NCBI GenBank assembly: GCA_965223545.1
Contig: OZ245006.1
Location: 8,001,703 to 8,065,702 of the forward strand
Length of the DNA stretch: 64,000 bases
Direction of reading: 5' to 3'
From: Planctomycetota bacterium
GTDB taxonomy: Bacteria > Planctomycetota > UBA1135 > UBA2386
In this document: in pieces, positions 1-64,000 of the stretch
How the letters are laid out: every line of letters starts with the position of its first letter
Numbering within the stretch: the first letter of the stretch is position 1
The notes under the pieces: model-generated
Seen by the model: the letters and a program-made list of their open reading frames with translations, nothing else
Databases searched by the model: none
What the model was told of the DNA's origin: nothing
Translations under genes and position numbers: made by a program

Positions 1-78
1 GGTGATGAATGCCAGGATGCAGACGAAGCCGTCGCGGCCGAACGGAATCCAATCGGGCATCGTGGTGGCGCCGGTCAT
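1..78 (-). CDS. 5' fragment of the next gene of the EPS operon (membrane protein, truncated by window edge)
   Basis: ATG at 78 overlaps the upstream stop (ATGA); reads MTGATTMPDWIPFGRDGFVCILAFIT, hydrophobic. Confidence 0.55.
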   Translation of the reverse strand, partial: MTGATTMPDWIPFGRDGFVCILAFIT

Positions 79-2720
79 GGTCGTTCCGCGAAGAAGGTGC
101 AGTCGAGCACGATCGGCTCGTCGTGGCCGGGCAGGATGGCGAGCCGCTGGCCGTCGAGCGCGGGGAGCGCAAAGCGGTGGTGCGTCGCCAGGCCGGCATC
201 GCGCGGTGGAACGGGTTGTCCATCGAGCTGTGCCGTGAGCGTGCTGGGCGCGGCGCACCGCACCAGGAGCTCGCCGGGACCCTTCGTGCGCACGGCGCGC
301 TCCAACCGGTCACCCGGCCGCAGCGGCACGCCGGGATCCGGAGTGTGGCGTCGCAGCGGGTCGGCGGCGAACCAGTGCCAGCGCGCGGCCGTCACCGGCG
401 CGGCGTGCGTCATCGCGAGGACGCGGTCCTCGACGGTGAAGGCGCCGATCGGCAGCGGTGGGGCGTCGCGGGTAAAGGTCAGGGTGACGGCGTAGCGTCC
501 CGGGGGAAACGAGTGGTCGGCAACGAAGGTCCACGCGGCGCGCGGCTGGTCGAGGAACACGCGGCGGGCCCCCGCTGCGCCCGGACCGTCGAACCGCAAC
601 CACGCGTGCGGTGGCAGTGCCGGCGGCGCCGGTGGGGAGTAGCGCGCGCGATCGGTGGTGAGCGCCAGGTCCACCGCGATGCGCTGGCCGCGCGGATCCG
701 GCTTGGCCTGCATGTCGGCGGAGCGCAGCACGATACCATCGGTCAGCGTGACCTGACCTGCGGCGATCTCGTGTCCGTGCAGGGTGGCCAGCTCTTGCTC
801 GCGGCCGGCGAAGTCGCCGTGGCGGGTCAGCACCTCGATCCACTGCCGGCGCACCGGCGCGCTGTCGGGCACCGCCAGCCGGACCACCTCGTAAGCCGGG
901 ATGGAGCGGTAGAGCTCGTCGAGCACTTCGCCGGCGAGCTGTGGGTTGCGGCGCAACAGATCGTGACACCACTGCAAGCCGCGGCCGAGCTCACCCGCGG
1001 CGATGTGCGCGCGCGCAACGCCGAGCTGGTGGCTCGGCCGGTCGTGTGGGTTGGTCAGTTGCAGGCTGCGGCGAAACGCAGCGTCGGCGACGCCCGCGTC
1101 GGCGTGCAGCGCGGCGCGGCCGAGCAGTCGGTGCGCGGTCGGCGACAGCGGGTTGTGGCGCAGCGCCGCTTCGGCCGCGGCGCGGATCGGCGCGGGTACT
1201 CCCTCTTGCGCGGCGTGCTCGGCTGCCGCCAAGAAGCCCTCGCCTGCGCGCGGGTGGATGCGGTTGGCGAGCGCGTAGCGGCCGCCGTCGGTGAGCGCGG
1301 CGGCGCTGCCTTCGGCGATCGCGAACCACGCGCCAACGGCGGCGGCACAACCGGCGACCGCGGTGGTCATCGTGCCGAGGCGCTGTGACCACGCGCGTTC
1401 GCGTCGGATCGGCGCATCCCCGCGCAGCAGGCCCGCGGTCGTCCCGGCGAGAGCCGCGCACCACAGGGCGTTGGCGGGGATCTGCAGGTTGAAGTCGACC
1501 AGGCCGTGGGCCGCCATCGCCAACAGCCCCGCGGCCATCCCACAGACGAGATACGCAACCGCCGGATCCGCGACCCGGGGCAGGCGGCGCCAGAGGTGGA
1601 TCCAGAAGGTGAGCGCCGCGAGCAGGAGCAGCACCGCGCCGACCGCGCCGGTCTCGACCATGAACTCGAGCGGGTCGCTGTGCGCGTGTTCGATGCGGCC
1701 GCCGATCGCGGTGGCTTGTGTCAGCGGCGACACGTCGGCGTAGGTGCCGAGCCCGGTGCCGAACCACGGAAATGCCGCCAGCAGTGCTGCGCCGCTCAGC
1801 CAAATGTCGGGCCGCGTGCCGGCGTCCGCCCACTCGGCAGCGGTCCCGCCGAAGCGTTCGACCAGCGCGCGCGGAGCGCTGGCCGCAACCACGATGGCGA
1901 CAGCGCCGAGGGCAAGCCACCAACGGCGCGCCGGCCGGCTTCCGCGGTGGCGGGCGATCAGCACGGTGAACGCCACGGCGCCGACGCTGGTGGCGACCAC
2001 GCCACCGCGCGAGTGCGTCATCAACAGCGCAGCTGCGCAGAGGAAGAGGCCCGCGAGCAGCGCGAGCTGGAGCGGCAGGTGGTGGGGGTCGCCGCCGCGG
2101 TGCGCGGCTTGGCGCGCCGTGAACAGGCCGGCGCCGGTCAGCAGCGCGAGCTCGAGCAGGCCGGCGAAGTGGTTGCGGTTGAAGTAGGTGGCGGACACCA
2201 CGTCGCGCACCTGGCCCGCATCGACTGGCGGCACGGCGCCGCCGGTGACCAGGATGCCGTAGGCGGACAGCGCGGTGGCCAACACCACGAGCCCCGCGGC
2301 CAGGGCGCTCGCGCGGGCGACGCCGCGCCAGACGGCGCCGGCGAGACAGAACAGCAGCACTCCGGCGAGCACCTCGCGGCTGCGGCTGGCGGTGCGCGCG
2401 GGCACCGCCGAGATGGCGGCGTCGACCCGCTCCGGCAGCAGCGCCGCGCCGCTCGCGGTGACGACGGGCGGTGCCAGCACCACCTGCGCGAAGCCCCAGG
2501 CGGCAAACGCGAGCAGGGCCGTACCGCCCGGCGGCAGCCGCCAGCGCTCGAGCAGCCGGCGGTTGGTGAATGCCAAAGTGGCGGCGAAGCCGAGCAGGGC
2601 GGCGGTCAGCCAGGCGCGAGGAGTGGCCGGCACGCAGGCCAGCGGCAGCGGAGCCAACAGCAAGAGGGCGGTGAGCTCGATGGCCACCAACCGCGGCGTG
2701 GTGTTGGCCGGGGACTTCAC
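75..2720 (-). CDS. O-antigen ligase/Wzy_C-family membrane protein with C-terminal helical (TPR-like) and beta domains
   Basis: Multiple TM segments; motifs TYFNRNHFAG, THSRGG, PWFGTGLGTY, HAHSDPLEFMVETG, HGLVDFNLQIPAN. Confidence 0.85.
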   Translation of the reverse strand: MKSPANTTPRLVAIELTALLLLAPLPLACVPATPRAWLTAALLGFAATLAFTNRRLLERWRLPPGGTALLAFAAWGFAQVVLAPPVVTASGAALLPERVDAAISAVPARTASRSREVLAGVLLFCLAGAVWRGVARASALAAGLVVLATALSAYGILVTGGAVPPVDAGQVRDVVSATYFNRNHFAGLLELALLTGAGLFTARQAAHRGGDPHHLPLQLALLAGLFLCAAALLMTHSRGGVVATSVGAVAFTVLIARHRGSRPARRWWLALGAVAIVVAASAPRALVERFGGTAAEWADAGTRPDIWLSGAALLAAFPWFGTGLGTYADVSPLTQATAIGGRIEHAHSDPLEFMVETGAVGAVLLLLAALTFWIHLWRRLPRVADPAVAYLVCGMAAGLLAMAAHGLVDFNLQIPANALWCAALAGTTAGLLRGDAPIRRERAWSQRLGTMTTAVAGCAAAVGAWFAIAEGSAAALTDGGRYALANRIHPRAGEGFLAAAEHAAQEGVPAPIRAAAEAALRHNPLSPTAHRLLGRAALHADAGVADAAFRRSLQLTNPHDRPSHQLGVARAHIAAGELGRGLQWCHDLLRRNPQLAGEVLDELYRSIPAYEVVRLAVPDSAPVRRQWIEVLTRHGDFAGREQELATLHGHEIAAGQVTLTDGIVLRSADMQAKPDPRGQRIAVDLALTTDRARYSPPAPPALPPHAWLRFDGPGAAGARRVFLDQPRAAWTFVADHSFPPGRYAVTLTFTRDAPPLPIGAFTVEDRVLAMTHAAPVTAARWHWFAADPLRRHTPDPGVPLRPGDRLERAVRTKGPGELLVRCAAPSTLTAQLDGQPVPPRDAGLATHHRFALPALDGQRLAILPGHDEPIVLDCTFFAERP

Positions 2721-3610
2721 CGCCGGCCTCGCACCGCCCGCCGGCCCCGGGCCGGCCGGATCTCGTGGACCGGGGCGCCGCGGGCGATCGCCGCCGGGTT
2801 GTCGACGAAGAGCGCGCGTGCCGCGTCGTTCCCGACCAGGGCGCGCACGCAGCGCACGGCGGCCTGCATCGCCGGCGGGCGCTTGCCGGGCGAGTGTGCG
2901 TCACTGGCGACGACGTGGGCCCAGCCGCGCCGCAGCAGCCGTTCGGCGCAGCGGCCGATGGGCCCACCGAACGCGCCACTCAGGCTGCCAGCCGTCAGCT
3001 GCAAGAGCACGCCGCGCTCGACCCAAGCCTCGACTTGGTCGGGGTCGCGGCGGACGCCGAGGTTGCGCTCGGGGTGGGCGATGACCGGCGTGGTCCCGCG
3101 CGTCTGCAGCGCGAACATCAGCTGCGGCAGTCCCGCCGGGACCTGCTCGTGCGGCAGCTCGAGCAGCAGGTAGCGGCCCGCGCCGTCGAGCGAGACGTCC
3201 GGGGAGTCGCGCAGCAGCGTGGGCAACGCGGCGTCGTAGCGACACTCGGCGGCGAGCTCGACGCGCAGCGGAATGCCCTCGCGACCCAGCGCCGTCCGCA
3301 GCGTTTGCAGCGCGCGCCGCGCGGTGGCGCGTTGGACGTCGTAGACGCCGTCCAACGTGTGCGGCGTGGTGATCGCCACCGCCACGCCCTCCTCGCAGGC
3401 TCGGCGGCACAGCTCGAGGGCGGTGTCGAGATCGCGGGCGCCATCGTCGACGCCGGGCAGCAGGTGGCAGTGCAGATCGGTGATGCCGGTGAGCGGGGGT
3501 TGGACGGCTGCTGCCGTGCCTGTGCCCGGGCGCGGCCACAGCTTGCTGCGCGTGGCACGGACCAGGCCGGCGAAGCTGCGCCGGCCGCCGCGATGCTGGC
3601 CCGCGGTCAT
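2717..3610 (-). CDS. PHP-family protein tyrosine phosphatase (CpsB/CapC/YwqE type)
   Basis: DLHCHLLPGVDDGA, TPH, IAHPERN, ASDAH motifs; start taken at the ATG overlapping the wzc stop. Confidence 0.9.
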   Translation of the reverse strand: MTAGQHRGGRRSFAGLVRATRSKLWPRPGTGTAAAVQPPLTGITDLHCHLLPGVDDGARDLDTALELCRRACEEGVAVAITTPHTLDGVYDVQRATARRALQTLRTALGREGIPLRVELAAECRYDAALPTLLRDSPDVSLDGAGRYLLLELPHEQVPAGLPQLMFALQTRGTTPVIAHPERNLGVRRDPDQVEAWVERGVLLQLTAGSLSGAFGGPIGRCAERLLRRGWAHVVASDAHSPGKRPPAMQAAVRCVRALVGNDAARALFVDNPAAIARGAPVHEIRPARGRRAVRGRR

Positions 3611-5748
3611 CCCTGCCCCCCGGTGGACCCCTCCGCGTCCTCGGCGGAGTAGTCGTAGGCCAGGTAGCTGTACTCGTAGCTCGTGTCGTAGCGGCCGGCG
3701 CGCACGTCGCAGTGGTTGACGATGCACCCCGCCAGCTTGGCGCCGACGCGGTGCAGCTGGGCGACCGAGCGCCGGCAGTGGCCGCGGTGGGCCTTGAAGC
3801 TGCGCACGACGAAGACGGTGCGATCGGCCAGCGTCGCCAGCACGCAGGCATCGCTGACGACGCCCACCGGGGGCGAGTCGATCAGCACGACGTCGAATGC
3901 GCGCAGCGCGTTGGCGAGGAACTGCCGCGTGTGCTCGCCCGCGAGGAGCTCGACTGGATTGGGCGGAATGATGCCGCAGGGCAACAGCGACAGCCCGTCG
4001 ACGCCGGTCTCGACGGTGACGTCTTCCAGGGCGGCCGCGCCGACCAGAACGCTCGACAAGCCGAGCTCGACGTCGATCTCGAACGCCCGGTGCAGACGCG
4101 GGCGGCGCAGGTCGGCGTCGACCAGCAGCACGCGTTTGCCGCCGCGCGCCAAGCTGACGGCGAGGTTGATCGACACCAGGCTCTTGCCCTCCTCGGGCGT
4201 CGCGCTGGTGATGACCAGCGAGCGCATGTCGCGGCCGGCCTCCGAGAACGTGAAGTTGGTGCGGATCGTGCGAAACGCCTCCGACAGCGCCGAGCGGGGG
4301 TCGAAGGTCTCCGGATCGACCGCGCCGCGCGCCGCCCGCTTGCCCTCGAGCCGCGGCACCATGCCCAGCACCGGCAAGGCGAGCAGCTCGCCGGCGTCGG
4401 CCGGCGTCTTGATCGAGGAGTCGAGCGCGTCGACGGCGAACGCGAGGCCGCAGGCGCACAGCAAGCCCAACAACAAGGCGAGCCCCAGGTTGACCAGGAT
4501 GCGCGGCCGCACCGGGCGCTGGCTGACCTCGGCGGCGCCGAGGGCGTGCACGTTGCTGGCCTGGTGGTCGTTGATGACCTCGACCTCCTTGAGCCGGGCG
4601 AGCACGGCGTCGTGCATGCGCCGCACGTTGTCCGCCTCGTTCTTGAGGATGTCGAACTCGATCGACTTCTGCTCCAGCTCCAGCAGCTGGTCGGCTTGCT
4701 CGGTGAGGCGTTGGCGCACGTCGGCCTCGTGCCGCGTCAGCCGTTGGTGTTGTTCGACGATGCCGCGGTGGATCGCATCGACCTCGTGCCGCAGCTGCGC
4801 TTCGATGGCCTCGATGCGCCGGGTGTTCTCGAGCATCCGCGGATGCTTGCCCAGGTAGCGCTGGGACAGCGCCGAGCGCTCGCCCTGCGCCGCGAGCAGC
4901 TCGCGCTTGTGATCGGCGACGACGCGACTCTCGAGCACTTCGGGGAGCTCGCCGCCGAAACTGGCGTCGGTCGCGGCGCCGTCGGCCGCCTGCAGCCGCG
5001 ACTCGGCTTCGCGGTTCTGGCGCTCGATGTCGGCGAGCTCGTCCGACAGCTTCTCGAGGCGCGCGGCGACCAGACTCTGCTGGTCGCTCATCGACACGAT
5101 CTTGTGGCGTTGCTTGAAGTCCTGGGTCGCCTGGCTGGCGCGCACCAGCTTGGCCTGCAGGTTGGCTGCCTCGGCGCGCAGCCGCTCGAGCGCGGTGCTC
5201 GACGCGGTGGTGCGCCGCTCTTGCACGTTGGCGACGTACGCGGCGACCAGCGCCCCGGCGATGCGGGTGGCGACGTGGCCGTCGGGATGCTCGGCCTCGA
5301 TGTCGACCAGGCGGCTCTTGGCCACCGGTTTGATGCGGCGCAGCTGCATCAAGCGTTCGACGGGGTCTTCGGCCCGGGCGAAGAACTCGCGCTCGGACGC
5401 GGTCAGCTGCTCGAGCGCCGCCGCCGCGACGGCGCGGCTCTCCAGAATGCGATACTGCGTGACGTAGTAGTCATCGGCGCCGGTACCGAGGCTGTAGATC
5501 TCCTGGAACGTGAGCGTGCGCTCGCCCTCGCGTTCGATCAGCAGGCGCACCTTGGCGCGGTAGTACGGCGTCGCGGTGAAGCTGTACAGCGCGGTAGCGC
5601 CGACCAGGATCGCGGTGGTGACCGCGATCAGCCAGCGCTGTGTCGACAGCGTTCGCCACACGGAGCGCAGGTCGAAGCCGGCGAGGGAGTGCTCCGCCGC
5701 CGGGGCGTCCGGCGTCGCAGCGGCCGATGGGCTTGGCGTGGCGAGCAC
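3607..5748 (-). CDS. wzc: Polysaccharide co-polymerase/tyrosine autokinase (Wzc/GumC)
   Basis: Two TMs flanking coiled coil, SEAFRTIRTN, Walker A TPEEGKS, DADLRRP, DSPP, Tyr-rich tail YDTSYEYSYLAYDY. Confidence 0.92.
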   Translation of the reverse strand: MLATPSPSAAATPDAPAAEHSLAGFDLRSVWRTLSTQRWLIAVTTAILVGATALYSFTATPYYRAKVRLLIEREGERTLTFQEIYSLGTGADDYYVTQYRILESRAVAAAALEQLTASEREFFARAEDPVERLMQLRRIKPVAKSRLVDIEAEHPDGHVATRIAGALVAAYVANVQERRTTASSTALERLRAEAANLQAKLVRASQATQDFKQRHKIVSMSDQQSLVAARLEKLSDELADIERQNREAESRLQAADGAATDASFGGELPEVLESRVVADHKRELLAAQGERSALSQRYLGKHPRMLENTRRIEAIEAQLRHEVDAIHRGIVEQHQRLTRHEADVRQRLTEQADQLLELEQKSIEFDILKNEADNVRRMHDAVLARLKEVEVINDHQASNVHALGAAEVSQRPVRPRILVNLGLALLLGLLCACGLAFAVDALDSSIKTPADAGELLALPVLGMVPRLEGKRAARGAVDPETFDPRSALSEAFRTIRTNFTFSEAGRDMRSLVITSATPEEGKSLVSINLAVSLARGGKRVLLVDADLRRPRLHRAFEIDVELGLSSVLVGAAALEDVTVETGVDGLSLLPCGIIPPNPVELLAGEHTRQFLANALRAFDVVLIDSPPVGVVSDACVLATLADRTVFVVRSFKAHRGHCRRSVAQLHRVGAKLAGCIVNHCDVRAGRYDTSYEYSYLAYDYSAEDAEGSTGGQG

Positions 5749-5761
5749 TTGGAGCCTCGGG

Positions 5762-6823
5762 TCAGCGGAGGTTGTAGCCGACGTGGAACAGGCCGCGGAA
5801 CAGGTCGGCGATGCCGCGCGCGAAGCGCGAGCCGCTGCTCTCGTTGACCTGGACGACGTCGTCCGGTTGCAGACGGATGTCTTGATCGGAGCCGGCCTCG
5901 ACTTCGGTCAGGTCGATCGGGATCGTGACGCGGCCGGCGTCGGTCTTGCGGATGAGAACCGTCGCGGCCGGCGTGGCTTCGTCCTTGAGTCCGCCCGCCA
6001 TGGCGATGGCGCGCAGCACCGTGATCTCGCCGCGCAGCGGGAACCGCCCGCCGCGATGCACCATGCCGGAGACGAAGAAGTGCGGGACGGGTGGCACGTG
6101 GACGACGTCGCCGTCCTCGAGGACGCAGTTGGCGGACAGATCTCCCCGCTCGATGAGGTCGATCAGGTCGATGCGCAGCATGCGCGGCATCGGCGCGGCG
6201 GTCGGTCCCACCGCGGCGTCACCGGACGCGCTGGCCTCTGCCGCGGCGCCGAGGCCGACTCCACTGCGCAGCACGAACACCTCGGATCCCGCCTTCTCGG
6301 TGACGCCGCCAGCGACCGCCAGCGCGCCGACCAGAGTGGTCGAGTTCTCGCGCAGGTTGAACGTTCCCGGTGCCTGAACCGCGCCGAGGACGGTGACGCT
6401 GCGCGCTTGGAACTCTTCGACCAAGACGCTGACCGAGGGATCGACGAGGTAGTCGGCCGCGAGCTTGCCCTCGATCGAGCGCTGCAGGCCCTCGGCGGTC
6501 AGGCCGGCGGCCCGCACACTGCCGATGAGGGGCATGGTGATGTCGCCGGTCTGCGAGACACGGCTGTGGATCACCTTGGTCTGATCCGGCTCCTCCAGCT
6601 CGTAGACCTCGATCTCGAGCAGGTCGCGCGGACCGATGCGGTACTCGGTCTTGACGGGTGGCAACCAGCTGCTCGCCGGGTCGGCGGCGGCGCTGCCTTC
6701 GCCGGCGTCGGACTGTGCGAGGATTGCCTCGTCGTTGACCGAGTCCACCGAGGTGCAGGCGGCCGCGGCAAGGCAGACGGTGATGAGCAGCAGGCCAGGC
6801 TTGCGCTTTGGGTCGGGGAGCAC
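5762..6823 (-). CDS. wza: Polysaccharide export lipoprotein (Wza, SLBB domains)
   Basis: Lipobox-like LAAAAC, YRIGPRDLLEIEV, GDITMPLIG, SLBB repeats; GTG start at 6823 after GAAAGGG. Confidence 0.88.
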   Translation of the reverse strand: MLPDPKRKPGLLLITVCLAAAACTSVDSVNDEAILAQSDAGEGSAAADPASSWLPPVKTEYRIGPRDLLEIEVYELEEPDQTKVIHSRVSQTGDITMPLIGSVRAAGLTAEGLQRSIEGKLAADYLVDPSVSVLVEEFQARSVTVLGAVQAPGTFNLRENSTTLVGALAVAGGVTEKAGSEVFVLRSGVGLGAAAEASASGDAAVGPTAAPMPRMLRIDLIDLIERGDLSANCVLEDGDVVHVPPVPHFFVSGMVHRGGRFPLRGEITVLRAIAMAGGLKDEATPAATVLIRKTDAGRVTIPIDLTEVEAGSDQDIRLQPDDVVQVNESSGSRFARGIADLFRGLFHVGYNLR

Positions 6824-6890
6824 GAGAGCCCTTTCGGGTCCCAAGGGGGGGTGGGGGGGGAGTGGTTGCGCCGCGAGCGGCGCGGGGCCG

Positions 6891-7565
6891 TCAGCGGCGT
6901 CGCAACGGCGACGCGGGGCTGACGACGTTCTCGTCGCCGTCGTCGGCGGCATCGATCGCGATCGGCACCGCGATCGCGGCGGCGCCGACGCCGATGATGG
7001 TCCAGCCGACGACGCCGAGGCCACCCGCGGCAGCGCTACCTCCGGCGCCCGCGGCTGCGGCACTGCCGGCGGCTCCGGCTCCGGCGCCCTGGGCACCGGC
7101 GGTTCCCGCCGCCGCGGTCTTCGCACCTGCACCTGCACCGGCACCGGCACCCGCGCCTGCACCCGCGCCGGCGGCGCCGCCCGGCGCTGCCGGGGCGGCG
7201 GCGAGCGCCTGCTTGGGCACGACGATGTCGAGGGACTTGATGGTCGCGTTGGGCCCGGCGTTGAGTTGCAGCTGCATGCCGTCCGCAACCTCGAGCACGT
7301 AGGACTGGCCGTCCTGCAGGGCCGGGGTCGTGTAGGTGCCGTCGGGGTTGGTGACCACCTTGCCGACCTCCTGGCCGTCGACGGTGCGCAGAGTCATCGA
7401 GTGCCCGTCGGCGCCGTTGCGCGTGCCGCTCTCCAAGATCTTGCCCGAGAGCTCACCAGGGCTGACCTGCACCTGCTTGGCGACGCCGGGCGCTTGGCCC
7501 GTGCAGGGAGCGAGCAGCGCCGCGATGGCGAGGGCTGCGACCGAGACCGTCTTGTGGATCCGCAT
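6891..7565 (-). CDS. Exported protein with carboxypeptidase-regulatory-like beta domain, Gly/Ala linker and C-terminal TM anchor
   Basis: Signal peptide, VVTNPDGTY, (GA)n linker, hydrophobic C-terminus; GAGGAGG RBS upstream. Confidence 0.75.
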   Translation of the reverse strand: MRIHKTVSVAALAIAALLAPCTGQAPGVAKQVQVSPGELSGKILESGTRNGADGHSMTLRTVDGQEVGKVVTNPDGTYTTPALQDGQSYVLEVADGMQLQLNAGPNATIKSLDIVVPKQALAAAPAAPGGAAGAGAGAGAGAGAGAGAKTAAAGTAGAQGAGAGAAGSAAAAGAGGSAAAGGLGVVGWTIIGVGAAAIAVPIAIDAADDGDENVVSPASPLRRR

Positions 7566-7682
7566 AGCTGACTTGAGTCCTCCTCGTACTTCGAGCCAGC
7601 TATCGGCGACGGAGCCGCCGCGGGTGTAGGGCGATCGGCGGGAATCGCCGACTGCCCTCGGGGCGAAGGGCGGACCGCAGTC

Positions 7683-9365
7683 TCAGCCCTGGATCACACG
7701 TTCGCGCAAGTACGCCCAGTTGAGCGGCGTGAAGTGCGCTCGGCCGGATTGGAAGTGGCTCCAGATCAGCGCCAGGTTGTTCACGGCGGCCGGCGCCGGT
7801 GTCGAGTTGTTGCCCGACATGAAGTTGCCGCGACCGTCGTCGAAATGGCCACCGGTCGAGTGGCCCCAGCGCTCGGCGCCCAGCAAGCCCGCCCCGCCGA
7901 GGGAGCCGTTGGCCACCAGGCCCATCGAGTGGCTCGTCTCCTGAGTGAGCACGAACGCGACCGCCCGGCTCATGTGCAGGACTCCCGTGACGATCTGCTG
8001 GTGGCGTTGCCGCTCGGCGGCGGTCGCCTGGCCGGGATCGAACGACGGCGCGGTGACCACGGCGTCGAGGGGGTCGTTGCCCACCGGGTTGGCGATCAGT
8101 GGATCGAACACGCGCATGAACTCGGCCACGCCGTTGAACAGGTGGAAGATCGAGCGCGGGTGCACGCCGAGGTTGCCGCCGCAGTTGACGAAGTTCTTGC
8201 GCTGGTTGCGGGGGTTGAGGAACGCCGAGCCCGTCGTCTCTTGTGCACCGGGCGGCAGCTGCGACGCCGGCCAGCCGTTGCGGCCGCCGACACAGATGCG
8301 GGCGTGCGTGGTTGCCGGCCGGCTGTCGAAGAACGCGACGTCGACCGGATCGGTGCTGCCCGCGCCGTAGTAGGCGCGCAGGTAGGCGAGCGTGGCGTCT
8401 CGACACCAGGTGGCGACGGTCGCCGCAGGCCCGGTGACGGCGGTCGCGCTGTTGCCCAGGCCGAACAACAGCAAGTCCTCGCGGTAGTCGGCCACGCCGC
8501 TGCCGTCGAGATCGTGTGCGTCGAAGTCGACCCACCACAGCTGCCGGCTGGCGAACGGGCGGTTGGCCGAGGTCAGCGCCATCGCGCGCACCCGGTAGGT
8601 CTCGACAGGCGAGCGCGTGCCGGCGCGGTTGGCGACCGAGGCGGTCAGCGTCACCCTGCCGACCGGGAAGCTCCAGCTGGCGTCGACGACGGCCGTCGCC
8701 CCGGCGCCCGTCACCTGGAACCGACCGGCGAGCTCGGCGCCGGCGGCGATCTGACCGAGTCCCAGCGGCTGGTCGGCCGTGATGCTCAGCGAGGTCGGGT
8801 CGATGGGCATGCCACCGCGGTCGTCGAAGACGAGGTCGATCGAAAAGCCGGTGAGCGGGACGGCGAGCCGTCCCTCGAGCGGCTCGCTGCCGTTCTGGTC
8901 GCGCGGAATGCGGTTGACGGTGAGCAGCGGAACCAGGGGCTGGCCCCGCTCGCGCAGCAGGGTGACCGCCTTGCTGTCGGTCGCGGTCAGCCCCCCGATC
9001 GCCGACGAGTCCTGGCCGAAGCCCTGGAAGAACAGGCGGGAGCCGTCGAGGCCGGGGACGTTGGGGATCGGCAGTGCGTGCGCGCTCGCCCCCGCCGGCG
9101 GCAGAACGCCGCTGCCGGCGACGAACAGACTGCCGAGCCCCAGGTGCACGGTCAGGTTCTGGTACGGGTAGCGCGCGCGAGCGCCGGCGCCGAACACCAC
9201 GTACGGCACCCCCGGTCGGCCGCGCACCGCGAACTGCAGCGGGCCGCCCATGACCGTGCGGTGCGGCATCTCCAGCAGCAGGAAGTCCCAGCCCTCGTCC
9301 GGACGTGGGCCGAGGGCGGACGCGCCGGCGGTCAGCCAGCAGAGGGTGGCAGTGGAGAGCAGCAT
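7683..9365 (-). CDS. Secreted hypothetical protein with C-terminal zincin-like segment
   Basis: Long ORF with signal-like N-terminus (MLLSTATLCW); QETSHSMGL resembles HExxHxxGL. Confidence 0.7.
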   Translation of the reverse strand: MLLSTATLCWLTAGASALGPRPDEGWDFLLLEMPHRTVMGGPLQFAVRGRPGVPYVVFGAGARARYPYQNLTVHLGLGSLFVAGSGVLPPAGASAHALPIPNVPGLDGSRLFFQGFGQDSSAIGGLTATDSKAVTLLRERGQPLVPLLTVNRIPRDQNGSEPLEGRLAVPLTGFSIDLVFDDRGGMPIDPTSLSITADQPLGLGQIAAGAELAGRFQVTGAGATAVVDASWSFPVGRVTLTASVANRAGTRSPVETYRVRAMALTSANRPFASRQLWWVDFDAHDLDGSGVADYREDLLLFGLGNSATAVTGPAATVATWCRDATLAYLRAYYGAGSTDPVDVAFFDSRPATTHARICVGGRNGWPASQLPPGAQETTGSAFLNPRNQRKNFVNCGGNLGVHPRSIFHLFNGVAEFMRVFDPLIANPVGNDPLDAVVTAPSFDPGQATAAERQRHQQIVTGVLHMSRAVAFVLTQETSHSMGLVANGSLGGAGLLGAERWGHSTGGHFDDGRGNFMSGNNSTPAPAAVNNLALIWSHFQSGRAHFTPLNWAYLRERVIQG

Positions 9366-9476
9366 GGCGGGCACCACGTGATGATAATGGCCGACGCGCG
9401 CCGTGTGCGGGGCACTCGTCGGTCGAGGACCTCTCCTGGCTTTCGTGGCGCGGTGGTGGTTTCGGCAGGATCGAAC

Positions 9477-9863
9477 ATGAAGCGAGTGACAGGGATCGGC
9501 GGCATCTTCTTCAAGGCCAGGGACCCAGCCGCGCTCCAGGCTTGGTACAAGCGCCACCTCGGCATCGATGTCCAAGAGTGGGGAGGAACGGCCTTCTCCT
9601 GGGCAGGCCCGGACGGCAAGCCGGCGGGTGGGACGACGGTTTGGTCCATCGGTCCGCAAGAGGACGGGCGGTTCGCACCGGGCACCGCCCCCTTCATGAT
9701 CAACTATCGCGTGGAGGATCTGCACGCTCTGCGCGCGGCGCTCGTGGCCGAAGGCTGCAACGTCCTCGACCAAGTCGAGGACGGCGAGTTCGGCATCTTT
9801 GGATGGGTGGTCGACCCCGAGGGTAACAAGGTCGAGCTGTGGCAGCCGCCTACGGGGCAGTGA
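9477..9863 (+). CDS. VOC/glyoxalase family protein
   Basis: MKRVTGIGGIFFKARDP...MINYRVEDL...FGWVVDPEGNKVELWQP; AGGA RBS. Confidence 0.92.
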   Translation: MKRVTGIGGIFFKARDPAALQAWYKRHLGIDVQEWGGTAFSWAGPDGKPAGGTTVWSIGPQEDGRFAPGTAPFMINYRVEDLHALRAALVAEGCNVLDQVEDGEFGIFGWVVDPEGNKVELWQPPTGQ

Positions 9864-10106
9864 GCGTCCGGGGCCGACAATCTTCGTGTGGCGACAACAC
9901 TTCCGAAAGGCCGGTTGTCGTCAGGGCTTCGACACCGCAACTCCCGGCCGCTCGAAAGCAACACTGGCGTCTACGCTCAGCGCCGCCGCCCGGGACCGCT
10001 GGAATCGCGGGCTCCGCTCCTGTCGCGGCGCGCTCGGCCTTTGATATCTCCTAAGTCATGTCAAGGGGTTTTCGCTGGGGCTCGACATCGCGTGTGCACG
10101 GCTTGT

Positions 10107-11609
10107 TCAGGACTCTTCCACAAGACCAGGGAAGTGTTCTTGCATGAGATCACCGATCGGGTGAGGTTGACGTGGGGATTCCACGGCCAGGCCTGTGGCG
10201 TCCATTGGGCGGCCACTCAAGTCCCTCGTCGTCGGAGTCCCCACTCGTCCCTGTCGCCGTTGGTCGCGCTCATGCCGCTGTGGCGCGACGATGCTGCGCG
10301 TGAACTTGGCTGCGATGAGCGCGCGCGCGGCAACCTTCGTGAGCTCGTTGCCGTCGGCGTCTCGCAGGACGTAGCGGACTTGCGTCGACGCCGGCTTGTC
10401 ATCGGCGCGCTGGCTGTCGCGACGCTTCAGGAGGGCGTAGACGCGGCGCGCCATCTTGCCAGCCAATGCGATGAGGATGAGGTTGTGGTGATCACCTGCG
10501 GCGTAGCGGCGAGCGTAGTACGCCGCGAAATCCGGATCCCACTGGCGAGCGACGTCAGCTGCTAGGTAGAGGTACTTCTTGAGTACTCGTTGGCCGGTTT
10601 TGGTGATTGGCATCGAGGGGTCGCTCATGCCCGTCTGCTTCCGGCGTGGACACAGTCCGCAGTAGCTCACGAACTTCTTGCCGTTCGAGAACCGCGCGAT
10701 GTCGCCTACCAAGGCTTCGATGGCCGCAGCGATCGTGGGACCGACGCCGCGCAGTTGCTCGAGTGTTCGGTCAGGATCGACGCCCAGGTAGAGCTTCTTG
10801 ATCTTTGCGTCGAGCTTGCGAACGTCCGTGTTCTTGCGCTCGATCTCATCCAGCTCGTACACCACATCCTCTTGGATGGCCTCGTAGTCGAACGGCATCT
10901 GCCCCGCAGCTCGCAGCTCAGCGTAGTACTCGGCGGCCTGTCGGCAGGACTCGAGCACGCGGTCGACCAAGCACGGGTCATGCGTTCCCTTGGATCGCTT
11001 CGTCAAGAAGCGCTCCAAGCGACTCTTCCCAAGGCCGACCGCTTTCACCGGATCGACGTAGCGCCGCAGAAACCCCATCTTAGCGGCACTGAACTTCTCT
11101 GCCCCCAAGGCCTTCATGAGGCTGGGATTCGCCAGTACCAGTATCGCGTGCACACGACGCTTGTGGTCGCTGAGCTCGCGCGCCAACCGCTCACGCCGCT
11201 TCACGAGTCGACGGATCGTCGTCTCGTCGGCAGTTGGAACACGCAGCTGGTGGACGCCCTTTGGATCCATCTGCGGCAGACGCGCAGCGGCCTCGGCGTC
11301 TACTACGTCGGTTTTGGTGTGCTTGCTATAGAACTTCCGCAGGTCGCTCAGCTTCTGTGGTTTGCTCACGTAGATCTGGAACCCTGCGGCGTTCACGTGC
11401 GCCGCGATGGGCAGCCACGCCAACCCCGTTGGTTCCATCACGAAGCTCACCGGACCCTCGGCACCTTCCTGTGCACGGCGCAGCAGAAGGTCAATACCCT
11501 CACGGCTGTTCTCGACTGAAAACGGTCTGCCCCGAGACTTCGCACCATCCAGAACGACGGCTCGGTGCTTGCTCCTCAAGCCGAGATCCAATCCAACGAA
11601 TCGATTCAT
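10107..11609 (-). CDS. IS110-family DEDD recombinase (500 aa)
   Basis: VGLDLG, MEPTG, KTDVVDA (DEDD); LRGVGPTIAAAIEALVGDIARF, YCGLCP, IALAGKMAR. Confidence 0.95.
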   Translation of the reverse strand: MNRFVGLDLGLRSKHRAVVLDGAKSRGRPFSVENSREGIDLLLRRAQEGAEGPVSFVMEPTGLAWLPIAAHVNAAGFQIYVSKPQKLSDLRKFYSKHTKTDVVDAEAAARLPQMDPKGVHQLRVPTADETTIRRLVKRRERLARELSDHKRRVHAILVLANPSLMKALGAEKFSAAKMGFLRRYVDPVKAVGLGKSRLERFLTKRSKGTHDPCLVDRVLESCRQAAEYYAELRAAGQMPFDYEAIQEDVVYELDEIERKNTDVRKLDAKIKKLYLGVDPDRTLEQLRGVGPTIAAAIEALVGDIARFSNGKKFVSYCGLCPRRKQTGMSDPSMPITKTGQRVLKKYLYLAADVARQWDPDFAAYYARRYAAGDHHNLILIALAGKMARRVYALLKRRDSQRADDKPASTQVRYVLRDADGNELTKVAARALIAAKFTRSIVAPQRHERDQRRQGRVGTPTTRDLSGRPMDATGLAVESPRQPHPIGDLMQEHFPGLVEES

Positions 11610-11983
11610 GTCCCCTCCATGTTCAACGAGTGAGTGTCGACGAGAGGACTCTCCCTACCCGCGCAGTCCGCCTGAGGAGGCGAGTCGCCAAAACGGTTCG
11701 TGTTTCGGGGCCGTGATTTCTCACGCCGCCAATCTCCTAAATCGGGTCCCCCACGCGGGAGGAGAGTCGCAGAACCAAATGAGGGGCCGCTCGAAGCGCC
11801 ACCATTGCGGCAGATCGCGAAACCTCTCCGTCGCACGCCGGGGGACCCTAAGCTCTCTTGCGGCCGATGACCAGACTCCCGACACGACTCCTGCGGCTGC
11901 ACCATCGCGCGAGTCTTCCACACCGCTACGGCGCGACGGGTGTGGAGAACTCTAGCTTCGCAGATCATGGAACCACACATACC
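11610..11983 (-). ncRNA. Candidate IS110 bridge RNA region, copy 1
   Basis: Same sequence as 48245-48618; stem-loops carrying target- and donor-matching segments. Confidence 0.7.
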
Positions 11984-12494
11984 GTTGCGGCCCCGGCCGC
12001 GCTGAGCCTCCGGCGCCTCGAATCTTCGAGCTGCGACAACATTTTCTAGGCGACGCCGCTGCCATGGCAAAGTCGCCGCCGCGCCGGAGGCTCGGAGAGA
12101 CAGTGCCTCCTGGCTCAGCGCGGCGGCGGATTGGTCGGACCTTCCAAACCGCTCCGGCGAGAGCGGCATCCGAGTTTGGTTGCGGCCGTGGCCGCGCTGA
12201 GCCTCAGGGTCCGCAAATCTTCGCGCGGCGACAACCTTTCGGAAGGCTCGATGCCGCTGGAACTTCGACAACGCAGCTCCCGGAGGCTCGAAGACAACAC
12301 TGGCCTCTGGGCTCAGCGCGGCCGCCGGCGACCGCGGGACCCGCGACCGACGCTCGGGTCGCGGAACGCTCCGTGTTTGGTTGCGGCCTCGACCGCGCTG
12401 AGGGGCGGCGTCCGCGAATGAAGAGAGTGGCCGAGAGCGCGAGCGGCGAATGAGTATCCGATTGTCACGCCGCGGTCGATCGTTCGACGCGCGG

Positions 12495-15368
12495 TTAGGC
12501 GCCGCCACCGGCACCGATGAACGTGGGCGCGGCCCAGGCGGACTCGTCGCCAGTATCATTGGAGATGGCGTGAGTCTCGAGCAGAAGATCCACCGTCTTG
12601 CCGGCCCACGGAGAGAGGTCTGCGAAGCGGATGGCCCACTCGTTCGCGCGGTACTCCTCGCTGAACACCGGAACGAGCTCGCGAGTCTCGTGGTCGCGGA
12701 GCAGCACGCGGAAGCGCACGCCGTCCGCGGATGCGTTGCCATCAACGATGCCCATGCCGAAGCGCAGCTTCAGTTCCGCGTCATTGGGAAGGGTCAATCG
12801 ACGGTAGCGCCCCGTCTTGATCTGCCCCATCAAGCGAGAGGCTGGTGCGACGATCGCTGACCGGGCGACCCCACCGCAGGTGACGGTGGCGGGGTAGAAG
12901 TTGCCGGCGTAGCCAAAGTCCTCGTAGTTCGTGTTGTTCGCGTCGGGATCGTTGCCATAGACGACCAGGCGCGAGTCGGCGCTGCCGTTGCCGAACGCTT
13001 GAGGGATGATCAGGTCAAGTCGAGCACCTAGAGGCGGCGCAACTGGTAGGAGCGCGAGCGCGGGCCGCGGTGTACTCCGTTTGGCAACCAAGAGGTCCTT
13101 CATGGCGGTCGTGAAGTGGTTGTTGCCGAACAAGGTCAGCTCCAGCACGCTCGCCCAGCGATCGACGTGGCCGACCGGGTGGTAGCGCAGGCCCGTGATC
13201 GTGCCGGAGTAGTTCACCGGGTCTTCGCGGCTGAGGTCGATGCCCCACCAGTGTGTGGCATCGGTGCCGTAGCGCATCCAATTGGGTTTGACCACCTGAT
13301 GCCACTGCCCACCCGCTTGGAATTCCACGCGCATGTCGAATTGCACGTCTGGGCTGCCGTCATCGAACGCGATCGTGTTCACGCCCAGGCACGGGTAGTC
13401 TTCGGCCTGGTAGGAGAACGATGGGCCGTTGGCCCCTGGCCACTCGAGGTATGACGCGTTGGCCGTCGTCGCCTGCCACGTGCCGCCCTTGGGAATCAAG
13501 TTCACGGGCGTCCAATCCTCCAAGCTCGTCGGGTGCTGGAGCAGGAGCGTGATCGGATCCCGCGTCCAGTAATGGGTGTAGACGTCTGCGGCCGGGTGAG
13601 ACGGGCTGCCCCAGGAATGCATCCAAAGGACCTGCGCTCGCCTCGCCCACGCCTTGTCGAGGATCAGTTGGATCTCCGACAGCGTTGCGCCGACTGGTGC
13701 GTAGGGAGTCGACACCTGAACCCACGGGTTGTACTCCGGCGCCCCCCAAGCCTCATCGCGACGCGCGAGGTTCTCGTAGTACGCGTTCTTCTTTCCACCG
13801 CTGATACCCATCACGCCGAACTTCTGATACTGGGTGATCCCAATGTAGCCGCGGGAGCTCTCGAGGTGCGTCCAGTCGTCGAGCCACTGCTGGTTCTTTC
13901 CGTTTACACGATTGGGGTGATACGAGCCATTTGCCAACGTCTGGTGCGTAAAGATGCGGGACGGCGGCACGCCGGCCTCGACCGCCGTGTCGACGAGCTC
14001 CTCCAAGAACTCGTCGAGCACCCGGGTCTGAAAATTGCACCACTCCTGCCAGTAGGCGCTTCGTGGTGAGGTCAAAGAAAGCGGATAGTCGCGCGGCGCG
14101 TCGACGTCCTCCCAGGTCGTGGGTAGTGTGTGCACGTGACCGAAGCCGCCAGATGCCAGGTAGTCCGCGCCGAAGTCATCCCAGAATGCGTTCAAGTCCC
14201 CCGCATAGCGATCACGCAGGTAGTACGCGAACTCTCGGACCATCGCTGGGTGATAGTCTTCGAAGAACGGACGTGGCAGGGGTGGTCCGCTTAGGCTTGG
14301 CAGGTTGTAGGTGTCGTTCCGATGAGACGGATTTGAGATCTCCGGGTCGATGGCAACCGCAACGAAGCGTCCCGCGTAGCGTGGGTCATTACCGATGGCG
14401 ACCAACTGCTCGATCGCGTCCGCAAGATTCCTCATGAGGAGGTCCCGATACGGGAGCGGGCTCATCCCCATCGCCACTGCGAGGTCCGAGTCCGCCAGGG
14501 TCGGAGTGGCGAACGAGAAACTTCCCCACGTCGCCCCCGAGGGCACTAGCTGCGAGGGGTCGTTGGCTGGGTAGGTAGAACCGTTACCTAGGTTGACATT
14601 GCAGAGATCCGACACATCCCACATACACTGGTCTGCACCACGGCTCTCTGTGTAGGCGTCCAAGTCCGTCTCTCTGGGGAAATAGACGACCGGCGAGAGC
14701 CCGGGTATCGCGCCATCGAACAAGCCACCGTGGCTCACCGACGTCTGGAGCTGGAAGGAGATGGGCATGTTCAGGTAGCGAGCCCACTCGATCGCCGCGA
14801 TCGTGCGCGGAAACTTGGCCAGAGTCGCCCAGTCGGCCAGGTCATCGTCCGGGCTGTTCGAGTCCAAGCCGAACCGTACCACGTCCGGGAGTTCGCCAAT
14901 GGACAGCACATCCGGGGGCAGAGGCATCGAGTTCGACGATCGCCCCCGGTTGATGTAATATCGCATGTGCTTCGTTGGGTCCGTGAGGTCTGGGCCTTCG
15001 GTGTCGGCGGAGTAGTACACCTGCACCGACAGCCCGACCTTCGTGTGTTGACCACCTCCCATCAGGGTCGGGTCACTGGCATGCTCGTAGGCGGTATCTC
15101 CTCCGCCGATCATTGAATACAGCATGGGACCGGCCAGTACTGCGTCACCGCCGGGTGTTACGAAGAGCGTGTCGGAGTACTCCGCCTCGGGCGTCCATGC
15201 GGGGCCGGGCTGAGCGTGGAGAGTGCTAGGCCATCCGAGGCCGCCCGCCGTGAGGGCCGCGGCCAATGCTGGCCCTACACGCCTTGGCCTGAGGGGTGAC
15301 CGGCTGACACGTGGGTTCAGGGCCGGACAGCCCCATTGAAGAGACGGGCGGGGACGAGCGGCATGCAT
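12495..15368 (-). CDS. Large secreted protein, probable glycoside hydrolase-like TIM barrel plus carbohydrate-binding-like C-terminal domain
   Basis: 957-aa ORF with signal region ending ..TLHA; AYWQEWCNF, IFTHQ, WGAPEYNP; C-terminal GIVDGNASADGVRFRV...DLSPWAGKTVDL; visibly lower GC; start uncertain. Confidence 0.65.
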   Translation of the reverse strand: MHAARPRPSLQWGCPALNPRVSRSPLRPRRVGPALAAALTAGGLGWPSTLHAQPGPAWTPEAEYSDTLFVTPGGDAVLAGPMLYSMIGGGDTAYEHASDPTLMGGGQHTKVGLSVQVYYSADTEGPDLTDPTKHMRYYINRGRSSNSMPLPPDVLSIGELPDVVRFGLDSNSPDDDLADWATLAKFPRTIAAIEWARYLNMPISFQLQTSVSHGGLFDGAIPGLSPVVYFPRETDLDAYTESRGADQCMWDVSDLCNVNLGNGSTYPANDPSQLVPSGATWGSFSFATPTLADSDLAVAMGMSPLPYRDLLMRNLADAIEQLVAIGNDPRYAGRFVAVAIDPEISNPSHRNDTYNLPSLSGPPLPRPFFEDYHPAMVREFAYYLRDRYAGDLNAFWDDFGADYLASGGFGHVHTLPTTWEDVDAPRDYPLSLTSPRSAYWQEWCNFQTRVLDEFLEELVDTAVEAGVPPSRIFTHQTLANGSYHPNRVNGKNQQWLDDWTHLESSRGYIGITQYQKFGVMGISGGKKNAYYENLARRDEAWGAPEYNPWVQVSTPYAPVGATLSEIQLILDKAWARRAQVLWMHSWGSPSHPAADVYTHYWTRDPITLLLQHPTSLEDWTPVNLIPKGGTWQATTANASYLEWPGANGPSFSYQAEDYPCLGVNTIAFDDGSPDVQFDMRVEFQAGGQWHQVVKPNWMRYGTDATHWWGIDLSREDPVNYSGTITGLRYHPVGHVDRWASVLELTLFGNNHFTTAMKDLLVAKRSTPRPALALLPVAPPLGARLDLIIPQAFGNGSADSRLVVYGNDPDANNTNYEDFGYAGNFYPATVTCGGVARSAIVAPASRLMGQIKTGRYRRLTLPNDAELKLRFGMGIVDGNASADGVRFRVLLRDHETRELVPVFSEEYRANEWAIRFADLSPWAGKTVDLLLETHAISNDTGDESAWAAPTFIGAGGGA

Positions 15369-15604
15369 ATCGGCTCCGAGCGGAATGAGAATGTTCTCGT
15401 GTTCCGAGGAACCGTCCGGGGGGAGGACCGCGGTTGAAGAAATCGAGTTCTCCTAGACGTGCTGCGATATCGCCCAGAAGAAATCGACCGCAACACAGGA
15501 GGATCGTACCCATCAACTGCGCCGCCGAACAAAAGTGGACGCGCGGTGACTGCATTCTCGAGTCCCGGGACGGCGCCCGGCCCCGGCTCTGCCCGAACCA
15601 CGCC

Positions 15605-17506
15605 CTACAAGATGTCCAACACGCCCGACGCCCCGTTGCTGAGCGTCCCGACCATCGCGCGGTAGTTCATGTCGCGCGCGATCGCGGCGTTCCACGGAAG
15701 CCAGTCGTGGTCGGCGATCATGCCGATCGAGGCCACCGCGAAGGCGCGCAGCAGCTTGGGCATCTTCTCGGCGCCGACGACCTTCAGCAGCGGCTCGACG
15801 CTGTGGTCGTCGCCGATCCAGCCCAAGGCGCTGGCGGCGGCCGCGAGCGTGATGCTCTGGTGGTCGGTGCGGCGCAGCATCGGGTGCAGGACCTCGGCGG
15901 CGCCGCGCTCTTGCAGGCGGGCGAGCGCGACCGCGGCTTGCGCCATGAGCACCGGGCGCCGGCGCGCGTCCCGCAGGATGTCGACCATCAGCGGGATCGC
16001 GTGGCGGTCGTCCATGAGCGCGAGGCCGACGCAGAGGTAGCCGGCGAGCTCCTGCTGGTTGCGGTACTTCTTGAGCATCGTCCGCAGCTGCTCGGCGGCG
16101 CTGCGGTGCCCGGCCAGGCCCAGGGCCACCGCGTGCGCGCTGAGATCCTCGGGATTGCGAGTGGTGTCGAGGCCGTCGACCAACAAAGTGCCGACCCGTT
16201 GGGCGACCGATGGCCCCTGCTGGCCGGTCACCTCGGGGGCGTGGTGGGCGAGCAGGCCGAGGGCGAGCGCGGCCCACGAGCGGTCGGCCCCTTTGGAATC
16301 TCGCCACAGCGCGGTCAGCGCCTGCAGGTTGGCCTCGCCGCCGATCTGGCCCAGCGCCAGGGTCGAGAAGTAGCGCACCTGCACGTCGCGGTGCTGGTCG
16401 ATGGCGCGGCGCAGCGCGGTGGCGTAGACCGCGTCGGCATCGCGCTCTTCGCGCGGCGCGACCATGACCCCGAGCGCGAGCGCTGCCGACTGGGCCAGGG
16501 TCGCGTTGCGCCGGTCGCGGCCGAGCAGCGCTTCGGCCAGGCCGCGCTTGACGCGGTGGTGGTCGTCGGTGTCACCGCGGCCGAGGATGCGCGCCAGCGC
16601 CGGCGCGACGTGCGCCTGGATGACTTGGCGGCCGACGCCGAGGTCGAGCCGCAGGTAGTCCTCGAGCGCCGCCAGGCAGCGCCAAGCCAAGCGCACGTGG
16701 CGCGGACCCTTCTCCGGGCTGGGATCGACCAGCCGGATCGCGTTGATCACCGCCACCAGCACGTCGCGGTCGTCCTCGCGGCCGTCGGCGAGCAGCGGCA
16801 CCAAAGCCTCGAACACCTGGTTCTTGACGGTCAGATCGGGCGTCCCGGTGGCGATCACGCCGAGCCCGTAGGCGGCGAACGCCCGAGTGCGGTCGTCGAC
16901 CCTCTCCTGCTGCATCAGACGGTGGCCGTCGCTGGTGTCGTGCAGCAGGCTCTGCAGCAGTGGAATCGCGTCGGTGCGCTGGGCGATGCCGAGCGCCAGC
17001 GCGGCGGTCTCGCGGATCTCCTGATCGCCCCGCCGCAGTTGCTTGCTGAGCAGCGGCAGGATCTGGAAATCCTCGTGGTCGATGCCGATCTTGGCCAGTG
17101 CCACCATGCAGGACGAGGTGATATCCCGGTTCGAGGTCGTGCGCATCAGCCGGCGCAGCGCGGGCAGGATCGCGTTGCGCTTGTGGTCGAGCGTGACCGG
17201 CAGCCCGCTCGGCAGCTCGATCCCGCCCTCGGTGACGCCGCCTTCGCCGGGACGGCGGCGGAGGTAGGCGTCCTTGTTGAACTCCCACCACAGCTGCCAG
17301 CGCGTGCGGTCGGTGCTGCCGCTCGCCCCCGTGGTGCGCGACCCCGGGCCGCCGGTCGTGGGACCGCCGGGCGTGGTCGGGCCCGGCACCGAGGGCAGGG
17401 GCCCGCGATACGCCCCGCCGTGCGCGGGCAGGGTCGCCGCAAGGAGTGTCGCCCCAAGGAGACACACCGCGAGGCTAGTCGAGAACGGTTTGAACCTGGC
17501 GATCAT
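15605..17506 (-). CDS. Exported HEAT-repeat protein
   Basis: Signal peptide then HGGAYRGP, WQLWWEFNKD and repeated AALALG helices. Confidence 0.85.
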   Translation of the reverse strand: MIARFKPFSTSLAVCLLGATLLAATLPAHGGAYRGPLPSVPGPTTPGGPTTGGPGSRTTGASGSTDRTRWQLWWEFNKDAYLRRRPGEGGVTEGGIELPSGLPVTLDHKRNAILPALRRLMRTTSNRDITSSCMVALAKIGIDHEDFQILPLLSKQLRRGDQEIRETAALALGIAQRTDAIPLLQSLLHDTSDGHRLMQQERVDDRTRAFAAYGLGVIATGTPDLTVKNQVFEALVPLLADGREDDRDVLVAVINAIRLVDPSPEKGPRHVRLAWRCLAALEDYLRLDLGVGRQVIQAHVAPALARILGRGDTDDHHRVKRGLAEALLGRDRRNATLAQSAALALGVMVAPREERDADAVYATALRRAIDQHRDVQVRYFSTLALGQIGGEANLQALTALWRDSKGADRSWAALALGLLAHHAPEVTGQQGPSVAQRVGTLLVDGLDTTRNPEDLSAHAVALGLAGHRSAAEQLRTMLKKYRNQQELAGYLCVGLALMDDRHAIPLMVDILRDARRRPVLMAQAAVALARLQERGAAEVLHPMLRRTDHQSITLAAAASALGWIGDDHSVEPLLKVVGAEKMPKLLRAFAVASIGMIADHDWLPWNAAIARDMNYRAMVGTLSNGASGVLDIL

Positions 17507-17666
17507 CGGCATCCGCGCATCCAACGGCATTGTCGGCCGAGTCAGGCCGGCGTCGGGCGGCGCCGGCGGCTGCGAGTCGCAGCGAAGATCATACCAACGC
17601 CGTCCCGCCCGACGGACCGGGTCGGGAAGAAGCGGGGACACTCCTCGCCACAAGCCGTAGAGCACG

Positions 17667-18116
17667 ATGAGCAAGCCGAGCCAACCCCAAGACCGCTTCT
17701 CCTTCAGCACCGAGGTTCGCGTGCGGCTGCCGGAGACCGATGCGATGGGCATCGTCTTCCACGGCACCTACTTCACCTATCTCGAGGTCGGGCGCGTCGA
17801 TTATCTCCTCAACCTCGGCCTGACCGAGGGCAACCGGCCGATCCGCGACTTCGACAACGTGGTGGTCTCGGCGCACTTGGACTTCGCCCGGCCGGCGCGG
17901 CTGCACGATGTCGTCGCCATCGACGTGTGCACCCGCGCGATCGGCAACGCGTCGTTCACCTTCGGCTTTCGCCTGCGGCACAAGCGGAGCAACGAGACCA
18001 TCGCCACCGGCCACACCACGCACTGCGCGGTCGACCCCGAGCTGCGACCGATGCGGGTGCCCGAGTCGTTCCGCGAGACCATCGCTCGCTTCGAGCAGTG
18101 GCGGCCCCAGGCGTAG
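17667..18116 (+). CDS. Acyl-CoA thioesterase (YbgC/4HBT hot-dog fold)
   Basis: VRVRLPETDAMGIVFHGTYFTYLEVGR. Confidence 0.9.
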   Translation: MSKPSQPQDRFSFSTEVRVRLPETDAMGIVFHGTYFTYLEVGRVDYLLNLGLTEGNRPIRDFDNVVVSAHLDFARPARLHDVVAIDVCTRAIGNASFTFGFRLRHKRSNETIATGHTTHCAVDPELRPMRVPESFRETIARFEQWRPQA

Positions 18117-18739
18117 CCGCGCGCGGGCCGGACGACGGCGCGCTGAAGGCCTCGGCGCTGCTGTTGCGCGGGCTGCGGGTCGGCGAGCGCGCGTCGCTGC
18201 TGGCCGCGATGCGAGGCAGCGTGCTGCGTCTCGGTTTGGATGCCCCCGACAGCTTCGATTCGGCCGGCGTGGTTCCGCTCGCGGCCCTTGGGGCGCGGAC
18301 CGTGGTTTCGGCGGCACTCGGTGCGGCGGAATCCGAGGGCGGCGTCGGTCCGGATCTGCGCGTCGATGGCGAGCGGTTGCCGTTGGCCAGTGGCACGGTC
18401 GACCTCGTCGTGCTGGGGCCGGCGGCTTGTGCCGACCCGATCCTCCGCGCGTTGCCGCGCATCCTGCGGGCCCCCGGCTTCGCGGTCGCTGTCGTGCCGG
18501 CGGGGGCCGGGTTGGCCGCTGGAATGCGCGCGGCGCGCGAGTGGTTCTTCGAGGGGCGGGTGCGGCCACGGCCGGCAGCGGCCGCCATGGCGCGCGGTGC
18601 GCTGCGGCGTCGGTTCGAGGCCGCCGGCATGCAGGTCCGCCGCTTGGCCGAGGCGCGGGCCGCGGGCGAACGCGTGTGGCACTGCCTGGCGGTCGTCGCG
18701 GACTCATCCGCCGACGAGCGCATGCCGCGCTCGCTCTGA
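18098..18739 (+). CDS. Divergent class I SAM-methyltransferase-like protein
   Basis: RVDGERLPLASGTVDLVV and RILRAPG resemble Methyltransf_11 motifs; motif I degenerate; start uncertain. Confidence 0.5.
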   Translation: MAAPGVAARGPDDGALKASALLLRGLRVGERASLLAAMRGSVLRLGLDAPDSFDSAGVVPLAALGARTVVSAALGAAESEGGVGPDLRVDGERLPLASGTVDLVVLGPAACADPILRALPRILRAPGFAVAVVPAGAGLAAGMRAAREWFFEGRVRPRPAAAAMARGALRRRFEAAGMQVRRLAEARAAGERVWHCLAVVADSSADERMPRSL

Positions 18740-18813
18740 CGTCGGGCGGCGGGTCTCCCCCGAACAGCGGGGGTACTTTGCCGGTCGCCTGTTTATGGTG
18801 CTGCCAGGGCGGT

Positions 18814-20436
18814 ATGCAGCACGAGAACAGAACCGAGTACGAGCGCGGTCGCCTCGCTGCAGCCCGCGCGCGTGGTCCCGCCGCCAAGCTCGCCACCTAT
18901 GCCGCGCTGTCCGGGCCCGGCTGGCTGCAGAGCGCGATCACTCTCGGGGGCGGTTCGCTCGCCGGCAGCCTCTACCTCGGCGTGCTCGGCGGCACCTCGC
19001 TGCTCTGGCTGCAGCCGTTGGCGATGGCGATCGGCGTGGTGATGCTCAGCGCCATCAGCCATGTCACCTTGTCGACCGGCGAGCCGCCGTTCCGCGCCAT
19101 CAACCGCCACGTCAACCCGGTGCTCGGTTGGGGGTGGGCGCTCGCGTCCCTCGTCGCCAGCATCGTCTGGTGTCTGCCGCAGTTCTCGCTGGGCACGGCC
19201 GCCGTGCAGCAAAACCTCCTGCCGGGGTTGCCGGCGGATCGAGGTGCGGCGATCGCGTGCGCGCTGATTCTGGTCGCGGCCGTGTCCGTGGTCTGGATGT
19301 ACGACCGCGGCAGCCGCGGCATCAAGGCGTTCGAGCTGGTGCTCAAGGCGATGGTGGGGCTGATCGTGGTCAGCTTCTTCGGCGTGGTCGTCGTCCTGGC
19401 GCAGCGCGGTGGCCTCGATTGGCCGGCAGTCGCGGCCGGCTTCGTGCCGGACCCGTCCCTGCTGTGGGCACCGGCGGCGTCACTGCGCGAGATGCTCGCG
19501 GCGGTGCCGGAGCCGGCGCGCGGCCACTGGCAGGCGGTCGTGGTCAGCGATCAGCGACAGGTGATGGTCACCGCCGCGGCGACCGCGGTGGGCATCAACA
19601 TGACCTTCTTGCTGCCCTATTCGATGCGGGCGCGCGGCTGGGACCGCGAGTTTCGCGGGCTGGCGGTGTTCGACCTCGCCACCGGTCTGTTCCTGCCGTT
19701 CGTCTTGGCGACCAGCTGTGTGGTGCTCGCCGCGGGCGCGCGGTTCCACGCCCAGCCCGACGACGCCCTGCTCGCGCGGCAGACCCCGTCCTCGAGCGCG
19801 GCGGCGAGCTACGACCGGCTGCTGGCGGCCCGACTCGGCGTCGCCGACGCCACGCCGGCGCAGCTCGACGCCCTGCCAGAGGCCGAGCGCCGGCTGGCCT
19901 CGGTCTTGGTGCGCCGGGACGCGTTCGACCTGGCGACCGCCCTGACACCGCTGACCGGCGCGGGCGTGGCGCGGACCGTGTTCGGCATCGGCGTGTTGGC
20001 AATGGCGATCTCGACCGTCATCGTGCTGATGTTGATCGCCGGCTTTTGCATCTGCGAGATGCTGGGCATCGAGCCGCGCGGTCGGCCGCGGCGGTGGGCC
20101 AGCATGGTGCCCGCGGTGGGAGTGCTGGGGCCGTTCGTCTGGAGTGGGGATGCGCAGTTCTGGCTCGCGGTGCCGACCTCCGTCTTCGGCTTCACGCTGC
20201 TGCCGATCGCCTATTGGACGTTCTTCTTGATGCTCAACAACGCCCGCTTGTTGGGCGCCGACCGGCCTGTGGGGGCACTGCGCTGGGGGTGGAACGTGGC
20301 GATGCTGGTCGGGCTGGCGCTGGTGTCGGTCGGCGCGGCGTGGGCCGTCTGGAACCAAGCTGGCTGGTTCGGCGCAGGCGCGGCGCTTGCGTTCCTGTGC
20401 GCGGCCGCCGTCGCGCACCGTCGCCGCCCACGTTGA
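18814..20436 (+). CDS. NRAMP-like divalent metal transporter
   Basis: SGPGWLQSAITLGGGSL, AVGINMTFLLPY, many TM segments. Confidence 0.85.
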   Translation: MQHENRTEYERGRLAAARARGPAAKLATYAALSGPGWLQSAITLGGGSLAGSLYLGVLGGTSLLWLQPLAMAIGVVMLSAISHVTLSTGEPPFRAINRHVNPVLGWGWALASLVASIVWCLPQFSLGTAAVQQNLLPGLPADRGAAIACALILVAAVSVVWMYDRGSRGIKAFELVLKAMVGLIVVSFFGVVVVLAQRGGLDWPAVAAGFVPDPSLLWAPAASLREMLAAVPEPARGHWQAVVVSDQRQVMVTAAATAVGINMTFLLPYSMRARGWDREFRGLAVFDLATGLFLPFVLATSCVVLAAGARFHAQPDDALLARQTPSSSAAASYDRLLAARLGVADATPAQLDALPEAERRLASVLVRRDAFDLATALTPLTGAGVARTVFGIGVLAMAISTVIVLMLIAGFCICEMLGIEPRGRPRRWASMVPAVGVLGPFVWSGDAQFWLAVPTSVFGFTLLPIAYWTFFLMLNNARLLGADRPVGALRWGWNVAMLVGLALVSVGAAWAVWNQAGWFGAGAALAFLCAAAVAHRRRPR

Positions 20437-20449
20437 CGCCGTCGCCGCG

Positions 20450-21415
20450 TCAGCCGCCGTCTTCGGCGGACTTCTTCTTGTCCTCCGCCGGTGACTTGCC
20501 CTCGGCCCTGTATTGCTCCACGGCGGGACCGAGCACCCACTGCTCGTACTCTTCGTTGAGCGTGTCGAGGTCGATGCCTCGGAAAGCGCGCTCGGTGATG
20601 GCCTCGAAGTTCGTGTCGTCGCGAATCAGCCGGATGTAGGTCGGCACCACGGCGCGGTAGCGCTTGTCCTCGTGGTGCTGCAGGAAGTGGCACAGTGCCC
20701 AGCCCTGTGGGTAGCAGATGGTGCCCTTGTCATAGAACTGCTTCTTCGACATCGTGATGAGCTCGGCGATCGGCACGTTCTGGCCGGTGTTGACCGCGCC
20801 CCACACCGCGGGCATCCGCTGGCGGTTGATCGCGCCGAGGTCCGCGGTGCGGCGCCGTCCCTCGCCGACCGGCTTGGCGCAGTAGAAGTAGTCGCCCATG
20901 CCCTCGTTGATCCACGACGGGATCTGCACCCACGACGTGATGTACCAGTGGAAGTACTGGTGCCAGCCCTCGTGGGCGGCATTGCCGAGGGTGTCCATCA
21001 CCGTGCGACTGCGCCTTTTGGCCCCGCCGGTCGCCGGCGGATCGTCGGCCCACTTGCCGGTGTCGTAGCAGACCATCTCGCGGTCGACCGGGTCGTAGTA
21101 GGCCGCCGCCGACGGGGAGGCTCCGTAGGCGAGGAAGCTCTCGCGGTCCTTGAACAGCTTGACGGCGTAGCGGTTGGCGGGTGCCTTGTCGACGCGGAAG
21201 GACTTGCGGTAGATCCTCAGCATCGCGTCCATGTGGGCGCCGAGCCGCTCGGCCTTCTCCTTGCCGGCCTGGGACTGGATCTGGTAGCCCCGCGTCCGGT
21301 GCACGATCCAGCCCTCCGGCGGCTTTCGGTTCTTCCAGAGCCCCTTGCGAATGTCCTGCGCGGCAGCGGTCGAGAGCAGGCAGAGCGCGGCGATGGCGAC
21401 GGTGTGAGCGGTCAT
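20450..21415 (-). CDS. DUF1570-type exported zinc metallopeptidase-like protein
   Basis: Signal peptide, AHEGWHQY, PSWINEGMGDYF, YPQGWALCHFL. Confidence 0.8.
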   Translation of the reverse strand: MTAHTVAIAALCLLSTAAAQDIRKGLWKNRKPPEGWIVHRTRGYQIQSQAGKEKAERLGAHMDAMLRIYRKSFRVDKAPANRYAVKLFKDRESFLAYGASPSAAAYYDPVDREMVCYDTGKWADDPPATGGAKRRSRTVMDTLGNAAHEGWHQYFHWYITSWVQIPSWINEGMGDYFYCAKPVGEGRRRTADLGAINRQRMPAVWGAVNTGQNVPIAELITMSKKQFYDKGTICYPQGWALCHFLQHHEDKRYRAVVPTYIRLIRDDTNFEAITERAFRGIDLDTLNEEYEQWVLGPAVEQYRAEGKSPAEDKKKSAEDGG

Positions 21416-21560
21416 GCGTGGAGATGCGACGACGGACGGCACCGCATTGTGCCGTGGCAAGGTCGATTTGTCGGCCCCCCGCGGGGCTTAGGCAAGAGAA
21501 CCCGGCGCGCCCGACGGCTACGGTCTTCGAAGGCCGCCAAGTTCCACCGTTTCCTCCGCC

Positions 21561-22730
21561 ATGACCGACGCCGTCTCCGACGCACTGCTGCAGACGTTGC
21601 GCACCGTGCGCCATGATCTCCACCGCCACCCCGAGTTGGGCTTTGAAGAGCACCGCACGCAAGCCGCGGTACGAGCGTGGCTGGAAGAGCGCGGCTTCGC
21701 GCCCCGCGATGTGGCCGAGACCGGCCTGGTGGTGGACACCGCGCCGGGCACCGACGGCGGCATCGCCCTGCGCGCCGATCTCGACGCGCTGCCGATGCAA
21801 GAGCACACCGACCTCCCGTACCGTTCGGTGCACGAGGGGCGGGCGCACAAGTGCGGGCACGACGGCCACACCGCGATCCTGCTCGGCGTCGCCGCGTGGC
21901 TGGCGGAGAACCGGGATGCCCTGGCCGGCAATGTCCGACTGCTGTTCCAGCCGGCGGAGGAGGGTGTCCGCGGCGGGGGCGCGCGCGTGATGGTGCGCGA
22001 GGGCGCCCTGCGGGGGATTCGCGAGGTCTATGGGCTTCACAACTGGCCGGGCTTCGAGAAGGGCACGGTGCGCGTGGCCGCCGGGCCGGTGATGGCCTCG
22101 GTCGACACCTTCGTCACGGAGTTGATCGGCCGCGGTGGGCATGGGGCGCAGCCGCAAGTCTGCCGCGACCCGATCGTCGCCGGCGCGGCGGTGGTGCAGG
22201 CACTGCAGACGGTGGTGTCGCGCCGCGTCGGCAGCCGCGGGATCGCCGTGGTGACGGTGGGCGCCTTCCAGGCCGGCACCGTGCAGAACGTGATCCCCGA
22301 GCGGGCGCGCCTGCTCGGCACGATCCGCACCTTCGACGCCGCGCTGCGCGACGAGGTGATCGCGCACGTCGAGCAAGTGATCGACGACACCGCGCGGGCC
22401 TACGGCGTTCGCGCCGAGACCGAGGTGGCGCGCGAATACCCGGTGCTGGTCAACGCGGCGCGCTGTGCCGAGGCGGTGGGCGAGGTCGCGGTGGACGTGG
22501 TGGGCGCCGACCGGGTCAGCCCCGATGGACTGCCGTTGGCGGCGGCCGAGGACTTTGCCTACTTCGCGCAGGAGGTCGAAGCGGCGTACTTCTTCCTCGG
22601 CGCCGGCGACCCGGTCGGGGAGACGCCGGGCTGCCACCATCCCGACTTCGACTTCGACGACGACCTGCTGGCCACCGGCATCGCGATGTTCTGTGGGCTG
22701 GTGCGCGCGCGGGTCGGGTTGCGCGGCTGA
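21561..22730 (+). CDS. M20D amidohydrolase
   Basis: LHRHPELGFEE, LRADLDALP, CGHDGH, FQPAEEG, GGHGA, AEDF, HHPDFDFD. Confidence 0.95.
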   Translation: MTDAVSDALLQTLRTVRHDLHRHPELGFEEHRTQAAVRAWLEERGFAPRDVAETGLVVDTAPGTDGGIALRADLDALPMQEHTDLPYRSVHEGRAHKCGHDGHTAILLGVAAWLAENRDALAGNVRLLFQPAEEGVRGGGARVMVREGALRGIREVYGLHNWPGFEKGTVRVAAGPVMASVDTFVTELIGRGGHGAQPQVCRDPIVAGAAVVQALQTVVSRRVGSRGIAVVTVGAFQAGTVQNVIPERARLLGTIRTFDAALRDEVIAHVEQVIDDTARAYGVRAETEVAREYPVLVNAARCAEAVGEVAVDVVGADRVSPDGLPLAAAEDFAYFAQEVEAAYFFLGAGDPVGETPGCHHPDFDFDDDLLATGIAMFCGLVRARVGLRG

Positions 22731-22739
22731 CACCGAGCC

Positions 22740-23744
22740 CTACGCGTGCGAGCGAAACCAGCTCAAGACTTGCGGCACCAAGCCGCGGCGGTCCGACAGG
22801 CCCAAGTCCAGGCGCCCCGGGAAGGCCACGTGGCCGCTGCGCGGCGCCCGCCGGAACTCGAGCGGTGACGATGGTCCCGGCAAGAACGGTTCGACCATGC
22901 GCAGCGGCACCATCGGATCGTCCTCGGCGAGGACCAGCAGCGCCGGCGAGCGCAGCTTCGGCAAGCGCGGCGCGATCGACAGCTCGCTGTAGTAGTGCTC
23001 GGGGTCGCGGTAGCCGTAGCGCGGTGCAATCGTCAGCCGGTCCCAGTCGTAGATGGTCTCCACTGCCTGGACTTCGGCGACCGGCGACGGCACCGCGCGG
23101 CGGGCGGCCACCGCCGTGTAGATCTGCTTGAGACCACCGAGCACCCAACGCCGGTAGGTCGCCACGTGCGGGCTGTCGATGTGACGCTGAGCGGCGCCGA
23201 GGTCGAGGGGCGTACAGAGCGCGGCGACGGCTCGCAATCGCGGGTGCGGTGGATCGCAGGCCAGGTGCAGCGCGACGTGGCCGCCCATCGAGAAGCCGAG
23301 CACGTAGAGGTGGCGATAGCCCTTGAGCTCGGGGCTCTGCAGCGCCGCGTGCAGATCGGCGGTGAGGGCGATGTTGTAAAAGTCCTCGCCGCGGCGGTCG
23401 GCGCCGCGCAGGGCGAGCCGCAGAGTCGAGTAGCCGGCGCGGGCCAGCGTGATCGCTGCCCCCCGCATGTAGACGCTGTCGGGGCTACCGCCGAGGCCGT
23501 GGACCAGCACGACCAGGGATTCGGCGCCCGGCACCTGCCGGAGTTGGCCGGTCAAGCGCAGCGCGCCCGTCTTGGGGTCGTGCACGGTGGTGTGCCATGG
23601 CTGGCTCCGCTTGACCTGGGTCCGCCAGACGCGGTCGCGCAGGATTGGCCACACCGTGCGCATGTGCCCGCGCAGGGGCGCCCGGTGCACGCCGAAGGCG
23701 AGCCCGGGGGCGGTTTCGATGTTGGTGGCGGGATCGGTCTCCAT
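22740..23744 (-). CDS. YheT-like alpha/beta hydrolase
   Basis: VHGLGGS, GFSMGG nucleophile elbow, AEDDPMV, GHVAF. Confidence 0.9.
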   Translation of the reverse strand: METDPATNIETAPGLAFGVHRAPLRGHMRTVWPILRDRVWRTQVKRSQPWHTTVHDPKTGALRLTGQLRQVPGAESLVVLVHGLGGSPDSVYMRGAAITLARAGYSTLRLALRGADRRGEDFYNIALTADLHAALQSPELKGYRHLYVLGFSMGGHVALHLACDPPHPRLRAVAALCTPLDLGAAQRHIDSPHVATYRRWVLGGLKQIYTAVAARRAVPSPVAEVQAVETIYDWDRLTIAPRYGYRDPEHYYSELSIAPRLPKLRSPALLVLAEDDPMVPLRMVEPFLPGPSSPLEFRRAPRSGHVAFPGRLDLGLSDRRGLVPQVLSWFRSHA

Positions 23745-23856
23745 CGGGGCGTTGCGGCCAGCGGGCGATGGGCCGCCGCCGGGCCGCGAAAGAGTGTACC
23801 TCGGTGGCGGCCGTGTCGAGCATCGCTCGCCGACAGAACCGCCGGCGCGACCGCCT

Positions 23857-24957
23857 TCAGGCGCCGCGCTGAACCGGCTGGCGCCGGCCGCGCAGCAGCC
23901 GGCGCATCCGCCGGCGCGGGTGTGGCACCGGCACCGCCGGGATCGCGTCAGCGCGCGTTTCGCCGGCCGCCAGGGCAGTCGGGCGCGGTGCGAAGTCCGG
24001 GTGATGGTCTTCGGCGAATCTGCGGCGGCCGCCCTCGGAGTCGGTCAGGGACGCGACCCGATGCGCGGCGCCGTAGTAGCCGTAGCTCACGTAGTGCGCA
24101 CCGCCCTCGATCAGCGCGGCCTTCTTCTGCTCGTGGAACTCCGGCAGGTCGGCCCAGTGCACCCCCGGGTAGTCGTGGTGCTCGATGTGGTAGCCGATGT
24201 TGAACATCGTCAGGTTGAAGAACGCCGAGGTGAAGCCGTTCGAGTGCTGCACCGGATGGGTCTCCGACTTGGCCCGACAGCCGGCGTGCTGGACGTACAT
24301 GCCCGACCCCATCGTGACCGCGTTGCCGACCCACTGGGGCAGCACCCACAACCACAAGGCCATCTGCACGTCGATCCAGAACGGGATCGACCACAGCGCG
24401 GCGAAGATCGCGAGCTCGCGCAGCGCGCGCCGGCCGACGCGGTGGCCGCCGCGGCCGGTGGTGAAGTCGTGCCACAGATGCACCGCGTAGCGCCACGGCC
24501 AGTGCAGCAGGACGTAGCGGTAGATGTTCTCGAAGCTGCCGTCGGCGCGGCGCTTCGGCAGCGTCCAATCAGTCGGGCCCAGCAGATTGGCGTGGTGCAC
24601 CTTGACGTGCGCGTGCTGCCAGAAGAAGGAAGGCCAACCTCCCGAGAAGGTCCACAGCCGACCGAACCACCGGTTCAAGAACGGCCGGGTGAAGATGCGG
24701 CGGTGGGTGTGGTTGTGGAAGTTGACGCCGACGTCGATCCCCGAGGCCCAGCCCAACAAGAACGCGGCCGACGCGACGAACGCCGCCTTCGACCAGCCGT
24801 CGTGCAGGCCGGCGGCGTCGGGGTGCAGCCAGATCCAGAACGCGACGCCGTAGCCGACGAGGACGACCAAGTGGAACACGACGCAGTGGATGTCCTCGGG
24901 CCGGGCCAGCAGCCCGCGCCGCGGAGTGCGCGGCGCCGTCGTCGATGCGGCCGGCAT
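23857..24957 (-). CDS. Membrane fatty acid desaturase family protein
   Basis: His boxes HNHTH, HVKVHH, QH, HIEHHDYP. Confidence 0.9.
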   Translation of the reverse strand: MPAASTTAPRTPRRGLLARPEDIHCVVFHLVVLVGYGVAFWIWLHPDAAGLHDGWSKAAFVASAAFLLGWASGIDVGVNFHNHTHRRIFTRPFLNRWFGRLWTFSGGWPSFFWQHAHVKVHHANLLGPTDWTLPKRRADGSFENIYRYVLLHWPWRYAVHLWHDFTTGRGGHRVGRRALRELAIFAALWSIPFWIDVQMALWLWVLPQWVGNAVTMGSGMYVQHAGCRAKSETHPVQHSNGFTSAFFNLTMFNIGYHIEHHDYPGVHWADLPEFHEQKKAALIEGGAHYVSYGYYGAAHRVASLTDSEGGRRRFAEDHHPDFAPRPTALAAGETRADAIPAVPVPHPRRRMRRLLRGRRQPVQRGA

Positions 24958-25127
24958 CAGGCGCTCCAGGTGACGATCCGCCACCAGATGATCGTGAGGA
25001 CGAGGCTGACCCAGGGGCCCCAGAGCAGGGTTCCCGAGATCAGCGCCAGCGCCACGATGGGAAACAGCGAACGTCCGACGAGCTGGAACAACACGGCGGA
25101 CGGGGAGGTGGTGGGGGTGCGAGTCAC
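24957..25127 (-). CDS. Small hydrophobic membrane protein coupled to the desaturase
   Basis: SLFPIVALALISGTLLWGPWVSLVLTIIWWRIV; TGATG overlap with desaturase start; start uncertain. Confidence 0.55.
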   Translation of the reverse strand: MTRTPTTSPSAVLFQLVGRSLFPIVALALISGTLLWGPWVSLVLTIIWWRIVTWSA

Positions 25128-25251
25128 GGTTGCGGAGGTGCGGCGCTGCCCGACCTGCTCAACCCTGCCATGGAATCGACGATCGGGGAAGCGACCCCGG
25201 GCGGAAATTTTGCGAGATCCCGTCGCAGCCGGCAACCGCAACGCCCTTGGC

Positions 25252-26061
25252 ATGCGAGACTTCCCCCCGATGACGCGCCCTCCGCAAGCCCTCCCTCCGC
25301 TGCCCGAAGTCGGCCGCCGCTACGCGATGGAGCGCGTGGTGCGGCAGACCGACGTCACGCCACAGCGCCGCCTGCGGCTCGATGCCGTGGCGCGCTACCT
25401 GCAGGACATCGCCACCGATGACGTCGTCGACGCCGGCCTCGACGAGCTCGAGTGGGTGGTGCGCCGGACGTTGATCGACGTCGCCGCGTTCCCCGTTGTC
25501 GGCGAGCGGGTCGTGGTGACGACCTACTGCTGGTCGCTCGGCAGCCGTTATGCGGAGCGGCGCACGACCATCGAGAGCCCTTCCGGGCGCATCGACACGT
25601 TGACGCTTTGGATCCGCGTGGACGGCGGCACCGGCCGGCCGGCCGCGCTCAGCCCGGCGTTCCGCGCGCTGTACGAGACGGTGATCGAGGGCCGCCGGAC
25701 GCGGCCCCAACTGCGGTTGGGAGACGGCCGCCCCGACCCCGCTTCTCCGTCGACGGCTTGGGTGGTGCGGCCCACCGACCTCGATGGTCAAGGGCACGTC
25801 AACAACAGCGTCTACTGGGCGGTGGTCGAGGACGCCGTGGCCGCCGCGGGCAATGGCGACGCGCTGGGCGCGTACGAGATGGAGTTTCGCGCCGCCGCTG
25901 CGTTGGACGATCAGACGCGGTTGTTCACCGAGCAGCGGGAGGGCCGCCCTTGGTGGTGGCTCTGTGACGGCGAACGGGTCTTCACCGCCTGCGTCCAGTG
26001 GCCGGCCGGCGTGCTCCGTGGGCCCGCCGGTCAGACCAGATCGGAGTCGCCGAGCGTGTAG
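25252..26061 (+). CDS. Acyl-ACP thioesterase (double hot-dog)
   Basis: LDAVARYLQDIATDD, VRPTDLDGQGHVNNSVYW. Confidence 0.88.
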   Translation: MRDFPPMTRPPQALPPLPEVGRRYAMERVVRQTDVTPQRRLRLDAVARYLQDIATDDVVDAGLDELEWVVRRTLIDVAAFPVVGERVVVTTYCWSLGSRYAERRTTIESPSGRIDTLTLWIRVDGGTGRPAALSPAFRALYETVIEGRRTRPQLRLGDGRPDPASPSTAWVVRPTDLDGQGHVNNSVYWAVVEDAVAAAGNGDALGAYEMEFRAAAALDDQTRLFTEQREGRPWWWLCDGERVFTACVQWPAGVLRGPAGQTRSESPSV

Positions 26062-27047
26062 TACCAGTGCGCGGCCAACACCTCGGGGGTCAGGCCGGGC
26101 TGTCCGACGCGATAGGTGAGCCGGCGCTCCAGGGTGTCGGCGGAGGCCACCACGTCGAAGCCGCGCGCGCGCAGGTGCGCGTACTCGCGGCAGGGCTCCG
26201 GCAAGATCGCCAACAGCCGCGTGCGGCCGGCGGCGCGGGCCCGTTCCAGGGTGGCCGCGAGCAAGGCATCGGCCACGGCGGTGTCGCCGGGAGCCAGCAT
26301 CCACTCGGCGATCGCGCAGGCGCCCGGCACCAGCGTGTCGTGCTCGGCGCGCAGCACCGCCAGCCCGCAAAGCGCGTTGTCGCGGCGAGCGGCGAGAAAC
26401 TCGTAGCGCGCCGACGGGCTGCGGCAGTAGCGCCAGTCGAGGTACGACGGTGTGCGTTCGATCGCGCAGCGCTCGCTGCCGATCACCTGCTGCGCCAAGC
26501 GAGAAACCTCCGCTTCGAGCGCGGGCTCTTCGAGCCCAGCCAGCGGCCCGACCTCCAGATCGCCGGCCACCGGCGGCGGGTTGCCGTCGGTGGAGCGCAC
26601 CAGGAAGTCGACGACGCGCAGCATGCTGTACTGCAAGTAGCGCTGGCCGACGCGCTCGGCTGCGCGCACCGGATAGCCGTAGAGCAGACCGTCGCCGCGC
26701 TCGATCCACTGCTCCAAGGCCGGACCCGCGGTCTGTACGAAGATTCCGGGCCGCTTGAGTCCGCGGCGATAGTCGGGGTGGACGAAGCTGTCGACGATCT
26801 GTGAGAACGTCGTCGGCCCCAGTGGGGTCCGGGCCGCGTACGGCAGTGCGGCGTACTGCGCCGCGACGGTGCCGTCGGTGTCGACCGCCAGCAGGATGCG
26901 GTGGCCGTGCGGGTTGTCGGCGAACATCCAGCGCCAGGTCGCCAGGTCGCGGTCGACGTAGCCGGCGCCGCAAACCTCGCGAAAGACGAGGTTGAAGGAC
27001 TCCAGAATGCGCCGCTCGTCGCCCGGCTGGTAGTCGCGGACCAACAC
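26031..27047 (-). CDS. GNAT-family acyltransferase
   Basis: VRDYQPGDE, WMFADNPHG, DSFVHPDYRRG, YGYP, YLDWRY, TLGDSD; start uncertain. Confidence 0.85.
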   Translation of the reverse strand: MLVRDYQPGDERRILESFNLVFREVCGAGYVDRDLATWRWMFADNPHGHRILLAVDTDGTVAAQYAALPYAARTPLGPTTFSQIVDSFVHPDYRRGLKRPGIFVQTAGPALEQWIERGDGLLYGYPVRAAERVGQRYLQYSMLRVVDFLVRSTDGNPPPVAGDLEVGPLAGLEEPALEAEVSRLAQQVIGSERCAIERTPSYLDWRYCRSPSARYEFLAARRDNALCGLAVLRAEHDTLVPGACAIAEWMLAPGDTAVADALLAATLERARAAGRTRLLAILPEPCREYAHLRARGFDVVASADTLERRLTYRVGQPGLTPEVLAAHWYYTLGDSDLV

Positions 27048-27206
27048 TTGAACGCAGGCTATCGCCGCGCGCGGTGCGGTTCCAGGTCGGGTCTCGCCGT
27101 CGGCACGGCAAAGAGGGTCTCGACCGCCGGCCAAATGGCGTAGCATCGCCGGCCACCGCCTGGCGCGGCGCGCCGGACGCGACACGAATCAGACGAGGCT
27201 GCTTGT

Positions 27207-28232
27207 ATGGCGCGACGGGCGAGGATCTTGGCGGTCGGGAGTGCGGTTCCCGACGCGGTGGTCGAGAACGACGACTTGCTCGAGTGGATGGACACGTCGG
27301 ATGCGTGGATTCGGCAGCGCTCCGGCATCGAACGCCGCCGCTGGGTCGAGCACGCCGCCGGCAACGCGACCTCGGACCTCGGCGAAGCCGCGGCCCGGCA
27401 AGCCTTGGAACGGGCCGGCCTGCAGCCGGCCGACGTCGACCTGATCGTGTTCGCCACGCTCAGCCCCGACCGGTCGTTTCCCGGCTCGGGCTGCTACCTG
27501 CAGGCCAAGCTCGGCGTGCCGGGGATCCCGGCCTTCGACATCCGCCAGCAGTGCTCGGGCTTCCTCTACGGCCTGTCGATGGCCGACCTCTACATCCGGT
27601 CCGGCCAGTACGACACGGTCCTGTTGGTCGGTGCCGAGGTGCAGTCGAAGTGCCTGGATCTGTCGACGCGCGGCCGCGACATGTCGGTCTTGTTCGCCGA
27701 CGGTGCCGGCGCGGTCGTCATCGGCCCAACGGAAGTCGACGACGACGCACCGACCTCGGGCGAGTCGTTTCTGATCTCCCACCACCTGCACGCCGATGGC
27801 GCGTTTGCCGACGAGCTGCTATGGCCGGCACCGGGCACGGCCAACCGCGTCTGGATTCCGCCGGAGGCGATCGGCGAGGCGGCGGTGTACCCGCAGATGA
27901 ACGGGCGGCTGGTGTTCCAGCACGCCGTCAAGCGCATGCCCGAAGTGACGCTGGAGGCTCTGTCGGCCAACGGGCTGAGCGTCGACGACGTGGATCTGTT
28001 CGTCAATCACCAGGCCAACCAGCGGATCAACGACAAGGTCGCGGAGATCCTCGGTGTGCCGGCGGAGAAGGTCGTGCACACGATCGCGGACTACGGCAAC
28101 ACCACGGCGGCGACGATCCCGATCGGTCTCGACACTGCAGAGCGCGACGGACGGTTGCGGCGCGGCATGCTGGTCTGCTCGGCGGCGTTCGGCAGCGGCT
28201 TCACCTGGGCGGCGTCGCTGTTCCGCTGGTGA
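27207..28232 (+). CDS. fabH: 3-oxoacyl-ACP synthase III
   Basis: DTSDAWIRQRSGI, QQCSGF, HQANQRI, GNTTAATIP, FGSGFTW. Confidence 0.93.
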   Translation: MARRARILAVGSAVPDAVVENDDLLEWMDTSDAWIRQRSGIERRRWVEHAAGNATSDLGEAAARQALERAGLQPADVDLIVFATLSPDRSFPGSGCYLQAKLGVPGIPAFDIRQQCSGFLYGLSMADLYIRSGQYDTVLLVGAEVQSKCLDLSTRGRDMSVLFADGAGAVVIGPTEVDDDAPTSGESFLISHHLHADGAFADELLWPAPGTANRVWIPPEAIGEAAVYPQMNGRLVFQHAVKRMPEVTLEALSANGLSVDDVDLFVNHQANQRINDKVAEILGVPAEKVVHTIADYGNTTAATIPIGLDTAERDGRLRRGMLVCSAAFGSGFTWAASLFRW

Positions 28233-28235
28233 CGG

Positions 28236-29765
28236 CTACTCGCTCTCGGTGGCCTGTGCGCGCAGCGCGCGCTTGAGGATCTTGCCGGTCGGCCCCTTGG
28301 GCAGAGCGTCGAAGAAGCGGACGATGCGCGGGTACTTGTAGGCGGCGAGGTGCTGCTTGCAGTACGCGATGATCTCGTCGGCGGTGGCTTGCTGGCCAGG
28401 CTTGAGGGCCAGCATCGCCACGACTTCCTCGCCGTGGCGTTCGTCGGGAATGCCGATGACCGCGGCCTCGGCGATCGCGGGGTGCGCGTACAACACCTCC
28501 TCGATCTCGCGGGGGTACACGTTGAAGCCGCCGCGCAGGACCATGTCCTTGATCCGGTCGACGATGCGGTAGTAGCCATCGGCGTCGACCGTGCCGACGT
28601 CGCCGGTGCGGAACCAGCCGTCGCGCAGGGCGGCCTCGGTCTCTTCGGGGCGGCGGTAGTAGCCGCGCATGACGTTGTGTCCCTTGATGCAGATCTCGCC
28701 GGGGGTGTCGATCGCGCTGACCGTCGCGCCGCTCTCGTCGATCAGCCGAAACTCGACTCCCCGGATCGGTTGGCCGACCGTGCCGGGTTTGCGCGGTAGG
28801 CTGAGCACGTTGAAGCTGGCGACCGGGGACGTCTCGGACAGGCCGTAGCCCTCGAGGATGTTGACGCCGAACTTCTGATCGAAGGCGTGCATGACCTCGA
28901 CCGGCATCGGCGCGCCGCCCGACACGCAGTAGCGCAGCCGCGGTGGCGGCTCGTCCTCTTCGTGGTGCAGCAGCGCGAAGAACATCGTCGGCACGCCGGC
29001 GAACGCGGACACGGCGTGGCGGCGCATCAGCGCCAGCGCAGGCCCCGGCTCGAAGCGGGGTTGCAGCACGATGGCGCCGCCGACCGACAAGTGTGCGTTC
29101 TGCAGCGCGGTCTGGCCGAAGCTGTGAAACAGCGGCAGCGCGACCAGCGCGACGCCGGTGTGGTCGACCGGGGTCAGATGGCTGGCGACGTACTCCGCGT
29201 TGTAGAACAGGTTGAACTGGGTGAGCTCGGCGCCCTTGGGATGACCCGTGGTTCCCGAGGTGTAGAGGATCACCGCGACGTCGTCGGCAGCCGTCGGCGT
29301 TGGTTCGTCGTCGGGTGTCGCGGTCTCCACCAGGGGGGCGAGGGCCGTGGCGGGCGCCGCGGCCTCGTCACAGCCGGCCAGCAGGAGGTGCCGGCAACCG
29401 GCGACGCGCTCGAAACCGTCGCGCGCGGCCTCGGCGAAGCCGTGCCAGGCGATCAACGCGACCGCGTCGCAGTCGTCGAGGTGGTACTCGATCTCATCGG
29501 CGACCAGCAGCACGTTGAGCGGCACGACCACTGCGCCGATGTGATGGCACGCGAAGTAGCAGATCGTGAAGTCGGGGACGTTCGGCAGCAGTAACGCGAC
29601 GTGGTCGCCGCGGCCGATGCCGAGCGCGCGGAGCGCGCCGGCGGTCGCGCGGCAGCGCCGGTAGAGCTCGCGGTGATCGAGCATCGCGTCGCCGCAGAAC
29701 ACCGCCGGCCGCGCGGGGTGGCGGCGCGCGTTGTCACGCACCCAGGTTGCCAAGTTGAGGGTCAT
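28236..29765 (-). CDS. Long-chain fatty acid-CoA ligase
   Basis: YTSGTTGHPKG, LPLFHSFG, EGYGLSETSP, GWFRTGD, GGFNVYPREIE, PKGPTGKILK. Confidence 0.95.
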   Translation of the reverse strand: MTLNLATWVRDNARRHPARPAVFCGDAMLDHRELYRRCRATAGALRALGIGRGDHVALLLPNVPDFTICYFACHHIGAVVVPLNVLLVADEIEYHLDDCDAVALIAWHGFAEAARDGFERVAGCRHLLLAGCDEAAAPATALAPLVETATPDDEPTPTAADDVAVILYTSGTTGHPKGAELTQFNLFYNAEYVASHLTPVDHTGVALVALPLFHSFGQTALQNAHLSVGGAIVLQPRFEPGPALALMRRHAVSAFAGVPTMFFALLHHEEDEPPPRLRYCVSGGAPMPVEVMHAFDQKFGVNILEGYGLSETSPVASFNVLSLPRKPGTVGQPIRGVEFRLIDESGATVSAIDTPGEICIKGHNVMRGYYRRPEETEAALRDGWFRTGDVGTVDADGYYRIVDRIKDMVLRGGFNVYPREIEEVLYAHPAIAEAAVIGIPDERHGEEVVAMLALKPGQQATADEIIAYCKQHLAAYKYPRIVRFFDALPKGPTGKILKRALRAQATESE

Positions 29766-29840
29766 CGAGGGCAGCGGGCTTGATCGCGTTCGATCTTGAT
29801 CCATTTCGAAGGACAGTGCAACGCCGTAGAGTTGCCGGCG

Positions 29841-30431
29841 ATGCACCGCCACCATGTCCTGACGCTGCTCGAGCACTACCACCGCCGCCAACCGGCCGAG
29901 CGGGCTCGCGTCGACGACGTCGTGCATTTCGTGCAGGCCCGGCCCGACTGCTTCCTCCGCACCTGCCGGCCGGGGCACGTCACGGGTTCTGCCTGGCTGA
30001 CTTCCGCCGACGCGCGCCGCTGTGTGCTGGTGCAGCACAAGGCGCTCGGCCGGTGGTTGCAACCCGGCGGGCATTCGGACGGCGAGCCCGAGGTGCACCG
30101 CACCGCGCTGCGCGAGGCGCGCGAGGAGACCGGCATGTGGGACGCCGAGCTGTGGATGCCGAGCGACGGCCCGCGATTGCTCGACGTCGACGTGCATCGC
30201 ATCCCGGCGCGCGAGCGCGCCGACGGCTCGGTCGAGCCGGCCCACCTGCACTACGACCTGCGGTTCTGGGTCATCGCACCGGATGACGCGACGCCGCACG
30301 CGGCGGTCGAGGGCAACGCGGCGGCGTGGTTCGAGCTCGAGCGGCTGGGCGACGTGACGGAGGAGGAGAGTGTGCTGCGACTGGCGGACAAGGCCCGCGC
30401 CCTGGCGGGTTCGATCGGCGCGCTCCGCTGA
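29841..30431 (+). CDS. NUDIX hydrolase
   Basis: GHVTGSAW, Nudix box GGHSDGEPEVHRTALREAREETG, HLHYDLRF. Confidence 0.93.
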   Translation: MHRHHVLTLLEHYHRRQPAERARVDDVVHFVQARPDCFLRTCRPGHVTGSAWLTSADARRCVLVQHKALGRWLQPGGHSDGEPEVHRTALREAREETGMWDAELWMPSDGPRLLDVDVHRIPARERADGSVEPAHLHYDLRFWVIAPDDATPHAAVEGNAAAWFELERLGDVTEEESVLRLADKARALAGSIGALR

Positions 30432-30477
30432 ACGTCGTCCGCTTGCCTCGGCCCGCTCCGCGGTATCGTGTGCTCCG

Positions 30478-32310
30478 ATGCGTAATCCTCCGTCCGCCGC
30501 GCTGCTGATCTGTGGCAGCCTTCTCGGATCGATCGCCGCGCAGAACTCGACCGCCAAGGTGCGGCCGCCGCCATCGGCGGTCGCCGCCCGCGCCGGCGGC
30601 GCTGTCGAGTGGCGTGCGGCGCTCGACGACGCCATCGCCGAGGCGCGGCAGCGGGAGCTGCCGGTGTTCTGGTACGTGCCGACCGTGGCGCGCTCGCCGA
30701 TGGACCGCAAGGCCGAGATCGATCGCTACATGCGGGCCGGGCCGTTTTCGTTTCCCGCCCTGGTCGATCTACTGAACGGCGGTTTCGTGCCGGTGGCGGT
30801 GCCGGCGGCCGGAGCGGTGCAGGAGCGCTACGGGTTGCGGCGTGGAGAGTTCATCGAGCCGGGCTTCCTCGTGCTCGCTCCGGACGGCAGCGTGCTGGCC
30901 CGCGCGCACCGACTGATCACCTTGCACGCCGACTGGTTCCTCGCGCGGCTGCGCCCACTGGCGGGAGCGCCCGTGCAGGCGCGGCCGCGGCACTCCACGC
31001 TTGCGAGGGCGTGGCAGGCCTACGCGGCGAGGCGCGACCAAGACGTGTCGACGGCGCTGGATCGATTGGCGGCGGATGCGGAATCCGATGTCGATCTCGC
31101 GGCCGAAGCCGGCTTCCTGCGCGGCGCGGTTCTGCACCGCAGCCGCCGCGCGGATCGCGCGGTCGCGCTGTGGGCCAGCATCGGCGAGCGCTACCCGGAG
31201 ACGATGTTCGGTGCCAAGGCCGCGGCCGAAGCCGAGGGCCACGGCCCGTTCGCGCTGGGTTTCGAGGACTTTCGCGCTCTGCCCTCCGGGGCATTGGTCT
31301 CGGCGGAGGCCACCACGCGCGCCCCGGCCGATCTCTACGACGAGGCCTCCCTGCGGGCCGCCAGCCGGCGCTTCCTGCTCGACCTGCAGCAGCCCGACGG
31401 CGGCTACCGCGACAGCCGCTACGACTTCGGCGGCACCGATGGTCTGCCCAACGTGTATGCGGCCGTTACCGCGCTCGTCGGCTGGGCCTTGCTCGAAGAC
31501 GCCGCCGATCGAGACCTGGACGAAGACGAGGAGCGCGCGCTCGCGGCGGTGCGCGCGTTCGTCCTCGACGACGAGAAGCTCGCCAAGGCCGACACCGACG
31601 AGGTGCTCTGGGCGCAGGTGTTCCGGCTCGAGTTCGCGGCGAGCCTTCTGCGCCACGCGCCCCAGGACGAGGAAGTGCGCGCGGCGCTGGGGAGGTTTGC
31701 TGCCGCGGTGAGCGCTCTGCAGGCCGACGATGGCGCTTGGTATCACGAGTACCGCAACCCATTCGCCACGGCGTCGGCGTTGCTCGCCCTCGACGCAGCG
31801 CGCCAACACGGCGTCGAAGTCGAGCCGACCGTCGTCGACCGCGGCGTGGCCGCGCTGCTGGCGTGTCGTGCGGCCAACGGCGCCTACTCGTACTCTCAGC
31901 GGCGCGGCGGCGGCAGCGGCAACGTCGCCGCCGCCGCGGGACGGATGCCCCTGTGCGAGCTGGCGTTGGCGCGCTGGCGCAACCGCGACCCCGCCGATCT
32001 CACCCGCGCCGTGCAAGCCGCGTTCGAGCACCACGGCCTGCTGGAAGCGGTGCGCGGCTACGACGACCACGCCGACCGCCTCGGCTACGGCGGCTTCTTC
32101 TTCTGGTACGACATGCTCTACCGTACGCGCGCGCTGCTCGCCCTCGAAGATCCCGCGCTGCGCGCCGAGTGCGCGCGCACGCAGCGCGAGACCATTCTGT
32201 CCATCGCCGAGATCGACGGCTGCTTCGTCGACAGCCACGAGCTCGGCCGCTGCTACGGGACGGCGTGCGCCCTGCTCTGCTTGGCTTGGCTGCGTCAGGC
32301 CGACGGGTGA
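30478..32310 (+). CDS. Exported protein: thioredoxin-like N-domain, TPR-like helix pair, alpha/alpha-toroid (prenyltransferase-like) C-domain
   Basis: Signal peptide; WRAALDDAIAEAR; QW-like repeats LQQPDGGY, LQADDGAW, EIDGCF. Confidence 0.7.
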   Translation: MRNPPSAALLICGSLLGSIAAQNSTAKVRPPPSAVAARAGGAVEWRAALDDAIAEARQRELPVFWYVPTVARSPMDRKAEIDRYMRAGPFSFPALVDLLNGGFVPVAVPAAGAVQERYGLRRGEFIEPGFLVLAPDGSVLARAHRLITLHADWFLARLRPLAGAPVQARPRHSTLARAWQAYAARRDQDVSTALDRLAADAESDVDLAAEAGFLRGAVLHRSRRADRAVALWASIGERYPETMFGAKAAAEAEGHGPFALGFEDFRALPSGALVSAEATTRAPADLYDEASLRAASRRFLLDLQQPDGGYRDSRYDFGGTDGLPNVYAAVTALVGWALLEDAADRDLDEDEERALAAVRAFVLDDEKLAKADTDEVLWAQVFRLEFAASLLRHAPQDEEVRAALGRFAAAVSALQADDGAWYHEYRNPFATASALLALDAARQHGVEVEPTVVDRGVAALLACRAANGAYSYSQRRGGGSGNVAAAAGRMPLCELALARWRNRDPADLTRAVQAAFEHHGLLEAVRGYDDHADRLGYGGFFFWYDMLYRTRALLALEDPALRAECARTQRETILSIAEIDGCFVDSHELGRCYGTACALLCLAWLRQADG

Positions 32311-32339
32311 CGCCGGTGGCCTCCCTGCGCTCGACACCG

Positions 32340-32780
32340 ATGATGAGAGCCGCAGCTCTCGCCCTCGCCGCCTCACTGCTCATCGGCGGCCTGGTGGTCG
32401 TGCTGCAGAGCAGGAGATGCGGATACGACGACCTACACTTGGGAATGCAGCGGTCAGAGATCGAGGCTTGTCTCGGCATCGCAGAACGGACGGTGCTCTA
32501 TCGCGACGGACGCATCTCCTTCTTCGGGATCAATGATGGGCTCTGGTTGTTCAGCGAACCCATGTACGACCCAACACCGCAGCCACCCCGACGCGTGGCG
32601 TCCTTTGCCGAGATTCCGTCGTACTACGCGTCCATCGAGTGCCTGACCGACAAGGACGACAGAGTCGTCGCGTTGGTGGTGGCCGGAGAGACGAAGTGGA
32701 TCGAGACCGCGCAGGGCCGGGTGGCCGGCAATGAGATCCGATCGCTTTCGCCGGCGGTGTTCGACGAGCTCACCAAGTAG
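32340..32780 (+). CDS. Hypothetical membrane-anchored protein
   Basis: N-terminal TM, LHLGMQRSEIEACLG (BamE/SmpA-like motif); more AT-rich than neighbours. Confidence 0.6.
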   Translation: MMRAAALALAASLLIGGLVVVLQSRRCGYDDLHLGMQRSEIEACLGIAERTVLYRDGRISFFGINDGLWLFSEPMYDPTPQPPRRVASFAEIPSYYASIECLTDKDDRVVALVVAGETKWIETAQGRVAGNEIRSLSPAVFDELTK

Positions 32781-32839
32781 CCGCGCGCCGCCGCAGCCGC
32801 CCATCCCGAGCCGTGAACGCCTTCGACACGAGGCCGCGA

Positions 32840-35074
32840 TCACTGCCGGCTCGGCAACCGCAGAGGCAGCGCGCAGTGCACCTCCAGCCGGCGCCCGGCG
32901 CGGAGGCGGATGGCACCGCGATTGCCGGTCTCGAGCAGTGGGATGTGGCGCACGGCCAGCTGCGCGGTGCGTCCCGGCGGTGCCGGCTCGGCGCGATTGG
33001 AGGCGAGCGCGAGGCTGGGCCGCGCCGCGTCCAACAGGGCGGCGAGGCGCGGGTTGGCGCGGCCGTGGTGCGGCAGCACCAGCACGTCGACCGGCGCCGG
33101 CTCGGGATTGCGCGCGAGCCAGCTGTCGACGCCGTGTTCGAGGGCATCGCCGCAGAGCAATACGGCGAAGCGGCCAAGGTCGATGCGCACCCAGAGGCTG
33201 TGGTCGTTGTGGTTGGCCGCGGTGAGCGCTGGCCGCTCGACGTGGAGATTTTGCTCCTGCAGGGACTCGCCCGGGGACAGGGGACGCAGCGAGACGCCGG
33301 CGGCCATGAGCAGGGCGCCGAGCGCTCCCTCGGCGAGCTCGCGGGGCAGGATGGCGCGATCGACGCGCACGGTGCGCAGGAGCGTGGGGATTGCGCCGAC
33401 GTGGTCGTGGTCACCGTGGGTCAGCACCAAGGTGTCGAGGTGACGCGCCGGCAGCAGAGCCCGCGCGGCGCGCCGCGCAGGCTCGCGCGGATCCCCGAGG
33501 CTGCCGCAGTCCACCATCAGCCGGGCCCCGCCGGCGTCGTGCGCGACGCACGCCAGGCCGTGGCCGACGTCGCAGAGCTCGAGCTCCCCCCGGCGGCTGC
33601 GCCCGGCCGGCACGAAGTGGAGCCCGACCAACAGCCAGCAGGCGGCGCCGATCCGGCGGCGGTGCGGCCTCCGGGCGATCCAAACCAGTGAGCCGGCGAG
33701 GGCGGCGGCGGCGAGGGCTCCGTCGAGGCGGCGGGTGGCGAGGACCGGCGCGCCGGGCAGGGTCGCGATCGCCGCGGTGACGTCGAGATAGACCGCGGTG
33801 AGCGGGGCGAGGAGCGCGCCACCCGCCGCACCGAGCCACGGAGCGACGGCGGCGGTGATCGCGACGAGCAAGCCGAACCCGAGCATCAACGCGATGCACG
33901 GCGCCAGCAGGGGCGTCGCGACGATGGTCCAGGGCGCCCACTGGCCGAACAGGTGGAGGGTGATCGGCGCCGTCAGCAGCGTCGCCCAGAACGAGGCAAC
34001 CACCGGCCCGCGCACCCAGCGGGCGAAGGCCGTCTCGGCGCGGTGGACCCCCGCCAGCCAGAGCCCGAAGACCGCGGCGTAGCTGAGCGAGAAGCTGGCG
34101 CCGAACAGCGCGTTGGGGGCGAGTACCGCCGTGGCGATTGCGGGCGCCGCCAACAGGCCGGCGACGTCGATGCGGCGGCCGCGCGCCCCGGCGTGCAGCG
34201 CCAGCGAGAACGCCACCAGGGCGCGCAGCACGGGCGGCTCCATGCCGGTGATGGCGGCGTAGAGCAGCAAGAACAGCACACACCACCAGCGGTACTGACG
34301 CGACGTCCACGGCGAGCGGCCACTGATCGCGGCGAACAAGATGCCGGCCAGCAGCGCCAGCATGCTCGCATGCGCCCCGCTCACCGCCAGCAGATGCACC
34401 GTGCCGGCGTCGAGGTGCGCATCGACGACCGGCGCCGGCAGCGGCGGGCCACGGCCGAGCACCAGGTGGCACAGCAGCAAGCCCGAGGTCCCGGGAATCG
34501 CCGCGACCAGCCCGCGCTCGAGCCGCAAGCCGAGTGCCTCGATCCAGCGCTCTGGCGGCGCCCGGCCGCGTACCACCGTCAGGGCCGCGGCCACCGCCCG
34601 CGCCCGTGGCGGCCGGCCCTGGGCGACACGCCGGCGCCAGCCGGTGAGCCGCGCGACGCCGCGGACCCGATCGCCCGGCAGTGCCACCAGCGGCCCGTCG
34701 ACGTCGAGCCAGAGTCGCGGGCCGCTCACCGACGCCAACGTCAACCGCACTCCACTGCCATCGGCGGTCCGGCGGACCGGCGCGCGGACCTCGCCATCGA
34801 CGAGCACGGGTCCCGGAGCGGGCCACGAAGCCGGCGGCGGCGGCAGGCTGGTCGCGCCGAGCGCGGCCGGGATCGCCAGCAACCACGGGCCCGCCCGCCG
34901 CCGCCAGGCGCACAGCAGCAGTGCCACGCCGACCGCCACCGCGCCGCCCACCACACCGAGGTCGCGCGCCGCGCACGCCGCGCCACAGGCGTACAGGGCA
35001 GCGCCGATCGTGGTGGCGGCGGGGGAGGTTTGCACGGCATCCAGGAGTGCTCCGGCGCGCCGGGTGGTTACCAT
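32840..35074 (-). CDS. comEC: ComEC/Rec2 competence protein
   Basis: GTVHLLAVSGAH, PPVLRA, SFSLSY, MBL domain DVGHG, THGDHDH, NNDHS, LPHHG; true start may be GTG 35035. Confidence 0.9.
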   Translation of the reverse strand: MVTTRRAGALLDAVQTSPAATTIGAALYACGAACAARDLGVVGGAVAVGVALLLCAWRRRAGPWLLAIPAALGATSLPPPPASWPAPGPVLVDGEVRAPVRRTADGSGVRLTLASVSGPRLWLDVDGPLVALPGDRVRGVARLTGWRRRVAQGRPPRARAVAAALTVVRGRAPPERWIEALGLRLERGLVAAIPGTSGLLLCHLVLGRGPPLPAPVVDAHLDAGTVHLLAVSGAHASMLALLAGILFAAISGRSPWTSRQYRWWCVLFLLLYAAITGMEPPVLRALVAFSLALHAGARGRRIDVAGLLAAPAIATAVLAPNALFGASFSLSYAAVFGLWLAGVHRAETAFARWVRGPVVASFWATLLTAPITLHLFGQWAPWTIVATPLLAPCIALMLGFGLLVAITAAVAPWLGAAGGALLAPLTAVYLDVTAAIATLPGAPVLATRRLDGALAAAALAGSLVWIARRPHRRRIGAACWLLVGLHFVPAGRSRRGELELCDVGHGLACVAHDAGGARLMVDCGSLGDPREPARRAARALLPARHLDTLVLTHGDHDHVGAIPTLLRTVRVDRAILPRELAEGALGALLMAAGVSLRPLSPGESLQEQNLHVERPALTAANHNDHSLWVRIDLGRFAVLLCGDALEHGVDSWLARNPEPAPVDVLVLPHHGRANPRLAALLDAARPSLALASNRAEPAPPGRTAQLAVRHIPLLETGNRGAIRLRAGRRLEVHCALPLRLPSRQ

Positions 35075-35082
35075 CGGCGCCG

Positions 35083-35571
35083 ATGGTCTCGGCTCTCTAC
35101 CCCGGCAGCTTCGACCCGGTGACCCGCGGCCACCAGGATCTGGTCGAACGCGCGCTGCCGTTGTTCGACCAGGTCACGGTGGCGGCCGCCCAGAACGCTT
35201 CCAAGGCGGCCCTGTTCAGCCTCGATGAGCGGCTGGAGCTGTTGCGCTCCGCGCTGCCCAGCGCGCCCAACCTCGAGATCACGGCGTTCGACGGCCTCCT
35301 GGTCGACTACTGCCGCGCGCACGGTCACGGCGTCGTGCTGCGTGGATTGCGGACCGCATCGGACTTCGAGTACGAGTACCAAATGGCACTCACCAACCGG
35401 CATCTCGACACCGCGGTCGAGACGGTCTTCCTCATGCCGAGTGCGCGCTACAGCTACGTTTCGTCCACCCTGATCAAAGAGATCGTGAACCACGGTGGGG
35501 ACGCATCCGATTTCCTGAGTCCCGACGTCGAGGCGCGGCTGCGTGCCCGACTGCGAGAAAGGCGGCGTTGA
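35083..35571 (+). CDS. coaD: Pantetheine-phosphate adenylyltransferase
   Basis: YPGSFDPVTRGH, RGLRTASDFEYE, VSSTLIKEI. Confidence 0.97.
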   Translation: MVSALYPGSFDPVTRGHQDLVERALPLFDQVTVAAAQNASKAALFSLDERLELLRSALPSAPNLEITAFDGLLVDYCRAHGHGVVLRGLRTASDFEYEYQMALTNRHLDTAVETVFLMPSARYSYVSSTLIKEIVNHGGDASDFLSPDVEARLRARLRERRR

Positions 35572-35951
35572 AAGTGCAAACAGTCCATACCTCCGCGGCA
35601 CCCGCGGCGATCGGTCCGTACAGCCAGGCGGTGGTCGCCGGTGACCTGGTGTTCTGCTCTGGTCAGGTCGCGCTGGATCCGGGCACGGGGGAGCTGGTCG
35701 GCAGCACGGCGCGCGCGCAGACCGAGCGCGTGATGCGCAACTTGGCAGCCGTGCTCGAGGCCGCCGGCAGCAGCCTCGGCTCCGTGGTGCGCAGCACCAT
35801 CTTCCTCGCCGACATGGACGACTTCGCCACCGTCAACGAGGTCTACGCCGCCGCACTGGGCGAACACCGGCCGGCGCGTGCGACGGTCGCCGTCCGCACT
35901 CTGCCGAAGAACGCGCTGGTCGAGATCGACTGCATCGCTCTGCGTGCCTGA
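35568..35951 (+). CDS. ridA: RidA/YjgF enamine deaminase
   Basis: APAAIGPYSQAV, SGQVALDP, PARATV, LPKNALVEIDC. Confidence 0.93.
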   Translation: MKVQTVHTSAAPAAIGPYSQAVVAGDLVFCSGQVALDPGTGELVGSTARAQTERVMRNLAAVLEAAGSSLGSVVRSTIFLADMDDFATVNEVYAAALGEHRPARATVAVRTLPKNALVEIDCIALRA

Positions 35952-37062
35952 CGGGCCGCGGACTCCGAGGCCCGCGCGCGGCGAGACCGCTTGGCTCCGG
36001 CTCGCGGCGGCGGTGATCACCGTTCTGGTGGTCGGGCTGCCCGCGTGGGTCGGTGGTTCCACCCTGGCCACGGCGCCAGCTGCAGGCGAGCTCGATCGAT
36101 TGCGGGCTGCGCTGGAGTCCGGCCCCCGCGAGGCCCCGGTGAGTGCCGTGGTGCGCGCCTATGCGGTCGCCACCCTGCCGGCGACCGCCGAGCCCGCGCG
36201 CGCGGCCGAGCTGTTGCCGCGCGCGCGCTTGTCCAGCGTGCTCGGCTTGCTGGCGATCTCGGGGTTGCTGTACCTGACCGTGTCGATGGCCCGCCGGCGG
36301 CTCACGGCCCTGTTTGCTTGTCTGGCATTGGCAGCCACCGGGCCGGTGTTCGAGCTCGGCGCCGTGCTCCGGCCGGAGGTGCCGGCAGCCTTGTTCGGTG
36401 GCCTCGGCGTGTTGTTGGTGGTCGGGTTCCCCGCCGTCGTCCCGCGGCCACCGGCGCGCCGTGGCTGGCTGCGCTGCCTGTGGACCACGGTCACCGCGGG
36501 CGCCTCGATCGGCCTGGCGATGGCGTGCGTACCGCACGCCGGCCTGTACCTGTTGGTGCCTGGCTTCGCGGCGCTGTTGAGTGCGGGCATCGCCTTTCGT
36601 TCGGGGTGGCGCGCCGCACGGCGTGGCAAGTGGCTGCGCTACCCTGTGCGCGCGCTGCCCCGCCGAGTACTACCGTGGATGCTGCTGGCGCTGGGTTGCC
36701 TCGCGCTGGCGCCGATCGTCGTCTTGGGCGCGGTGCGTGGCGACCCGACCGCGCTCCTGCCGAGTCCGGCGCCGGCGCCGCTGTTGCCGGGCGGGGTCCT
36801 GTCCATCGTCTTGGTCGTCCTCGCGGCGATCGGCGGGTTGCGGTTGGCCATCGGGGTTGGCTTCCGCCTCGGGCGAGCGCACCGGGTCAGCACTGCGGCG
36901 CTCCTGCTGTGCTATGTCGCGTGCATGCTGCTGCACTGGCGGATCGCCGGCGGCCAACGCGATGCGCTCTGCGCGGCCCCCGCCCTCGCGGTCCTGGTCG
37001 GTGAGGGGGTGGCTTCGGTGGTGGGACAGCTGTTGGCATGGCGGTATCGACCGCGCCGCTGA
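35944..37062 (+). CDS. Polytopic membrane protein (weak GT-C-like appearance)
   Basis: Hydrophobic ORF overlapping the ridA stop; ~9 TM segments; LRPEVP. Confidence 0.65.
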   Translation: MPDGPRTPRPARGETAWLRLAAAVITVLVVGLPAWVGGSTLATAPAAGELDRLRAALESGPREAPVSAVVRAYAVATLPATAEPARAAELLPRARLSSVLGLLAISGLLYLTVSMARRRLTALFACLALAATGPVFELGAVLRPEVPAALFGGLGVLLVVGFPAVVPRPPARRGWLRCLWTTVTAGASIGLAMACVPHAGLYLLVPGFAALLSAGIAFRSGWRAARRGKWLRYPVRALPRRVLPWMLLALGCLALAPIVVLGAVRGDPTALLPSPAPAPLLPGGVLSIVLVVLAAIGGLRLAIGVGFRLGRAHRVSTAALLLCYVACMLLHWRIAGGQRDALCAAPALAVLVGEGVASVVGQLLAWRYRPRR

Positions 37063-37215
37063 CCGCCGGCGGGACCTGGGGCCGGCAGTGGCCGATCAAG
37101 GCGATGGCGTCGGACCCGCGCACAATTCCAGGGCGCGACGCCTGTGGTGTTCTGGGACATCCGAACGTGCAGAAATGGTTCTCAGTCTCCGCACTTTTGC
37201 GGACGAAGCAGGAAC

Positions 37216-38889
37216 GTGGAGCGAGTGAGGGAGAGCTGGGCCGAGCGCTGGACGCCGCGGAGCCTGAGTGGTCGGTTGACGCTGGCGATCGCGCTCGTAC
37301 TCGCCGCGTATACCACGGTGATCGCGGTTTCGGATGCGCACCAACGGCGGGCCAACGCCGTGCGCAACGAGGGGCTGCGCAACCGCGCGATTGCCTCGAC
37401 AGTGCTGAGTGGGCGGCGTCTCGAAGGCTTCGCGCGCGCGTGCGACGCGCAGCCGTTCCTCGACGCGGTGTCGGACTGGGCGGCGGCGCCGCCCCCGGTG
37501 CGCGAAGTGCACGAGCTGTTGCGCGCCTGTGTCGCCGCCAACGGGCTGTCTTCGCCGGTGTACGTGCTGGTGTTGCGGCCGGAGTTCGAGGCGAGGGTCA
37601 GGGCGGAGCCCGACCGCTTGCACGAGAACGCGATGGAGTTCCTCGCGACCAGTGCGGAGCAGCCGTACTGGCGGCACCGCTACGAGTACCGCCCGGAGAT
37701 GCGGGCGGCGCTGTTCGGCGGGCGGGCGGCCAGCACGGGGGTGTACGGCGACTCGCATGGACACTGGGTGTCTGCCTACGCTCCACTGCGTGGAATGAGC
37801 CAGCCGGCGTTGGTCGAAGTCGACAGTCCGCTCGACGCTCTGCTGGCGAGCGTCGAGGCCGAGAGCCGATGGGTGTCGGTCTCCGCCCTGATCGCGTTCA
37901 TCGTGTTTCTCGTCTCGCTGCGTGGAATCGTGCGGCGGGCGACCGCGTCGCTGCGGCAGCTGTGCGAGCGGGCGCGTCGGTTCGGCGAGGGCGACTTCGA
38001 CAGTCCGATCCCGACCGCCGGCACGGTCGAGATCGGTGAGCTCAGCGCCGCGCTCGATGCCGCGCGGGCGTCGATCGGTGCCGGCGCGCAACGCAACCAA
38101 CAGCTGCTGTCGGAGTTGCAGGCCAGCCTCGGCCAATCGAACTCGGCGAGCGGCGTTCTGCGCGACGGCGCCGAGCGACAGGCGCGCAGCTTGCACAACC
38201 TGGACCGGCTGATGGCCGAAGTCGGCGACACCACGGCGACGATCGCCACCGATGCCGCGGAGACCCTGACGCTGTCCCGTTCCTCGGAGCAGGCCGCATC
38301 GACCGGCCAGCGCGAAGTCGAGGAGATGGGGGCCGCGATGGGGGCGATCGAGCAGTCCTCGGAGCGGATCTCGACGGTGCTGCGGGCGATCGACGACATC
38401 GCGTTCCAGACCAATCTGCTGGCGCTCAACGCCGCTGTCGAAGCGGCGCGAGCCGGTGCCGCGGGCCGCGGCTTCGGCGTGGTCGCAAGCGAAGTGCGCA
38501 ACTTGGCGGCGCGCAGCGCCGCGGCGGCCAAGGAGACGGCGGGTTTGCTGGACGAAGCACGCCAGCGCGCGCAGCACGGCGTCGAGGTGGCGCAGCGGCT
38601 GCGCGCGGTGTTCCTCCAGGTCGCGGAGTCGGTGCATTCGGTCAACGCGCTGATCGGCCGCATCGATGACGGTTGTCAGGGACAGCACCAGGGCTTCGGT
38701 GTGGTGCGCGACGAGATCCGAGAGCTGCGTGCGATCATGCTGTCGATCGCCGAGCACGCGCATGAGCTGTCGTCGTCGTCGGAGGCCTCGAGGGCGCAGG
38801 TGGAGTCGCTGCGCGCGGCGGCGGCGTCAGTTGGCAGCGAGCACGAACATGGCGTAGGTGTCGCCGAGGACGTCGCCGTCGGCCAGTGA
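37216..38889 (+). CDS. Methyl-accepting chemotaxis protein
   Basis: TM-sensor-TM-HAMP and hairpin tip [43 protein letters not shown] after AGGA. Confidence 0.93.
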
Positions 38890-39723
38890 CTGTTCGCGCT
38901 CGCAGAGCGCGAACAGCACTTCGTTGTGGGCGAAGTCGAGGGGATCGAACGCCGGCAGCCGGGTATGCAGCAGGGGCTGCAACAGGCCACCACCCCCGCC
39001 GCGGTACTCGTCGATGCCGAACCCCGCCGCCGTCGCGGTCGGCAAGATCTCGGCCGAGCGCACCGCCTCCGAAGGGTCGACCGCGATCAGATCGTCGACC
39101 GCGATGCGCTCGACGACGTCGCAGTCGCCGCGCAACGCCGGCGGCACGAGCTCGGCCAACGCGCGGTTGCCGTGCTCCACTTGGGCGGCGGTCCACTGGA
39201 ACTGGGACGGGCCGATGTACTCCTGACCGATGACGTGTCCACCGGGGCGGAGGGCTCGGCGGCATTGTTGCCAAAACGACTCCAGCTCGCGGATGTGGTG
39301 CAGGGCGCCGAGGCCGAGAATGGCGTCGTAGGAATCCGCGGCCAGATCGAGGGCGTTGAAGTCGCCGACCTCGAGCGACAGATTCTCGATGCCGGCAGCG
39401 GCGGCACCGCGGGCGGCCCGCGCGACGGTGTCCGCCGCCAGATCAATGCCCACGACGTGCCGGTCGGGTAGAGCCTGACAGAGGGCCTGCTCCTTGATCG
39501 CAGCGCCGCAGCCGACCGACAACAGCCGCGCGCCGGGGGCGGTGTACTGCGCGACGGCGTCGAACAGCGCCTGCATGTGCGGGCGGGCATCGCCGAAGGC
39601 GCGCAGTGAGACGTAGAGCTGGAGCAGCGGGTGCTGCAGAAAGCTGTCCGCCGGATCACCGCGCTCGTGACTGGCGTCCCAGAAGGCGGCGGTGCGCTTG
39701 CGGTCGGCGTCGGCGGGGGTCAA
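38827..39723 (-). CDS. Class I SAM-dependent methyltransferase
   Basis: [32 protein letters not shown] start overlaps upstream stop. Confidence 0.9.
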
Positions 39724-40871
39724 GACTCGCCGGCGAGCGCCGCCTCGATCAGTTTCTCGAGTTCGGCCGCGCTCGCATCGTCGATCGGGTACTGCCGAAG
39801 GCTGATGATCTTGCCCTGCCGGTCGATGAGGAACAGCCGCGGCGGGCCATCGACGCCGTAGCGCAGCGCCAGCTCGGTCTGTGGTCCCTTGCCGTCGCAG
39901 ACCAAAGGCCACTCCGCGCCGTGTTGCTCGGCAACCTCGACCGCGGCTTCGACCTGGTCGTCCATCGACACGGAGATCATCGCCAGCCCGCGGTCGGCAA
40001 AGCGCCCGTGCCAGCGGCGCAGGTGCGGTGCGGCCCGTTCGCAGGGGCCACACCAGCTGGCCCAGAAGTGCAGCAAGACGACGGCGTCGTTCGGCGGCGT
40101 CATCTCCACTGCCGCGCCGTTCACGTCGGTGGCCCGGAACGGGATCGCCGGCTTGCCGGGGGCGAGCGCGCGGGCCCGCAGCCGATCGGCGGCGATGCTG
40201 CCGAAGTGCGTGTCGGACAACTCGTCGGCCAAGCTGCGCAGCGCCTCTTCGTGCGCCGACGCGGGTAGGTCCTCGCGCTCGCGCAGCGCCATCGCGTGGT
40301 ACCAGCGCACCCGCGCTCGTTGCTCGTCGTCGCCGGCCGCGGCCAGGGCCTCGCGGAACACGCCCTCGCCCTTTTCGACCTCCGCCAGCCGCGTCATCAG
40401 GTGCATGCCCAGCAGCATGCGGGTCTCGAACGGCTCGCGCTTGGCGAGCGCCGCCTCGATCCACCGGTCGCGCTCGCCGTCCAGCCCCAAGTGGGCGGCG
40501 AACTCGGCGGCGGTGGCCAGCACCAATGCCGGCGTGGTCTTGCCGTCGAACCCCTGCAACAAGCGCTCGGCTCGGTCGCGTTGGCCGAGGTTCAGCCGGT
40601 GGTCGATCAGCATGAGACGGGCGTTGTGCACGTCGTCGCCCTTGGCCAGCGGCAAGAACGCCTCCAGCTTGTCGGCGAAGGTCGCGGCGAGCTCGTGGTG
40701 TTCATCGACGCCGGCTTGCGACTCGACCAGCTGCATCCGTTGCTGCTGGAAGCGTTCGAACATCCGGTCCAAAGGGCTCTGCGCGCGGCTCGGGACCGCC
40801 ACGCAGCAAAGCGAAAGCGCCGCGGCCGTGGCCAGTCGGATGTGGGGCAGGACAGAGGGGCGTGCGTTCAT
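39720..40871 (-). CDS. TlpA/ResA-like thiol-disulfide oxidoreductase with N-terminal helical repeats
   Basis: Signal peptide; LLHFWASWCGPC; PPRLFLIDRQGKI. Confidence 0.9.
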   Translation of the reverse strand: MNARPSVLPHIRLATAAALSLCCVAVPSRAQSPLDRMFERFQQQRMQLVESQAGVDEHHELAATFADKLEAFLPLAKGDDVHNARLMLIDHRLNLGQRDRAERLLQGFDGKTTPALVLATAAEFAAHLGLDGERDRWIEAALAKREPFETRMLLGMHLMTRLAEVEKGEGVFREALAAAGDDEQRARVRWYHAMALREREDLPASAHEEALRSLADELSDTHFGSIAADRLRARALAPGKPAIPFRATDVNGAAVEMTPPNDAVVLLHFWASWCGPCERAAPHLRRWHGRFADRGLAMISVSMDDQVEAAVEVAEQHGAEWPLVCDGKGPQTELALRYGVDGPPRLFLIDRQGKIISLRQYPIDDASAAELEKLIEAALAGES

Positions 40872-40892
40872 GCGAGGCTCCGAAGTGGTGGT

Positions 40893-40912
40893 CTTGCATA
40901 CGACGGTGCAAG
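40893..40912. promoter_or_regulatory. Palindrome in divergent intergenic region
   Basis: CTTGCA-N8-TGCAAG between the redoxin and ABC ATPase genes. Confidence 0.35.
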
Positions 40913-40959
40913 CCCAGTGCCAGACATGATTATGATGCAAACGCAGATTTCGCTTTTCG

Positions 40960-42345
40960 ATGCACGAACCGGCCTCGGACCGCCCGCAGGGGAGTGACGC
41001 TGACGCGCACGATGGCGCTGTCCTCGGCCTGCGCGCCGTCTCGGTGCTGCGCCGCGGCGAACCGCTGCTGCAGGTCGCCGACCTGTCGCTGGCGCCGGGT
41101 GGTTGTGCGGTGCTGCTGGGCAGCTCGGGGAGCGGCAAGACCAGCCTGCTCCGCGCCCTGCTCGGCATCGACCCCGACCTCGCCCTGACCGGCGAGGCGT
41201 GGCTGGCCGGCGTCCGCCTGGCCGGCCTGGGCGCTGGCGCACGCCGGCGTCTCCTGCGGGAGTCAGTGCTGTGGCTGCCGCAGGACGCCTGCGCGGCCCT
41301 CGACCCGCGGGCTCGACTGGGTGCCCAGCTGGGCAGGGCGACCGGTGCCGACCCCGATGCGGTGCGCAGCGCGCTCGGTTCGCTCGGCGTGGAGGATCCG
41401 GCGGCCGTGCTCGAGCGCCTGCCCCACGCGGTCTCCGGCGGACAGGCCCAACGCTGTTTGCTGGCGATGATGGCCTTGCGCCCGCCGCGCCTGCTGCTCG
41501 CCGACGAGCCCACCGCCGCCCTGGACGACGCCAGCCGGGACCTCTGGTTGGCGCAGCTGCGCCGCGCACTGGGCGGTGGCGTTGCGGCGCTGATCACTAC
41601 CCACCGCACCGAAGTCGTCGACGCACTACCGGCGCAGGCGTTCTCGGTCGTCGATGGCGTGGTCCGCGCGGGTTTGCCCCCGGTCGCGCCGTGGCCCGAG
41701 CGGGCGCGGCGCGCGGGCGAAGACGTCGTGCTGGCCCTGCGCGGAGTCGGCGTCCGCCGCGGTGGCCACTGGCATCTGCGCGGCGTCGATCTGCGCCTGC
41801 GCGCCGGCGAGGTCGTCGCGCTGGTCGGCCCGTCCGGCGCCGGCAAGACGACGGCCGGCATGGTTGCCGCCGGCCACTTGACCCCGACCGAGGGGCAGGT
41901 TGCGCGGAGCGGGGGCGCGCAGTCCGTGCAGATGCTGTTTCAAGACGCCTTCGGCTCGCTGACGCCCGGCCGGCGCATCGACGCGTTGCTGCGCGAAGTG
42001 ACCGCGCCGGGCTTCGACGGCGTCGCCGCGGCGCGCGAGCTGGCGCTCTCGGCCGAGCAGTTGGCGCGCAGTCGCGAACGACTTTCCGGTGGCGAGCGGC
42101 GCCGAGTGGCGCTGTTGCGTGCCTTGGCGGTGCGCCCCAGCGCGTTGGTGCTGGACGAGCCGACGGCCTCCCTCGACCGCCGCACGGCGGTGCGGGCAGT
42201 CGGCGAGCTGCTGCGGGCGGCGCGGGGCGGTGGGGTCGCGGTGTTGCTGATCACCCACGACCAAGAGATGGCCGCAGCGGTCGCGCATCGCGTGGTGCGC
42301 ATCGAAGCCGGCAGGTTGGTGGCCGACGCGCTGCTGGAACGGTAG
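40960..42345 (+). CDS. Tandem-domain ABC ATPase (peptide/nickel DppD-F type)
   Basis: Two Walker A (GSSGSGKT, GPSGAGKT), signatures VSGGQ/LSGGE, ADEPT/LDEPT. Confidence 0.9.
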   Translation: MHEPASDRPQGSDADAHDGAVLGLRAVSVLRRGEPLLQVADLSLAPGGCAVLLGSSGSGKTSLLRALLGIDPDLALTGEAWLAGVRLAGLGAGARRRLLRESVLWLPQDACAALDPRARLGAQLGRATGADPDAVRSALGSLGVEDPAAVLERLPHAVSGGQAQRCLLAMMALRPPRLLLADEPTAALDDASRDLWLAQLRRALGGGVAALITTHRTEVVDALPAQAFSVVDGVVRAGLPPVAPWPERARRAGEDVVLALRGVGVRRGGHWHLRGVDLRLRAGEVVALVGPSGAGKTTAGMVAAGHLTPTEGQVARSGGAQSVQMLFQDAFGSLTPGRRIDALLREVTAPGFDGVAAARELALSAEQLARSRERLSGGERRRVALLRALAVRPSALVLDEPTASLDRRTAVRAVGELLRAARGGGVAVLLITHDQEMAAAVAHRVVRIEAGRLVADALLER

Positions 42346-42363
42346 CGTTGCGATAGAGCCACC

Positions 42364-43677
42364 ATGCAATCGTTCGCTCCCACTTGCCGCGCGTTGGCCA
42401 TCGCGTCTTGGGCGACGACCGTCGTCGCTTCCAGCGCTGCCCAGGGAGGCGCCGAATGGACTGCCGGCCCGAGTGGGCTGAGGGTGCGCTGCGTGCAGGT
42501 CGAAGGGCAGCAGGGAGTCGCGGCCGTGCTGGGGTTCGCCGGTGGTCGACAGCTCGATCCGCCGGGACGCAGCGGGATGGTCGAGGCGGCCGGCGAGCTG
42601 CTGCGGTTGACGCTCGACCGCCGGGGCGCGCCGGCGAGGACCGCGGTGGAGGTGACGCCGCAAGCGGTGGTGCTGCAGACGAGCGCACCGCAGCTGGCGG
42701 ACATCATCGCGCTTTGGTTGCCCCTGCTCGACGCTGAGATGCAGTTCGATGACGACGCCTGCGCGCGGGCCGTGTGGCGCACGGCGCTGCGCGCCGACGA
42801 CCACCGCGAGGTGTTCCCCGGGCCGATCTTGACCGGCCTGACGGCGCGCGCGCTGTTCCAGGGCCGCGACGCCGACGGGAGTGCAGCAACCCTCGGTGAC
42901 CTCGAGCCGGCGACCCTGCGTGCGTTCTGCCGGGCCGCGTTCCATCCCGTCCGCGCGCGACTGCTGTTGGCGACGTCCGATCCCCCCGCGGTGGCGGCCG
43001 CGCGCGCGCGCGCCCTGCTCGCGCCGCTGGCTTCGCGGTCGGCCGAGGATCTGCCGGCATCGAACCTGCAGCCGGACCAGACCCTGGAGCTACAGCGTCC
43101 GCACCGGCGCGTCGCCGCCGCCTACGTCAGCTGTGGCTGGCGCTGCCCCGACGCATCCGACGCGGATTTCGCCGCGAGTCTGGTCGCCATGGAGCTGGTG
43201 CGGGACGCGGCGGTCGCGGCGTTCGGCCGGCCACGGGGGGGCGAGGCGGCAGCGCGTTTGACGCCCTTCTCGCACGACCCGCTGCGGGCGCCGGTGGCGG
43301 TCGTCGGCCGTCGGGCGCCGACGCCGTTTCCGGGCACGTCGCCGGCACCAACGGCAGTGGTGGAACGCACGAGTGCCGAGATCGAGGGGGTGCTGGCGGC
43401 GGCCGAGCGCGCGGCAAACCCGCCGGTGGTGGCGAGCACGGTGGCGCGCCTGCAACGCCTGTACGACGACCGGGGACCGGGCGTGCCGCCGGGAATGTCC
43501 GCCCACACCGCCCTGCCTTGGCTGCGTCGCGCCGCCCTGCGCGCGATCGGTGAATGGCCGGTCGATCTGGTCGACCGCCTGGCGTCGGTCACCCCCGGCG
43601 CGGTGGCGGATGTGCTGGCGGCAATGACGGCGCCAGACCGCCGCGTCTGGTGCGCGCTGCTGCCGATGGCGCGCTGA
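42364..43677 (+). CDS. M16 peptidase-like protein lacking HxxEH
   Basis: PSGLRV...GGRQLDPPGRSGM..., FCRAAFHPVRARLLL resemble insulinase fold; catalytic residues absent. Confidence 0.55.
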   Translation: MQSFAPTCRALAIASWATTVVASSAAQGGAEWTAGPSGLRVRCVQVEGQQGVAAVLGFAGGRQLDPPGRSGMVEAAGELLRLTLDRRGAPARTAVEVTPQAVVLQTSAPQLADIIALWLPLLDAEMQFDDDACARAVWRTALRADDHREVFPGPILTGLTARALFQGRDADGSAATLGDLEPATLRAFCRAAFHPVRARLLLATSDPPAVAAARARALLAPLASRSAEDLPASNLQPDQTLELQRPHRRVAAAYVSCGWRCPDASDADFAASLVAMELVRDAAVAAFGRPRGGEAAARLTPFSHDPLRAPVAVVGRRAPTPFPGTSPAPTAVVERTSAEIEGVLAAAERAANPPVVASTVARLQRLYDDRGPGVPPGMSAHTALPWLRRAALRAIGEWPVDLVDRLASVTPGAVADVLAAMTAPDRRVWCALLPMAR

Positions 43678-43782
43678 CAGCGGCGCGGCCGCCCCCGGGC
43701 CGCGGTGCGACGCCCGGCGAAGAGGTGGTTTTGCTGTACTGCTGGCGCTGCCGTTTCCGATGGAGCCGAGGAGGGCCTTTGC

Positions 43783-45450
43783 ATGGGCTTCATCAGTCTC
43801 AAGGACAAGACGATCAGCGCCAAGCTGGTCTACTACGGCGTCGGCATGGGCGGCAAGACGACGAGTCTGCAGGCCGTGCACGGCATCATGTGTCCGCGTG
43901 ACGAGGTCCAGCTGGTCTCGATCAACACCGAGGACGACGCCACCCTGCTGTTCGACTTCTTGCCGATCGACCTCGGCCAGATCGCCGGCTTCAAGATCCG
44001 CATCCAGGGCTACACCGTGCCCGGACAGCCCAAGTACAAGCGCATGCGCCGGCTCGTGCTGCAGGGCGCGGACGCCGTGGTCCTCGTGGTCGACAGCCAG
44101 GCGAGCCGCCTGGAGGAGAACGTGCAGTCGCGGGACAGCATGTGCGAGAACCTGCGCAGCAACGGCCTCGACCCCGAGACCCTGCCCATCGTGCTGCAGT
44201 ACAACAAGCGCGACCTGTCGGACGTGCTCGCCGAGAGCGAGCTCGACGCGGCGTTGAAGTGGCGCGACGGCCTGCAGTCGTTCCCGTCGATCGCGCATGA
44301 GGGGCACGGGGTCTTCGAGACCTTCGTGCACGCTGCCGGCCAGATCATCGAGACCAAGGCCGAGCGCTTCAACCTGGGAAGGGGCAAGGTCGACGGCACC
44401 GAGGTGGCGGACGGCGTGAGGAGCCGGCTCTGGGAGCTGCACGACGAGGCGAAGGACCGCGGCGAGGTCACCGAGCGCCCCAGTGTGTCGGTCACCGTGC
44501 CGAGCGAAGCGCCGTCCACCGACCTGGAAGCACCCGGAGATGGCGAGGTCTTGTTCTCGGACGAGGAGCTCGAGCAAGCGCTGTTCGAGCCGGCCGACAC
44601 CGAACCGGCGGCGGTCGATGCCGACGTGCACGAGTCCGGCCAGCTGCTGGAGGACGTGATCCAGAGCAACGTCGAGCTGGCCGAGCAGTTCGGCGAGCTC
44701 GATCGCTACAAGAGTCAGCTGGAGCGCAAGAACAAGGAGCTGGTGCAGGTCGCGCAGAACGCGGTGCACGACCTGAACAAGCCGGTCGCGGTGTTACGCA
44801 TGATGCTGGCCTCGCTGCGCAAGGGCATGTTCGGTGACGTCACCGACAAGATGGGCGACGCCCTCGACAACGGGCTTGCCGCGGTGCAGCTGATGGAGCG
44901 CTTGATCAGCGATCTGCTCGACAGCTCGCGGTTGGACTACGACGGGGTGCAGCTCGACTTCCGCGAGGTCGACCTCGAGCTCGTCGTCGGCGACGTGCTC
45001 CGCGCGCTGCGTTTCGAGATCTCCGAGTCCGACGCCCGGGTGTTGGTCGAGCCGCTGCCGGTGGTCTGCGCCGACGAGTGGGCGCTGCACAAGGTGGTGA
45101 TGAACCTGGTCGGCAATGCGCTCCAGTACGGCCACCCCGATCGCTCGACCACGATCCGGATCTCGGCCGAGGAAGAGGGCGACCGCGACGTGCTGGTGAT
45201 CGCCGACAACGGCATGGGCGTGCCCGCCGACGACCTGTCGCGGTTGTTCCGGCGCTTCGAGCGCGGCAGCAACACACGGGGCATCTCGGGCAGCGGGCTC
45301 GGCCTGCACATCGTGCGCGAGGTCGTGCTCGGCCACGGGGGCGAGGTGTGGGTCGAGTCGGTCGAGGGCGAAGGCGCCACCTTCCGGGTCGCTCTGCCGC
45401 ACGAGCCGGTGCTCGCGCCGCACTCGGCGGTCGCCGACGTGCAGGTCTGA
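43783..45450 (+). CDS. MglA-like small GTPase fused to a HisKA/HATPase_c histidine kinase
   Basis: KLVYYGVGMGGKTT, TLLFDFLP, TVPGQ, NKRD; then HDLNKP, NLVGNALQY, DNGMG, GSGLGL; GAGGAGG RBS. Confidence 0.93.
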   Translation: MGFISLKDKTISAKLVYYGVGMGGKTTSLQAVHGIMCPRDEVQLVSINTEDDATLLFDFLPIDLGQIAGFKIRIQGYTVPGQPKYKRMRRLVLQGADAVVLVVDSQASRLEENVQSRDSMCENLRSNGLDPETLPIVLQYNKRDLSDVLAESELDAALKWRDGLQSFPSIAHEGHGVFETFVHAAGQIIETKAERFNLGRGKVDGTEVADGVRSRLWELHDEAKDRGEVTERPSVSVTVPSEAPSTDLEAPGDGEVLFSDEELEQALFEPADTEPAAVDADVHESGQLLEDVIQSNVELAEQFGELDRYKSQLERKNKELVQVAQNAVHDLNKPVAVLRMMLASLRKGMFGDVTDKMGDALDNGLAAVQLMERLISDLLDSSRLDYDGVQLDFREVDLELVVGDVLRALRFEISESDARVLVEPLPVVCADEWALHKVVMNLVGNALQYGHPDRSTTIRISAEEEGDRDVLVIADNGMGVPADDLSRLFRRFERGSNTRGISGSGLGLHIVREVVLGHGGEVWVESVEGEGATFRVALPHEPVLAPHSAVADVQV

Positions 45451-45467
45451 TCCGGGCGATTCGCCCG

Positions 45468-45507
45468 ACTCCGACAGATTGTCGGAGTAATCCTACACGT
45501 TGTCGGA
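45468..45507. promoter_or_regulatory. Tandem palindromic operator, probably for the adjacent BlaI-family repressor
   Basis: ACTCCGACA-GAT-TGTCGGAGT (45468-45488) and TCCTACA-CGT-TGTCGGA (45491-45507). Confidence 0.75.
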
Positions 45508-45556
45508 AGTAGGCTCTGCGCGCGCCGTTGCCATGGCGGCGCCATAGGCTCACCGC

Positions 45557-45985
45557 ATGCCACCCGCCGACCGACCCGCCATCCCCGAAGCCGAGCTCGC
45601 GCTGCTCAAAGCACTGTGGGAGCGGGGTCCGAGCACGGTGCGCGAGCTCCGGGCGGCGACGCCGGCGCGGGCCTACACGACGGTGCAGACCCTGCTCTCC
45701 AGGCTCGAGGACAAGGGCTACGTCAGCGTCGACCGGGGTGGCGTGGCGCACGTCTTCGCCGCCTCGGTCAGCCGCGAGGATCTGCTCGACCAGCGGCTCG
45801 ACCAGCTGGCATCCGAGCTGTGCGACGGCGCCAGGGTACCGCTGGTGCTGCGCTTGGTCGCCGGCGGTCGCTTCAACGCCGACGACATCGCGCGCTTCCG
45901 CCGGATGCTGGACGAGGCTCCCGGAGCGAGCGCGGACCAGAGCGAAGCCGATCGCGATGCCGAAGATCCCGGGGGGCCATTGTGA
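45557..45985 (+). CDS. BlaI/MecI/CopY-family repressor
   Basis: AELALLKALWERGPSTVREL, AYTTVQTLLSRLEDKGYV. Confidence 0.95.
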   Translation: MPPADRPAIPEAELALLKALWERGPSTVRELRAATPARAYTTVQTLLSRLEDKGYVSVDRGGVAHVFAASVSREDLLDQRLDQLASELCDGARVPLVLRLVAGGRFNADDIARFRRMLDEAPGASADQSEADRDAEDPGGPL

Positions 45986-48135
45986 CCTGGCTGTTGGAGC
46001 ACAGCACCGGCGCGCTGGCGCTCGGCGTCGCGGTGTGGGCCGCGGTGCGCTGGCTGCGGCCGGCGCCGGCCGTGGCCCACCTGCTCTGGCTCGCGGTCAT
46101 CGTCAAGCTGATGCTGCCGCCCCTGCTCCGCTGGCCGGTGCTCCCCGCGGTGGGGATCGCGACGCCCGCGGCGGGGTCGATGCCGTTGCCGGCGGGGGCG
46201 CCGCTCGACCCCGCGGTCTTGCTGCTGGCCTTGCAGCAGCCCGCGGTTCCGCCGGCCGCGCCGGGAGCCGAGGGCTTCGCCTGGCTGCTTTGGCTCTGGG
46301 CGATCGGCTCGATCGGCACCGCGGTCTGGCTGACGCGCGGCGCGCTCCGCACGCGCCGCTGGCTCCGCCGCGCCGCGCCACCGCCTGCCGCCTTTCTCGG
46401 CCGCGTCCGCGCGCTCGGCGCGCGGCTCGGAGTTTCGCCGCCGCGCGTCGCCGTGGTCGCCGACGCCGTGACCCCTTTCGTGTTCGGCCCCGGCCGCCCG
46501 GTGCTCGTGTGGCCGGCGCGCATGCTGGCGCCGAGCCGTGCGCACGACGCCGTGCTGGCGCACGAGCTGGCGCACCTGCGCCGCCGCGACCACTGGGTGG
46601 CGCGGCTGGAGGTGCTGGCCCTGATCGCCTTCTGGTGGCATCCGCTGTTGTGGCTGGCGCGGTCGCGCATGCGCGCCGCCGCCGAGCTCGCCTGTGACGC
46701 GTGGGCGCTGTGGGCGGTCCCACAGGCACGGCGCGACTACGCCGGCGCGTTGATCGACACCCTGGAACTGCAATCCCAAGCGGCGCCCGCCGCGGTCGCG
46801 CTCGGCGCGCGCCAGGCGGACCGTCGCGCTTTCGAAGAGAGACTCGAGATGATTCTGCACGCGAAGCACTCCGTTCGCCGCCGCTGGTCCGTGTTGCCGG
46901 TGGCAGCCCTGGCACTGACCCTCGCCGGCGGTCCTACGTTCGCCCAGGAAGGGGGCGCGCAGCGCGCCAAGACCAGTCGGTCCGAGGAGAGCTTGGAGAG
47001 CAAGATCGAGGCCGCGGTGCGTCGGGCGTTGGCCGAGCACGGCATCGAGGCGGAGGAGTCGGAGGCCGAGACCCCCGCTCCGGCGACACAGCGGGGCGCG
47101 GAGGGCGACGACACCCTGCGCCGGGTGCAGGCGGAGCTGGAGGCGGCCCTCGACGAGGCGCGTGCCGAGATCCGCGGCGACGAGGACCTGCGCGCGCTCG
47201 GGATCGCGGGGGACGTCGAGCGGCTCGTCGGTACCGTGCTGAGCGGTGAAGGGGAGATCGGAGATTCGCTCGGCAGCGTGCTGCAGAAGGCGTTGGCGGG
47301 CGGCTTGCGCCAGGCGCAGCAGGAGATCGCAGACGACGAAGATCTGCGGGCCATGGGCTTGACCGACGACGTGCAGGGCCTGGCCAGTGCGTTGCTCGGC
47401 GGCGAAGGCGACGCGATGGGCAGCCTGCAGGGCGTGGTCGAGAAGGCCATGGCGCACGGCTTGCGCGAGGCGCAGCGGGAGATCGGAGACGACGAAGATC
47501 TGCGGGCCATGGGCTTGACCGACGACGTGCAGGGCCTGGCCCGTGCGCTGCTCGGCGGCGAGGGCGACGCGATGGGCAGCCTGCAGGGCGTGCTCGAGAA
47601 GGCGATGGCGCAGGGCCTCCGCCACGCCCAGCAGGAGATCGCAGACGATGAGGATCTGCGGGCCATGGGCTTGACCGACGACGTGCAGGGCCTGGCCCGT
47701 GCGCTGCTCGGCGGCGAGGGCGACGCGATGGGCAGCCTGCAGGGCCTGGTCGAGAAGGCGATGGCGCAGGGCCTCCGTCACGCCCAGCAGGAGATCGCAG
47801 ACGACGAAGATCTGCGCGCGCTGGGGCTGACCGGCGATGTGCAGGGCCTGGTCGGCGCGCTGATTGGTGGTAATGAAGCGCAGGGCAACCTGGCGCACTC
47901 CGTCGAGCGCGCATTGCGCGCCGCGCGGGGTGAGGGGCAAGGTGCACCGGCGCTGGAGCACGCGCACCAGCAGATCCGGCAGGCGCAGCGCTCGATCGAA
48001 CAGGCGATGCGTGCCCTGCGCGAGCACGGCGCCGAGACCGAGGGGCTGCAGGAGGTCTTGGAGCAGGTGCGCCGTGCCGCCGCGGAGGCGGCTGCGTCGA
48101 CGAGCGCGTCGGGCAAGAAGCGCCGCATCCTCTGA
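45982..48135 (+). CDS. BlaR1-like M56 metallopeptidase with C-terminal 52-aa helical repeats
   Basis: GTGA overlap with blaI; LAHELAHLRRRD, FWWHPLLW, ELACD, FEERLEMI. Confidence 0.92.
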   Translation: MTWLLEHSTGALALGVAVWAAVRWLRPAPAVAHLLWLAVIVKLMLPPLLRWPVLPAVGIATPAAGSMPLPAGAPLDPAVLLLALQQPAVPPAAPGAEGFAWLLWLWAIGSIGTAVWLTRGALRTRRWLRRAAPPPAAFLGRVRALGARLGVSPPRVAVVADAVTPFVFGPGRPVLVWPARMLAPSRAHDAVLAHELAHLRRRDHWVARLEVLALIAFWWHPLLWLARSRMRAAAELACDAWALWAVPQARRDYAGALIDTLELQSQAAPAAVALGARQADRRAFEERLEMILHAKHSVRRRWSVLPVAALALTLAGGPTFAQEGGAQRAKTSRSEESLESKIEAAVRRALAEHGIEAEESEAETPAPATQRGAEGDDTLRRVQAELEAALDEARAEIRGDEDLRALGIAGDVERLVGTVLSGEGEIGDSLGSVLQKALAGGLRQAQQEIADDEDLRAMGLTDDVQGLASALLGGEGDAMGSLQGVVEKAMAHGLREAQREIGDDEDLRAMGLTDDVQGLARALLGGEGDAMGSLQGVLEKAMAQGLRHAQQEIADDEDLRAMGLTDDVQGLARALLGGEGDAMGSLQGLVEKAMAQGLRHAQQEIADDEDLRALGLTGDVQGLVGALIGGNEAQGNLAHSVERALRAARGEGQGAPALEHAHQQIRQAQRSIEQAMRALREHGAETEGLQEVLEQVRRAAAEAAASTSASGKKRRIL
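47149..47880 (+). repeat. Intragenic 156-bp tandem repeat (~4.6 units)
   Basis: D-L-R codons recur at 47185, 47341, 47497, 47653, 47809. Confidence 0.95.
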
Positions 48136-48244
48136 GCGTCCGGGGCCGCAAGTCTTCGCGCGGCGACAACCTTTCGGAAGGCTCGATGCCGCTGGAGCTT
48201 CGACAACGCAGCTCCCGGAGGCTCAGCGCGGCCACGGCCGCAAC

Positions 48245-48618
48245 GGTATGTGTGGTTCCATGATCTGCGAAGCTAGAGTTCTCCACACCCGTCGCGCCGT
48301 AGCGGTGTGGAAGACTCGCGCGATGGTGCAGCCGCAGGAGTCGTGTCGGGAGTCTGGTCATCGGCCGCAAGAGAGCTTAGGGTCCCCCGGCGTGCGACGG
48401 AGAGGTTTCGCGATCTGCCGCAATGGTGGCGCTTCGAGCGGCCCCTCATTTGGTTCTGCGACTCTCCTCCCGCGTGGGGGACCCGATTTAGGAGATTGGC
48501 GGCGTGAGAAATCACGGCCCCGAAACACGAACCGTTTTGGCGACTCGCCTCCTCAGGCGGACTGCGCGGGTAGGGAGAGTCCTCTCGTCGACACTCACTC
48601 GTTGAACATGGAGGGGAC
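48245..48618 (+). ncRNA. Candidate IS110 bridge RNA region, copy 2
   Basis: 5' hairpin 48276-48317; long stem 48380-48484 with loop strands GCCGCAA and TTTGGTT; donor match TTAGGAGAT 48488-48496. Confidence 0.72.
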
Positions 48619-50121
48619 ATGAATCGATTCGTTGGATTGGATCTCGGCTTGAGGAGCAAGCACCGAGCCGTCGTTCTGGATGGTGCGAAGTCTCGGGGCA
48701 GACCGTTTTCAGTCGAGAACAGCCGTGAGGGTATTGACCTTCTGCTGCGCCGTGCACAGGAAGGTGCCGAGGGTCCGGTGAGCTTCGTGATGGAACCAAC
48801 GGGGTTGGCGTGGCTGCCCATCGCGGCGCACGTGAACGCCGCAGGGTTCCAGATCTACGTGAGCAAACCACAGAAGCTGAGCGACCTGCGGAAGTTCTAT
48901 AGCAAGCACACCAAAACCGACGTAGTAGACGCCGAGGCCGCTGCGCGTCTGCCGCAGATGGATCCAAAGGGCGTCCACCAGCTGCGTGTTCCAACTGCCG
49001 ACGAGACGACGATCCGTCGACTCGTGAAGCGGCGTGAGCGGTTGGCGCGCGAGCTCAGCGACCACAAGCGTCGTGTGCACGCGATACTGGTACTGGCGAA
49101 TCCCAGCCTCATGAAGGCCTTGGGGGCAGAGAAGTTCAGTGCCGCTAAGATGGGGTTTCTGCGGCGCTACGTCGATCCGGTGAAAGCGGTCGGCCTTGGG
49201 AAGAGTCGCTTGGAGCGCTTCTTGACGAAGCGATCCAAGGGAACGCATGACCCGTGCTTGGTCGACCGCGTGCTCGAGTCCTGCCGACAGGCCGCCGAGT
49301 ACTACGCTGAGCTGCGAGCTGCGGGGCAGATGCCGTTCGACTACGAGGCCATCCAAGAGGATGTGGTGTACGAGCTGGATGAGATCGAGCGCAAGAACAC
49401 GGACGTTCGCAAGCTCGACGCAAAGATCAAGAAGCTCTACCTGGGCGTCGATCCTGACCGAACACTCGAGCAACTGCGCGGCGTCGGTCCCACGATCGCT
49501 GCGGCCATCGAAGCCTTGGTAGGCGACATCGCGCGGTTCTCGAACGGCAAGAAGTTCGTGAGCTACTGCGGACTGTGTCCACGCCGGAAGCAGACGGGCA
49601 TGAGCGACCCCTCGATGCCAATCACCAAAACCGGCCAACGAGTACTCAAGAAGTACCTCTACCTAGCAGCTGACGTCGCTCGCCAGTGGGATCCGGATTT
49701 CGCGGCGTACTACGCTCGCCGCTACGCCGCAGGTGATCACCACAACCTCATCCTCATCGCATTGGCTGGCAAGATGGCGCGCCGCGTCTACGCCCTCCTG
49801 AAGCGTCGCGACAGCCAGCGCGCCGATGACAAGCCGGCGTCGACGCAAGTCCGCTACGTCCTGCGAGACGCCGACGGCAACGAGCTCACGAAGGTTGCCG
49901 CGCGCGCGCTCATCGCAGCCAAGTTCACGCGCAGCATCGTCGCGCCACAGCGGCATGAGCGCGACCAACGGCGACAGGGACGAGTGGGGACTCCGACGAC
50001 GAGGGACTTGAGTGGCCGCCCAATGGACGCCACAGGCCTGGCCGTGGAATCCCCACGTCAACCTCACCCGATCGGTGATCTCATGCAAGAACACTTCCCT
50101 GGTCTTGTGGAAGAGTCCTGA
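48619..50121 (+). CDS. IS110-family DEDD recombinase (500 aa)
   Basis: Translation identical to 10107-11609; GGAGGGG RBS. Confidence 0.95.
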   Translation: MNRFVGLDLGLRSKHRAVVLDGAKSRGRPFSVENSREGIDLLLRRAQEGAEGPVSFVMEPTGLAWLPIAAHVNAAGFQIYVSKPQKLSDLRKFYSKHTKTDVVDAEAAARLPQMDPKGVHQLRVPTADETTIRRLVKRRERLARELSDHKRRVHAILVLANPSLMKALGAEKFSAAKMGFLRRYVDPVKAVGLGKSRLERFLTKRSKGTHDPCLVDRVLESCRQAAEYYAELRAAGQMPFDYEAIQEDVVYELDEIERKNTDVRKLDAKIKKLYLGVDPDRTLEQLRGVGPTIAAAIEALVGDIARFSNGKKFVSYCGLCPRRKQTGMSDPSMPITKTGQRVLKKYLYLAADVARQWDPDFAAYYARRYAAGDHHNLILIALAGKMARRVYALLKRRDSQRADDKPASTQVRYVLRDADGNELTKVAARALIAAKFTRSIVAPQRHERDQRRQGRVGTPTTRDLSGRPMDATGLAVESPRQPHPIGDLMQEHFPGLVEES

Positions 50122-50163
50122 ACAAGCCGTGCACACGCGATGTCGAGCCCCAGCGAAAACCCC

Positions 50164-50169
50164 TTGACA
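50164..50169 (+). promoter_or_regulatory. Outward-facing -35 hexamer of the IS circle-junction promoter
   Basis: TTGACA 15 bp from the right end; circularisation places TATGTG (48247-48252) 17 bp downstream. Confidence 0.75.
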
Positions 50170-50378
50170 TGACTTAGGAGATATCAAACTCGGATGCCGC
50201 TCTTGCCGGAAACGCTTTGGAGAGTCCGACCCATCCGCCGCCGCGCTGAGACGAGTCCTCGGTGGCAGCGCCGCCGCAGCCGCGGCGCGTCGGGCGCCGG
50301 CTATGACCGGGCTGGCGGCGTGCTACGTTATCGATGCCCCCGCCCGTTGCGCGCCGTGACGGCCGCGCAGTCGCCCCC

Positions 50379-53300
50379 ATGAGCCAACGCCCGAAGTCCA
50401 AGCTCGATCTGTCCCAGAAGAAGCGCGCACTCCTGCAGGCACTTCTCGAGCGGGAGGGTGCCGGTAGCGCGGAGCGGATCCCGCCTCGTGACAGCGGGCC
50501 GGTGGCGCCGCTGTCGTTTGCCCAGGAGCGCGTCTGGTTCCTCGACCAGATGGCGCACGGCACGCCCCTGTTCAACGTGCCCGGTGCGGTGCCGCTGCGC
50601 GGCCCGCTCGACGTGGACACGCTGCGGCGTGCGCTGCAGGAGGTCGCACACCGGCACGAGACGTTGCGGACCACTCTCGACGCTGGCGATGGCGCGCCGG
50701 TCCAGCGCGTGCACGCGCCCGCGGAGATCGCCCTCGACGTGGTGTCGATCGACGCGGCCGACGCGGAGGCGGTGCGCGATTGGCTGCGCGCCGAGATGAG
50801 ACGGCCGTTCGACGTGGTCGGTGGCCCCCTCTGGCGGGCGGTGTTGCTGCGCACCGGCGAGCAGGAGCACGTGTTGTCGGTGTGCATGCACCACTCGATC
50901 TCCGAAGCGGCTGCGTTGGGCGTCCTGTTCGACGAAGTGGCCGCGCTGTACGCCGCCTTCAAGGCAGGGCAGCCGTCGCCGCTGCCCGCGCTGCCGATCC
51001 AGTACGGAGACTACGCCGCGTGGCAGCGGCAGTGGGTACGCGATCGGGTCGTGGGGGCCCAGCTCGACTACTGGAAGGAGCAGCTCGGCGGCACGTTGCC
51101 GCAATTGCAGCTGCCGCTCGACCGGCCGCGGCCGGCGAGCCCCACGTATACCGGTGCGTTTGCGCACCGCCGGCTGTCGTCGAGCCTCACCGACCCACTT
51201 GCCGACTTCGCCAAGGACGCCGGGGCGACTCCATTCATGCTGTACTTGGCGGCGTTCGCCGCCCTGCTGTCGCGCTACGGTGAGCAGGACGACGTGCTGA
51301 TCGGCTCGCCGATCGCGCGGCGCGATCGCGCCGAGCTCGAGGGTTTGATCGGGTTCTTCGTCAACACCATCGTGCTGCGCACCGACCTCGGCGGTGGCCC
51401 GAGCTTCCGCGAGCTGCTGGCGCGGGTGCGCGGCGTGGCGCTGGATGCCTTCTCCCACGCCGACCTGCCGTTCGAGCTGGTCGTCGAGGCGTTGCAGCCC
51501 GGTCGCGCGCAGGGCGCGACGTCGCTGTTTCAAGTGATGTTCGATCTGCCCGCCGAGCCGCGCCCGGCGCTGGCGCTGGCCGACCTTGAGCCGGCGCGCG
51601 TGTTCGAGCCGTGGGATGTTCACAGTGGCACGACCAAGGTCGACCTTGCGCTGTTCCTGTGGAATGTCGAGGACGGCATGGTTGCCGCGGTCGAGTACAA
51701 CACCGACTTGTTCGATCGCGCGACGATCGAGCGCTTCCTGACGCACTACGAGAATCTGCTGGCGGCCGCGCTGGCAGCGCCCGACACCCCGCTCGCGGAG
51801 TTGGAGATCCTGGCGCCCGCCGAGCGCAGGCAGCTGCTGGTGGAGTGGAATCGGACGGCGGTCGAATTCGACCGCGGCGTCAGCGTGCAGCAGCTGGTCG
51901 AGGCGCAGGTGGCGCGCACACCGGATGCGCTGGCGCTGTCCGGCCCGGCCCTGGACGGCGGCGCGTCCACGCTCACGTACTCCGAGTGGAACCGGCGGGC
52001 AAACCAGCTCGCGCATCGATTGATCGAACACGGGGTGGGTCCCGACGTCTTGGTGGCGGTGTGCATGGAGCGCACTCCCGCGCTGGTGGTCGCCCTGCTG
52101 GCGGTGCTCAAGGCGGGGGGTGCGTACGTGCCTCTCGATCCAGGCAATCCGGCCGAGCGGCAGGCGATGATGCTGGAGGACGCCGGCGTCCCGGTACTGC
52201 TGACGCAGAGCAGCGTGCTGCCGGGGCTGCCCGACTGCCGGGCCCGCGTGATCGCGGTGGACCGGGACGCCGCCGAGATCGAGGGCGCTGCAGATCACGA
52301 CCCAGCGTGCCGCACCAACGCCGACCACCTCTCCTACGTGATCTTCACCTCCGGCTCCACCGGCCGGCCGAAGGGAGTGCAGATCCCGCATCGGGGCTTG
52401 GTCAACCTGCTGTCCTGGCACCGGCGGGTGTACGAAGTCACCGCCGCCGACCGTGCCACGCAGTTGGCGGGAACCGCGTTCGATGCGTCGGTCTGGGAGC
52501 TGTGGCCGTACCTGACCGCCGGCGCCAGCATCCACCTCCCGGACGAAGAGACCCGCGCCGGCCCGCGCGATCTGCTGCACTGGCTGGCTGCGGAGAAGAT
52601 CACGCTGACGTTCCTGCCGACGCCGTTGGCGGAGCTGGTGATCGCCGAGCCGCAGCCGCCGGACATGGCGCTGCGGTGCATGCTCACCGGGGGCGACAAG
52701 CTGCACCGGCCGCCGCCGCCGGGCCTGACCTATCAGCTGGTCAACCACTACGGGCCCAGCGAGAGCTCGGTGGTGACGACGTGCGTGCCGATCGACGCCG
52801 CCGAACGTGCGGGCAGTGCACCGCCGATCGGTCGGCCGATCGACAACACGCGCGTCTATCTGCTCGACCGCCACCTGCAACCCGTGCCGATCGGGGTGCC
52901 CGGCGAGCTGATGGTCGCCGGCGACGGGCTCGCCCGCGGCTACCACGGGCGTCCGGACCTGACTGAAGAGCGCTTCTTGCCCGATCCGTTCGCCGCCGAT
53001 CGCGCGGCGCGGATGTACCGCACCGGTGATCTCGCGCGTTACCGGGCCGATGGCCAGATCGAGTTTTTGGGGCGCATCGATCATCAAGTGAAGGTGCGGG
53101 GCTTTCGCATCGAGCTCGGCGAGATCGAGGCGGTGTTGGCGGCACACGACGCGGTGCGCGATGCTCTGGTCGTGGTCCGCGAGGATCGCCCCGGCGAGAA
53201 GCGGTTGGTGGCCTACTTGCGGCCGGCGCCGGAGACGGCGCCTCCGGCGGCCGCGCTGCGTGCCTTCGCCGCCGACCGCCTGCCGGAGTACATGGTGCCG

Positions 53301-53759
53301 GCGGCCTTTGTCTGCCTGGACGCGTTCCCCCTGACGCGCAACGGCAAGGTCGACCGCGACGCGCTGCCGCCGCCGGCCGAGCCGGTCGCCGGCGAGAGCG
53401 CGCCGGTCGCGCCGCCGGGCAACGAGCTCGAGCAGCGGTTGGCCGGCATCTGGGCCGAGCTGCTCGGCACCGCGCGCGTCGGCATCGACGACAACTTCTT
53501 CGAGCTCGGCGGCCACTCGCTGTTGATGGTGCAAGTGCGTAACCGGCTCGAGGCCGAGCTCGGCCGCACGGTGTCCATGGTGCAGCTGTTCAAGCACCCG
53601 ACCGTGCGCGCGCTGGCCGCCGCGCTCAGCGACGCGCCCGTGCAGCCGGTGACCGCGGATGCCGGTGTCGCCGCGGGGCGGCGCGAGGCGCGGCGCGAGG
53701 CCCGCCGCGACGCGCTGCGCGGCCGCCGTGATCGGCGTGCGCGGCGTTCCGACGGCTGA
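50379..53759 (+). CDS. Single-module NRPS (C-A-PCP, no TE)
   Basis: PLSFAQERVWF, HHSISEA, LIGFFVNT, FTSGSTGRPKG, NHYGPSE, YRTGD, NGKVDR, FFELGGHSL. Confidence 0.95.
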   Translation: MSQRPKSKLDLSQKKRALLQALLEREGAGSAERIPPRDSGPVAPLSFAQERVWFLDQMAHGTPLFNVPGAVPLRGPLDVDTLRRALQEVAHRHETLRTTLDAGDGAPVQRVHAPAEIALDVVSIDAADAEAVRDWLRAEMRRPFDVVGGPLWRAVLLRTGEQEHVLSVCMHHSISEAAALGVLFDEVAALYAAFKAGQPSPLPALPIQYGDYAAWQRQWVRDRVVGAQLDYWKEQLGGTLPQLQLPLDRPRPASPTYTGAFAHRRLSSSLTDPLADFAKDAGATPFMLYLAAFAALLSRYGEQDDVLIGSPIARRDRAELEGLIGFFVNTIVLRTDLGGGPSFRELLARVRGVALDAFSHADLPFELVVEALQPGRAQGATSLFQVMFDLPAEPRPALALADLEPARVFEPWDVHSGTTKVDLALFLWNVEDGMVAAVEYNTDLFDRATIERFLTHYENLLAAALAAPDTPLAELEILAPAERRQLLVEWNRTAVEFDRGVSVQQLVEAQVARTPDALALSGPALDGGASTLTYSEWNRRANQLAHRLIEHGVGPDVLVAVCMERTPALVVALLAVLKAGGAYVPLDPGNPAERQAMMLEDAGVPVLLTQSSVLPGLPDCRARVIAVDRDAAEIEGAADHDPACRTNADHLSYVIFTSGSTGRPKGVQIPHRGLVNLLSWHRRVYEVTAADRATQLAGTAFDASVWELWPYLTAGASIHLPDEETRAGPRDLLHWLAAEKITLTFLPTPLAELVIAEPQPPDMALRCMLTGGDKLHRPPPPGLTYQLVNHYGPSESSVVTTCVPIDAAERAGSAPPIGRPIDNTRVYLLDRHLQPVPIGVPGELMVAGDGLARGYHGRPDLTEERFLPDPFAADRAARMYRTGDLARYRADGQIEFLGRIDHQVKVRGFRIELGEIEAVLAAHDAVRDALVVVREDRPGEKRLVAYLRPAPETAPPAAALRAFAADRLPEYMVPAAFVCLDAFPLTRNGKVDRDALPPPAEPVAGESAPVAPPGNELEQRLAGIWAELLGTARVGIDDNFFELGGHSLLMVQVRNRLEAELGRTVSMVQLFKHPTVRALAAALSDAPVQPVTADAGVAAGRREARREARRDALRGRRDRRARRSDG

Positions 53760-53971
53760 TGCGCCGCGGCGGCCAGGCGGCGCCCTGCGGCCATCGGCTT
53801 GCCTTCTGCCGCGTGGACTCCTAGCGTGCCGGCACACGATTGCCGCAGGCATTCGCCGGTGGCTGTCCGCCCGAGCGATCGAACCGGGGGGCCAGCGTCG
53901 GGTGGCTGTAGCCCTGTGTCCCTCGAACCGGGGCCAGGCCGACCCGAATCCACCCATCAAGCGAGCCGCGC

Positions 53972-54460
53972 ATGCAGATCGATGCCGTCCAGGTCGACTC
54001 CGTCGTCACCATTCACTACACGCTGACCGTCGAGGGACAGGTGGTCGACCGCTCCCAAGAGGAGCCGCTGTCGTACTTGCACGGTCACGGCAATCTGGTG
54101 CCCGGGCTGGAGGAAACGCTGACCGGCAAGGCCGCCGGTGCTCGCTTCGAGGTCAGCGTGCCGCCGGAGAAGGCATACGGCGAACGCGACCCCGAAGGGA
54201 TCCAGCAGGTCGGCCGCGACCAGTTTCCCGCGGACCTGGATCTACAGCCCGGCACCACCCTGCGCGGTGAGCTCGGCAACGGCGAACCGGTCGTGCTGCG
54301 CGTCACCGAGATCGACGGCGATCAGATCACGGTGGACCTGAATCACCCCCTCGCCGGCTGCACCCTCGAATTCGCCATCGAGGTAGTCTCCATCCGGGCA
54401 GCAACCCAAGAAGAGCTCAACCACGGCCACGCCCACGGTCCGGGTGGCCACGCCCACTGA
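53972..54460 (+). CDS. slyD: FKBP-type peptidyl-prolyl isomerase
   Basis: PLSYLHGHGNLVPGLE, PEKAYGE, VDLNHPLAG, HGHAHGPGGHAH tail. Confidence 0.95.
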   Translation: MQIDAVQVDSVVTIHYTLTVEGQVVDRSQEEPLSYLHGHGNLVPGLEETLTGKAAGARFEVSVPPEKAYGERDPEGIQQVGRDQFPADLDLQPGTTLRGELGNGEPVVLRVTEIDGDQITVDLNHPLAGCTLEFAIEVVSIRAATQEELNHGHAHGPGGHAH

Positions 54461-54548
54461 GACACCCGTGGCCCGCCCACGACCAACACCGATGGTGACG
54501 AAGCAGCGGGCGACGGTCCCCGGCTCGTGATGCATGGGTGTGCGGCCT

Positions 54549-54697
54549 GGGCTGAAGGTCGCGGAATCAAGATCGCGCATGTCGTCGCGGAGTGGTGCGC
54601 ACTCGCCTCAGCTCCGTCACCGTCGGCGGCGGTCGCACCCCGTGCCTCGTCTTGGACCGCTGTCGGCGGTGATGTTGCTGAGGCGAGCCTTCAGCTC
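54549..54697 (+). repeat. Branched, strand-specific hairpin upstream of the Y1 transposase
   Basis: GCTGAAGG/CCTTCAGC, CTCGCCTCAGC/GCTGAGGCGAG and a 20-bp stem 54615-54634/54655-54674 with four G-T pairs. Confidence 0.8.
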
Positions 54698-54809
54698 TGG
54701 AGCTGGAGGTGGTATGAGCCGGTTTGCGTGCAATTCGCCGGCCGCTTTCGCAGATTCTTTGTCGGATTCTTGCATGTTGACTCCCTTTTTAGTAAGGTCG
54801 CTAATTCAA

Positions 54810-55508
54810 ATGACGAGCAAGGCAGTTCGATCGCGGCGCGGGGGACGGCGCCGTGGGGTGGTGCAAAGTGAGCTTCCGTTTCGGCAGTGGGGTGGGGCTC
54901 GGGAAGGGGCTGGTCGGCCCAAAGTGAGTGACGAGACGGTGCCGCACTTGGCGCGGGGGGCGTTGGTGGCGCGGTATCCGTTGCACTTGACGGTGCGGTT
55001 GTGTCAGGGGTTGCCCGGTCTGCGCAATGCGCGGACGTACTGGATGTTGGTGGAGCGGATCCGGGCGGGGTGTGGGCGGTTCGGGTTTCGGTTGGTGGAG
55101 TTCTCGGTGCAGCGCGATCACTTGCACTTCTTGGTCGAGGCGAAGGATCGGGAGGCGTTGACGCGGGGGATGACCGGGCTGTTGGTGCGGATGGCGCGGG
55201 GGTTGAACAAGCTGTGGGGGCGCTCGGGGCGGGTGTTTGCCGAGCGGTTTCACGAGCGCGTGCTGCGTTCGCCGACGGAGGTGCGGCGGGCGTTGGTGTA
55301 TGTGCTGCAGAATGCTTGGCACCACCGGCAGCGGCCGCGGCAACTGATCGACGTCTACTCGTCGGGGCCTTGGTTCGACGGGTGGCGCGAGGTGGTGGAG
55401 CTGTCGGAGCCGGTGGTGCGGCCGACGGTGCGGGCGCGGACTTGGCTGCTGAAGGGCGGGTGGCGGCGGTCGCGGGGGAGGTTGGATTTCCGCGAGCGGC
55501 CGGCGTAG
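54810..55508 (+). CDS. HUH (Y1) transposase, REP-associated (RAYT)/IS200-like
   Basis: PLHLTVR, FSVQRDHLHFLVEA (HUH), RFHERVLRSPTEVRRALVYVLQN (catalytic Tyr). Confidence 0.88.
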   Translation: MTSKAVRSRRGGRRRGVVQSELPFRQWGGAREGAGRPKVSDETVPHLARGALVARYPLHLTVRLCQGLPGLRNARTYWMLVERIRAGCGRFGFRLVEFSVQRDHLHFLVEAKDREALTRGMTGLLVRMARGLNKLWGRSGRVFAERFHERVLRSPTEVRRALVYVLQNAWHHRQRPRQLIDVYSSGPWFDGWREVVELSEPVVRPTVRARTWLLKGGWRRSRGRLDFRERPA

Positions 55509-55717
55509 CAGCGCAAATCGGGGCCGCCCCGCGCCTGCATGGAATTCCGTGGGGCGCAAATGGGTCTCGGGAAGCGGCTTGGTTGACTGCCCTCGAGCAG
55601 GGGGCGGCCGGTGCGTCGCTTTGCGCGCAGGGGGCCGCGGCGTTCGCCGAAAGCTGTCGTCGTCGCGGCGCGCTTCTTCGAGGGCTCGTGACGCCGACTC
55701 AGGCAGTCCGCTGCGCT

Positions 55718-55794
55718 TGGTACCCCCGCTAGGACTCGAACCTAGGACCCGCGGATTAAGAATCCGCTGCTCTAACCAACTGAGCTACGGAGGC
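55718..55794 (-). tRNA. tRNA-Lys(CTT)
   Basis: GCCTCCG..AGCTCAGTTGG..GCGGA-TTCTTAA-TCCGC..GGTTCGAGTCC..CGGGGGT-ACCA. Confidence 0.97.
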
Positions 55795-55950
55795 CGATTG
55801 CGGGCGGCAACGTAGCTAGGCGTCGACCGTCGATCAAGGCTCTTGTCGGCAACGTCGGCGCCGCAGTTCGCACGGTGATTCGGACATTCTCGCGCGTCCG
55901 GCGATTGACCGCGCAACGCGCAGCCGGCACACTTCCGGGCCGCTTTGCGT

Positions 55951-56028
55951 GGTGGCTGTAGCTCAGTCGGTTAGAGCACCAGGTTGTGGTCCTGGGGGTC
56001 GCCGGTTCGAATCCGGTCAGCCACCCCA
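55951..56028 (+). tRNA. tRNA-His(GTG)
   Basis: G-1 with 8-bp acceptor GGTGGCTG/CAGCCACC, CCAGG-TTGTGGT-CCTGG, GGTTCGAATCC, CCA. Confidence 0.97.
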
Positions 56029-56108
56029 TCTGTCCGTGCGCAGGTTGCCGGGTCCGCGCGCCGTGCGGCGGCGGGCGGACCGAGCTCGGCGGGTGTGAAG
56101 ACACTCCG

Positions 56109-56648
56109 ATGCACGCCGAGGACGCCGATCACCCCGACTGGAGCCCGCCCGATGGCGGCGCGGGCTTCGAGCCGCCGATGCACCGGCTCGAAGGGCGGAC
56201 AGTGCCGTACTGGGTGCTGGGCAACGCCATCACCACCGTGGTTCTCGGCGGGGCGATGGCCGCGGGGGTGCTCTACCTGCGCGAACACGATCCGGAGCAC
56301 GCCTGGTGGTACACCGCGGCGGCTGCGGGTCTCGGCGGTTTCATGCTGTTGCTCACCTTCGTCCAGCCGCCGCTCGCGTACTGGACGTGGCGCTACGGGA
56401 TGGACGGCGAGCTGCTGGTGATGCGCTACGGCATCCTGTTCCGCGAGGAGAAGACGATCCCGATCTCGCGCATGCAGCACATCGACCTGCGGCGCGGGCC
56501 GATCGAGCGGCTGTTCGGGTTGGCGACGTTGGTGGTGTTCACCGCGGGCACCGAAGGCGCGACCTTTCGGGTGCCGGGGCTGACCGTCGCCACGGCGCGC
56601 GCGATGCGAGACCGCGTGTTGGCGGCGCGGGGTGATGACGTCATCTGA
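56109..56648 (+). CDS. YdbS-like bacterial PH-domain membrane protein
   Basis: Two TMs, YWTWRY, IPISRMQHIDLRRGPIERLFGLATLVVFTAG. Confidence 0.9.
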   Translation: MHAEDADHPDWSPPDGGAGFEPPMHRLEGRTVPYWVLGNAITTVVLGGAMAAGVLYLREHDPEHAWWYTAAAAGLGGFMLLLTFVQPPLAYWTWRYGMDGELLVMRYGILFREEKTIPISRMQHIDLRRGPIERLFGLATLVVFTAGTEGATFRVPGLTVATARAMRDRVLAARGDDVI

Positions 56649-58149
56649 GTCGCTGCCCGAAGACGAGGCGAAGCCGGCGCCGGCGCAGGTGGTGGCCGCG
56701 GGGCACCTGCACCCCGGCATGCTGTTCTTGCGCTTTCTCGACGGTCTGCGCCAATCGCTGCTGCCCCTGCTGATCGCGGTGCTCAGCCAGCAGCCGTGGC
56801 TGTTGGTCGCGGTCGGCATGTACTTCGTGCTCGGCATGGCGTACGCGCTGGCGCGCTTCGTCACCTTCGAGTACCGGCTGACGACGGAGGAGCTGATCAC
56901 CACCGAAGGCATCCTGCACCGGCAGGAGCGGCGGATTCCGATCAATCGGATCCAGGACGTCAGCTTCGAGTCCACTCTGGTGCGGCGCATGTGCGGGCTG
57001 GTCGTCGTCGCCATCGAGACCGCGTCGAGCCAGGGCTCCGAGGCGCGGTTGGATTCGCTGTCGCGGACCGCCGCCGAGCGGTTGCGCAACGCGCTCTACG
57101 AGCTCCGTCATCTGCAACCGGGGGCCTCCGCCGCAGACGTTCCGCCACCGCCGCAGGAGTTGCTCCTGCTGCGCTCGACGCCGGGGGATCTGTTCTTGTT
57201 GGGCCTCACCGACAATCGCATCGGCGTGATCCTCGCCAGCCTGTTCGGCGCCTACGAGGTGGCCTACGAGTTCGGTCTCGCCGATCGGGTCGGCGGAGTG
57301 TTCGGCGCGTTCGCCGCGTGGTTGAGTGAAGTCCACTGGGCGCTCCTGGTCGGCGTGCTGGCCGCGGTGTTCTTCGTCATTCTGCTCGGCGGCTGGTTGG
57401 CGTCGATCGGCGCCTCGTTCCTGATGTTTTGGAACTTCCACCTGACCCTGCGCGACGATGTCCTGACCCGTCGCTACGGCCTGTTCACGACGCGGGCTGC
57501 GTCGCTGCCGCGGCGTCGGGTGCAGCGCGTCACCGTCGAGCAGAGCTTCTTGCGCCGGCTATTCGGCCTGGCGGTGTTGCGGGCGGATTCGGCCGGTTCG
57601 GGCATGGACCCCGGCCAGGAGGCGCGCGGGGGGCGTGACGTCGTCGTGCCGCTGAGCGACCGGCAGCGGATCGAGCCGCTCGTCCCGGTGCTGCTGCCGG
57701 GAGTCGAGCTCTGGCGGCTTCGGTTTCGCCGCGTCTCGCGCAAGGTCGTCCTGCGCATCACCGCCAAGGGGGGGCTGTTTGCGGCGATCCTCGCCGGCAT
57801 GCTCTGGCCGGCGGTGCACGCCTACGCGTTGTTGGTGCTGTTGCTGGTCCCCGTCGCGTGGGGGATCGGGGTGCTGTCCTTCCACAATCTGGGCTACACC
57901 GAGCCCGACGGCCATCTCGCCCTGCGTTGGGGGATCCTGGGCCGCTATCGCGCGCTCGTGCCCCTGCGCAAGGTGCAGGGGTTGGTGACGCGCGCCACAC
58001 CGGTCGACCGCCTGCTCGGCCTGCGCAGCCTGACCGTCTACGTGGCGGGTGGCTCGCCGACCCACCTGCCCAATCTGCCCCGCGACGAGGCGATGGCGTT
58101 GCGGACCCGGTTGGCCAAGGGCGCGGCGGCGGCGCGCTTCGAGTGGTGA
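56632..58149 (+). CDS. YdbT-like bacterial PH-domain membrane protein
   Basis: Three bPH_2-like repeats (IPINRIQDV, LPRRRVQRV, VPLRKVQG) with TMs. Confidence 0.9.
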   Translation: MMTSSESLPEDEAKPAPAQVVAAGHLHPGMLFLRFLDGLRQSLLPLLIAVLSQQPWLLVAVGMYFVLGMAYALARFVTFEYRLTTEELITTEGILHRQERRIPINRIQDVSFESTLVRRMCGLVVVAIETASSQGSEARLDSLSRTAAERLRNALYELRHLQPGASAADVPPPPQELLLLRSTPGDLFLLGLTDNRIGVILASLFGAYEVAYEFGLADRVGGVFGAFAAWLSEVHWALLVGVLAAVFFVILLGGWLASIGASFLMFWNFHLTLRDDVLTRRYGLFTTRAASLPRRRVQRVTVEQSFLRRLFGLAVLRADSAGSGMDPGQEARGGRDVVVPLSDRQRIEPLVPVLLPGVELWRLRFRRVSRKVVLRITAKGGLFAAILAGMLWPAVHAYALLVLLLVPVAWGIGVLSFHNLGYTEPDGHLALRWGILGRYRALVPLRKVQGLVTRATPVDRLLGLRSLTVYVAGGSPTHLPNLPRDEAMALRTRLAKGAAAARFEW

Positions 58150-58216
58150 GAACGCCGTAGAAAGTCCTTCGAATATCCCGAGGGCGATGGCGGTAGTGCA
58201 GCCCGACGACACCACC

Positions 58217-59107
58217 ATGCAAACCTCCATCGCCATCGCCACCGCCGCCATCGCCGCCGGCGGAGTCGCCTTCGCCGTCAGCAGCTGGTCCGCATCCACC
58301 GCGGAGGACACGCCCGCTCTGCTCGCGGGCGTCCACTCCAGTCTGCAGGAGATCCGCGCGCAGCAGGACGTGACCGGTGAGCAGCTGCGCGATTTGGCCG
58401 AACGCGTCGACGACCTGGAAGGCGCTGCCGGCGGCGGTTCTGCGCGGGCGGTGCCGGCGGCCGCATCGACCGCGGCGATCGCCCAGATCGTCCGGGAGCA
58501 GCTGGCGGCGTTGGGCGCGTCTCCGCCGGCCGGCGGGGATCCGACCGGCGCGGGCGCGGACCTCGCCACCGAGCTCTTCGATGCGCTGAGCGCGGATCCC
58601 TCCGGCCGCGAGGCGCAGGGACTGTGGAAGCGCGCCGCCGATGCCGGCTTGGTCGACGACTTGGTGCGCCGCTTCGAGGAGCGTGCCGAGGGCATGCCGC
58701 AGCATCCTCAGGCGCAGGTCGATCTCGGTGCGGCCTATCTGCAGAAGCTGTTCGTCGCCGGCACTTCGGGACCCGAGGCGGGCACCTGGGCGAACCGGGC
58801 CGACGGCGCTTTCGACCGCGCCCTGGAGCTGGAGCCGACCCATTGGCAGGCCCGCTTCAGCAAGGCCACGGCCCTGTCCTTCTGGCCACCGATCTTCGGC
58901 AAGGGGCCGGAAGCAGCACGCCAGTTCGAGACCTTGATCGAGCAGCAGCAGGCCTCGGGTGTGCGCGAGCCGCGCCACGCGCAGACCTATCTCTTCCTCG
59001 GCAACCTGTACGACCAACAGGGCGAGAAGGAACGCGCCCTCGAGACCTGGCGCCAGGGCTTCGCGCTGCATCCCGAGAGCGCAGCGCTGCGGGCGAAGAT
59101 CGAGTGA
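58217..59107 (+). CDS. Exported coiled-coil/TPR protein
   Basis: N-terminal hydrophobic anchor; FDRALELEPTHWQARF, YLFLGNLYDQQGEKERALETW. Confidence 0.8.
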   Translation: MQTSIAIATAAIAAGGVAFAVSSWSASTAEDTPALLAGVHSSLQEIRAQQDVTGEQLRDLAERVDDLEGAAGGGSARAVPAAASTAAIAQIVREQLAALGASPPAGGDPTGAGADLATELFDALSADPSGREAQGLWKRAADAGLVDDLVRRFEERAEGMPQHPQAQVDLGAAYLQKLFVAGTSGPEAGTWANRADGAFDRALELEPTHWQARFSKATALSFWPPIFGKGPEAARQFETLIEQQQASGVREPRHAQTYLFLGNLYDQQGEKERALETWRQGFALHPESAALRAKIE

Positions 59108-59128
59108 CCGCTCGAGCGGACGGTCGGC

Positions 59129-60499
<1,371 letters not shown>

Positions 60500-60600
60500 G
60501 GCGGCACGATTGAAGCAGCTCGGGGCGGCAGATTTCAGTGCCTGGCGAAGTTCGCTGTTCGGGCTTCACAAACCCCCACGGGTGTTCGACGATCGGGGGC

Positions 60601-62313
60601 GTGAACGAGCACGCCAACGAGCCCGCCGCCGCCGCTGGCGAGGCCGAGAGCAAGGTTCCGACTCCTGCCGCGCCGCCCGCCGCAGCAGCGGCTACCCCGG
60701 CCGCTCCCGCGGAAGCTGCCGGCGCCGCCGAGGGCGCGCCGGCGCCGCCATCCGAGGGTGCCGCGGGACCGGCGCCTGCCGGTCTCGCGGAGGCGGAAGA
60801 CGGCGGGGCGAAGAAGCGTCGCCGCCGACGCCGCAAGCGCAAGGCGGACGGTGAGGCCAAGCCCGGCGCCGGGCCGGAGCGCCGGCCGCGCGGCGACCGT
60901 CGCCGGCGCGGTGGTGGTGGCGGACGGGCGAGTTCGGAGCACCACGCGCTCACCGCGGTGCGCTCGCTGTCGACGATGGCGCAGGGCTTGCTGCAGATCG
61001 AGGGGGTCGACTTCCTGTCGATGCCGCGGTTCGTCGACGTGCAGCTGCGCATTCCGATCGATGCCCAGCGCGACGGCGCCAAGGCCGCCAGCCAAGCAGT
61101 GGAGCAGATCCTGCGGCGGGTCAAGGAGGTGCGCGACCACGACCGCGCGCTGGTGCCCGGTGCGGTGTACAGCTACCACAGCGAGACCGCGGACGCGGAA
61201 GCGTGCCGGCCACCGAACCCGCGCGACGTGTTCGACGGCTACGGCAGCACGGGACGGCCGAACTTCACCGACTTCGTCACCATGGCGATCGAGCGCAAGG
61301 ACGACGGCATCGACGAGCTGTTGGCGGGAGGTGACGTGGTGTTGACGCACGTCACCGCCGGCCGCGTGCTGCGCACGGCGCAGCTGGCGGAGTTCGGCAA
61401 GTCGTCGCCGGTGTACCGCATTCTCGGCCAGGTCGACGCCGGCCTGTACCCGTTGCTCAACAGCGACGCGCGCGCGGCGTTCTCGTTTCAACTGTTGCTT
61501 GGCAGCACGCTGGAGGGACGGCCGCGGCTGCGCGTGCACCCGGTGGGGAACGCCGACGTGCTCGACGTCGCCGACCCGAGTGTGCCGCAGATCCTGTCGG
61601 GCTTTCAGCGCAAGCTCGACCAGGAGTCGCTGCGCTTGGCGGGGGAGCAGGCCAATGGCGACGAGACCGACCCCGAGGAGTTTGCCATGCCGTTGCTGCA
61701 GGAGCTCGCGCGCCAGCTGGTCGGGCGCTCGCGGCGCCGCAGTCGCCGCACCAAGCACGCCGACGAGCGCACCCAGCAGGGCCAGCGGCCGACCAGCAAG
61801 GCGTACGAAGACGCGTCCGGGGCGAACGACGAGCACCTCCTGTGGGACGACCGCGAAAACACCGTGGTCGTGCTCGGCGGGCGCGGCCGCGTGCACGTGT
61901 TCTCGCCGGAGGCCAAGCACGTCACCAGCTTGGTGATGCAGGGCTCGGCGGTGAACAAGCGGCGGCAGCAGGGACAGTGGCGGCCGGCCGAGCCGGAGGA
62001 GCGCGGCGAGTTCCGCATCGCGTTGCAGCAGCAACGCCGCATTCACGAGGCCGAAGTGGCCAGCGCACCGGAGCCCGCAGCTGCCGCGGCAACGCCCCCA
62101 GCGCCGCCGCCGCCCGCCGGGCAGGCTACCGAAGCGGCGGCTCCGGGCGTTCCGCCGGCGACGACGGTGCCTTCGATGGCTGCGGAAGTGACCCCTGCAG
62201 TGCCGCCGCCGGAGCCTCCGGCGACGGAGCAGGACGCTGGCGTTGATGCCCCGAAACCGACTGAGTCAGAGCAGGGCGGTGATGGTGGCGAAGTAGATCA
62301 GAGCGCCGGATAG
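60601..62313 (+). CDS. Hypothetical protein with low-complexity termini and globular core
   Basis: Long GC3-biased ORF; Ala/Pro-rich ends, basic KKRRRRRRKRK patch. Confidence 0.75.
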   Translation: MNEHANEPAAAAGEAESKVPTPAAPPAAAAATPAAPAEAAGAAEGAPAPPSEGAAGPAPAGLAEAEDGGAKKRRRRRRKRKADGEAKPGAGPERRPRGDRRRRGGGGGRASSEHHALTAVRSLSTMAQGLLQIEGVDFLSMPRFVDVQLRIPIDAQRDGAKAASQAVEQILRRVKEVRDHDRALVPGAVYSYHSETADAEACRPPNPRDVFDGYGSTGRPNFTDFVTMAIERKDDGIDELLAGGDVVLTHVTAGRVLRTAQLAEFGKSSPVYRILGQVDAGLYPLLNSDARAAFSFQLLLGSTLEGRPRLRVHPVGNADVLDVADPSVPQILSGFQRKLDQESLRLAGEQANGDETDPEEFAMPLLQELARQLVGRSRRRSRRTKHADERTQQGQRPTSKAYEDASGANDEHLLWDDRENTVVVLGGRGRVHVFSPEAKHVTSLVMQGSAVNKRRQQGQWRPAEPEERGEFRIALQQQRRIHEAEVASAPEPAAAAATPPAPPPPAGQATEAAAPGVPPATTVPSMAAEVTPAVPPPEPPATEQDAGVDAPKPTESEQGGDGGEVDQSAG

Positions 62314-63630
62314 GTCTGCGAGCGTTGCCAGCGCGGGGTGGGCAACCATCGAGGGGTCGCGGCCGACGCCGGCGACGCCGAGCGGGATCAGTGCGCCGAG
62401 CACGGCGGCGGTGACCACGTGCAGCGCCATCGCCAGGCCGACCGCGGCGCTGGTGTGCAGGGGCGTTGCCATGTCGCCTGCGCTGTGGCCCTGCCAGAGC
62501 AGGTAGGCCTCGCACGCGGCGATCGCACTGAGCACTGCGGCGATGCAGATGCTGATGCGCAGCTCCTTCCACAGCACCTGGCCGACGGCGGCCGGCGTCA
62601 GCTCGTGCCGAAGCCCCAAGATCACCGCCGTCGAGGCCTGGTTGCCGACGTTGCCGCCGGTGGCCAGGATCATCGGCAGCAGGGCGTACACCACCCCCCG
62701 CGCCTGGTCTTCGAAGTGCTGCACCACGCTGCTGATGGCGACGAAGCTCACGGCGAGCACGGTCAGCACCGGCACGCGCCGGCGCACCTGCGCCAACACC
62801 GCGGCGTCGAGATAGCCCTCGGCATCGTCCTCGCCGGCGATGCCGGCCATCAGTTCGAGGTCTTCCTCGGCCGCTTCTTCCTGCACGTCGGCGGCGTCGT
62901 CGTGCGTGAAGATGCCGAGCAGCCGCCCGCTCTCGTCGATGACCGGCACCGCCAGCAGGTCGTACTCGCGGATGGTGCGCGCCGCGTCCTCCTGCAGGTC
63001 GGTCGCTTGCACGCAGACGACCTGCTTGTTCATCAGGGTGGCGACCAGCTCCTCGTCGGCGGCCATGATGAGGCGGCGCAACGACACGAAGCCAACCAGT
63101 CGCTGCTCTGGGTCGACGACGAAACTGTAGTAGATGGTCTCGCGGGTCGGTGCCTGCCGGCGGATCTCGCGCAGCGCCGCCGCCGCCGTCAGCTTCGGGT
63201 CCAGTACCGAGAACTCGGTCGACAGGATCGCACCGACTTGGTCGTCCTCGAATCGATCGCGGCGGATCAGATCCTCCCGCACCGCCCGGGTCAGCAACGG
63301 CATCAGCCGTGCCGCCAGGTCCTCGGGCAGCTCGTCGATGAACTCGGCGCGGTCGTCGGAGGCGAGCACCGCCAACAGCTGCTTCAACCGTTCGGGGCCC
63401 GAATCCGTGGCGATCGCCAGCCGCGCCTCGGCGTCGAAGTAGTCGAACAGATCCCGCTCGAGCTCGATCGGCAGCAGCGCCAGCGCGGCGATCAGCGCCG
63501 GGCGCTCCAGCCCGGCGAGCATCTCGGCCGCGTCGTGCGGGTGCAGATCCCGCACGACCTGCTCCAGGTCCGCGGCCCGCTGTCCCTCGACCAGCTCGAG
63601 GATCTCGGGGTTGAGGAGGCGGTGCCGCAT
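62266..63630 (-). CDS. mgtE: Magnesium transporter MgtE
   Basis: RETIYYSFVVD, CBS pair, YDLLAVPV, GGNVGNQAS, DPSMVAHP..ATLAD. Confidence 0.95.
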   Translation of the reverse strand: MRHRLLNPEILELVEGQRAADLEQVVRDLHPHDAAEMLAGLERPALIAALALLPIELERDLFDYFDAEARLAIATDSGPERLKQLLAVLASDDRAEFIDELPEDLAARLMPLLTRAVREDLIRRDRFEDDQVGAILSTEFSVLDPKLTAAAALREIRRQAPTRETIYYSFVVDPEQRLVGFVSLRRLIMAADEELVATLMNKQVVCVQATDLQEDAARTIREYDLLAVPVIDESGRLLGIFTHDDAADVQEEAAEEDLELMAGIAGEDDAEGYLDAAVLAQVRRRVPVLTVLAVSFVAISSVVQHFEDQARGVVYALLPMILATGGNVGNQASTAVILGLRHELTPAAVGQVLWKELRISICIAAVLSAIAACEAYLLWQGHSAGDMATPLHTSAAVGLAMALHVVTAAVLGALIPLGVAGVGRDPSMVAHPALATLADLSGALIYFATITALL

Positions 63631-63782
63631 GCTGCGCAGAGGCTTAATCGCTGGCCGCGCCGGCGAAAAGCGCGAGGCCGATCGAAAAGCCGGTTGTGCC
63701 TCGGCGCGCTGTTGACCGCGGTGGGGGATGGGGCTAGGTTTCCGCGCCCGGTGCGCGCCCCGTGGCGCTGCACCACAAAGGT

Positions 63783-63859
63783 CGGGGCGTGGCTCAGCCT
63801 GGTAGAGCGCTGCGTTCGGGACGCAGAGGTCGCTGGTTCAAATCCAGTCGCCCCGACCA
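63783..63859 (+). tRNA. tRNA-Pro(CGG)
   Basis: CGGGGCG..GCTCAGCCTGG..CTGCG-TTCGGGA-CGCAG..GGTTCAAATCC..CGCCCCG-ACCA. Confidence 0.97.
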
Positions 63860-63970
63860 GTTCTATCCTCTCATGTCACCGGGACTTCGGTCTTGAGAGC
63901 GATGGTCGCTCGCGTGGTTCATGACTACCCGGCACTACCCAAATGCCGATGAAGGGAGTCACGATCCACC

Positions 63971-64000
63971 ATGAGCAAGCCGAGCACGCGAGTGCCGCGC
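63971..64000 (+). CDS. Start of an ORF after tRNA-Pro, possibly a tyrosine integrase (truncated)
   Basis: MSKPSTRVPR after AAGGGAG; only 10 codons visible. Confidence 0.35.
   Translation, partial: MSKPSTRVPR

Follow-up and report, generated by a model that had tools for sequence, protein, structure and literature searches.

A distant IS110-family insertion sequence from a Planctomycetota bacterium with a probable bridge RNA in its left end

The DNA analysed here, a window of 64,000 nucleotides from a Planctomycetota bacterium, contains an IS110-family element of 1940 bp on its forward strand (48245-50184), in which a non-coding left end of 374 nt precedes the gene for a recombinase (Table 1). 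Comparison across the whole genome found the element in 11 copies with 0 differences between them. The copy described here stands between two genes on the same strand: upstream, a gene at 45616-48135 whose product has a peptidase domain of the BlaR1-type M56 family (E 2e-33) and then several 65-aa acidic repeats, and downstream, a gene at 50334-53759 whose product, a module of a non-ribosomal peptide synthetase, has condensation, adenylation and carrier domains. The second copy in the window, on the opposite strand, adjoins two empty sites in a tandem REP-like array whose units recur about every 200 bp.

Table 1. Coordinates of the element's features in the window. A slash within a sequence marks the insertion point; target positions are counted from it.
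Feature	Position	Strand	Remarks
Left target half GCCGCAAC	48237-48244	+	Stays at the left junction; identical at 11/11 insertion sites
Candidate -10 hexamer TATGTG	48247-48252	+	2 nt inside the left end; weak consensus match
5' stem-loop, arms 48276-89 / 48304-17	48276-48317	+	Inverted repeat I5, 14 nt, 86% complementary
Target-binding loop module: long outer stem around internal loop and hairpin	48380-48484	+	Outer-stem pairs covary (helices 1-3)
Left target guide GCCGCAAU	48417-48424	+	Same sense as the target top strand, -8 to -1; last U opposite a bottom-strand G
Hairpin capping the target loop	48425-48445	+	97% of cells paired; double changes in 7/9 pairs (MAFFT), 8/9 (model-fitted)
Right target guide UUUGGUU	48449-48455	+	Antisense to AAC/CAAA, positions -3 to +4
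Left donor guide UUAGGAGAU	48488-48496	+	Same sense as right-end -11 to -3; 9/9 identical to 50174-82
GAAA-capped donor-loop hairpin	48498-48521	+	93-95% of cells paired; double changes in 7/9 pairs (MAFFT), 9/9 (model-fitted)
Right donor guide ACGAACCGU	48527-48535	+	3' five bases pair with left-junction -2 to +3; one skipped; 5' three can pair with +5 to +7
Recombinase gene, 500 aa	48619-50121	+	PF01548, E 1.9e-24; PF02371, E 4e-21; the element's only long gene
Candidate -35 hexamer TTGACA	50164-50169	+	15 nt before the element's right terminus
Right end: left-donor segment TTAGGAGAT and terminal AT	50174-50184	+	Relatives end in the same motif
Right target half CAAA	50185-50188	+	Identical at 11/11 insertion sites; flanks differ past it
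Second identical copy of the element	10044-11983	-	RNA module at 11682-11854
Empty target site GCCGCAACCAAA	12175-12186	-	Uninterrupted 12-mer in the window
Other empty target site, same 12-mer	12376-12387	-	In the window

Members of the IS110 family are described as elements whose recombinase, made up of RuvC-like DEDD, coiled-coil and Tnp domains, goes with a left end and with a promoter that spans the joined ends; the present element, with its candidate promoter, fits this description. The protein encoded here has the N-terminal RuvC-like DEDD domain (PF01548) and the C-terminal Tnp domain (Transposase_20, PF02371). The DEDD residues are well kept in the clade (n = 56), with D101 and D104 present in 56/56 sequences, D8 in 54/56 and E59 in 52, the other 4 having D at this position. 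Its sequence matches bridge recombinases with E values of 9.2e-17 (ISCro4) and 2.2e-13, and the ten best fold matches of its predicted structure (pLDDT 87.9) are IS621 and ISCro4 chains, with TM scores of 0.71-0.74 on the target and an identity of about 20%. The serine of the IS621 ESG motif (residue 243, chain 8wt6_A), which we take to be the catalytic one, aligns with Thr326 (codon 49594-49596), and the loop around this residue (324-336) is predicted at low confidence in the model. The same column of the clade alignment is evenly split over the 56 sequences, 28 having T and 28 having S, so that a hydroxyl residue is kept. The family description speaks of a Tnp domain with 'a conserved catalytic serine' and does not specify the residue. 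A text search of the literature returned no paper linking the IS110 catalytic serine with threonine.

The limits of the element are set by its 11 identical copies and can also be read from its empty sites. These have the form GCCGCAAC/CAAA, in which window position 48244 is directly joined to 50185, and the heptamer AACCAAA therefore straddles the insertion point. DNA sequencing leads to the same limits: unitigs of four runs, all from one study, break at 48237 and at 50188/9, and both an element unitig and empty-site joints are present in these runs. No circle junction was found in the contigs of the same four runs or in the assembly, and the sequencing runs listed as containing the element include none of RNA. 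The uninterrupted target 12-mer occurs 95 times in the genome, compared with 0.81 occurrences expected from base composition, and nearly all of these empty sites lie inside an extragenic, REP-like repeat that contains a GCGGCC...GGCCGC palindrome. The repeat is seen, for example, at 48214-48244 and 50185-50230 of the window, on either side of the element, and some of the empty sites are in arrays at 195-bp spacing.

Comparison of the left end with its homologs depended largely on metagenomes, since a protein search at E 1e-40 found a recombinase relative in 0/338 other genomes of the bacterium's own order. A large protein collection supplied 103 recombinase relatives with 35-73% identity, and the corresponding DNA came from 80 loci in metagenomes and 6 in genomes. 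Two cautions apply to the counts that follow: the relatives are mainly on metagenome contigs of about 2 kb, where chimeras are possible, and kinship among them means that the counts overstate the number of independent events. A part of the left end, at about 48418-48577 of the window, aligns upstream of the relatives' genes at roughly 70-75% identity, and a profile of the left end matched 67 loci. A covariance model found the RNA module in 72/87 sources, always on the gene's strand and upstream of the gene. A weak match of this model (14.1 bits, E 0.0049), correctly placed upstream of a gene for a 30%-identical IS110 transposase, was seen at 541-722 of a locus on pBMUL01 of Burkholderia multivorans (L111), which suggests that the RNA architecture may reach cultured bacteria.

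A preliminary description of this DNA, made from its letters, had proposed that the left end is a candidate bridge RNA and that this could be checked by folding it, by building a covariance model from homologous elements and by looking for covariation between guides and targets. The fold gave an energy no better than that of shuffled sequences (z -0.98 and -1.17, i.e., about -1), and for this reason the evidence for structure rests on the relatives and not on folding energy. The structure that was assessed in the relatives consisted of a three-part outer stem, a hairpin in the first loop and a GAAA-type hairpin in the second. Among 34 sequences aligned with MAFFT, paired cells amount to 87.6%, compared with 43-54% when the partners are slid, and compensatory changes occur in 25/38 pairs; 0/500 shuffles reached the observed values. 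In the alignment fitted to the covariance model (59 distinct sequences), which is biased towards the structure, the corresponding figures are 87.7% against 40-50%, and 35/38 pairs have compensatory changes. Frequent G.U pairs favour the plus strand as the RNA strand. RNAalifold, run on the MAFFT alignment, returned the two hairpins only, and the outer stem required a hand-written structure. This stem is formed by GGGTCCCCC (48380-88) with GGGGGACCC (48476-84) and by GGAGAG (48399-404) with CTCTCC (48462-67), the pairings that the preliminary description had picked out, and the hairpin CGCT-TCG-AGCG (48430-40) that it saw inside the loop is likewise in place, as are the GAAA-capped stem and the ACCGT at 48531-35 that it placed further along.

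An Rfam scan of 47800-50600 at E values up to 10 returned only chance-level hits to snoTBR5 (E 0.61) and the SodB thermometer (E 9.6). Inspection by eye found no basal stem for the donor loop, and no covariation of the bases before the left donor guide with those after the right donor guide. Towards the 5' side, a CCACAG...CTGTGG hairpin is found in many relatives at the same spot as the 5' stem-loop of the window. Two small hairpins follow the donor loop and precede the ribosome-binding site, one at 48546-48559 (CGCC...GGCG), which by eye varies on both sides in relatives, and one at 48573-48586 (GGGAGAG/CUCUC).

The internal loop of the first module carries two segments that match the target, and together they span exactly the 12 bases that the 11 insertion sites have in common. 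The left one had been described as GCCGCAA (48417-23), equal to the left target half; this holds, with the refinement that the guide is best extended to 48417-24, where its terminal U is opposite a bottom-strand G. The right one, TTTGGTT in DNA letters, had been read as antisense to an AACCAAA across the insertion point, a reading confirmed by the empty sites. When the 374-nt end was shuffled 200000 times, the 7-mer of the left target, with its antisense partner no more than 60 nt downstream, arose 7 times. The left target half is matched once more by a GGCCGCAA at 48363-48370, just 5' of the outer stem (the 7-mer itself at 48364-70); it is not kept in relatives and may be due to chance.

Alignment of the relatives shows conserved stems and two hypervariable segments, one 5' of a conserved UGG and one 3' of the first hairpin. 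The flanks of each relative were read from the conserved ends of the elements, GGTAT... and ...TTAGG.GA..AT, and could thus be compared with its own guides. The mean longest same-sense match of the left target guide to its own left flank is 6.10 nt, versus 3.36 nt for non-cognate flanks (31 elements), and the antisense run of the right target guide from +1 of its own right flank is 3.86 versus 1.15 (28 elements); for each of the two guides, 0/10000 permutations reached the observed value. The -1 base of the left junction complements the aligned base of the 3' guide in 30/31 elements, the exception being L030, a relative whose guide fits the right flank poorly. The register of the left target guide varies by subclade: it reaches only to -3 in L065, L036, L044 and others, to -1 through a G.U pair in the type found in the window, and to -1 exactly in the L026 type.

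The donor loop can be examined in the same way, with the two ends of the element taking the place of the flanks. The identity of TTAGGAGAT at 48488-96 with the right end at 50174-82, reported in the preliminary description, is correct, and 108 of the 200000 shuffled sequences contained the 9-mer of the right end; the two bases beside the crossover are not reached by this match. In the relatives, right ends were placed independently of the guide, from a -35-like hexamer and its spacing, as an exact search with the guide 7-mer or 6-mer is weaker and partly circular. With ends placed in this manner, the mean identity of the left donor guide to the right end is 6.32/7 over 41 elements, a value that 0/10000 permutations reached. 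Position -5 is concordant in 41/41 elements (G/G in 24 and A/A in 17) and position -7 in 40/41, and mismatches occur at -6 in 10/41 and at -3 in 17/41. Position -10 is identical in 5/29 elements only, and the same small fraction, 5/29 with the window among them, has all nine bases identical. Across the clade, -2 is never covered by the guide and -1 rarely.

The right donor guide had been called the weakest of the four assignments, and the relatives reverse this judgement. Its nine positions, taken from 5' to 3', are paired in 24, 18, 28, 3, 37, 37, 37, 36 and 32 of 37 elements (for the 3' five positions, the counts are of Watson-Crick or wobble pairs), so that each of the 3' five bases is paired in 32 to 37 of the 37. 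Pairing at +1 is Watson-Crick in 37/37 (G:C in 26 and T:A in 11), and three pair types are seen at -1 (C:G in 17, T:A in 13 and G:C in 6). ACCGU is therefore well supported as the putative reader of the left junction. The preliminary description had matched it to an A(C/T)GGT at the left end; it is complementary to the ACGGT of the left junction, and only through a G.T wobble would it pair with the expected circle junction.

The same junctions differ in the bases next to the crossover. In 11/11 copies the left junction reads AC (48243-48244) and the right junction AT (50183-50184), the target itself reading AC; the element boundaries do not share a core dinucleotide (AC vs AT). The -1 base is discordant between the two junctions in 17/27 elements of the clade, and each of these 17 has T at its right junction and, at its left junction, the base that both 3' guides predict; the reverse was never seen. 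Only one arrangement is thus observed, with target bases on the left and donor bases on the right. A staggered double-strand exchange would leave a heteroduplex at both junctions, and its segregation should give both arrangements. The single arrangement would be expected if only the top strand were transferred and its complement supplied by replication, and equally if both strands were cut at the same place, two possibilities that sequence alone cannot separate. Transfer of the top strand only is claimed from bench work in the copy-out, top-strand insertion model of CazIS110-1 (bioRxiv 10.1101/2025.10.25.684509; bioRxiv 10.64898/2026.08.31.748434). The junction pattern described here is as this model predicts, although the bench results concern other elements, and the present pattern, which comes from natural sequence, would also result from blunt exchange. 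In excision, according to the published account, the right donor guide binds the left half of the integrated element, and a guide that follows the left-junction base and not the donor T fits this role. We therefore propose, tentatively, that the bases beside the crossover are not a shared core and may be the footprint of top-strand-only transfer (copy-out, paste-in and a replicated second strand), with a right donor guide tuned to the integrated left junction for excision, in a clade of which half, this evidently active element included, has Thr at the putative nucleophile position.

The two ends may also act together as a promoter. With the -35 candidate 15 nt before the right terminus of the element and the -10 candidate 2 nt past its left one, joining gives a 17-nt spacer, and a TTG...-17 nt-TAT... 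geometry is present in 28/28 elements for which both ends are available, the -10 candidate of the window being weak. A promoter scan of the linear copy returned 0 sites.

Several other explanations of these observations have to be weighed. A single repeat family, in many cases arranged in tandem, accounts for most of the insertions, and the copies could owe their spread to homologous recombination or duplication between REP arrays instead of to RNA-guided transposition; the identity of their flanks would then reflect the repeat alone. The flanks diverge outside the 12-mer, however; the insertion at genome position 5137697 has flanks that are unrelated except for CCGCAAC/CAAA, and relatives with other guides occupy other sites that fit their own guides. 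We consider this explanation hardly credible. Alternatively, the left end could be no more than a structured 5' untranslated region through which the recombinase mRNA is controlled in its translation or stability, in which case the protein alone would read the REP-like site and the matches would be incidental. Such a role would suit the hairpins near the ribosome-binding site and an unexceptional single-sequence fold, and a separate small RNA is itself a prediction. It does not predict the split into sense and antisense segments, though, nor that the variable loop segments should change with the flanks and ends in relatives, nor that the 12 nt conserved at the 11 insertions should be the exact span of the two target guides, and we regard it as very unlikely.

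A bridge RNA is retained in an explanation that differs for one guide only. Here UUAGGAGAU would mainly be a conserved protein-binding or structural motif whose likeness to the right end comes from, for example, a shared promoter spacer, and the donor would be chosen by the right donor guide together with the protein. The motif is nearly invariant, its agreement with the right end is poor at -10, absent on the crossover side at -2 and imperfect at -6 and -3, and all of this would be in keeping with such a function. On the other side, the G to A switch at -5 is joint in RNA and DNA without exception, -7 agrees in all elements but one, and the position and polarity of the segment are those of the left donor guide of IS621 (PMC11208160). 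This explanation, too, appears improbable, and a bridge RNA with four guides is the reading that we prefer.

Among known systems, site choice is also RNA-guided in the IS1111-group seekRNA elements, which have a recombinase of the same family and encode their RNA in the right end, after the gene; the RNA of the present element differs in lying upstream of the gene. The ISCro4 bridge recombinase (PDB 9t56) is the best match to our protein by both sequence and fold, and both of its domains align, but it is distant (about 20-21% identity) and the comparison is by protein only. There are many parallels with IS621 of E. coli (PMC11208160, PMC13626964). In both elements the RNA lies in the left end, upstream of a recombinase with DEDD and Tnp domains; a 5' hairpin, a target loop and a donor loop follow one another in that order; the 5' guides have the same sense as the DNA and the 3' guides are antisense (PMC11208160), a scheme that the preliminary description had invoked and with which the covariation in relatives agrees. 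The right donor guide of IS621 pairs discontinuously (PMC11208160), and one position is skipped here (3/37 paired). A promoter split over the joined ends, a candidate in our case, and a target in a REP-type repeat are further likenesses (PMC11208160, PMC13626964). There are also differences. The protein has 500 aa here and 326-328 in IS621, with about 20% identity; the boundaries read AC and AT, whereas elements of the IS621 type are described as having the same core dinucleotide at both, read by all four guides; the left donor guide ends 2 nt short of the crossover; Thr stands at the position aligned with the catalytic Ser; and the RNA has no detectable Rfam sequence match. The element is a distant branch of a known kind of RNA-guided recombination, with variant features.

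Taken together, we put at about 0.9 the probability that 48245-50184 is an active IS110-family insertion sequence whose left end encodes a bridge RNA by which the recombinase picks both of its partners. The idea of a divergent RNA-guided recombinase, with guides, target and donor ends all inside the window (as are the two empty sites at 12175-86 and 12376-87), had been put forward in the preliminary description and is supported by all four guide assignments and by their covariation. By analogy with IS621-type systems, the left end would be transcribed into an RNA with a 5' hairpin, then a target-binding module and then a donor-binding module, and the recombinase would bind this RNA. Joining of the ends would form a promoter (TTGACA from the right end, 17 nt, TATGTG from the left end) that would boost transcription. 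The left target guide, which has the sense of the target top strand, would pair with the bottom strand and UUUGGUU would pair with the top strand over the crossover AAC/CAAA, the two target guides jointly setting the 12-mer GCCGCAACCAAA inside the REP-like repeat. In the donor loop, ACGAACCGU would skip one position in its pairing to the top strand about the left end of the element. Catalysis would then bring about strand exchange just 3' of the target C and just 3' of the right-end AT.

Bridge recombinases are under development as programmable DNA-insertion tools, and a natural system of this kind can be informative in several ways. The 11 insertions and 95 empty sites, together with about 70 relatives whose guides can be read, form a ready-made data set on specificity from a distant branch of the family. 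The mismatch between the left and right junctions bears on the dispute over whether these elements move by double-strand exchange through a Holliday junction or by top-strand-only copy-and-paste. Finally, if an element that is evidently active has Thr as its catalytic residue, the range of active sites accepted as functional would become wider.

Follow-up and report, generated by a model that had tools for sequence, protein, structure and literature searches.

Genetic organization of the element and its recombinase

The window, that is, the whole stretch of 64,000 nt analysed here (contig OZ245006.1 of assembly GCA_965223545.1, positions 8,001,703-8,065,702, forward strand), contains two copies of an IS110-family element (Table 1). 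The copy on the forward strand is preceded by an ORF for an 839-aa M56 peptidase (BlaR1-like; 45616-48135), inside which lie four to five tandem 156-nt repeats (47120-47870). It is followed, 150 bp past its right end, by a single-module non-ribosomal peptide synthetase gene (condensation, adenylation and carrier domains; 50334-53759), towards which the -35 box of the right end points. Arrays of REP-like palindromic units with a spacing of ∼195-200 bp flank both copies (48114-48244, 50185-50250, 11984-12419 and 9842-10043).

The recombinase ORF matches both IS110 Pfam domains (E values of 1.9e-24 and 4e-21) and the NCBIfam model NF033542 (208.7 bits for a cut-off of 140). In profile searches, ISCro4 is the best hit in the PDB (E 2.8e-26) and the IS621 structure is matched at E 1e-23. 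Residues D8, E59, D101 and D104 are conserved, as in members of the IS110 group. Non-coding sequences of 374 bp upstream and 63 bp downstream surround the gene, and no end-to-end inverted repeat was found among the 25 longest repeat pairs listed (minimum length 25); a long upstream non-coding region and the absence of terminal inverted repeats are features of the IS110 group. The element does not fit the IS1111 group, which is marked by sub-terminal inverted repeats and a downstream non-coding region: its long non-coding region and all four guides of the candidate bridge RNA are located upstream. In the column aligned to the ESG motif of ISCro4, which we equated with S241 of IS621 by counting along the alignment, the recombinase has a threonine, Thr326. 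Among 60 aligned relatives, 16 have Thr in this column and the other 44 have Ser, and a threonine occupies the aligned position in 43 of the 103 stored proteins; a literature search returned nothing on a threonine at the position aligned with the catalytic serine.

Table 1. Coordinates of the element, its candidate RNA, its junctions and related sites. Positions are those of the window unless a contig is named.
Feature	Position	Strand	Remark
IS110-family element, 1940 bp (GGTATG...GAGATAT)	48245..50184	+	insertion without duplicated bases
Second element copy	10044..11983	-	100% identical, both junctions the same
IS110 recombinase, 500 aa	48619..50121	+	D8, E59, D101, D104; Thr326 aligned with the catalytic Ser motif
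Candidate bridge RNA, two internal guide loops	48259..48560	+	ends approximate
Left target guide GCCGCAA(T)	48417..48424	+	
Right target guide TTTG-GT	48449..48456	+	GT reads the core; includes two handshake positions
Left donor guide TTAGGAGAT	48488..48496	+	
Right donor guide ACC-GT	48531..48535	+	pairs Watson-Crick with the AC core derived from the target and by wobble with the donor AT core
Left target arm and target core AC	48237..48244	+	core at 48243-48244; within REP-like repeat
Right donor arm GGTAT	48245..48249	+	first five bases of the element
Left donor arm AGGAGAT and donor core AT	50176..50184	+	core at 50183-50184
Right target arm CAAA	50185..50188	+	
-35 hexamer TTGACA	50164..50169	+	15 nt from the right end
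Predicted circle-junction -10 hexamer TATGTG	48247..48252	+	weak
Empty target site GCCGCAACCAAA	12175..12186	-	sibling repeat unit
Second empty target site	12376..12387	-	sibling repeat unit
GGTAT remnant site L242	G000:C1:611325-611341	+	
GGTAT remnant site L243	G000:C1:537448-537464	-	

Target and donor cores differ in every copy

The original prediction held that filled and empty sites show no duplicated bases and that the core dinucleotide is either mismatched (AC versus AT) or absent. At the window locus, the left junction reads GCCGCA[AC]GGT (48237-48249) and the right junction GAT[AT]CAAA (50180-50188). Genome-wide, the element is present in 11 copies that are mutually 100% identical (11/11) and share the same two junctions, GCCGCAAC being followed by GGTATG at the left and GAGATAT by CAAA at the right. 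The identity of the 11 copies argues for an active enzyme. In the public contigs of run X3, depth was ∼301 on the element versus ∼29 on neighbouring contigs, in line with a multi-copy state. Most copies lie within the REP-like repeat. The empty form of the target, GCCGCAACCAAA, occurs 95 times in the genome, and the corresponding AT form, GCCGCAATCAAA, once, outside the repeat; subtracting the empty from the filled site leaves exactly GGT...GATAT. A census anchored on the repeat arm found CAACCAAA in 83 of 148 matches and AT at the core in none, many of the other matches being spurious. The public contigs of two of four runs also contain the empty form, as a joint from 48244 to 50185 that skips exactly 1940 bases (GG..AT), although such joints could derive from other repeat copies rather than from the window locus. 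The empty repeat sites, the empty alleles being those of this element only, read AC directly followed by CAAA, with no duplicated core.

With AC at the left and AT at the right of 11/11 copies, and AC in the 95 empty sites, both the lack of duplicated bases and the mismatch are confirmed: the target core AC and the donor core AT differ at position 9. These junctions also support the proposal that the system recombines non-identical cores. Two features of IS621-type elements are thus missing, namely an identical core dinucleotide at both ends (AC versus AT, 11/11 copies) and a T at core position 9 in both substrates, since the target has a C at this position here, and either C or G in 20 of the 23 members of the clade described below. 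Judged from its sequence, the element is an IS110-group bridge recombinase system that departs from the IS621 model in lacking identical cores. The repeat context does not hide duplications, since a second IS110-family element inserted at another position of the same repeat family (L240, G000:C1:614200-616100, and three other loci) has an ordinary AG/AG core; AG was read at both ends in three copies, and one copy of this second element is interrupted.

Other features of the host repeats and IS110 elements were recorded. A 4-bp deletion across the insertion point (CAAA in place of CAACCAAA) is present in 6 of the 148 anchored matches and may reflect slippage or insertion footprints. The core motif of the repeat is abundant in some family relatives, for instance G018 and G010. 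A third IS110-family element (L241, G000:C1:5179500-5181400, and 22 other loci; 460 aa, NF033542 at 248 bits) has GGAGCC/GGCTCC inverted ends; GTAC is constant at the left (22 of 23 copies) and the bases at the right vary; the flanks are swapped in one copy, and its junctions may also be unusual.

Two repeat units, overlooked in the original prediction, read GCCGCAAC-GGTAT-CAAA, that is, an empty site plus the first five bases of the element. An ordinary identical AT core could accordingly be placed five bases inside the left end (GGT[AT]GTG and GAT[AT]CAAA), the true target then being the rarer variant GCCGCAACGGTATCAAA, which matches the two units exactly; the left target guide, moreover, continues as GCCGCAAT-GGT. 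We consider this placement very improbable. Plain sites outnumber GGTAT sites 95 to 2, and the two GGTAT sites belong to two repeat subfamilies whose siblings lack GGTAT. The variant is found in none of five family genomes, despite 29 plain sites in G018; in G010, 39 matches to the gapped pattern are listed as plain sites, with no variant. In addition, homologues whose targets are unrelated likewise begin with GGTAT, the right donor guide follows this arm, and the spacer of the junction promoter would drop to 12 nt. The simplest reading of the two GGTAT sites is that they likely result from loss of the element by deletion between the TAT triplets found at either end, an event that may have accompanied the repair of gaps left by copy-out. 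A second donor guide (ACAC-GA) was considered as the source of these remnants and rejected, by inspection, as no covariation was seen there in homologues.

A clade of homologues carries mismatched cores

We fetched 87 homologous loci (8 + 79). Upstream regions of sufficient length, 80 in all with that of the present element, were aligned. Both junctions were available in 49 of these, and 45 rows were kept for core counts once duplicates (L049 and L056), a row misaligned at the left (L091) and an ambiguous row (L037) had been dropped; L091 and L037 would both have counted as mismatched, and the core of L033 was set by hand to AC/AT. Neither parse suits the junctions of L037 well, with CA at the left, AA at the right and AG read by the guides. 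Among these 45 homologous junction pairs, the cores differ in 17 of the 23 members of one clade and in none of the 22 outside it, where the matched cores are CT/CT (11), AT/AT (9), AG/AG (1) and GT/GT (1). Within the clade, left cores are AC in 9 rows, GC in 4, GG in 4, AT in 3, CC in 2 and TG in 1; right cores are AT in 18, AC in 4 and AG in 1. The branch leading to the clade has an SH-aLRT value of 100 in a quick tree, on which the position-9 label changes at least four times; the clade rows are nevertheless kin and not independent events. Metagenome contigs may join flanks of different sites, which affects the pairing of flanks and not the core read at each end. In five of the 23 clade rows (L043, L062, L063, L070 and L072), the right position 9 equals the left one, L072 having a right core AC while its close sister L073 has AT; these five rows show that the target base at times takes the place of the donor base. 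No change was seen in the protein close to the residues by which IS621 reads the core, EPTG being present in matched and mismatched members alike.

The survey also bears on the second half of the earlier claim, that the core might be absent. Insertion would then be blunt and the GT of the guides coincidental or purely structural, in keeping with the absence of duplicated bases in 11/11 copies and with the insertion without duplication described for ISEc21 (PMC11187229). We find this extremely improbable. All 22 relatives outside the clade have matched cores in the same register, and the guide bases change together with the core (AT, GT, CT, AG, AC). The left end of IS621 has the same layout, with the core, 2 nt and the -10 box (PMC11208160). 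The register is set by matched relatives (AT/AT, CT/CT, AG/AG, GT/GT and AC/AC), and covariation with both positions of the core is seen in each of the two guide loops; this half of the claim is not supported.

Both guide loops carry the same core-reading bases

A bridge RNA with a target loop and a donor loop, whose four guides match both arms of each substrate, is predicted in the upstream region. The guide-like segments that had been pointed out, GCCGCAAT at 48417, TTTGGT at 48449 and ACCGT at 48531, are present at these places. Two kinds of evidence bear on the predicted RNA. Firstly, across 43 homologous rows (L033 and L098 left out), the match between the right target guide and the right target arm averaged 4.42 of 5 positions versus 1.62 with shuffled partners, a figure somewhat inflated by the pre-filtering of rows for a right target match of at least 3. 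The match between the left target guide and the left target arm averaged 5.65 of 7 versus 3.76; none of 2000 shuffles reached either value. Secondly, a consensus fold of 29 sequences recovered the inner stems of both loops and not the outer stems, with compensatory changes at 10 of 19 predicted pairs. Folding of the left end as a single sequence added no information (z-score of -1.41).

The two loops carry an identical core-reading dinucleotide in 23/23 clade rows. In the 15 rows with unlike bases at position 9, both loops form Watson-Crick pairs with the left, target-derived base (15/15); opposite the donor T, 11 rows have a wobble and 4 a mismatch. In the 11 rows with unlike bases at position 8, it is the right, donor base with which both loops form Watson-Crick pairs (11/11), and opposite the target base 8 rows have a wobble and 3 a mismatch. 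The original prediction had invoked G-U wobble as a means to accommodate either core. This stands for the present element and for 11 of the 15 rows mismatched at position 9; it fails in the remaining four (L021, L053, L064 and L066), in which a guide C lies opposite the donor T and no wobble is possible, and wobble is therefore not the general explanation. A more general rule is that, in both loops, the guide base follows the target at position 9 and the donor at position 8. Comparison of close relatives (L059 with L066, L021 with L073) shows that both guides and the target base switch jointly, the donor AT being unchanged.

A promoter predicted at the circle junction

As had been claimed, joining the two ends of the element yields TTGACA-N17-TATGTG with TGG at -15 to -13. 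A point overlooked there is that, in the predicted circle, the mismatched core T is the T of the TG extended -10. We infer both the sequence of the circle and the activity of its promoter for this element, whose hexamer TATGTG is weak as a -10 box, with no T at -7. Relatives nevertheless lend support to a junction promoter, with a -35 at a fixed distance and, in distant members, a TATAAT-like -10 in the same register. TTGAC is conserved at -21 to -17 (T44, T46, G43, A40 and C41 of 48 rows, right ends being placed by guide complementarity only), the bases upstream of it are unconserved across the 48 rows, and a compensating indel in L031 preserves the 15-nt distance of the -35 from the right end. 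The left-end hexamer (positions 3-8) was found by a parser that fixed the first three letters and left position -7 free. Of the 22 rows outside the clade, 21 have a T at -7 (TATAAT, TATACT, TATATT or TATGTT), versus 4 of the 23 inside. The TG extension is expected in the circle of 18 of the 23 clade rows, and neither feature in three. Within the clade, the association of donor T9 with a weak -10 was not significant (Fisher p = 0.19); the TG in 18 of 23 predicted circles suggests a possible reason for retention of the donor T. No circle back-joint was found in the assembled contigs of four of the 24 public runs listed (X3, X4, X5 and X7), contigs being prone to drop rare forms, and no tandem junction was found in the genome.

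Top-strand exchange as a probable explanation for the junctions

The reading that we regard as probable is that of an active IS110 element whose top-strand cut falls 3' of the core and whose product is set by the top strand, so that each junction keeps its own core. By extension from IS621 and CazIS110, at each of the two junctions of the element the recombinase would cut the top strand immediately 3' of core position 9. The resulting circle, with AT of the left donor followed by GGT, would form TTGACA-N17-TATGTG, in which the TG extension takes its T from the core, and would drive the bridge RNA. On insertion, the top strands would again be exchanged 3' of position 9, leaving the target AC at the left junction and the donor AT at the right one; the bottom strand would be either unexchanged, with fill-in by the host, or exchanged and repaired with the top strand as template. 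A cut at this place with dictation by the top strand predicts the target core at the left and the donor core at the right, as seen in 11/11 copies. If the position-9 heteroduplex were repaired 50:50, T in 11/11 copies would be expected at p ∼0.0005, provided that the events are independent. Top-strand-only insertion and full exchange with top-strand-directed repair would both fit the data.

Published work on related elements is relevant to these steps. In IS621, the top strand is cut after position 9 and the bottom strand between 9* and 10*, mismatches being thought to be left for repair (PMC11208158; PMC13626964), and each right guide pairs with the incoming core after exchange (PMC11208158). 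During excision, the left junction, core included, is bound by the right donor guide (PMC13626964). IS621 is reported to release a single-stranded circle (10.64898/2026.08.31.748434). For CazIS110-1, the efficiency of top-strand insertion exceeded that of bottom-strand insertion by >1,300-fold, and excision is also top-strand (10.1101/2025.10.25.684509). With both loops set to the target's base, one of them would pair well at position 9 before exchange and the other after it, at little net cost, and the right donor guide would also match the left junction, which must be bound for excision. The clade probably originated from an AT/AT ancestor in which both guides changed from A to G, and later from G to C, while the donor T stayed; a guide G would accept T by wobble and C by Watson-Crick pairing. 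In IS621, CT/GT cores abolished cross-reactions (10.64898/2026.04.29.721476); those reactions would lose a pair in both loops, unlike the one lost and one gained here.

Several observations stand against top-strand exchange with unlike cores: an AC circle suits the right donor guide better than an AT circle does, the target base is found at the right end in 5 of 23 clade rows, T9 in IS621 is read by the protein and almost invariant (PMC11208158), CT/GT cores abolished cross-reactions there (10.64898/2026.04.29.721476), neither a circle junction in the contigs of the four runs nor a tandem junction in the genome was found, and the -10 has no T at -7. The first two would be explained if the functional core were AC on both partners, with a circle in which the left donor arm is followed by A, C and GGT, and if the right-end T survived through a mostly circle-free direct transfer of both junctions. 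Both guides read AC exactly, an AC circle would match the right donor guide perfectly, and a circle-free direct-transfer route has been reported for CazIS110-1 (10.1101/2025.10.25.684509). We hold this to be unlikely, since it requires a crossover between positions 8 and 9, contrary to the cut site mapped in IS621. Insertion from an AC circle would, besides, leave C at the right end, which is seen in 0/11 copies. The conserved spacing of the -35 indicates that circles matter, and an AC circle would forfeit the TG extension of an already weak -10.

Comparison with known systems and implications

Junction promoters, REP targeting and insertion described as duplication-free are already known for IS110 elements (PMC11187229; PMC12288879; 10.64898/2026.03.19.712850; 10.64898/2026.08.14.744561; PMC13604230). 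The present element resembles IS621 in its DEDD RuvC and Tnp domains, its upstream two-loop bridge RNA and its REP-like target (PMC11208160, PMC11208158, PMC13626964), and in having its -35 in the right end and, in the left end, a -10 separated from the core by two bases (PMC11208160). IS621 differs in that CT is used in both donor and target with a nearly invariant T9, whereas the cores differ at position 9 here, and in its size (∼326 aa versus 500 aa), the two proteins being distantly related (profile E 1e-23); the donor loop set to the target's base and the threonine at the aligned catalytic serine position further set the present element apart. ISCro4/IS622 has the same bridge architecture but CT cores, in a study that filtered target pairs for identical cores (10.1101/2025.05.14.653916). 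CazIS110-1 is likewise a multi-copy IS110 with top-strand copy-out and insertion, a mechanism that predicts the present junction pattern; the word 'core' is absent from the main text of that paper (10.1101/2025.10.25.684509). The seekRNA element ISEc21 is of IS110 type, with an upstream non-coding RNA, a junction promoter and no duplicated bases (PMC11187229). It differs in that its authors assign one copy of any repeat to the element, and the lack of duplication there consequently does not establish non-identical cores. ISPpu9 and ISPpu10 also form circles and target REP, but with identical AG/AG and CT/CT cores (PMC12288879; 10.64898/2026.03.19.712850). In a literature that was mostly the open one, we found no description of natural non-identical IS110 cores, and one may be in print.

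The clade suggests that the identical crossover bases of the well-studied gene-editing enzymes are not always required. Tentatively, and with somewhat less than even confidence, we propose that the clade dropped identical cores and the target T9 through RNA programming, with pairing gains and losses in balance; that the donor T is a promoter base and the mismatch a transcription switch; that the rule may transfer to IS621 and ISCro4; and that the threonine may be the nucleophile. If so, the donor T would be present in the circle, in the TG extended -10, and replaced by the target C or G at the integrated left end. Bridge editing treats the core dinucleotide as a fixed constraint, targets being filtered for a match (10.1101/2025.05.14.653916), and a natural clade in which an AT donor targets AC, GC, CC, GG or TG cores would provide enzymes and a design rule for lifting it. 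Unlike cores have been used to insulate two reactions (10.64898/2026.04.29.721476), and the clade is a caution that such insulation may not always hold. The mismatch would also act as a built-in strand marker, which bears on the disagreement between dual-strand and top-strand-only insertion. Cores have been identified as repeated end sequences, with core changes made jointly in both substrates (PMC11208160); as the published boundary pipeline takes cores in this way, elements with mismatched cores are likely under-counted.

Distribution of homologues and a subgroup of insertion sites

In the host lineage, a search of 40 relatives yielded only distant IS110 matches, which were present in 12 of them and covered part of the protein at 26-36% identity; none of 400 genomes of the phylum had a match at E 1e-60 among the three candidates scored per genome. 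Viral contigs contained no homologue, and two motif scans returned chance matches only. One viral contig (L136) has 21 nt identical to the left junction with no IS110 gene nearby, probably by chance. A reading-frame test for empty alleles of the homologues gave no spanning match at nine loci.

In 7 of the 10 rows with sequence (L021, L053, L059, L064, L066, L070 and L072), the insertion point lies 5 nt downstream of a TANNNT hexamer and precedes an ATG or GTG by 1 nt, a pattern that resembles targeting of the promoters of leaderless genes. The right end of the element places AGGAGA just upstream of the start codon in this subgroup.
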